A stretch of 24,000 nt of DNA, from contig CAXBML010000003.1 in assembly GCA_963976875.1 (NCBI GenBank), forward strand, positions 165,726 through 189,725. Direction: 5' to 3'. Below are positions 1 through 24,000 of this stretch, piece after piece; positions within the stretch are counted from its first letter, which is position 1, and each line of letters opens with the position of its first letter. Below the pieces are notes generated by a model. That model was not told the DNA's origin. It made no database searches and saw only the letters and a program-made list of their open reading frames with translations. The stretch is from an uncultured Coxiellaceae bacterium. GTDB lineage: Bacteria; Pseudomonadota; Gammaproteobacteria; Berkiellales; Berkiellaceae. Both the position numbers and the translations under genes were made by a program.

Positions 1-1377
1 GAACAATTCTTTACAAGGTACCCTAATCAAACAAAATTTGGTAGAAAAGACCCTAGGAATGGTATAGAGCATTCGTTTATCAATGTTAATGGTACGATTT
101 ATGCGAAAAAGACTGGAGAGGCGGTTGGTGAGGGTAACTTCGGAAAAGTTAAAATTGTTCAAAATCGAGCCGGTGAAAACTTTGCAGTGAAAGTTGAAGG
201 TCGTAGTGTCCGCGGGCAAAATGATCCCGAAACTAAAATATTAACTATTTTGGGAGAGTTACAAGGCGAAGCGGACAGAGCGTATGGGAAAAATTTTAAA
301 GGTCGATACGCTAGTAACAAACTGTATACGGTGATGAAGTTGCAGGAAGGACATGAACTGCATGATGAGCTTTACTTTGATAAAGATATGAATCAGCGTA
401 AAAATACGCTTTCGCCTCAACAACGTTTAATGGCTGCCATTAAGTCTGCTGAAGCTATTGACCATTTACATCAACATAGAATTATTCATGCGGACATTAA
501 GCCGCAAAATTTCATGGCAAATGTCAAAGGTGACATGATTACCGTTGGTGCTATAGATTTTGGTTTCTCTATGATTTTGGAAGAAGGGCGTTCAGAAGTG
601 AATGACAAAGCTAAAGGATCCCCAATATATATTGCACCTGAAATAGCAAGGTTTGATGATAATTGGAATTGTACATATGCGGGCGATCCAGCAAAATATT
701 CATTTGCATCAGATGTTTATGCGCTTGGCATGATGTTTAAAGAAGACTTCCAGTTAGATTTAGGGAATGAATTTTATGAAAAGCTTTTAAATGAAAGTCC
801 ATCTGAAAGACCCGATATGTCACAATTGTTAAGTAAACTTTGCGCTAAGCTTGAAGAGCAGCCAAATTTAAGTGCTCAAGCTAAAGAAACGATCTATGAA
901 CACAAAAAACCTGCTTTAGACATCATTTTATCAAAAGGTTTACAGGAATTAAATGATCAATATGAGGGGAAAAGTAAGTCTAGAGCAAATTCTAATGTTG
1001 GAAAATGGGCTTCAAATATGCATAAAAAAGCGGGAAAATCTTTATTTGGTAAAGGCAAAAAACGAGAAGACCAACTCGCAAAAATTAATGATGCAATACA
1101 AACTTTAAATAAAAGTGAGTTGAAGGATCTGAGTGATAAAGATAAGGCGGAATTTTTATATGCTGTTCTTACAGATATTGAGGAGCAGATAGGGGCAGAG
1201 CATAACACCCATCGTTCCGGTATGGCTGAGATGGTTGGTGATTATAAACAAGCGCTTGCAGCGCAATTTAAAGATAACCTTGATATTTCACCAGCTAATA
1301 TTTTGGAAAAACTACAGCTATTAGAAGCTCAGGTTGAAGGTGTGAAATCTGAACGCTCATCTGGCTTAACAAGATGA
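1..1377 (+). CDS. Eukaryotic-like (Hanks-type) Ser/Thr protein kinase, 5' end cut by window edge; probable secreted effector
   Basis: Frame 1 is open from nt 1, with no stop before the GTG at 187 used by the ORF track. The upstream part encodes the glycine-rich loop GEGNFGKV (nt 127-150) and the VAIK-type lysine (FAVKV). Downstream motifs are the catalytic loop HRIIHADIKPQNF, DFG (AIDFGFS), APE (YIAPEIA) and subdomain IX SDVYALG. The last ~150 aa form a charged, helical non-kinase tail. Confidence 0.85.
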   Translation, partial: EQFFTRYPNQTKFGRKDPRNGIEHSFINVNGTIYAKKTGEAVGEGNFGKVKIVQNRAGENFAVKVEGRSVRGQNDPETKILTILGELQGEADRAYGKNFKGRYASNKLYTVMKLQEGHELHDELYFDKDMNQRKNTLSPQQRLMAAIKSAEAIDHLHQHRIIHADIKPQNFMANVKGDMITVGAIDFGFSMILEEGRSEVNDKAKGSPIYIAPEIARFDDNWNCTYAGDPAKYSFASDVYALGMMFKEDFQLDLGNEFYEKLLNESPSERPDMSQLLSKLCAKLEEQPNLSAQAKETIYEHKKPALDIILSKGLQELNDQYEGKSKSRANSNVGKWASNMHKKAGKSLFGKGKKREDQLAKINDAIQTLNKSELKDLSDKDKAEFLYAVLTDIEEQIGAEHNTHRSGMAEMVGDYKQALAAQFKDNLDISPANILEKLQLLEAQVEGVKSERSSGLTR

Positions 1378-1424
1378 CCTACATATAAAATCTACTAAAA
1401 TGGTGGTAGTTTTCACATATGCGT

Positions 1425-1787
1425 TTATGGGGTACGTGGCTTATGCTCTAGTAGTAATATGCCTAAAAATAATATTTTTATGTATGGCAGAAAAAGTCCA
1501 ATGATATACAGAGGGTGACATTCTATATACGCCAATCTTTTATGCGTGATATTTAATAGAACCAAAATTGCATGCAGGTTGGTAATAACGGTTAAAGAAT
1601 TAAAACTAATAGCCGGCAGGGTTGTTTGAAAAGAATATGGGTCTGTATTGCTTGCAATTAAAAATTGTACCAACAATAAGGCAAGAGAAATTAAGCTCAG
1701 CACCATGAGCGAAATGAGAAAAGATACTCTGTCTAATGCACCTTCTTTAGAATACAATAACTGTGAAATATAGCGTGCTCGAGACAT
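1425..1787 (-). CDS. Small integral membrane protein (possibly DUF805/YhaH-like)
   Basis: 120-aa ORF with hydrophobic stretches LISLMVLSLISLALLLVQFLIA, LTVITNLHAILVLL and LYIIGLFLPYIKILFLGILLL. The HKRL...IIGLFLPYIKILFLGILLL ending loosely resembles the RRLHD...liP.iG tail of DUF805 proteins. No strong RBS was seen. Confidence 0.4.
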   Translation of the reverse strand: MSRARYISQLLYSKEGALDRVSFLISLMVLSLISLALLLVQFLIASNTDPYSFQTTLPAISFNSLTVITNLHAILVLLNITHKRLAYIECHPLYIIGLFLPYIKILFLGILLLEHKPRTP

Positions 1788-1814
1788 TCTTTTACCTTAT
1801 AAACTGTATCGTGA

Positions 1815-1893
1815 ATATTGGATAAAATTATACTACACGATAAAAAAAATGTGTCTCCGGCCATGCTATAAAACCACACATTTTATCCAATAT
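1815..1893. promoter_or_regulatory. Nest of overlapping inverted repeats in a divergent intergenic region (possible operator or alternative RNA structures)
   Basis: ATATTGGATAAAAT (1815-1828) is the perfect reverse complement of ATTTTATCCAATAT (1880-1893). AAAATGTGT (1846-1854) is the perfect reverse complement of ACACATTTT (1876-1884), which overlaps the right arm of the outer pair. The region lies between the divergent genes starting at 1787 (-) and 2011 (+). Confidence 0.4.
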
Positions 1894-2010
1894 GTGGGTC
1901 ATATATCCTAATACGTGTAGCCTCACATACATACAATGAAACTTTTTGCTTTTTATTCTGTCCAACTACTAAATAATTATTTAAGTAATGATAGCGAATA
2001 GGAATAACTC

Positions 2011-3273
2011 ATGATTATGCAATCTCTGGCAACATCTAATGGAAACAACTGTTTATTTCATTGTTTTACGCATGTACTGTTTAACTTGCCAGAAGGGCAA
2101 TATAATCAGGTAAAACAAACGCAAGGCTACAATAAATTACTGGAAAATTTTAAAGGTTATTATGGGTTGGCTACAGTGCCTACTGAAGAAGAGATTAGGG
2201 AGCTCAACAATACTTTTTCAGATCCTTTGGAACGAGAGGCTGTTTGGGGGCCTGTACTTAGACAAATGTTGCGAAATGAATTTTCAGATGTTGGCATTAC
2301 AGAAGTTAGTTTAATTGCAGATGAGGATTTTGCAAAGCTTTTAGAACTATTTGAATTTAACATAACGGTTGAGCATCCATATGATGAGTTGGCGCCACCC
2401 ATAAAACATGAGGCTGTAGAGACACCTATTTTTACGCTTGAGGTTAGTCATATTCGTGAAGGGGGAGGTCATTATAATTTTGCTTACCCGAATGATGATG
2501 ACAATACTAAAGCTGGGGCACATAATGCCAAAGTTGTCATCAATCATGATACACACCAAGCAGATTTCAGTCATACCCAATTTGCAGAGTTTAACGACAT
2601 TGTAGGAGCCGATGAACGTAGTACTTATGTCAAAGATATTGTGCGAGAAAAATTATTGCCTCCCTCTCCTCTAGGGTTTGTACCGCTTGTAAGGGAGGAG
2701 GATGAATTGTCTGCTGAAGTAGATGACGTTATTGAACTTAAAGCTCGTCACAGCCAAGAGAACGACAAAGACATACCTGAAATTGAGATGGAAAATGGAT
2801 TCCCTAAAGCATTTATGGATATGTTACCTGACCTATTCCCTAAAGACGCTTGGGACCTGAACATAGAAGACGGAAGTATTGAGATAGATGATAAATTTGA
2901 TGACGATAGATACATCACAATAGAGAAAGAAGACTATGGTGTTAGCTTCTCTGGTCCAACCAGTAACTTTGACGATATTATACGTGCGGCAAAAGCCTAT
3001 GATACAGCTTTAGGGGACGATGCGGGGATAGAGTATGAGTTAGAGGCTGGGAATAAAGAGCAGGCGATTGAATTTTTACAAAAAATGAAAGCCGCAGGTA
3101 TGAATTTTGACTCTGTTACCAGTATGATCATAGATGGAGAAAGCTATGACGAAGCAGAAACCCAAACGTTCATTGCCGAAGCCCTTGGGCTTGATTTACT
3201 CGATGCGGCCCCTGAAGCATTAGGTGCAGATGAAGGCGCGGATAGGAGAAACCGTCGAGGCTTTAATAAGTAA
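2011..3273 (+). CDS. OTU-like cysteine protease (putative deubiquitinase-type effector) with an acidic C-terminal domain
   Basis: AGGA lies 7 nt upstream of the ATG. The N-terminal SNGNNCLFHCF resembles the OTU catalytic Cys motif DGNCLFRA. A WG motif (EAVWGPVLRQML) follows, and the His motif is IFTLEVSHIREGGGHYNFA (OTU ..HY[ND]..), about 140 aa after the Cys. The C-terminal ~200 aa are very Asp/Glu-rich. Confidence 0.6.
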   Translation: MIMQSLATSNGNNCLFHCFTHVLFNLPEGQYNQVKQTQGYNKLLENFKGYYGLATVPTEEEIRELNNTFSDPLEREAVWGPVLRQMLRNEFSDVGITEVSLIADEDFAKLLELFEFNITVEHPYDELAPPIKHEAVETPIFTLEVSHIREGGGHYNFAYPNDDDNTKAGAHNAKVVINHDTHQADFSHTQFAEFNDIVGADERSTYVKDIVREKLLPPSPLGFVPLVREEDELSAEVDDVIELKARHSQENDKDIPEIEMENGFPKAFMDMLPDLFPKDAWDLNIEDGSIEIDDKFDDDRYITIEKEDYGVSFSGPTSNFDDIIRAAKAYDTALGDDAGIEYELEAGNKEQAIEFLQKMKAAGMNFDSVTSMIIDGESYDEAETQTFIAEALGLDLLDAAPEALGADEGADRRNRRGFNK

Positions 3274-3293
3274 TTTAAGGTGAGGGTGAGTTG

Positions 3294-3884
3294 CTAAAAG
3301 CAACTCGCCATATCTTTAACTTCATTGGGGTCTGTATTTTCTTTTAAGACGTTCGCCCATACTTGCATCTGGTCACCACGGCCAGATTCTTCTGATATCT
3401 TTTTCATGCTAAACTGAGCTGCTAGATTTCCTGCTAAGGCTAGCCCACCAATTTTTCCTTGCAAACAGCGATCAAAAGCCTGTTTAGCTGTGGAAGGATT
3501 GCCTGATTCTAAAACAGAGTAATGTAACACCAGCACACAATCTGCTGCAATTTGATTGACCGCATAAATATCTGGTAGCTGACACTTGGGGTCGCTTACT
3601 TTATTATTTAAAGCGGCTTTATAGCTATTGACGATATTCGCCGCCATATTAGGATTTTTGATATTGTTGTTTGGCCCTTGCAGGCTTTGTATTACACAGC
3701 TAGCCTCAATTCCATCGTTTGGTACACCACAAGATTCTAGAGCTGACATAAGTTGGCTGCGTGTTTCGGCATCAGCTTGGTGGGTTTTGACACTGGATAA
3801 GGTCTCGTTATAAAAAGCAGCTTGACATAAAGTTGAAAAACAAAGTAGTAAAGCAGCTGAAGTTAGGTTTTTAGTTATAGTCAT
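3294..3884 (-). CDS. Secreted/periplasmic hypothetical protein (Sec signal peptide, several Cys)
   Basis: 196-aa ORF. The N-terminus MTITKNLTSAALLLCFSTLCQA|AFYNE has the n-h-c organisation with a CQA cleavage-type site. The mature part contains 6 Cys. No family was recognised. Confidence 0.6.
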   Translation of the reverse strand: MTITKNLTSAALLLCFSTLCQAAFYNETLSSVKTHQADAETRSQLMSALESCGVPNDGIEASCVIQSLQGPNNNIKNPNMAANIVNSYKAALNNKVSDPKCQLPDIYAVNQIAADCVLVLHYSVLESGNPSTAKQAFDRCLQGKIGGLALAGNLAAQFSMKKISEESGRGDQMQVWANVLKENTDPNEVKDMASCF

Positions 3885-4053
3885 AATAAGCTTATTGCCT
3901 TAAGTTTTATTTTTAATTTATTCAAAGTTCATTAAATTATAATATAAATTATCATTACAGGCGTGAATATGACAGGTTATTTATTGATGAGTTAATCAAC
4001 TTTGAATAGAATGAAATGGATTTTTTACTTTGACAAAACTTAGGGTTGTGTAA

Positions 4054-4716
4054 ATGAACAGGTGTAAATTTTTTACTTGTATTTTAATTATTTTTTTCTC
4101 TCAAAGCATTTTTGCCTTGGCGGAACGTCATATAATCGTAATACGTTGTGCAGAAGCCAAGCATAATGTTGAAGGCACTTTTAATGCTGATCCTAGACAA
4201 ATCAATTACAGAGTATCCAACTTAACAACACGGGGTAAGCAGCAGGCCAGCGCTGCTGCTGAGCGCTTAGCGATGCATGGGTTTGACAATAGAAATATTA
4301 CTGCCGTTTATGTTTCGACTTTGCCTAGAGCAATGCAAACCGCAAGAGTGATGTCTGATTATGGTATTTTTAGCGCAGATAAAATTTATTCCGACACTCG
4401 CCTAAATAATGCTTTGGTTGGTAGCTTAGAAAGTAAGCCTCAAGCTGATTTGAAACAAGATCCTTGGCATTTTAGCCAGGAGACAACGCAAAAGTATGAG
4501 CTGGAAAGTAACCGGCAAGTGAGAAATAGAATGTTAGCGTTGTATGATGATATTGAGAAAAAACACCCCAAAGGTCATGTATTAGTGATTGGGCATGGCA
4601 TGCCGGCCATGGAGCTTTTGCAGGAAATTGTTCAAGTAGAAGTCCGGCTTAAGCCCAGCGACGCCTATATTTTACCGCTTATTGCGCGCAGCAGTGTCGG
4701 ACGTAGCGTAAGCTAA
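4054..4716 (+). CDS. Exported histidine-phosphatase-superfamily (phosphoglycerate-mutase-like, branch 1) protein with RHG->RCA substitution
   Basis: AGGG lies 8 nt upstream of the ATG. The signal peptide is MNRCKFFTCILIIFFSQSIFALA|E. IIVIRCAEAKHNVEG aligns with the l.RHGEt.wN motif. STLPRAMQTA matches sS.l.Ra.qTA, and VLVIGHGMP matches the distal vvsHG motif. Confidence 0.7.
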   Translation: MNRCKFFTCILIIFFSQSIFALAERHIIVIRCAEAKHNVEGTFNADPRQINYRVSNLTTRGKQQASAAAERLAMHGFDNRNITAVYVSTLPRAMQTARVMSDYGIFSADKIYSDTRLNNALVGSLESKPQADLKQDPWHFSQETTQKYELESNRQVRNRMLALYDDIEKKHPKGHVLVIGHGMPAMELLQEIVQVEVRLKPSDAYILPLIARSSVGRSVS

Positions 4717-4739
4717 AGTATAAAAACTGTTTCAGGGGT

Positions 4740-4821
4740 GTTTATCGGCACAAGTTAGTTTTATAGATATTTTAATGTAGATATTTGGCGCACTTGCTCC
4801 GATAAACGGCCTCTATTTTTT
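4740..4821 (+). terminator. Long imperfect hairpin followed by a T6 run; possible terminator or structured RNA after the phosphatase-fold gene
   Basis: GTTTATCGG (4740-4748) pairs with CCGATAAAC (4799-4807). After a 2-nt mismatch, a further 5 bp form (4751-4755 with 4792-4796). The loop is 36 nt, and TTTTTT sits at 4816-4821, 8 nt after the stem. Confidence 0.35.
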
Positions 4822-4888
4822 GTAGTATTTAGTATAAAGTTCACCTTCAAAATTAGTATACCAATACGTGCAAAAAACAGGAATGACT

Positions 4889-6046
4889 ATGCCTTCGAAC
4901 CCATCAACCATAGTGCAAGCAAGAAAGTATAAAGACGCATCAATAAAAAGTTACACAGATTACTTTGTTTCGTTTTGTGTTATGACTGAGGGTGCCAACC
5001 CAATGGGGCACAGTTGTATGCTCATTTCTCAGCTGGATCATCGGCAAGGTAAAACAGCCAGAGTAGAAGTGATCAGTGCGTTAGGTTTATACAGTCGGTA
5101 TATGCCAATTTTAGGCTTTAAACCTTATGGCGTGGCAAAAATTAAGCTTGAAGATATGGCTTACATTGCTAACGCAAAAGGGTTGGTTCATGCAACGTAT
5201 CAAATAAGCAAAAAAGATGTCGAGGTGCTACTGGATACTTTTTATCAAGATAAACTCAAAATTGAACAACACGAGGATTCAACTGATTTTAAATCGCCAT
5301 CAGTACCGATGTTTAATGTTTTTAAAAAAAAGAATTGTAAAAAATATGTTTTAGAGTGCTTGAATCGTATCGGCATTAATACAAGGCATTTAAGTAGTTT
5401 TATGGAGATTCCAATTCTAAACTCTTTAGAATCTATGGTTATTTTAGAAGAAGGTAATGGCAGTGAAAAGGCTTATTATTGGGGATCGCCTATATCTTTT
5501 AAGGCAAAGAATGACAATGAAACTTGTCGATTAAATCATGATCTACAAGGAAAGTATGCCAGCCTGTATTATATATGCTCTAGAATAAAAAAATTGCAGG
5601 CTATTATTCAATTACGCCAAGTCGAATTAGCCAGCTTAGGGAAAACAGTTTCCGAAATAAATAAAATTGAAGCTGATCTACTAGCGCTCATGGGTGAGAT
5701 TGAAAATCTTGCGGAATATCCTAAACTCATAACAAAGGAAAAGATCTTTACATTAAGTAGAAAGTTAACATACTGCATTGATGGTCATATTAAGAACTTA
5801 AGTATTAAACAGTTAGAGCCAAACCTGATTTGTGTTTTAACCGATGTTTTGCAAGAATTACTGTTATATATGAAACAATTGTTTTGCCCGGCAGATAAGC
5901 GCAGTCAAGCAAAGCTTAATACCATGGATAGAGAAGTATTTGATAAAATTCAAACGACAGATGCTCAAATGAGGGAGCAAGATAAGGAAAGGAACTATGC
6001 ACCTGACTTGCTACCAAACGACTCATATAGGCGCGCGACAGTCTAA
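4889..6046 (+). CDS. Hypothetical protein; N-terminal domain possibly a permuted-papain-fold (PPPDE/DeSI-like) cysteine peptidase, C-terminal half helical or coiled-coil
   Basis: The ORF is open from the GTG at 4868. ATG 4889 has AGGA 6 nt upstream and ATG 4883 is an alternative start. The His context is FCVMTEGANPMGHSCMLIS. About 109 aa later, the Cys context FKKKNCKKYVLECLNRIGI resembles the NCNhF...L.g..IP motif of PPPDE peptidases. The 3' end overlaps the next gene by 50 nt. Confidence 0.55.
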   Translation: MPSNPSTIVQARKYKDASIKSYTDYFVSFCVMTEGANPMGHSCMLISQLDHRQGKTARVEVISALGLYSRYMPILGFKPYGVAKIKLEDMAYIANAKGLVHATYQISKKDVEVLLDTFYQDKLKIEQHEDSTDFKSPSVPMFNVFKKKNCKKYVLECLNRIGINTRHLSSFMEIPILNSLESMVILEEGNGSEKAYYWGSPISFKAKNDNETCRLNHDLQGKYASLYYICSRIKKLQAIIQLRQVELASLGKTVSEINKIEADLLALMGEIENLAEYPKLITKEKIFTLSRKLTYCIDGHIKNLSIKQLEPNLICVLTDVLQELLLYMKQLFCPADKRSQAKLNTMDREVFDKIQTTDAQMREQDKERNYAPDLLPNDSYRRATV

Positions 6047-6743
6047 CCAAGATAGTTTTGGCTTTGATGCTCGAGATAATTGGGGCTGTTTTGTTGTGGC
6101 TGATGGATTAGGGGGGCACTATCGTGGAGAAATAGCCTCTCAGTTTGTCACCCAATCCCTCATTAAACTTGCCCCAAAGTTTGCGAGCGCCATAGAAACA
6201 GACCCCATGCTGGGCATGAAAGATTTTGTATCACAGGCTATTAGCAAAGCACAAAAAGATATTATTAAAAAATATCAAGAAGTGGATACTCAAACAACCA
6301 TTGCTATTGCTTGGCTAAACCAAGATCACTTCATTGCAGCACATGTTGGCGACTCTAGAATATATAAATTAAACAAACAAGCGGTCATTTGGCGCACGCC
6401 AGACCACACCCAAGTACAAGCTCTATTTGAACAGGGAAAAATTACTGAGGCAGTATTCTCTACCCACCCTTTGCAGAACCAACTACTCAGATCGATTTGC
6501 ACATATGAGCCCCCGGAAGTTGATATTGTCGTACAACCCCCACTTGCTAGCAATGAATCGCTAGTACTATGCACCGATGGTTTTTGGTCTGGTTGTGAGC
6601 CGGAAGATTTCATAAAACTTTCTAGAAATCATGGTTCTACAGAGAAAAAAGTGTCAGATTTAATCGATAGAATTCTTAAGCAGCAGGGCGAAGACTGTGA
6701 TAATATTACGGTTCAAGTTGTGAAAAGCCTGCCCACCCTTTAA
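5997..6743 (+). CDS. PP2C-family (PPM) Ser/Thr protein phosphatase
   Basis: AAGGAAAGGAA (5984-5994) lies just upstream of the ATG. Motifs seen are GARQSNQDSFGF, FVVADGLGGH, AAHVGDSRIY, LCTDGFW and DNITVQVV, all typical of bacterial PP2C/Stp phosphatases. Confidence 0.9.
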   Translation: MHLTCYQTTHIGARQSNQDSFGFDARDNWGCFVVADGLGGHYRGEIASQFVTQSLIKLAPKFASAIETDPMLGMKDFVSQAISKAQKDIIKKYQEVDTQTTIAIAWLNQDHFIAAHVGDSRIYKLNKQAVIWRTPDHTQVQALFEQGKITEAVFSTHPLQNQLLRSICTYEPPEVDIVVQPPLASNESLVLCTDGFWSGCEPEDFIKLSRNHGSTEKKVSDLIDRILKQQGEDCDNITVQVVKSLPTL

Positions 6744-6842
6744 TACTTCACTTTACTCTTCTAGTTTTAGTCGTTTGATTAGTTTGTTTTTATGTTAATA
6801 GGCTGAGCTTTTTGGTTAGTATTTGCTGCAAATACATAAAAA

Positions 6843-6871
6843 TTGACAGTATCTTAAGCAAGAGGTATATT
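6843..6871 (+). promoter_or_regulatory. Sigma70-type promoter candidate for the 6926 gene
   Basis: TTGACA (6843-6848), a 17-nt spacer, then TATATT (6866-6871). It lies ~55 nt upstream of ATG 6926, which has AGGGGGA (6911-6917) as its RBS. Confidence 0.5.
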
Positions 6872-6925
6872 CATTCTGGTTAGAACACTGGCTACTTTAT
6901 ATTTTTACTTAGGGGGACACACTGA

Positions 6926-8257
6926 ATGTCCATTTATGGGGCTGATTTGCAAGAGGCCAAAAAGCCATTTTCAACTGAGCAAATTAATCATTTTTTGCGT
7001 TTTTGTATTCAATATGCAGACTTTACTCAGGAAGGGCTACTGCGTAAGGATGGTCCTGACACGTTAATTCAGCATTGGCACGATAACGTGTTGCCTCTAC
7101 TAGCTCAAAAAGATGTCACGATGGAGTATTTGGCAGAAAAATTTTTAAAGGTGGAAGCTGACGTTGCTTCTGCTGATTTAATAAGCTCAGCATCCTCTTC
7201 TAGAAGTGCCGCAAGCTCAGGGAAAAACGATAATACAATCCACCGCACACTCTTACAAGTATTTAAGCAGTTAACGTCAAGGCATACTCTGTTTTTAGAA
7301 AATGAAAGTGGCCAAATATTACAAAGACACTTTCTGAGACAGTTACAAAATTATTTTTGGCCAATGTTGTTGTATATGGATGAAAAATTTTCAGATACAG
7401 AATGTGTGCGTGAAAAAAAAGATGAATATTACAATATAAATGCAATAGAGCTATTTAAAGAAAGTATCGCTTTTTTATTATGCACTGGGCACATTGACTT
7501 AGCCGAGACCTTTCATAATATATTATATATTGGGTATTTGTGTCATTGCGGCAATAAAATTGCTAATACACCATTTGTGGTGGGTAAACTGATAGCCCCT
7601 TCTTTGCTTTTTAAGTCGTTTGATATAGCTGGTAAAATACTACCTGACGAGAATTTTTGGGGTAAAAAAGAAGTGACTGTGTGTGCGGAAATGATCTCAG
7701 CTGCAATCACATCAACGTGGTTTCAAGTGCCATTTTCCGAGCAAAAATTTGCATATAGATCAGATATGACACTAGAGAGTTTAACTGAGAGTGGAATCTC
7801 TTTAGAGCGAGTGGCTCACTCAAGGGCGAAGCGCCGTTGTTCAGATGCCCAAGAGCAAGTTGTCCGGGTAGAAAATCCACTATATGCTCGAAACAGTAGT
7901 GCGCACGGTAGCCTTATTTCAAAAATGCGCGCTTTAGATTTAGACAAAGTGACAGTAAGTGCTGAACTTAAGCTTAAAGGTACGCACTCTCCAACGCCGA
8001 GTGTCTCTAGCAGCGCATCAGATTCCGAGCCTGAATATACTGGTGTTGGAATAGGTTGTGCCTCCGATTCAAAGTCTCTCTATGTGCCTGTATTGCCACT
8101 AGAACTTTTAGGCGAGATGCCGTTACCATCTCCAATCTTAAGACTGAGAAATGTTCAAGGGGAGGGGAAAGGTTCGGATTCTGACATTGACTCAAAATCC
8201 GATGAGATTTATAAAGATAAAAAGGAGAAAAAAGTCCGCTTTTGGCGTAAAAAATAA
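6926..8257 (+). CDS. Hypothetical effector-like protein with weak RhoGAP-like motifs, Ser-rich linkers and a polybasic C-terminus
   Basis: 443-aa ORF with a good RBS and promoter. FTQEGLLRKDG resembles the RhoGAP arginine-finger motif EGIFRxSG. NTIHRTLLQVFKQL resembles d.h.va.lLK.fL, and ANTPFVVGKLIAPSLL resembles N..NLa.vfgPtLl. Ser-rich tracts are SSASSSRSAASSG and SPTPSVSSSASDS. The protein ends KKEKKVRFWRKK. Confidence 0.55.
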   Translation: MSIYGADLQEAKKPFSTEQINHFLRFCIQYADFTQEGLLRKDGPDTLIQHWHDNVLPLLAQKDVTMEYLAEKFLKVEADVASADLISSASSSRSAASSGKNDNTIHRTLLQVFKQLTSRHTLFLENESGQILQRHFLRQLQNYFWPMLLYMDEKFSDTECVREKKDEYYNINAIELFKESIAFLLCTGHIDLAETFHNILYIGYLCHCGNKIANTPFVVGKLIAPSLLFKSFDIAGKILPDENFWGKKEVTVCAEMISAAITSTWFQVPFSEQKFAYRSDMTLESLTESGISLERVAHSRAKRRCSDAQEQVVRVENPLYARNSSAHGSLISKMRALDLDKVTVSAELKLKGTHSPTPSVSSSASDSEPEYTGVGIGCASDSKSLYVPVLPLELLGEMPLPSPILRLRNVQGEGKGSDSDIDSKSDEIYKDKKEKKVRFWRKK

Positions 8258-8318
8258 AAGATAGTTATGTAATATTCATCAGAGCGGTATTTTTATTAAA
8301 CTGGAATACTAGAGATAG

Positions 8319-8355
8319 ACCGCAGTTGCATTTCTTACAGGTGACAAACTGCGGT
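8319..8355. terminator. Hairpin between convergent genes (weak bidirectional terminator candidate)
   Basis: ACCGCAGTT (8319-8327) and AACTGCGGT (8347-8355) form a perfect 9-bp stem with a 19-nt loop. There is no clear T run on either strand. Confidence 0.3.
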
Positions 8356-8402
8356 GCGTAGGTTGTATATGGTGCTGAGAGTGATTAATTCGCCCAAAAT
8401 GC

Positions 8403-9536
8403 TTACGATTGTTTTATCACATGATTTACTTGCTCGATAATAAAGTGTACTTGTTCATCGCTCAAATAAGGGTGCATAGGTAAGCTAATCACTTCGTGGC
8501 TGAGCTTCTCAGAGATGGTTAATTTTTCTTGTGCTCGGGGGAATGCCTCATAAGCAGGCTGTAAGTGCATAGGGGTACGATAATACACGCCATAGGGGAC
8601 TTGTTTGTCTTTCAAATGCGCTTCAAGCAAATCGCGTTGTTTGGGCTGGCACACAATAGTGTATAGTGCCCATGCAGATTGGTAGCCTTTAGGGACGACG
8701 GGTGTTTTGACTGAGCCGTGTAAACCTTCTTGATATAAACTCGCAATATGTTGGCGTTTTTTCCATTCGTCATCGAAAATTTTAAGTTTTTCAATTAGAA
8801 CTGCAGCTTGCATTGAATCTAAGCGGCTATTAAGGCCTATATATTGATAATCATATCGGAAACCACAAGCGCCATGGACCCTTAATGCTTTTAGACGTTC
8901 GGCTATTTCTAAATCTTGTGTCATGATGCCGCCACCGTCACCATAGCATCCTAATGGTTTGGCAGGGAAAAAGCTGGTTGCGGTCATACTGGCTAATGTG
9001 CCAACTTTAGCGTCATTAATTTTACCACCAAAGCTTTGGGCACTATCGGCGATGAGCAACATATTATGTGCGTCTGCTAATTCCTGAAGTGCTGGGTAAT
9101 TTGCAGGTAGACCAAATAAATCAACCGCCATAATGCATTTGGGTTTGAGGCCAAGCTTTTTACTGTGTTGAACAGCTTGCTCCAAGCTGATTAAGTCAAT
9201 ATTAAAAGTCTCGGGACAGATGTCGACGAAAAAGGGGGTTGCCTGTGTATAGGGAACAACTTCGGCAGTCGCCGCAAAGGTAAACGTCGGTACAAATACA
9301 GCATCGCCCTTGCCGACATTATTGGCAAGTAAAAGCAGCTTTAAAGCATCAGTACCATTGGCACAGCTGACAACGGCTTTGGCTTCAGTGTATTCTTTTA
9401 ATGCTGTTTCAAAGGCTTGGACCTCTGGGCCTAAAATATATTGCCCGTGCTCTAGTACTTTTTGTAGTGCTAGGTTGATGTTGTCTGCAATAGGCTTTTG
9501 TTGGCTTTTAAGGTCAATGAATTGAATTTTATCCAT
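8403..9536 (-). CDS. DegT/DnrJ/EryC1/StrS-family PLP-dependent sugar-nucleotide aminotransferase (WbpE-like)
   Basis: AAGGTG lies 7 nt upstream of the ATG. The N-terminal YILGPEVQAFE and the PLP-lysine context SFFPAKPLGCYGDGGG are characteristic of this family. Length is 377 aa. Confidence 0.9.
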   Translation of the reverse strand: MDKIQFIDLKSQQKPIADNINLALQKVLEHGQYILGPEVQAFETALKEYTEAKAVVSCANGTDALKLLLLANNVGKGDAVFVPTFTFAATAEVVPYTQATPFFVDICPETFNIDLISLEQAVQHSKKLGLKPKCIMAVDLFGLPANYPALQELADAHNMLLIADSAQSFGGKINDAKVGTLASMTATSFFPAKPLGCYGDGGGIMTQDLEIAERLKALRVHGACGFRYDYQYIGLNSRLDSMQAAVLIEKLKIFDDEWKKRQHIASLYQEGLHGSVKTPVVPKGYQSAWALYTIVCQPKQRDLLEAHLKDKQVPYGVYYRTPMHLQPAYEAFPRAQEKLTISEKLSHEVISLPMHPYLSDEQVHFIIEQVNHVIKQS

Positions 9537-9590
9537 GGGGTTACACCTTATTTTACTTAACTACTGTAAGATTGTCTCACGCTATAGGCT

Positions 9591-10706
9591 TTAATCTATT
9601 GGGGCTGCCGATTTTGCAAAAGGGTGCTCCAACCCTTCCAATGCTTTGTTGACGTGCTCACGAATACTATCGTGGAGTTTGTCATTTTGATCGTGTGTTG
9701 GTGGCTCAGGTGCCAATTTCACCGTTTGGTGAGTCTCTATAGACTGAATGGCAGCATTTAAGATACGCATAACCTGGAGTCCTTCGTAGGCATCCGTAAT
9801 GGGCGTTTTATGCTTAGCAATACAATCCACAAAGTGTTGGCATTCGTTTAACAAAGGCTCTTGAGGGGACAAAGCAATAGTCTGTGGCTTTGGATCGCAA
9901 GGTTGTGGTTGACCGTCTATCCATTCTACGGGATAAGGGTATAGCTTAAGTTTTTCTGACCAATCAGCACAATCGTCAAAAATGGCCATCGCCTTTTCAC
10001 CCACAACCACTAACTTTTGTTCTTTGAAAGGATGTAGCCAGGAAACAAATATATGTGCCTGTACACCACTTGGAAAATTTAAATGGGTGCTGGTAATATC
10101 GGCAACCGTATGTTCCAAGAAATTTGAGCCCATGGCGGAAACATGCTCGGGCATTTCTTTGGTCAAAGATAAAATCATAGAAACGTCATGTGGGGCATAA
10201 TCCCACCAGATATTTTCTTCGGTTCTAAATTTGCCCAGGTTAAGCCTATTGGAACAGATGTATTGTAGCTTGCCTAAGGTGCCGTTATTATTTAGTTGCT
10301 TTAGGGCATTAAAAGCCAGATGGTACTGGAGTAGATGTCCAACCATTAAAATGCAGTCATTTTCCTTTGCTAACTTATAAAGTTCGCATGCATTATCTAT
10401 TGCGAGTGCAAGTGGTTTTTCAACGAAGGTATTTTTGCCGGCAATAAGACAGCGTCGAGTATATTCATAATGTGTAGCAGAAGGCGAAGCAACTAACACA
10501 CCACTGATAGTTTGGTCTTTAATTATTTCATCAAAGCTTAAATGTGGTACTTCAAATGTTTGGCTAAACTCTTTTGCGCGTTCTATGGACTTGTCACAGA
10601 TTGAGTGCAAGTTGCCCATTTTATGCAAAACGCGGATAAGGTTTTTGCCCCAGTTACCACAGCCAACAACTGCTATTTTGATATCTTTATTTGATTCAGC
10701 CAACAA
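9591..10706 (-). CDS. Gfo/Idh/MocA-family NAD(P)-dependent oxidoreductase (sugar-nucleotide dehydrogenase, WbpB-like)
   Basis: The N-terminal Rossmann motif is KIAVVGCGNWGKN and the family EKP motif is FVEKPLA. The gene is co-oriented with, and 55 nt upstream of, the aminotransferase gene. Only TTG starts are available (10706 or 10703). Confidence 0.85.
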   Translation of the reverse strand: MLAESNKDIKIAVVGCGNWGKNLIRVLHKMGNLHSICDKSIERAKEFSQTFEVPHLSFDEIIKDQTISGVLVASPSATHYEYTRRCLIAGKNTFVEKPLALAIDNACELYKLAKENDCILMVGHLLQYHLAFNALKQLNNNGTLGKLQYICSNRLNLGKFRTEENIWWDYAPHDVSMILSLTKEMPEHVSAMGSNFLEHTVADITSTHLNFPSGVQAHIFVSWLHPFKEQKLVVVGEKAMAIFDDCADWSEKLKLYPYPVEWIDGQPQPCDPKPQTIALSPQEPLLNECQHFVDCIAKHKTPITDAYEGLQVMRILNAAIQSIETHQTVKLAPEPPTHDQNDKLHDSIREHVNKALEGLEHPFAKSAAPID

Positions 10707-11040
10707 AATTAAACCTTATTTAAACTGCTTTTTCTTCTTAAAAATACACCATGAGAAAAGCTCTGAGCTTAGAGATGCATGTATATAAGAGAGTATTTTA
10801 TATGAGAGTTATACAAGAAGTCTGAATTCTAGCAAATTTAGACCTACTAACTCAAATTTATTCGAGCGTTATTTACGGTAGATGATACGTTTAATTGCAA
10901 TAAAATCCTACCAAACGCAAAAAAAAAATGGCATTACAGGCAGTTGTTCAACTAATTGTGAAAAGGTGAGACGTGCCCTCTCAAACACAGAGCTCAAGAG
11001 GGGGCATTGAATATTGAAGCTTAAAACACGGCTGGGTGGA

Positions 11041-11289
11041 TTAGAAACAACCCCATTCGTCACAGATAACCACATCATAGTAACCATAATCATAGTAACC
11101 ATAATCATAGTAACCATAATAACCACCACCATAGTATGGATATGGATCATAAACAACGGGGGCATAGTAATAAGGTGATGATAACGCGCCTAGCAAAGCG
11201 GCTGTTGTTACGATCGCCGTGGTTGCCGCAAGAACTTCAACTGAGCCACCTGAAACGGCTTTTGCTTCTAGCATGGATAATGATTTCAT
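11041..11289 (-). CDS. Double-glycine-leader peptide precursor with Tyr/Gly-rich core (candidate bacteriocin/RiPP-like peptide)
   Basis: AGGA lies 6 nt upstream of the ATG. The leader MKSLSMLEAKAVSGG fits LSxxELxxIxGG (L-12, S-11, E-8, V-4, GG). The core has a hydrophobic A/T/L segment, then 17 Tyr in a 34-aa stretch (PYYYAPVVYDPYPYYGGGYYGYYDYGYYDYGYYD), and ends ICDEWGCF. Confidence 0.6.
   Translation of the reverse strand: MKSLSMLEAKAVSGGSVEVLAATTAIVTTAALLGALSSPYYYAPVVYDPYPYYGGGYYGYYDYGYYDYGYYDVVICDEWGCF
11076..11120. repeat. Three perfect tandem copies of a 15-bp unit inside the peptide gene
   Basis: CATAGTAACCATAAT occurs at 11076-11090, 11091-11105 and 11106-11120. On the coding (minus) strand this reads GAT TAT GGT TAC TAT, giving DYGYY x3. 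Confidence 0.9.
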
Positions 11290-11440
11290 TATAAATCCTA
11301 ATTTTTTTGGTTACTTCAAGAATGAGTACAATAACAAAAAGTCGAATGAGCTCAAATACAAATGCCGTCTAAACCGACAGACGGGAGGTGCTAATGGACA
11401 AAGGGGACTCATAAAGAGATAGTCGGCTTTGTAACTTGAT

Positions 11441-11958
11441 GCTCTGTTGCCCATTTATCTTGGCTGTCCCGAATTATCTTGGCTGTCCCGAATTATCTTG
11501 GCTGCCCCGAATTATTTTGGCTGTCCCGATTATTTTGGCTATCCGGAATTATCTTGGCTGTCCCAATTATCTTTGGCTGTCCCAATTATCTTTGGCTGTC
11601 CCAATTATCTTTGGCTGTCCCAATTATCTTGGCTGTCCCAATTATCTTGGCTGTCCCGAATTATCTTGGCTGTCCCGAATTATCTTGGCTGTCCCGAATT
11701 ACCTTGGCTGTCCCGATTATCTTGGCTGTCCCGATTATCTTGGCTGTCCCGAATTATCTTGGCTGCCCCATTTATCTTGGCTGTCCCGAATTATCTTGGC
11801 TGTCCCGAATTATCTTGGGTGTCCCGAATTATCTTGGCTGTCCCGATCATCTTGGCTGTCCTAATTATCTGGTTGTTCCAATTATCTTCTAACTTAATTA
11901 TATTTTTTCAATTATCTTTGAGAGTCCTGGATTATCTTAGCTGTTCCCATTATTTTTA
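11441..11958. repeat. Tandem array of ~23 direct 18-19 bp repeats (consensus TTGGCTGTCCCGAATTATC) with degenerate copies at both edges
   Basis: Units were delimited by hand from 11460 to 11886, for example 11460-11478, 11479-11497 and 11498-11516. Three unit variants occur: ..CCCGAATTATC (19 bp), ..CCCGATTATC (18 bp) and ..CCCAATTATC(T) (18-19 bp). The variants sit in local blocks. Degenerate copies lie at 11441-11459 and 11887-11958. There are no spacers. Confidence 0.95.
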
Positions 11959-12200
11959 TGCCAATTTAAAAAACCAACAAGAAAAACATACTGTGTTTTA
12001 TTACTCATAAAGAAAAATATAAATTATAAAACGAGATAAATATGGCTAATTGTGTCTAAATAATGATTTGAGAGAGACCCAAACTAATTTATTTCTATTT
12101 TTTACGACTATTTTGCAACAAATTATTGATTTTATTTCGTTCCAATGCGTTAATAACTGTGGTATTGTTTTTTTTGGTATGAACCCGGAGGAAAATTTTC

Positions 12201-12740
12201 ATGGCACCAAAGAAGAAAAAGGCAACGAAAGCTCGAAAGGCTACTGCAACGAAGAAGAAAACCACTGCAAAACGCAAAGCACCTGCTCGCAAGAAAGTGG
12301 CTAAAACTAAAGCAAAAACCAAGAAAAAAGTAACACGCAAGAAAACTGCGACCAAAGTTGCTTCAAGAGCTAAAAAAACAACAGCGACTAAGAAAGCGGT
12401 TGCTAATGTTGTTAAGTTGCCAACTTCAGTTGTTTCTCAGAAACAAACTAAAGCACAAATTTTCACTGAAATCTCAGAAAATACAGGCGTATCTAAAGCC
12501 GATGTTAAAAATGTATTTGCAGCATTGAGAAACTTAGTAGAGCGTCACTTGAAAACTCGTGGTTCAGGACAGTTCATTGTTCCTGAATTGGGTCTAAAAG
12601 TTCGTCGCGTTGCCAAAAAAGCAACTAAAGCTAGAAAAGGCAGAAACCCTTTCACTGGCGAAGAAATCATGATCTCAGCGAAGCCAGCTCGCAAAGCTGT
12701 TAGAGCGACTGTACTCAAGAACCTAAAAGAAGTTGTATAG
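12201..12740 (+). CDS. HU/IHF-fold DNA-binding protein with histone-H1-like Lys/Ala/Thr-rich N-terminal extension
   Basis: GGAGG lies 9 nt upstream of the ATG. The first ~70 aa are K/A/T-rich (MAPKKKKATKARKATATKKKTTAKRKAPARKK...). The C-terminal ~95 aa carry HU signatures, namely KAQIFTEISENTGVSKADVKNVFAAL and the arm GRNPFTGEEIMISAKPARKAV. Confidence 0.85.
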   Translation: MAPKKKKATKARKATATKKKTTAKRKAPARKKVAKTKAKTKKKVTRKKTATKVASRAKKTTATKKAVANVVKLPTSVVSQKQTKAQIFTEISENTGVSKADVKNVFAALRNLVERHLKTRGSGQFIVPELGLKVRRVAKKATKARKGRNPFTGEEIMISAKPARKAVRATVLKNLKEVV

Positions 12741-12752
12741 CTTCTAATTGTT

Positions 12753-12786
12753 AGCGTCTATTGTGCTTGTATAGGCAATAGGCGCT
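12753..12786 (+). terminator. Hairpin downstream of the HU-like gene (weak terminator candidate)
   Basis: AGCGTCTATTG (12753-12763) pairs with CAATAGGCGCT (12776-12786). This gives 11 bp including one G-U pair, with a 12-nt loop. No T run follows. Confidence 0.3.
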
Positions 12787-12822
12787 ATAATTACCCATTC
12801 CTTCAAAATTTGTTGATCCCGT

Positions 12823-13743
12823 ATGCCCCTGCATCCAACTGTCAAATTAATTATTGATAAGACCTATCGATCGGATTTTGGAAATTTGCATAAAAAGCCT
12901 ATTTCTGAGGTTAGAAATGCTTTTAAAAAAGGGACTAGCACGCCTCATCGCGTCATTGATAATAAGTTTCTTGAAGTTATTACTTTGAGTAGCGGGGCAA
13001 GTATCAGACTTCATACACCCAAAAGTATCAAAAATGATGGTTTGCTTTTTTATATTAAGGCTTGTGGTTATTCATTTGGTCACAATACGGACTCAGATTT
13101 AGGCTGTCAGAGATTGGCAAACCATTTAAACTGTAAAGTCGCGGCAATAGAGCACCGGTTAGCTCCAGAGTTTAAGTTTCCTTTGCCCTTTGAGGATTGT
13201 ATTAATGCGGTAGAGTATTTATACCATTATCATGAAAAGTATAATATAAATCCAGATAAATTTATCAGTTGGGGTGAAAGTAGTGGGGCTAATATATCAG
13301 CTGGGCTGGGGCATTATTTTCGAGATCTAGGACAACAAAAACTAAAAACTCAGGTCTTATTTTATCCGCCATTAGACTACTCGCGATCTTATGACTCAAA
13401 TTTTAAGTATGGGCATAAATTTTTAACTGAAATCTCAATCAGCGATTATTTCATTCGTCAGTATGTTGAAAATGAGTCTGATTTAGCCCATAAATATATT
13501 TCGCCAATGCTCAGTACTAATTTTTGCGGTTTACCACATATTGTGTTGTTGAGTGCCCAATATGATTTATTTTCAGATGAACATGCGAAATATGCAGAGA
13601 AAATAGCCCAAGCAGGAGGCTCGGTTGATATTCTATACGCAACTGGCTTAGTGCATGGTTTTTTGTGGCATCAAAAATATATTCAAGAGGTGTCATATTA
13701 CGTTCGTTATGCGCTTGAAAAAGTTCAGGAAGCTTTAAAATAA
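12823..13743 (+). CDS. Alpha/beta hydrolase (esterase/lipase, hormone-sensitive-lipase-like fold-3 family)
   Basis: The nucleophile elbow is GESSG (WGESSGANISAG). The acid context is SAQYDLFSDE and the His context is TGLVHGF. The usual HGGG oxyanion motif is divergent (YIKACGYSFG). Confidence 0.8.
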   Translation: MPLHPTVKLIIDKTYRSDFGNLHKKPISEVRNAFKKGTSTPHRVIDNKFLEVITLSSGASIRLHTPKSIKNDGLLFYIKACGYSFGHNTDSDLGCQRLANHLNCKVAAIEHRLAPEFKFPLPFEDCINAVEYLYHYHEKYNINPDKFISWGESSGANISAGLGHYFRDLGQQKLKTQVLFYPPLDYSRSYDSNFKYGHKFLTEISISDYFIRQYVENESDLAHKYISPMLSTNFCGLPHIVLLSAQYDLFSDEHAKYAEKIAQAGGSVDILYATGLVHGFLWHQKYIQEVSYYVRYALEKVQEALK

Positions 13744-13895
13744 GATTTTTTGTTATTGAATTTAGTATAACGTTTGGCGCTTTTTTTAGCGTATTGTCAT
13801 TACTTGCCGCCAGGCAGATATAATGCCGTTGCAGGCTTCATTGATATGAACAAATCTGCTGAGCATCTCCCCGAGCACTATAAAGACTGACTAAA

Positions 13896-15080
13896 CTAAC
13901 AATCACACATTATAATATTATTCATCATTGCTAGTTCATCGTGTATTGGTAACAAGTGCTGCGGCTCCATGAATTCTGAGCTTGGTGCTTCTACAGTTGT
14001 CAGGATAGGACTAGAGCTAGAGGTCGTTATATTATTGGGGGTGAAGTTTTTTTCAATTAAGGTCTCTGGAAACAACTCTGCAAGTAAATTGATTAAATCA
14101 TATGGGGCATCCTGTCCCTGAGCTTGAATTTGTGTCTGATTAAACTCTGTAATAAAACTGGTATCTATATTATGCTCGTTCGCAAAATCAACGAGCTGTT
14201 TAAATTCTGTAATTTCAGCTTGAGAAGATTCATCTTTGCCTTCTATTAGTGGTGCAACAACAGAAGCCTTGAAATAATAAGTACCTTCTTTGTATTCGCA
14301 ATGCTCCCATAGGAGCTGGTTTGGCAGTACTAATAATTCACATTCAGATTCAAAGTGAGATAAGCCAGAAATATCCTTACCATAGGCGCCATCAAAAGTA
14401 ATAAGGCTTCCATTGCTAAAAGCGTCGCCTATATATGAGTCGAAAGATGTACTAATAAATGCCAGGTTTTCGGATACAGGGAAGTCGCTGTTGATTAAAG
14501 CCATGCGATGTTCTATTTCTTCAAACGAGGTTGAGCTTTCGCCCCTAAAGGTTTGGCCAGAATAGTCTACTTCGGGCATAATTTTATTTAAGCCCGAACT
14601 TAAAAATGCAGTATTAAGTAAAAGTTTATTCGCTGAATTGTTTATACCATTATCATTATAAAAGTCAGGATGTATACGTCCAGTTTTGCCATAAAGGAAA
14701 CTATTAATGCTAGCGTATTCTGAACCGGTATAGTTTTGTATGGCCGTTCTTTCAGCCTCGTTTATGGCAGAATATTTTGGGTCGGTATTTGAGTTGTATC
14801 TATAGCCGTAATACCCAAAATCATTATGAGCATATTTAGCGGTAAATTTTTCAGCGTCATGCGCATCCAGCGTTATATGGTTTAAATTTGCTTTTTGCGT
14901 TAACTCTGAGATATTTATTTTAATATTTCCAACAGTGGCATATAGGTTTTCTTTGCCCTGTATGTTGTTTTCCAACGTATAATTTATTTTATTTTCTGCA
15001 TGCAAGGCACACTTTATAAATAATTCGTATTTTTGAGTATGAATACTTTTATTAAGAGGACCATTCATTAAACCGTGCAT
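13896..15080 (-). CDS. R-S-E class mono-ADP-ribosyltransferase-like protein (C3/VIP2-type toxin domain), probable effector
   Basis: ERTAIQNYTGSEYASINSFLYG matches the a...YT...Y..IN..LR region. SGQTFRGES supplies the Arg, LAFISTSFD is the STS motif, and SHFESECELLVLP is the ExE motif. These occur in the canonical order and spacing. The C-terminal ~110 aa are unrelated and the protein ends NIIMCDC. Confidence 0.75.
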   Translation of the reverse strand: MHGLMNGPLNKSIHTQKYELFIKCALHAENKINYTLENNIQGKENLYATVGNIKINISELTQKANLNHITLDAHDAEKFTAKYAHNDFGYYGYRYNSNTDPKYSAINEAERTAIQNYTGSEYASINSFLYGKTGRIHPDFYNDNGINNSANKLLLNTAFLSSGLNKIMPEVDYSGQTFRGESSTSFEEIEHRMALINSDFPVSENLAFISTSFDSYIGDAFSNGSLITFDGAYGKDISGLSHFESECELLVLPNQLLWEHCEYKEGTYYFKASVVAPLIEGKDESSQAEITEFKQLVDFANEHNIDTSFITEFNQTQIQAQGQDAPYDLINLLAELFPETLIEKNFTPNNITTSSSSPILTTVEAPSSEFMEPQHLLPIHDELAMMNNIIMCDC

Positions 15081-15300
15081 ATAAAACCTTTTTAAAATTA
15101 CTATTCAAATTGACCGCTTGTCGCTACAGAGCCGCTAATGATACTGTTAAAGAGGGGGTGAGTCAAGGCATTTAACTAACAATATTTGATTTATTCTATG
15201 GTTTGTTATGCTTGCTTAAATGCTTTAGAGGTTTGTAATATAGCTTTTTTGTAAATTTTATTGATAAATGGGTAATAAATATTATTAGGAGTCTTGCTCT

Positions 15301-15885
15301 ATGGTGAACGAAGTTTTAAATTTTTGGTTTGATTATGAGAATAATCCAGACCCGTTATATAACCGGACAATTTGGTGGCAAAAAAATGAACATACAGATA
15401 ATATTATCCGAGAAAAATTTGCCAACTTGAATTATCAAGCTACCTCCGGTCAACTAGACAGTTGGCTGGCGTCACCTAAAAGCACTTTAGCATTTATAAT
15501 TTTAATTGATCAGTTTTCAAGAAACTTATATAGAAATACGCCAAAAATGTTTGCACATGATTCTTTAGCGCTGAATGCCGCTAAAAATATCGTTGCTAGT
15601 AGTAAAGATAAAATATTAACTTTAACGGAACGTGTTTTTCTATATTTGCCTTTTGAGCACTCAGAGAACTTCAATGACCAAGAAATGAGTATAGCACTAT
15701 ACCAAAGACTAGTAGATGAGACACCAGAGGCGCATAAGAAAACTGCAGAAGCGTTTCTGAGCTTTGCTCAAGCACATTATGATATTATAGAAAAATTTGG
15801 TCGATATCCTCATCGAAACAAAATTCTTTCTCGTGACAGTACTGCGGATGAGATAGATTTTATGAAAACACATCAGGGCTTCTAG
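15301..15885 (+). CDS. DUF924-family protein
   Basis: AGGAG lies 9 nt upstream of the ATG. The N-terminal VLNFWF...IWWQK, the motif FSRNLYR and the C-terminal FGRYPHRNKILSRDSTADEIDF are typical of DUF924. Confidence 0.8.
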   Translation: MVNEVLNFWFDYENNPDPLYNRTIWWQKNEHTDNIIREKFANLNYQATSGQLDSWLASPKSTLAFIILIDQFSRNLYRNTPKMFAHDSLALNAAKNIVASSKDKILTLTERVFLYLPFEHSENFNDQEMSIALYQRLVDETPEAHKKTAEAFLSFAQAHYDIIEKFGRYPHRNKILSRDSTADEIDFMKTHQGF

Positions 15886-15910
15886 TTAAAGGTTTATTCA
15901 GCAGAGCTTT

Positions 15911-15943
15911 ATAATACCGAGCCGCTGAAGGGCTCGGTATTAT
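15911..15943. terminator. Perfect 13-bp hairpin between convergent genes (bidirectional terminator candidate)
   Basis: ATAATACCGAGCC (15911-15923) pairs with GGCTCGGTATTAT (15931-15943) around a 7-nt loop. It sits between the stop at 15885 (+) and the stop at 15957 (-). Confidence 0.6.
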
Positions 15944-15956
15944 GGTATCTTAAAAA

Positions 15957-18515
15957 TCAGATTTGAAATTTTTGTCGAAGCTCTCCATCTTCCCCTGTTT
16001 CTTGTGCTTTTATCCCTGCGTAATAAGCAGAGCTGTAGGCTTGCCATTGAAAGCAGCTCATAGCTTGTGTCGTTGGACTTTGTGCTGCATCCATCCCCAA
16101 CTTTAGAGCATTAACCTCCATTTGATCGATATTGGGTGAGGATTGATTACTTTGCGCTTTATAATAATCTAGAGCGTTATTTTTCATCTTTTCTCTTACC
16201 AGGGATACAGCTAGAGTACCAACAAATACTATAGCCCCAGTTGCAATTCCAGAAACTAAGCCGATGGGTAGGGCAAATGGAAATATGGTTGCAGGAATGA
16301 GTGATAAGCCAACAGGTATTAATCCTAATAATGCGGGGATAAAAAATTTGCTGGCCGATAAGCTCGCGGGTAGAAGATGTTTTCCAACTCGCGTGAATAT
16401 TGAGTTATGTTTTATGTCATTATTTTGTGTCGTATGCGAAGTATGGTGTTTATTTGATTTAGACGAAAATGCACCAACTTGAGGCTGATCTGTAATATCT
16501 AAGACATCTGATTTTATGGCTTCTGCCAAAGCTTTAGGATCAGGGTCTTTGCCTAAAAATGTTTTGACTAATGCCATAAATTCTTGACTGCCACCTGGCG
16601 CTAAAATAGTCTCAACATACTTTCTACCGAGCTTAGGATCCATTATACCCTGTTGTTTAAACTCATTAAATAAATTATGTGATATATTTAATGCCCAGTT
16701 ATAACCATAATATCCAGCAGAGTAAGCACCTGCAAAAATATGACCAAAAGTATTGGGCATATGATCATCCTCTGTTGTAGGTATTACGTGTACTGTATTT
16801 CTGGCTGCCAGCCATAAACGCTGAATATCGTCAGGTGTTAATTTTGAGGTAATGGTGTGTAGTTTAAAGTCAAACATGGCATAACAGAGTTGTTGCAGCT
16901 CATTTAGGGCGGCATTATAATTTCGACTTTTACCAATCGCTTCGATTAAAGGATCAGGCAAGGATTCACCTGTTTTATAATGCTGAGAAAGCATTTTTAA
17001 TGTTTGGGGATCCCAGATCCAGTTTTCCATCATTTGACTCGGTGCTTCTACAGCATCCCAGGGGACGCCATTTGGCCCTGCGATAGAGGGAAAATTTATC
17101 TGAGACAAAATATGATGTAGGCAATGACCAAATTCATGAAAGGTTGTTTGGACTTCTCGGTGGCTCAATAGAGCAGGTTGTTCTTTTGTGGGTTTGCCAA
17201 AATTGGTATTTAAGAATGCAATGGGTAAATATTTCTCTTTGCCGTACTTGAAGCGATCTTCGCATTGGTTCATCCAAGCGCCGCCACGTTTCTCGCCATT
17301 GCGGGCAAAGAGATCCATATAGACTTCCCCTAGCTTGTCGCCAGATTCAGCATAAACTGAAAATAGCTTTACCTCTGGATCCCATTTGTCAAATTTTGTC
17401 TCTTCGACAATAGATATTCCAAAGATTTGCTTTACGATTCCAAACATACCAGACAAGACAAAATCAGCAGGGAAATATTCTTTGATTTTTTTCTCGTCAA
17501 CTGAAAATGCTGTTTCCTTTAACTTATTTGAAACATAAGCTATGTCATATGTTCGTAGATCATCAATACCACAATAGCTTTTGGCAAAGTCTCTTAAACG
17601 TTTTAATTCTAACTCAGCTTGTGGTCTAACGCCCTTGGCCAGGCCCATTAACATTTTGTCAACGTCATGGCGAGTTGCCATTTTAGATGATAGGGATAAA
17701 TCCACATGATCCTTAAACCCCAGCAAGTTGGCTTCTCTTTGTTTTAAAGCTAAAATTTTCACCATGATCGGGGAGTTGTTGTGCTCTGGATCAGTGGCTT
17801 CAGCTGAGCCTGCAATATTGTGTGCATGGCTGATTTCTTCTCTTAACGATCGTGAATCAGCAAAACGCACGACATCGCCTAAAACATTTGGCGCCAATGT
17901 TAATAACCATCCTTTTTGTTGTTTTGATTCGGCCAATTCTTTCGCTGCTTGTTTTGTGGATTCAGGTACCCCTGACAAATCAGACTCATCTGTGATGAGC
18001 TTTGTCCAAGCGTCAATAGCCGCTGTCTTATTATTCGAAAATAGCTCTTTTAGCTCGGTTAATTCTTTTCGGATAGATTTTAACTCGGCTTGCGCACTAT
18101 CAGATAATTCAATGCCAGATAGTTTAAAATTGCGGAGGTAGTCTTTGATCAGAGCTTGTTCGGCTGGTGGGCGGTGCTTAAACTTATGAGATTTTTCTAA
18201 TTTTTTTATTTGCTTGAATAGTTTTTTGTTTTGAAAAATATCTAAATGGAATTCAGACACTTTTTTTTGCGCTTGTTCTATCGCGGCACTATATTCTGGC
18301 GTTTTTTTGACATCGTTTAAATGCGAGATAGGTTGCCAGACTTGTCCAAACTCATATACGAGCCTTTCTAGCCGAATCATTAATGAACCAAAATTATGTT
18401 TTCGGTGACGTTTTAGTATTTTATTGATACCATCTCGATAATCTTTTAATGCTGTATCAATAATAGTGTTTATTTTATCGGCGGTTAAATCTGAAAATTT
18501 ATTATGTGCAGGCAT
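15957..18515 (-). CDS. M3-family zinc metallopeptidase (oligopeptidase A/Dcp-like) with ~180-aa C-terminal extension containing a transmembrane region
   Basis: The preferred start is ATG 18515 (MPAHNKF...), which has AAGGAG 8 nt upstream; the track's TTG at 18542 is less likely. The zinc motif is TFHEFGHCLHH and the third-ligand region is DAVEAPSQMMENW. The extension spans 15957-16505, with hydrophobic segments FFIPALLGLIPVGLSLIPATIFPFALPIGLVSGIATGAIVFVGTLAVSLV (16197-16376). Confidence 0.9.
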   Translation of the reverse strand: MPAHNKFSDLTADKINTIIDTALKDYRDGINKILKRHRKHNFGSLMIRLERLVYEFGQVWQPISHLNDVKKTPEYSAAIEQAQKKVSEFHLDIFQNKKLFKQIKKLEKSHKFKHRPPAEQALIKDYLRNFKLSGIELSDSAQAELKSIRKELTELKELFSNNKTAAIDAWTKLITDESDLSGVPESTKQAAKELAESKQQKGWLLTLAPNVLGDVVRFADSRSLREEISHAHNIAGSAEATDPEHNNSPIMVKILALKQREANLLGFKDHVDLSLSSKMATRHDVDKMLMGLAKGVRPQAELELKRLRDFAKSYCGIDDLRTYDIAYVSNKLKETAFSVDEKKIKEYFPADFVLSGMFGIVKQIFGISIVEETKFDKWDPEVKLFSVYAESGDKLGEVYMDLFARNGEKRGGAWMNQCEDRFKYGKEKYLPIAFLNTNFGKPTKEQPALLSHREVQTTFHEFGHCLHHILSQINFPSIAGPNGVPWDAVEAPSQMMENWIWDPQTLKMLSQHYKTGESLPDPLIEAIGKSRNYNAALNELQQLCYAMFDFKLHTITSKLTPDDIQRLWLAARNTVHVIPTTEDDHMPNTFGHIFAGAYSAGYYGYNWALNISHNLFNEFKQQGIMDPKLGRKYVETILAPGGSQEFMALVKTFLGKDPDPKALAEAIKSDVLDITDQPQVGAFSSKSNKHHTSHTTQNNDIKHNSIFTRVGKHLLPASLSASKFFIPALLGLIPVGLSLIPATIFPFALPIGLVSGIATGAIVFVGTLAVSLVREKMKNNALDYYKAQSNQSSPNIDQMEVNALKLGMDAAQSPTTQAMSCFQWQAYSSAYYAGIKAQETGEDGELRQKFQI

Positions 18516-18611
18516 TTTTCTCACTCCTTGAGATAAGTTCAAATCATCCTTGATCTGAACACATAAATGACAGCAAATTGCTGTAACTTTAGCATATCCT
18601 TTTTTTTTTGA

Positions 18612-19436
18612 TTAGGCAGCCGACTTTTTTCTTTCAAGCTCATTAAGTTTAGCTGACCAACTCTCTATTAAGTCAGCGTTATTATGTTGCCAGGGATGAA
18701 AATTGGGTTTTAAGTATGAAAAGTAGGGGGCTAATAATTTTCGCAAAACACCTGGATTTGTCCAATAAAACTGGAAGGCGGTTTTAAGAAACTTTAGCGA
18801 GAATAAATTATTATCAGTTCTGGCCATATGGCAGAATGGTCGAATATATCCACTGAAAAAATATAAGCTCATTAATATGAAGCTAGTACTTCTTCTTAAA
18901 TAGCCAATTTTCAGTGCTTTGAGCATATCAAAAACCACCGCTTTGTGTTCAATTTCTTCCACAAAATGCCAATGCCACATTTCCTTGATTGGTTCTGGCA
19001 CCCCTTCAAAATAATGCGGGTTTTGTAAGTAGTAATCAGCAAGGATGGCGGTAAAATGCTCTCCTGCGGCTGTCATGGCCAGGCGAAACTTTGCCCCCCC
19101 TAACCAAGCCAAGCTTTGAATGATTGGGAATTTATAGTTTTTCTGTTTCAGGTTGGGGTAGTGTTTATATATGGTATGAACGGCATATTTCATATGTTCT
19201 CGGCGATGGTTCGCTTCTTGTTTCAAAAAAGCGCGTACTTCGCCATATAGTTTTTCATCTGTAATGTGTTGTAAAAACGGCTTAGCACTTCGGATGAAAA
19301 ACTCTTCCCCATCTGGGATAAATAAACCAAAAATATTAACGTGGTAAGTATGTACAGCAGATTGGTTATACCAGTGCTTAGGTATATTATTGTTAAATTG
19401 GAAGTGTATTCTTCTGGGCGTTATTTGTATACTCAT
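18612..19436 (-). CDS. Predicted metal-dependent hydrolase (PF10118-like)
   Basis: HFQFNNNIPKHWYN...FIPDGEEFFIRS...FLKQEANHRREH...HWHFVEEIEHKAV matches the family pattern as remembered. ATG 19436 (MSIQITPRR) is preferred over TTG 19493, which would overlap the upstream rhomboid gene by 44 nt. Confidence 0.7.
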   Translation of the reverse strand: MSIQITPRRIHFQFNNNIPKHWYNQSAVHTYHVNIFGLFIPDGEEFFIRSAKPFLQHITDEKLYGEVRAFLKQEANHRREHMKYAVHTIYKHYPNLKQKNYKFPIIQSLAWLGGAKFRLAMTAAGEHFTAILADYYLQNPHYFEGVPEPIKEMWHWHFVEEIEHKAVVFDMLKALKIGYLRRSTSFILMSLYFFSGYIRPFCHMARTDNNLFSLKFLKTAFQFYWTNPGVLRKLLAPYFSYLKPNFHPWQHNNADLIESWSAKLNELERKKSAA

Positions 19437-19449
19437 CGCCAGAAGTATA

Positions 19450-20106
19450 TCACATTGGCATTGGGATATAAGGGATAATAAATATAGCGGCAATGCCAGA
19501 TAAAAAGCCTAATAAATGCCCCTCCCAAGAGACTCTAGCGCTAGTCGGTACCAAGCTTGTGATAATGCCGCCAAAATAATATAGTGCGATACCGCCACAA
19601 AAGAGTGCCGTAAAAGTGGGTTGGTTATAGGCTTCACCCATGACATACCCAAAATAGCCTGCGATTAATGCGCTAGCGCCAACATGATTACCTCGACGTC
19701 CAAACAGCCAAACACCCAAGCCAGCTAAAATAGTAATAATTAAGGTTGCGATATAAAATTTTATTTGTCCTAAAGACATTGTAAATAGCCCAAGGAAAAA
19801 GAGTGGTATTGTATTAAAAAATAAATGATTATAATCGGCGTGTAATACAGGTGCGAAAATAATACCAAATAGACCTTTAATTCTTCTGGGTTTAATACCT
19901 AAAATGTTAAATGGCTTGCCTAATTTAAAGTTAACAATACTAAAAGCCCAAAGCGCTGCAACTATTTTCAGCATGGCCGGCAGGTTTTCTTTCGAAGCCT
20001 GCATAAACTGTTCTAGTTCAAGTCCAAGTTGGGTAAGCATGTCTATCCAATGGTGTATGTAAGCTCGCAAACATTGCGAACTATTTACGGTACTTAAGTT
20101 AATCAT
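19450..20106 (-). CDS. Rhomboid-family intramembrane serine protease
   Basis: The protein has multiple TM helices. HADYNHLFFN fits H....H...N. The catalytic Ser context is GASALIAGYFGY and the catalytic His context is GHLLGFLSG. Confidence 0.85.
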   Translation of the reverse strand: MINLSTVNSSQCLRAYIHHWIDMLTQLGLELEQFMQASKENLPAMLKIVAALWAFSIVNFKLGKPFNILGIKPRRIKGLFGIIFAPVLHADYNHLFFNTIPLFFLGLFTMSLGQIKFYIATLIITILAGLGVWLFGRRGNHVGASALIAGYFGYVMGEAYNQPTFTALFCGGIALYYFGGIITSLVPTSARVSWEGHLLGFLSGIAAIFIIPYIPMPM

Positions 20107-20225
20107 ATCATAAAAATTAAAGTGATCTACAGCAATTGAGAATCATTTAGAACTGTAGATAATTCTTGCTAAATGCGTAGTAACAACGTTAGAATTTGTC
20201 ATCGTTTTTAATAAAGGGATATCCA

Positions 20226-20648
20226 ATGAAAAAGAATGAACCAATCAAAAACATTATGTCTTCTAAATTAGTGTTTGCGACTATCAACAGTAAAATCTCT
20301 GAAGTAAAGAGTCTGATGCAAGAGAATCATATTCATCATGTTCCTGTCGTCTCTGGTAAAAAATTAATTGGCTTGGTTAGTCGAGTTGATCTTTTAAGAT
20401 CTTCTTTTAGTGATTTATTTGTTAAAGAAGATAAAGCTTCGGCAGATCAGTTGGACAGTGTTGCTTCCATTGAAGACGTGATGACCAGGGATATTAAAAC
20501 CCTTTCAGTTTCAAGTTCTGTACGTGATGCGGCCTTGATATTGTTAGGAAATGATTTTAATTCATTACCTATTATTGACAGCAATGAAGAGTTAGCTGGA
20601 ATTGTTACATCAAAAGATATTACCAGGTATTTGATTGAGCAGCTATAA
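20226..20648 (+). CDS. CBS-domain pair protein
   Basis: ATG 20226 has AAGGGA 6 nt upstream; the track start at 20196 is a TTG. The two CBS repeats are IHHVPVVSGKKLIGLVSRVDLL and FNSLPIIDSNEELAGIVTSKDI. Confidence 0.85.
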   Translation: MKKNEPIKNIMSSKLVFATINSKISEVKSLMQENHIHHVPVVSGKKLIGLVSRVDLLRSSFSDLFVKEDKASADQLDSVASIEDVMTRDIKTLSVSSSVRDAALILLGNDFNSLPIIDSNEELAGIVTSKDITRYLIEQL

Positions 20649-20671
20649 GTTTTTCTAGTAGCAACTTGTAT

Positions 20672-20704
20672 AATCCAGGACTGAAAATTCAGCCCTGGAT
20701 TTTT
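20672..20704 (+). terminator. Rho-independent terminator after the CBS gene (shared with the convergent USP gene)
   Basis: AATCCAGGACTGA (20672-20684) pairs with TCAGCCCTGGATT (20689-20701). Twelve of 13 positions pair, with a 4-nt loop. The T run extends to 20704. Confidence 0.7.
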
Positions 20705-20714
20705 CAGGAATACT

Positions 20715-21158
20715 TTATTTTTTCTCTTTAAAGCGTTTTAATGGAACAGTTAACACATCACAGTGTGCATGTGACAATACATAACTAGCCGTTGAACCAA
20801 GCAAAACACCTATGCCATGAGCACCATGGCTTCCTAAGATAATTAAGTCTGATTTCAATTCATCAGCCATGGTAATAATAGATTTTTTTGCATGTCCAGT
20901 AGATAAATGCTGGTGTTTTTTCGCAATACCATAAGTATTTGAAAACTGATGTAAATGAGTTAACGCTTCTTCTTCCAGTTGCTTGTTAAGCTCGCCTATG
21001 TAATAAAACCCACCGCCATAAGTGCCAACCGGCTCTATAACATGAACAATGTTAAGTGTGGCTCCATGAATGCGCTCTAAATCTTTTGCAACCTCGCAGA
21101 CATGTTTACTATCCTTACCTAAATCTGTTGCAAACAAAATATTTTTATATAATGACAT
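20715..21158 (-). CDS. Universal stress protein (UspA family), paralogue 1
   Basis: 147 aa. The sequence shows NILFATDL...LNIVHV...DLIILGSHGAHGIGVLLGSTASYVLSHAHCDVLTVP, which contains the USP nucleotide-binding G-x2-G-x9-G(S/T) motif. Confidence 0.9.
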   Translation of the reverse strand: MSLYKNILFATDLGKDSKHVCEVAKDLERIHGATLNIVHVIEPVGTYGGGFYYIGELNKQLEEEALTHLHQFSNTYGIAKKHQHLSTGHAKKSIITMADELKSDLIILGSHGAHGIGVLLGSTASYVLSHAHCDVLTVPLKRFKEKK

Positions 21159-21196
21159 GTTACACTCCTAATTAGTCACAAAAAGATTCCTAGAGA

Positions 21197-21221
21197 TAAT
21201 GCCTAGGTAAAACCTAGGCAT
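21197..21221. terminator. Perfect palindrome/hairpin between the two USP genes (terminator or operator)
   Basis: AATGCCTAGG (21197-21206) and CCTAGGCATT (21212-21221) flank a 5-nt loop, TAAAA. It lies 16 nt downstream of the USP-2 stop and ~40 nt upstream of the USP-1 start. No T run follows on the minus strand. Confidence 0.45.
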
Positions 21222-21236
21222 TACGACATTTTTCTA

Positions 21237-21680
21237 TTAGTCTTGATCATCAAACCGTTTTAACGGAACGGTTAAAACATCACAATGTGCATGAGACAAG
21301 ACATATGTAGCAGTTGAGCCCAATAATACGCTGATACCTCGAGCGCCGTGGCTACCGAGAACAATTAAATCGGCTCCCAGTTCATCGGCCATATCAATAA
21401 TGGCGTGTTTGGGGTGGCCTTTGCATAAAAATTGCTGCTTAGGCGGGATTCCACTAGCATTAGAATATTGGCTAAGGTGCTCTAGGGCTTCCTTTTCAAT
21501 TTGCTCATTCATATCTTCGATATAGTAATAATTACCGCCATAAGCACCAATAGGCTCTATGACATGAACAATATTAAGTGTTGCACCATGTACCCGCTTT
21601 AACTCTTTAGCAATATCACATACATGCTGGCTGTCTTGACCTAAATCCGTTGCAAATAGAATATTTTTATATAATGACAT
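21237..21680 (-). CDS. Universal stress protein (UspA family), paralogue 2
   Basis: 147 aa and collinear with paralogue 1, with roughly two-thirds identical residues by eye. The N-terminus MSLYKNILFATDLG and the C-terminal block YVLSHAHCDVLTVPLKRF are identical in both. Confidence 0.9.
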   Translation of the reverse strand: MSLYKNILFATDLGQDSQHVCDIAKELKRVHGATLNIVHVIEPIGAYGGNYYYIEDMNEQIEKEALEHLSQYSNASGIPPKQQFLCKGHPKHAIIDMADELGADLIVLGSHGARGISVLLGSTATYVLSHAHCDVLTVPLKRFDDQD

Positions 21681-22072
21681 TTTATTCTCTCCTTTTTACT
21701 ACTTTATTCACTTAACATTTTCGCGAGGTTTTTATCCTAAACTGGACTTATGTGCCCCCACATTATCTGTGTTTTTATCCATAGTAATGTGTTTCTCTGG
21801 CTAATATAATATGCCTAACCAGGGCATTATACAAACACTAAATGTGCTTTGTATAAATAAAATTTGCGTGTTAAATATTCCGTTTGATACAAATAAACTA
21901 TACAATTTTAGTAATGAAGAAGTGATGTTCTCCATAAGCAAAGGGGAAATATTATTGCGACAAATAATTAACTTCCTAACTATGATGGTTGTGTATTTGC
22001 ACATATAGTTCAGTTTAAAATTTAGGAGCCACGATAGACTATTAACGTGATTCATAATGAAAGGCGGGCTCT

Positions 22073-22372
22073 ATGGTAAGTGAAGGTATGTCCGAAATAT
22101 GGTCTGTTTATATGGTGCGTTGTAAGAATAATTCTCTCTATACTGGAATGGCAAAAGATGTTCAGAAACGTTTTGAGGAGCATTGTGCGCAAGGCATTAA
22201 GACTGCAAAATACTTAAGAGGTAAAACCCCGCTAGAGCTTGTTTACCAAGAGGAGATAGGCTCAAGATCAGATGCTTTAAAAATTGAGCATTTGATTAAG
22301 AAGCTTTCTCGTGCTCAAAAAAATGAGCTGGTAAAATTAGGACAATATAAAGGCATAGTTCAATTAGGCTAA
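22073..22372 (+). CDS. Small GIY-YIG domain protein (UPF0213-like)
   Basis: WSVYMVRCKNNSLYTGMAKDVQKRFEEH matches the GIY...YIG...R..eH core, and ALKIEHLIKKLSRAQK matches the downstream E...K motif. Length is 99 aa; the alternative start ATG 22088 gives 94 aa. Confidence 0.8.
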   Translation: MVSEGMSEIWSVYMVRCKNNSLYTGMAKDVQKRFEEHCAQGIKTAKYLRGKTPLELVYQEEIGSRSDALKIEHLIKKLSRAQKNELVKLGQYKGIVQLG

Positions 22373-22383
22373 GTGACTATATC

Positions 22384-22413
22384 TTGATTAACTTACTTTT
22401 TTAAGTATATAAT
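22384..22413 (+). promoter_or_regulatory. Sigma70-type promoter candidate for the 22444 gene
   Basis: TTGATT (22384-22389) is followed by TATATA (22406-22411, 16-nt spacer) or TATAAT (22408-22413, 18-nt spacer). AGGAG (22431-22435) lies 8 nt upstream of ATG 22444. Confidence 0.45.
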
Positions 22414-22443
22414 GAGTCAAATTCAGACGTAGGAGACAAGAAA

Positions 22444-23154
22444 ATGGGGATAGAGAATCCTAAGCTTAAACTCCGACCTTTGCCTGTAGAAAAGCAGGCT
22501 AGGCAGCTTGTTTCTAAGTATTTGGGAACCCACCATTCTGCCAGTTCAACACCGTTTTGGGTTGAAAGAGTTTCAGAGCTCAAGAATAAGAAAAGACATA
22601 GGTTACAACCTGAAGATTTTGGTGCTCGCAAACTTACATCTTTTGAACAAACATTTGGTAAGCAAACTAGCCATGCTGGAGTGAGCTATCAAATGCTTCA
22701 TCCCCAAGATAAGCCGGAAAATAATTCAAAGTCTGCTGATGGAAAGCATCTTTATCAATTTAGGCTAAATTCAATAAAGTTAAAATTACTGACTGCGCAA
22801 GCTGGTGTTAATCCTAATTTAGGCTTATCTGTGGAGCAGTTATTAAAAATGGAACTTTTGGGTGGTAGTAACACTGAGCAATGGCTTAAAAAATATATCA
22901 TTTTGCTTCATGGTGGCTTGAATCCTCATTACAACTATGGAGAGTTTGCTTTTGGTTATGGCGAGCCTGGACAATTGGATCGCCTTGTTTTGCAAGAACA
23001 AATGGGCAATGCCCCTGATTTAGAGCCTAAGTTAGCTCAGGATTGCGCCAGTTTAGGATTGGCGCCGCCTATGCCGGTGGAGCAGCAAACACCAAGAGCA
23101 GCGCCCAGACCTGATGAGCATTATCGGCCACGCTTAACGCCTGATCATTCATAA
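22444..23154 (+). CDS. Hypothetical protein with Pro/Ala-rich C-terminal tail (no family recognised)
   Basis: 236-aa ORF with a strong RBS and promoter-like elements. No motif was recognised. The C-terminus is LGLAPPMPVEQQTPRAAPRPDEHYRPRLTPDHS. Confidence 0.6.
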   Translation: MGIENPKLKLRPLPVEKQARQLVSKYLGTHHSASSTPFWVERVSELKNKKRHRLQPEDFGARKLTSFEQTFGKQTSHAGVSYQMLHPQDKPENNSKSADGKHLYQFRLNSIKLKLLTAQAGVNPNLGLSVEQLLKMELLGGSNTEQWLKKYIILLHGGLNPHYNYGEFAFGYGEPGQLDRLVLQEQMGNAPDLEPKLAQDCASLGLAPPMPVEQQTPRAAPRPDEHYRPRLTPDHS

Positions 23155-23191
23155 GCTTATAAATTTTAACTGTTCAAACATGGAATATAAA

Positions 23192-23629
23192 ATGTCTACG
23201 AAAGCGATTGTTAAAGATATAATGTCAACAGAGCTAATTACTATCGAGCGTTATGCTAATTTCTCTGAACTACGGAACCTATTAGAAAAAAATGATATCC
23301 ATCATATTCCTGTCGTTGATGGTGAGCAGTTGCTTGGTATTTTGAGCACCACGGATGTGTTGAAATATAGTTTTGGTGCTATGGGTGTTGGGCAAGATAA
23401 AAAGCTTGATAAATCTTTAGATCAAAATATTTCTTTAGATGCGATTATGCAAACGCAAGTTGTCACTGTTACCCCAGATACGCCTATTATGGCGGCCGCA
23501 GAATTGTTGCTATATAGCAATTTTAACGCCTTGCCTGTAGTGGACGCTTCTCAAAAACTAGTTGGTATATTAACGACAAAAGATTTTATTGGTTATATGC
23601 TTAAGTTTGAAGGGAAGCTAAAAGATTAG
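23192..23629 (+). CDS. CBS-domain pair protein (paralogue of 20226..20648)
   Basis: ATG 23192 has GGAA 6 nt upstream and gives MSTKAIVKDIMS, which parallels MKKNEPIKNIMS of the paralogue. ATG 23180 is the longer alternative. The CBS repeats are IHHIPVVDGEQLLGILSTTDVL and FNALPVVDASQKLVGILTTKDF. Confidence 0.85.
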   Translation: MSTKAIVKDIMSTELITIERYANFSELRNLLEKNDIHHIPVVDGEQLLGILSTTDVLKYSFGAMGVGQDKKLDKSLDQNISLDAIMQTQVVTVTPDTPIMAAAELLLYSNFNALPVVDASQKLVGILTTKDFIGYMLKFEGKLKD

Positions 23630-23653
23630 TTTTATAAAATAGCAAAAAATAGC

Positions 23654-23700
23654 CAGGCCACCCCTAACTTCATAACTTAACAGGCCACCCCTGTTAAGTT
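23654..23700. repeat. Direct repeat CAGGCCACCCCT (x2) plus a perfect 11-bp hairpin next to the Y1 transposase gene (REP/IS-end-like element)
   Basis: CAGGCCACCCCT occurs at 23654-23665 and 23681-23692. AACTTAACAGG (23674-23684) pairs with CCTGTTAAGTT (23690-23700) around the 5-nt loop CCACC. Confidence 0.6.
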
Positions 23701-23766
23701 GACAACCTTTTATCTCCGGGCATATATTATTGATTAGCAGCAATAAGTGGTTAGATAGGTTAAGTT

Positions 23767-24000
23767 ATGTCCGTACCCCGTTCAGAGCAAATAAATATAG
23801 ATTCAACACCTTATTATCATGTTATGGCGCGTTGTGTGCGCCGCAGCTATCTTTGTGGCAAGGATAGCCTTACTCAAAAAGACTATTCTCATCGTAAACA
23901 ATGGATAATTGCGAGACTAAAATTCCTTGCGCAAGTCTTTGCTATCAAAATTGCCGCTTATGCTGTGATGGCTAACCATTATCATGTTGTTTTATTTGTG
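23767..24000 (+). CDS. HUH/Y1 tyrosine transposase (IS200/IS605-like or REP-associated RAYT-like), 3' end cut by window edge
   Basis: This ORF is absent from the ORF track because it runs off the window. My translation is MSVPRSEQINIDSTPYYHVMARCVRRSYLCGKDSLTQKDYSHRKQWIIARLKFLAQVFAIKIAAYAVMANHYHVVLFV. YYHVM.R and the HUH motif (ANHYHVV) are typical of this family. AGG lies 7 nt upstream of the ATG. Confidence 0.75.
   Translation, partial: MSVPRSEQINIDSTPYYHVMARCVRRSYLCGKDSLTQKDYSHRKQWIIARLKFLAQVFAIKIAAYAVMANHYHVVLFV

Follow-up and report, generated by a model that had tools for sequence, protein, structure and literature searches.

A short gene with a double-glycine-like N-terminus and a tyrosine-rich tail in an uncultured Coxiellaceae bacterium

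We analysed a stretch of 24,000 nucleotides (the window) from a contig of an uncultured Coxiellaceae bacterium, in which a short minus-strand ORF encodes a peptide with a double-glycine-like N-terminus, a hydrophobic segment and a tail rich in tyrosine. Judging from codon-level comparison with a second species, this is a real protein-coding gene under purifying selection. We hold the chances to be about even that its product is a precursor with a double-glycine leader from which a small peptide is secreted, class-II-microcin-like or resembling an unmodified class II bacteriocin. The evidence for the gene is drawn from its orthologue, and the evidence for the leader from its conservation, its likeness to the leader of colicin V and the score of the orthologous leader on a bacteriocin signal model.

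The peptide gene and its syntenic orthologue

The gene, its sequence parts and its downstream neighbour are located as follows.

11041..11289, minus strand: putative precursor peptide gene, 82 codons and a stop, also a called gene on ENA contig ERZ3421489 NODE_49
11296..11299, minus strand: ribosome-binding site AGGA, read from the sequence, 6 nt 5' of the ATG at 11289
11245..11289, minus strand: double-glycine-type leader MKSLSMLEAKAVSGG, codons 1-15, with cleavage predicted after Gly15
11176..11244, minus strand: Ala/Thr/Leu/Val hydrophobic helix SVEVLAATTAIVTTAALLGALSS, codons 16-38, predicted to be membrane-active or transmembrane
11071..11172, minus strand: Tyr/Gly/Asp/Pro-rich acidic tail, codons 40-73, including the conserved VVxDPYPY
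11047..11064, minus strand: CDEWGC (C-x4-C), codons 76-81, a possible disulfide loop, lineage-specific
9591-10706, minus strand: GFO/IDH/MocA oxidoreductase gene, the downstream neighbour of the peptide gene

The translation of 82 amino acids is exactly that given in an earlier note on this DNA, and the features which that note had read from the letters were found again: the AGGA with its spacing of 6 nt to the ATG, the leader residues L-12, S-11, E-8, V-4, G-2 and G-1 in MKSLSMLEAKAVSGG, and a core in which residues 40-73 comprise 17 tyrosines out of 34. Tyrosine accounts for 21% of the peptide vs 3.7% of the remaining window proteins. The tail is encoded partly by a perfect DNA repeat of 15 bp in 3.1 copies (11074-11120), with YDYGY units, and the peptide terminates in CDEWGCF. 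The core predicted to follow Gly15 has 67 residues, a mass of 7,546 Da and a pI of 4.05, and Lys, Arg and His are all absent from it. The Kyte-Doolittle maximum mean over 19 residues reaches 1.84, and AlphaFold2 drew, with low confidence (mean pLDDT 48), one continuous helix over residues 6-36 followed by a disordered tail (pLDDT ~37-42).

When 1.84 billion cluster representatives were scanned exhaustively with HMMER, a single true relative came up, together with two repetitive false positives. This relative, P0003, is a protein of 72 amino acids (MKNLSTQETQAISGGFAEVVIATALVTTAVIGSLYRGPSLVYDSYVVMDPYPYGYYYDYGYDYYYEDYVVYY) that was matched with E = 1e-4 and is 63% identical over the matched stretch; its gene lies on a contig of 1,091 bp (L084, from run SRR30000421) that belongs to a second uncultured species. 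The orthologue of the oxidoreductase of the window stands directly downstream on the same contig. Since the P0003 gene is located immediately 5' of the orthologous oxidoreductase gene, the two peptide genes are syntenic orthologues, and the homologue search in relatives that the earlier note had proposed thereby recovered one. The oxidoreductase pair differs with pS 0.79 and pN 0.095, indicating that the two genomes are old relatives.

For the peptide genes themselves, comparison over 70 aligned codons gave a pS of 0.75, which is saturated, and a pN of 0.31, hence a pN/pS of ~0.4, and 22, 20 and 45 differences fell on codon positions 1, 2 and 3, respectively. The leader codons alone gave pS 0.88 and pN 0.23. 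The orthologue has kept the start codon, preceded likewise at 6 nt by a ribosome-binding site (GAAGGA), and its ORF is open despite several indels in the tail. The earlier note had named loss of the frame in related genomes as evidence against the gene; the frame proved intact, even where indels change the length of the tail. None of the overlapping ORFs in alternative frames is conserved in the orthologous locus, and upstream non-coding DNA is conserved far less than the peptide. It should be borne in mind that the family has two members and that conservation rests on one pairwise comparison.

Conservation differs along the peptide. In the leader 9 of 15 residues are identical (M1, K2, L4, S5, E8, A11, S13, G14 and G15), with A11, S13, G14 and G15 retained through synonymous codon changes. 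The hydrophobic helix shares E18-V19, A22, T24-A25 and V27-T28-T29-A30 (EV..A.T..VTTA), and its maximum mean hydropathy is 1.93 in the orthologue. Invariant in the tail are V-V-x-D-P-Y-P-Y and a large part of the Y/D/G tract; 15 of 34 tail residues of the orthologue are tyrosine, and the Tyr motifs differ in number and spacing from one peptide to the other. The predicted core of the orthologue is smaller, with 57 residues and 6,723 Da. The C-x4-C end described by the earlier note is present in the window peptide but absent from the orthologue, which ends in ...DYVVYY, and is therefore not a defining trait of the family.

Neither the whole window peptide nor its N-terminal pieces of 20, 34 and 39 residues had a match in Pfam or NCBIfam, and the PDB sequences gave none either. 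A word-indexed protein search returned nothing with the single peptide and P0003 alone with the two-sequence profile. Scans of genome, metagenome and viral contig collections with the peptide or profile revealed no relative. In line with the earlier statement that the core matches no recognised bacteriocin class, it has no relative in a described family in Pfam, NCBIfam, the PDB and the HMMER protein scan. The gene is confined to a narrow lineage.

The double-glycine-like N-terminus

That the N-terminus is a double-glycine leader is supported but not proven by the sequence comparisons. The double-glycine-like character of this part held up in that it is among the best-conserved portions of the peptide, stands in register with colicin V, fits a broad signal pattern and, in the orthologue, scores on a signal model. 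The pattern, Motif 2 (M..[KEQI]x[IL]x9G[GAS]), is a broad, N-terminally anchored description of double-glycine signals (PMC12219008) and is matched by both orthologues. In a background set of 1.15 Mb of unrelated bacterial DNA it was matched by 41 of 32,304 small-ORF starts (0.13%), and a stricter double-glycine pattern by 11 of 32,304 (0.034%). As ~0.16 matches to the strict pattern are expected per 24-kb window, the motif by itself is weakly significant; what carries it beyond chance is that the syntenic orthologue keeps it despite saturated synonymous sites. Position 2 is Lys and not Arg, so that Motif 2 fits and Motif 1 does not.

With hhalign, residues 1-21 of the window peptide aligned with residues 1-21 of colicin V at E = 0.007. 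The colicin V sequence used was checked against annotated cvaC genes and is 100% identical to them. The leaders of the two, MRTLTLNELDSVSGG in colicin V and MKSLSMLEAKAVSGG in the window, are both 15 residues long and align without gaps, with 7 of 15 positions identical.

The check with double-glycine-leader HMMs that the earlier note had suggested gave a divided answer. The leader of the orthologue covers 15 of the 15 positions of NCBIfam TIGR01847 (bacteriocin_sig) and reaches its cut-off of 15.7 when scored alone, with 16.9 bits for the first 20 residues as opposed to 14.7 or 13.5 bits when more of the sequence is included. On TIGR03949 (class IIb bacteriocin) the orthologue obtained 16.1 bits (E = 0.007), below the cut-off of 21.5. 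The window leader, on the other hand, had no match at a threshold as permissive as E <= 10, whether to TIGR01847, to TIGR03949 or to a leader family of Pfam. At position -7, where double-glycine leaders usually carry a large hydrophobic residue, the window peptide has Ala and the orthologue Thr. The leader carries zero net charge and is followed directly by the hydrophobic stretch.

Predicted export, genomic context and alternative readings

If the ORF is the precursor of a class-II-microcin-like secreted peptide, its leader (MK-x-LS-x2-E-x2-A-[VI]-SGG) would form an amphipathic helix recognised by a C39-peptidase ABC transporter (PCAT) encoded elsewhere in the genome, and would be cut after Gly15 in the course of one-step export through a type I system made up of the PCAT, a membrane-fusion protein and TolC. 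The released product of 67 residues and 7.5 kDa would be strongly acidic (pI ~4) and have no basic residues. MccV and MccH47 are reported to have a modular organisation, and by analogy with such class II microcins the N-terminal Ala/Thr/Leu helix may be a membrane-active module and the fast-evolving Tyr/Asp/Gly tail a surface or receptor-binding module, the latter closed in the window species by a putative disulfide between Cys76 and Cys81. We infer cleavage, PCAT-dependent export and the roles of the modules, and likewise whatever antibacterial, signalling or host-directed activity the peptide may have.

Class II microcin genes normally adjoin genes for their exporter and for immunity, and here strict membership in the class fails on both the adjacent pair of PCAT and membrane-fusion protein and the adjacent immunity gene. 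The core, with 7.5 kDa and a negative charge, fits the class II microcin range, for which a mature size of ~5-10 kDa is given (PMC10233263). Colicin-V-like C39 type I secretion systems have been reported for 35% of Legionella species (PMC6959600) and type I secretion genes for Ca. Berkiella (PMC9803151), which makes an unlinked exporter plausible.

The flanking genes were read on ENA contig ERZ3421489 NODE_49 (217,883 bp), whose first ~24 kb are identical to the window. Besides the GFO oxidoreductase and a DegT aminotransferase, both concerned with sugar modification, the window encodes a Lys-rich HU-like protein, an esterase, an ADP-ribosyltransferase, a PP2C phosphatase, a 780-aa eukaryotic-like kinase, an M3 peptidase, Usp and CBS proteins and several further ORFs that have no Pfam domain; in the ~8.6 kb that follow on the contig lie rpoS, nlpD, surE, ispF and ispD. 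Between contig positions ~2 and 32,577 there is no PCAT, other ABC transporter, C39 peptidase or HlyD-family membrane-fusion protein, an immunity gene or a second peptide gene was found neither in the window nor in the ~8.6 kb beyond it, and the ~34 kb around the gene contain no maturase of the radical-SAM, P450, YcaO or lanthionine-synthetase-like kind. The earlier statement that exporter, immunity gene and maturase are missing next to the gene therefore extends over the window and the following ~8.6 kb.

Among the matches listed, the genomes closest by the oxidoreductase show 51-56% identity and include a Francisellaceae MAG, Gammaproteobacteria bacterium 39-13 and Ca. Berkiella sp. In the latter two the order HU-like ... 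GFO-DegT-PP2C is kept, with rimK, endonuclease I and others in place of the peptide gene and of a repeat array that lies upstream of it in the window. These distant syntenic relatives, found by scanning genome contigs with the oxidoreductase, both lack the peptide. The oxidoreductase relatives and the shared synteny place the host near Berkiella or Legionellales, and it would appear to be an effector-rich relative of these bacteria; the intracellular-pathogen-like genome presumed in the earlier note is in agreement with this placement.

Several other explanations of the ORF have to be weighed against a secreted double-glycine peptide. The one we take most seriously, although we consider it rather unlikely, is an uncleaved bitopic inner-membrane protein, in which residues 1-18 would be cytoplasmic, residues 19-37 would span the membrane and the Tyr-rich tail would be periplasmic, the Gly-Gly pair being a helix break. 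The hydropathy of the 19-residue segment lies above the usual transmembrane threshold in both peptides, the helix drawn by AlphaFold2 runs on through the Gly-Gly pair, no exporter is found nearby and the window leader fails the double-glycine HMMs; in addition, the Cys pair of the tail suits an oxidising compartment, and an uncharged leader with a hydrophobic stretch behind it suits an uncleaved anchor equally well. A cytoplasmic stub, however, is not expected to keep L4, S5, E8, A11, S13, G14 and G15, and it is specifically at the double-glycine consensus positions that conservation is found, through synonymous changes. Moreover, the orthologue leader reaches the TIGR01847 cut-off, and there are no positive charges on either flank of the segment to set its topology. 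A prepilin-like subunit of the Flp/Tad or type IV type, with its leader removed by prepilin peptidase, is the least probable of the readings considered here. The small size and the leader of ~15 residues ending in Gly, followed by x-x-E and a hydrophobic helix of ~20 residues, form a layout that we take to resemble that of Flp prepilins, and the orthologue has Phe at +1 (G|FAEVV); yet the Glu is at +3 and not at +5, the EY and GLI motifs are absent, neither Flp_Fap and N_methyl of Pfam nor the prepilin domain of NCBIfam was matched at E <= 10, the ~34 kb are free of tad and pil genes, and the leader fits the double-glycine register. We judge it very unlikely, too, that the ORF has no function as a gene, its frame having stayed open fortuitously in intergenic DNA that contains repeats. 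Such an origin would agree with the lack of homologues outside one close lineage, with the low-complexity sequence and its internal perfect DNA repeat, and with the presence of other genes at this position in 39-13 and Ca. Berkiella sp. It is opposed by the start codon, ribosome-binding site and length class kept in a second species despite saturated synonymous sites, by third-position differences twice those at positions 1 and 2 with the pN/pS of ~0.4, and by the lack of conservation of alternative frames and the much lower conservation of upstream non-coding DNA.

The peptide might instead be a RiPP precursor, its Tyr-rich core modified, before or after the leader is removed, by an unlinked enzyme, for example through radical-SAM or P450 C-C or C-O cross-links or dityrosine, a possibility to which we give little weight. 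The genes for RiPP precursors normally lie in a cluster with those for the maturases, and double-glycine leaders occur in some RiPP classes as well. NHLP-type systems are mentioned in PMC6959600. The extreme density of tyrosine (17 of 34), the repeated YDYGY units and the conserved DPYPY speak in favour of modification, but the ~34 kb hold no maturase domain and the neighbours are sugar-modifying, effector-like and housekeeping genes, and the drift in number and spacing of the Tyr motifs between the orthologues is unsuited to a fixed pattern of cross-links. The cross-linking of tyrosines raised by the earlier note was drawn from composition and is not supported, no maturase lying within ~34 kb. 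Similarly improbable in our estimate is that the tail represents a functional novelty, be it Tyr-Tyr or Tyr-X cross-linking in a new RiPP class or a host-directed aromatic peptide, with the leader in a use other than that of bacteriocins. In its host-directed version, a secreted low-complexity peptide would act on an amoebal host of the Berkiella-like intracellular bacterium instead of on bacterial competitors, for example by metal binding, adhesion or condensate-like interactions.

Among known systems, the class IIa microcins, with colicin V (microcin V, CvaC) as an example, come closest to the peptide. Beyond the leader, it resembles colicin V and the class IIa microcins in that the product is gene-encoded, probably unmodified, 5-10 kDa in size and anionic and has a hydrophobic N-terminal part, and it shares with MccV a C-terminal Cys pair. 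In contrast, the cores of the window peptide and colicin V have no sequence similarity, the window core being Tyr-rich (21% Tyr) and not Gly/Ala-rich; the Arg2 of microcin signals is Lys; no cvaA/cvaB-type exporter or cvi-type immunity gene is adjacent; and the host is a Berkiella-like, effector-rich bacterium and not an enterobacterium. With the class IIb bacteriocins of the lactobin A/cerein 7B type (TIGR03949) and with TIGR01847 the peptide has in common a double-glycine leader followed by an Ala/Thr/Gly/Ser-rich helix. It differs from the TIGR03949 family in that the orthologue remains below the cut-off and the window peptide has no match, in that no gene for a partner peptide is present, in being anionic instead of cationic, and in its long Tyr-rich tail, which has no counterpart there. 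The predicted Legionella C39 systems (LB1SS; PMC6959600) show that PCAT exporters exist in relatives of the host; none of their cargo resembles the window peptide. The bacteroidetocins (cited in PMC12219008) also have a 15-aa double-glycine signal and PCAT-dependent export well outside Enterobacteriaceae; unlike in the LB1SS and the bacteroidetocins, no such exporter is linked to the window gene.

Class II microcins are abundant and highly diverse in sequence (PMC12219008), so that an unlike core would add to an existing class instead of founding a new one. What sets the peptide apart is its extreme Tyr content and the total absence of basic residues, along with the orphan position of its gene and a lineage of intracellular lifestyle. 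Should the peptide be a secreted one of this kind, class II microcin-like peptides with double-glycine signals would extend into Berkiella- or Legionellales-like, amoeba-associated bacteria, with a core unlike any described, half Tyr over 34 residues and with an evolution that proceeds through in-frame changes of the repeats. The gene would likewise be an orphan cargo gene apart from its exporter, of a sort that gene-context pipelines would miss. The peptide gene opens no long-standing question and its practical value is modest, namely that of a cheap candidate for existing MccV-based secretion screens; it also illustrates that an ORF in a metagenome-assembled genome can be a real gene even when it is short and restricted to one lineage.

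Flanking elements of the peptide gene

Three elements were located in the DNA on either side of the gene.

10976..11002, minus strand: GC-rich hairpin CCCTCTTGAGC-TCTGT-GTTTGAGAGGG, 39 nt 3' of the stop, folding into an 11-bp stem
11307..11321, minus strand: upstream block TCTTGAAGTAACCAA, 18-32 nt 5' of the ATG, identical at 14 of 15 positions in the orthologue
11455..11888, no strand assigned: tandem array of ~23 copies of an 18-20-bp unit (minus-strand sequence GACAGCCAAGATAATTCGG), lying 166 bp 5' of the peptide gene

The hairpin downstream of the stop codon has no adjacent U-tract and is likely a 3'-end or terminator structure. A hairpin also follows the stop of the orthologue (CCCTCTCCTG...GGAGAGGG), in which the outer stem CCCTCT/AGAGGG is kept and the inner stem differs yet pairs. 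The presence of a GC-rich hairpin 3' of the stop in both species suggests a separate transcription unit, and the peptide gene probably forms one of its own. Upstream, the block TCTTGAAGTAACCAA stands in an otherwise poorly conserved region and is a candidate promoter or 5'-UTR element; a scan for the sigma-70 consensus gave no match at 11307..11321. Also upstream, a hairpin at 11365-11384 that resembles a terminator was set aside, as it is not conserved in the orthologue. An ORF of 47 codons at 11311-11454 on the minus strand, the sole small ORF next to the gene, was considered as an immunity gene and dismissed because it is not conserved, having no counterpart in L084. Rfam yielded nothing in the window. 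The tandem array is situated between the peptide gene and the divergent gene of the HU-like protein. Its unit is absent from every other locus compared, and in the window it is matched 20 times at <=2 mismatches against 0.08 expected.

Conserved intergenic block in front of the GFO oxidoreductase gene

Between the Tyr-rich peptide gene and the downstream GFO/IDH/MocA oxidoreductase gene, an intergenic block was found to have its counterpart at positions 500-600 of L084, the contig of a second uncultured species that carries orthologues of both genes.

10826-10940, minus strand: conserved block 5' of the GFO oxidoreductase gene

The conservation is near-perfect despite the saturation of synonymous sites between the two species, and the block contains a promoter-like element on the minus strand (TTGAGT-18-TAGAAT with an extended TG). 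This points to a constrained regulatory region or a 5' leader of the sugar-modification operon.

Repeat array, hairpin and HU-like gene

The opposite flank of the peptide gene is occupied by a tandem array, which separates it from a divergently transcribed HU-like gene, with a terminator-like hairpin placed between array and peptide gene on the strand of the latter.

11365-11384, minus strand: hairpin resembling a terminator, CCGTCTGTCGGTTTAGACGG with a T-rich run after it
11455-11888: tandem array of about 23 head-to-tail units, GACAGCCAAGATAATTCGG in the minus-strand reading
12201-12740, plus strand: 179-aa HU-like protein with an HU/IHF DNA-binding domain (PF00216, E = 1e-13)

The hairpin has no conserved counterpart at the orthologous locus L084. 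Units of the array occur as 18, 19 and 20 nt variants, with 20 matches at ≤2 mismatches against 0.08 expected, and the array is absent from all other loci compared. All three plus-strand frames are open across the array, and the 141-aa ORF that the gene caller predicted inside it is probably spurious. The ends of two short-read contigs, L003 and L084, fall at or near the array. It may provide a row of protein-binding sites or be a variable-number repeat. In the HU-like protein, a Lys/Ala/Thr-rich, histone-H1-like N-terminal half is fused to the bacterial HU/IHF domain; the HU part is 66% identical to a gene of Gammaproteobacteria bacterium 39-13 (L005 5061-5540).

Effector-like, universal-stress-protein and CBS-pair genes

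Further genes of the window comprise a eukaryotic-like or effector-like cluster, which includes several large ORFs without a Pfam domain, and genes for universal stress proteins and CBS-pair proteins.

1-1377, plus strand: eukaryotic-like Ser/Thr kinase, 780 aa, extending past the window start
5997-6743, plus strand: PP2C phosphatase
13896-15080, minus strand: exoenzyme-type ADP-ribosyltransferase
2011-3273, 3294-3884, 4868-6046, 6926-8257, 22444-23154: ORFs without a Pfam domain
20196-20648, 23180-23629, plus strand: two CBS-pair proteins
20715-21158, 21237-21680, minus strand: tandem universal-stress-protein genes

The kinase, phosphatase, ADP-ribosyltransferase and Pfam-less ORFs form this cluster, of a kind typically seen in intracellular bacteria that resemble Legionellales or Berkiella and possess Dot/Icm effectors. 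The CBS-pair genes lie near the two universal-stress-protein genes, whose products are of equal length (147 aa).

Follow-up and report, generated by a model that had tools for sequence, protein, structure and literature searches.

The spacer between two divergent genes of an uncultured relative of Candidatus Berkiella (Coxiellaceae) holds an array in which a 19-bp unit is repeated about 23 times head to tail, and we consider it likely that this array is a lineage-specific, probably functionless intergenic minisatellite that slippage or unequal exchange would have made. The structure is tandem, the unit variants are clustered and the edges are decayed; the array is absent from the related lineages, and there is no machinery associated with it. 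Passages in two reports place Berkiella in the Coxiellaceae and describe its members as intranuclear symbionts of amoebae (PMC9803151, PMC4759071). The window, meaning the whole 24-kb stretch of DNA that was analysed, has a G+C content of about 38%, encodes housekeeping enzymes as well as eukaryote-like or effector-like proteins, and contains no tRNA genes and no Rfam families. The features needed below are the following, with positions counted from the first nucleotide of the window.

11041-11289, minus strand: gene for an 82-aa peptide with a double-glycine leader and a Gly/Tyr-rich body (translation; conserved with the same neighbours in four lineages)
11302-11384, minus strand: conserved block by the peptide start, with the motif or hairpin CCGTCTGTCGGTTTAGACGG at 11365-11384 (70% identity to lineage L003)
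11439-11864, plus strand: 141-aa ORF called by gene callers on the array (a gene in L001, at 5239-5664, and in L007 and L008)
11442-11460, no strand: decayed unit at the left edge of the array, CTCTGTTGCCCATTTATCT (differs from the consensus at about 10 positions when the units are aligned)
11461-11869, no strand: core of the array, 22 good head-to-tail units with the consensus TGGCTGTCCCGAATTATCT (TRF, unit table and variant counts)
11870-11956, no strand: about five decayed units at the right edge, ever more degenerate (4-11 differences per unit against the consensus)
11955-12010, plus strand: short segment TTATRCCAWTTT ... CTGTRTTTTTAT common to lineages L003 and L009 (alignment, 300 bp upstream of HU)
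12097-12200, plus strand: promoter and 5' UTR block of the HU-like gene, with TTGATT, 18 bp, TTAATA and a GGAGG ribosome-binding site (conservation)
12201-12740, plus strand: gene for a 179-aa HU-domain protein (PF00216, E=1e-13) whose N-terminal tail is rich in lysine

TRF finds one array at this place (11455-11888, period 19, 23.4 copies, 91% matches, 4% indels, score 659) and no second array like it in the rest of the 24 kb. Units were delimited by cutting the sequence at every TGGCTGTCCC core, and in the 22-unit core their length is 17, 18 or 19 bp (18.6 on average). The initial annotation had described about 23 spacer-less direct repeats of 18-19 bp with decayed copies on both flanks, and this description holds for the copy number, for the good units (17-19 bp) and for the two decayed edges (11442-11460 and 11870-11956). 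The consensus 19-mer, when up to three mismatches are allowed, has 11 matches in the window, all of them inside the array, where shuffled sequences lead one to expect none. There are three main variants of length and sequence, and these are arranged in runs. The commonest unit is TGGCTGTCCCGAATTATCT, found seven times among the core units, followed by the ..CCCAATTATCT(T) form (five core units) and the exact ..CCCGATTATCT form (two, plus two derivatives with one substitution each). The three variants as they were first written down (..CCCGAATTATC, ..CCCGATTATC and ..CCCAATTATC(T)) are all correct, and so are the runs that had been named, namely three identical 19-mers at 11555-11611 and identical pairs at 11612/11630, 11648/11667 and 11705/11723. 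Identical units are adjacent in seven cases against 2.26 expected (P=0.0007, 100,000 shuffles of the unit order), a clustering that supports the earlier suggestion that the array expanded locally, through slippage or unequal exchange.

Among the core units, the 5' ten bases (the TGGCTGTCCC half) carry about 6 substitutions in 220 positions, the 3' half has a similar substitution rate, and the other variation consists of one-base indels within the CCC-GAA-TT run. No protected sub-motif or recognition core stands out in these units. When the units are read by eye, each has a single GATAAT hexamer and a single CTGTCCC heptamer, whose spacing and number presumably fit neither the Fur box nor the Pho box consensus. 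The array has no self-complementarity, and its fold as single-stranded DNA has an energy of -1.9 kcal/mol, poorer than that of shuffled sequences (z=+2.24), which bears out the early statement that it is not palindromic. As in other minisatellites the units lie head to tail without spacers and are longer than the usual minimum of about 9 bp, and the like neighbours and decayed edges form the signature of local duplication and homogenisation. The homogenised interior, the runs of variants, the decayed edges and the irregular unit length together are the anatomy of an array made by slippage or unequal exchange. The array has been in place for a while, as its decayed edge units show, and this agrees with its being either tolerated or maintained.

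Since assembling tandem repeats is difficult, and the source is a metagenome contig of low coverage (about 5.8x according to the record name), a short-read assembler might have inflated or invented the repeat. We regard this as extremely improbable. The window corresponds to the ENA contig ERZ3421489 NODE_49 (217,883 bp), which is identical across the whole intergenic region. The exact 141-aa ORF that spans the array is present on three long contigs of differing lengths, all in the length blocks between 50 kb and 1 Mb, and therefore the same array is found in every long assembly that holds the locus. The exact peptide protein is likewise on three contigs, and the exact HU protein is on those and also on a short contig from an independent Logan assembly (L002, 1,077 bp, run ERR2762129). 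This short contig ends inside the array, of which it carries 5.5 units with an identical right junction. Moreover, the unit variants are interspersed, and owing to this most long k-mers in the array are unique. The array is thus real and not an accident of the assembly of one contig. No difference in copy number is seen among the three long contigs, which do not necessarily represent independent populations.

The genes on both sides are as they had been described, with the peptide with a GG leader on the minus strand and the lysine-rich HU protein on the plus strand. Judged by its sequence and conservation, the 82-aa peptide gene is real and conserved. The peptide has a pair of Cys residues at the C-terminus, and its gene adjoins that of the HU-like protein throughout the Berkiella lineages. 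It contains a tandem repeat of its own, a perfect in-frame repeat of 15 bp x 3.1 at 11074-11120 that encodes YGYYD repeats, and the differences in peptide length among relatives fall exactly at this 15-bp repeat. In the protein encoded at 12201-12740, the lysine-rich tail takes up about 80 residues, and the HU domain comes after it. The protein has 2121 homologues, the closest named one being from Candidatus Berkiella cookevillensis (65% identity), and other close ones from other Berkiella MAGs. HU proteins with a lysine-rich tail similar to histone H1 are widespread in Berkiella, in other Gammaproteobacteria, and in MAGs of Planctomycetes and Acidobacteria. The length of this tail is highly variable; the homologue P0005, for example, has 261 aa and is 100% identical in the aligned region, which covers 62% of the query. 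The divergent pair of peptide and HU genes is kept as far as B. cookevillensis, and because it sits there on a contig of 2.9 Mb, the context of the locus is chromosomal.

Seven related lineages were compared at this locus (L003/L004/L013, L005, L006, L009, L010, L150-152 and L153), where L006 is B. cookevillensis and L003/L004/L013 are uncultured Berkiella sp. The identity of their HU protein to that of the window is 91% over 73% of the query for L003/L004/L013, 99% over 62% of the query for L009, 83% for L150-152 and 85% for L153. All seven have the peptide gene, the intergenic region and the HU gene, and in all seven the spacer between peptide and HU gene is free of tandem repeats, be it this array or another. 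The intergenic region is 911 bp long in the window and 368-707 bp in the seven relatives, so the two promoter regions are more distant here. Only two parts of it can be aligned to the relatives, 11302-11384 and 12097-12200. The second of these, which holds the HU promoter, is 88-90% identical to L003, L009 and L150 and 66-74% identical to B. cookevillensis and others. The first is the left limit of the variable spacer, and its CCGTCTGTCGGTTTAGACGG motif is also present in L003, L005 and L009. Read on the plus strand as CTAAACCGACAGRCGG, this motif (11365-11384) is a terminator-like hairpin of 7 bp, located 75-95 nt upstream of the start codon of the peptide; it may serve as an operator, as a leader element, or to terminate a transcript that comes from upstream. 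The right limit is the short segment at 11955-12010, which starts directly after the last decayed unit. This segment lies about 190-245 bp upstream of the HU start codon and might act on the HU-like gene as a distal regulatory site.

The centres of the relatives' spacers align neither with the window nor with one another. As the alignable parts are confined to the flanks, the centre of the spacer is different in every lineage, and nothing convincing as a progenitor of the unit was found in the spacers of the relatives. The array fills about 520 of the 570 bp of the variable central spacer in the window. Taken from 11385 to 12096 and compared with L003 (5445-5765), L009, L005, L150, L153 and L006, the central spacer shows an unusually fast turnover for a region between conserved genes, with flanks that are 88-90% identical. 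Conserved flanks around an array that is missing from seven related lineages are again what is found with minisatellites. A wider comparison with TRF, covering about 150 loci of HU homologues (about 800 kb, from GTDB genomes and JGI metagenomes), gave no comparable non-coding array upstream of any of them; the other large arrays in these loci are only the coding lysine/alanine-rich repeats of the HU tails.

The unit itself was also searched for elsewhere. In the rest of the window and in the approximately 150 loci, blastn-short with one to three units gave only chance matches of 9-14 bases. The pattern TTATCTTGGCTGTCCCN{2,3}TTATCT, with 22 specified bases or about 1.3 units, had no exact match in 185,579 GTDB species genomes, in JGI metagenomes or in IMG/VR, and the whole array had no blastn match in 72,556 plasmid records and 50,697 phage records. 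It is worth noting that these collections evidently do not contain this organism, because the array itself would otherwise have matched. With regard to a repeat dispersed through the genome, no copies were thus found outside the array in the 24 kb and in public collections, the latter being without this organism.

The array is present in one lineage, while the genes, the promoter-proximal blocks and the HU protein are conserved in its absence, and it is therefore read as a lineage-specific minisatellite. Since it is unique to this bacterium, and since the spacer differs in every relative, an ordinary slippage minisatellite is the most likely explanation. We infer slippage or unequal exchange as the mechanism, and a lack of function. 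In this scenario, a 19-bp segment would have been duplicated in the central spacer between the two conserved divergent genes, and replication slippage together with unequal exchange between sister copies would have amplified and partly homogenised it up to about 23 copies. The central spacer is a fast-evolving and apparently unconstrained sequence. The effect of the array, if there is any, would be passive, in that the promoter regions would be moved further apart, and the copy number could vary. Two points do not sit easily with a minisatellite without function: about 23 copies of 19 bp is large for a bacterial intergenic minisatellite, and the array immediately adjoins regulatory regions that belong to the gene of a DNA-binding protein.

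Similar repeats are known from other host-associated bacteria. The obligate intracellular Wolbachia and Ehrlichia ruminantium have intergenic VNTRs, with slipped-strand mispairing as their accepted source, and tandem repeats are abundant in E. ruminantium (PMC3287509). In Coxiella burnetii, which belongs to the same family as the organism studied here (Coxiellaceae), minisatellites occur with unit lengths from 9 to 126 bp, among them 16 bp x 4 and 18 bp x 6 (PMC1488860). Our array resembles VNTR-105 and VNTR-141 of Wolbachia, the repeats of E. ruminantium and the MLVA minisatellites of C. burnetii in being non-coding, head-to-tail and intergenic. It also shares with them the restriction to a lineage and the high identity of the units, features that are attributed in their case to slipped-strand mispairing and concerted evolution (PMC3287509, PMC1488860). 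There are differences as well. At Coxiella loci whose units are about as long, the copy number is 4-8 (PMC1488860), far lower than the approximately 23 copies of 19 bp found here. At 105 and 141 bp, the units of Wolbachia are longer, and they contain hairpins; the unit here, by contrast, has no structure-forming potential. Finally, a VNTR is defined by polymorphism in copy number, whereas here three long contigs carry an identical array.

This last difference also bears on the proposal that the array is a hypervariable VNTR that alters promoter spacing, that is, a contingency locus where the gain or loss of units changes the spacing or topology between the divergent promoters and in this way tunes or switches the peptide gene, the HU-like gene or both. 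The position between divergent genes would suit such a role, as the ends of the array abut conserved blocks on both sides (11384 and 11955), and the structure does show local gain of units. Nevertheless, the two conserved promoter-proximal blocks do not include the array. A distance of at least 140 bp separates it from the HU promoter block downstream, it does not come between -35 and -10 elements, and the relatives manage without it. Phase-variable loci have their repeat tract in a reading frame or in a core promoter, and neither seems to be the case here, where the array is also outside both genes. Known repeats of phase-variable promoters have much shorter units, which we count against this reading. 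No sigma-70-like promoter matches were found inside the array, and the whole 2-kb region has fewer of them than shuffled sequences. The position of the array and its identity on all three long contigs weaken the proposal, and a contingency locus appears improbable to us.

Another possibility is that the array is a platform with many sites, where each unit binds a sequence-specific protein encoded elsewhere, or the neighbouring lysine-rich HU protein. Such a protein would polymerise on the array and regulate or insulate the divergent genes, or the array would be an element similar to iterons or centromeres. A unit size of 17-22 bp and the form of the array do resemble iterons and tandem-repeat centromeres (PMC5016525). 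In addition, the gene downstream encodes a DNA-binding protein, and the TGGCTGTCCC half of the unit is nearly invariant over the 22 units. On the other hand, this core is no more invariant than the 3' half when indels are set aside, and the variable unit length of 17-19 bp means that the sites are out of register. A Rep initiator, a partition NTPase, a ribbon-helix-helix protein and a ParB-type protein are all missing from the window, as are DnaA boxes near the array, and the context is chromosomal, given the 2.9-Mb contig of B. cookevillensis. That the adjacent HU-like protein makes use of the array, as had been proposed, receives no support from the relatives either: seven lineages keep the gene pair without the array, with HU-like proteins that are 83-99% identical in the aligned region and promoters that are 88-90% identical, and none of the roughly 150 loci of HU homologues has a comparable array upstream. 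Neither the window nor the related loci and public collections yielded a further copy of the unit. For these reasons we see a binding platform, with its sequence-specific protein, as unlikely, and the same applies to the polymerising protein and its regulatory or iteron-like or centromere-like roles.

Plasmid iterons, such as the 19-bp iterons of P1 and F, are non-palindromic direct repeats of 17-22 bp in an array. They are usually present in about 3-9 copies, spaced by about two helical turns, beside a rep gene whose product binds them, and they are found on a plasmid near DnaA boxes and an AT-rich unwinding element. The array described here is similar in that it consists of non-palindromic direct repeats with a unit size in the range of iterons. 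It differs from iterons in having 23 abutting, irregular units of 17, 18 or 19 bp (mean 18.6) where a regular spacing of about two turns would be expected, and in having no Rep-family domain in the window, no DnaA boxes beside it, no plasmid context and no similarity to any plasmid record. Only two DnaA boxes with one mismatch exist in the 24 kb, which is fewer than expected by chance; both are more than 8 kb away from the array, and there are none in the intergenic region. An iteron array or origin was ruled out because the window has no Rep gene and the surroundings of the array no DnaA boxes.

Centromeres of types Ib, II and III are tandem repeats upstream of an operon that encodes their own binding protein (PMC5016525). 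With parC of pSK41 and R1, tubC and the type Ib parS/parH our array has in common that it is a continuous series of short repeats upstream of a gene for a DNA-binding protein (PMC5016525). Those centromeres, however, adjoin an operon for an NTPase (ParA, ParM or TubZ) and a dedicated centromere-binding repressor, which are absent here, and the array is missing from the orthologous loci. No ORF of the window has a Rep, ParA, ParM, TubZ, ParB, ParR, ribbon-helix-helix or Cas domain. Membership among the partition centromeres was ruled out because the window has no par genes, and the comparison with iterons and partition centromeres that had been drawn at first is not supported, given the lack of Rep, Par and Tub genes in the window and of DnaA boxes near the array, together with the irregular spacing of 17-19 bp. 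With CRISPR arrays, the array shares the regular short repeats in non-coding DNA; it has no unique spacers, no palindromic repeat and no nearby cas genes. CRISPR was ruled out for lack of spacers and cas genes, as had already been stated, with units that abut directly and no Cas domains in the window.

A further alternative is that the array gives rise to a product. This might be an RNA from the minus strand, similar to a CsrA/RsmA sponge, or a repeat protein of 141-187 aa as predicted by gene callers; in the sponge version there would be one GGGAC (GGA) motif per unit in a transcript that ends at the hairpin 11384-11365. The plus strand is indeed open in all three frames across the array, and the 141-aa gene has been called in public assemblies. 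In the same way, every unit has a GGA triplet on the minus strand, with the terminator-like hairpin just downstream in that direction. Yet the unit has no stop triplet on the plus strand, and for this reason the 141-aa ORF is probably a spurious gene call. Pfam gives no match for it, a ribosome-binding site is not visible, and the relatives lack this ORF. The reading frame shifts at every switch between 18 and 19 bp, so the "protein" has no regular repeat, just as had been concluded early on from the switching unit length. A coding repeat was ruled out by these frameshifts between units, the lack of a Pfam match and the absence from relatives.

As to an RNA, the array has no Rfam match at the gathering threshold, and even at E=1 there is none except for one chance hit to a lncRNA. 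Folding of the minus-strand RNA is not better than that of shuffled sequences (z=+0.52), which means that the GGA motifs do not lie in hairpin loops as they do in CsrB/Rsm sponges, to which there is no family match either. No promoter-like site is found upstream on either strand, and the hairpin 11384-11365 is conserved in relatives that have no array. Because of the poor folding and this retention of the hairpin, a sponge RNA is without support. A structured RNA, a sponge RNA and hairpin-driven slippage were ruled out, with no Rfam match and folding no better than shuffles on both strands. Overall, we think that there is very little chance of a transcribed or translated product, be it the repeat protein or the sponge RNA with its terminator.

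Apart from the array, the window contains genes for a eukaryote-like Ser/Thr kinase, for a PP2C phosphatase and for an ADP-ribosyltransferase (PF03496), at 187-1377, 5997-6743 and 13896-15080. These three are candidate host-directed effectors, as expected for an intracellular bacterium of the Legionellales type. The ADP-ribosyltransferase is absent from the corresponding position in L003 and L005. There are also two adjacent paralogous genes for universal stress proteins (20715-21158 and 21237-21680), with two genes for CBS-pair proteins (20196-20648 and 23180-23629) in the same 3.5 kb.

An array of this kind is already known as the bacterial intergenic minisatellite, and its copy number is its sole unusual feature. 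It does call for caution in annotation, as a spurious 141-aa gene has been called on repeat DNA in public assemblies. One could also imagine a newly evolved landing pad for nucleoprotein, where the 23 units are cooperatively coated by a specific protein, or by the neighbouring lysine-rich HU if it prefers this DNA; this is an improbable idea. It is equally improbable that a filament formed in this way insulates the peptide and HU genes or regulates them jointly, or that it is an organising or centromere-like site of the chromosome. If true, a regulatory DNA element would here have been caught soon after its birth by tandem amplification. More generally, if either protein binding or the tuning of expression by copy number were true, the array would be a regulatory element with multiple sites that arose by tandem amplification in a single lineage. 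As a minisatellite, it illustrates the free turnover of the central spacer between two conserved genes, and it would be a good marker for strain typing and population studies in this uncultured Berkiella-like lineage, while otherwise it matters little.
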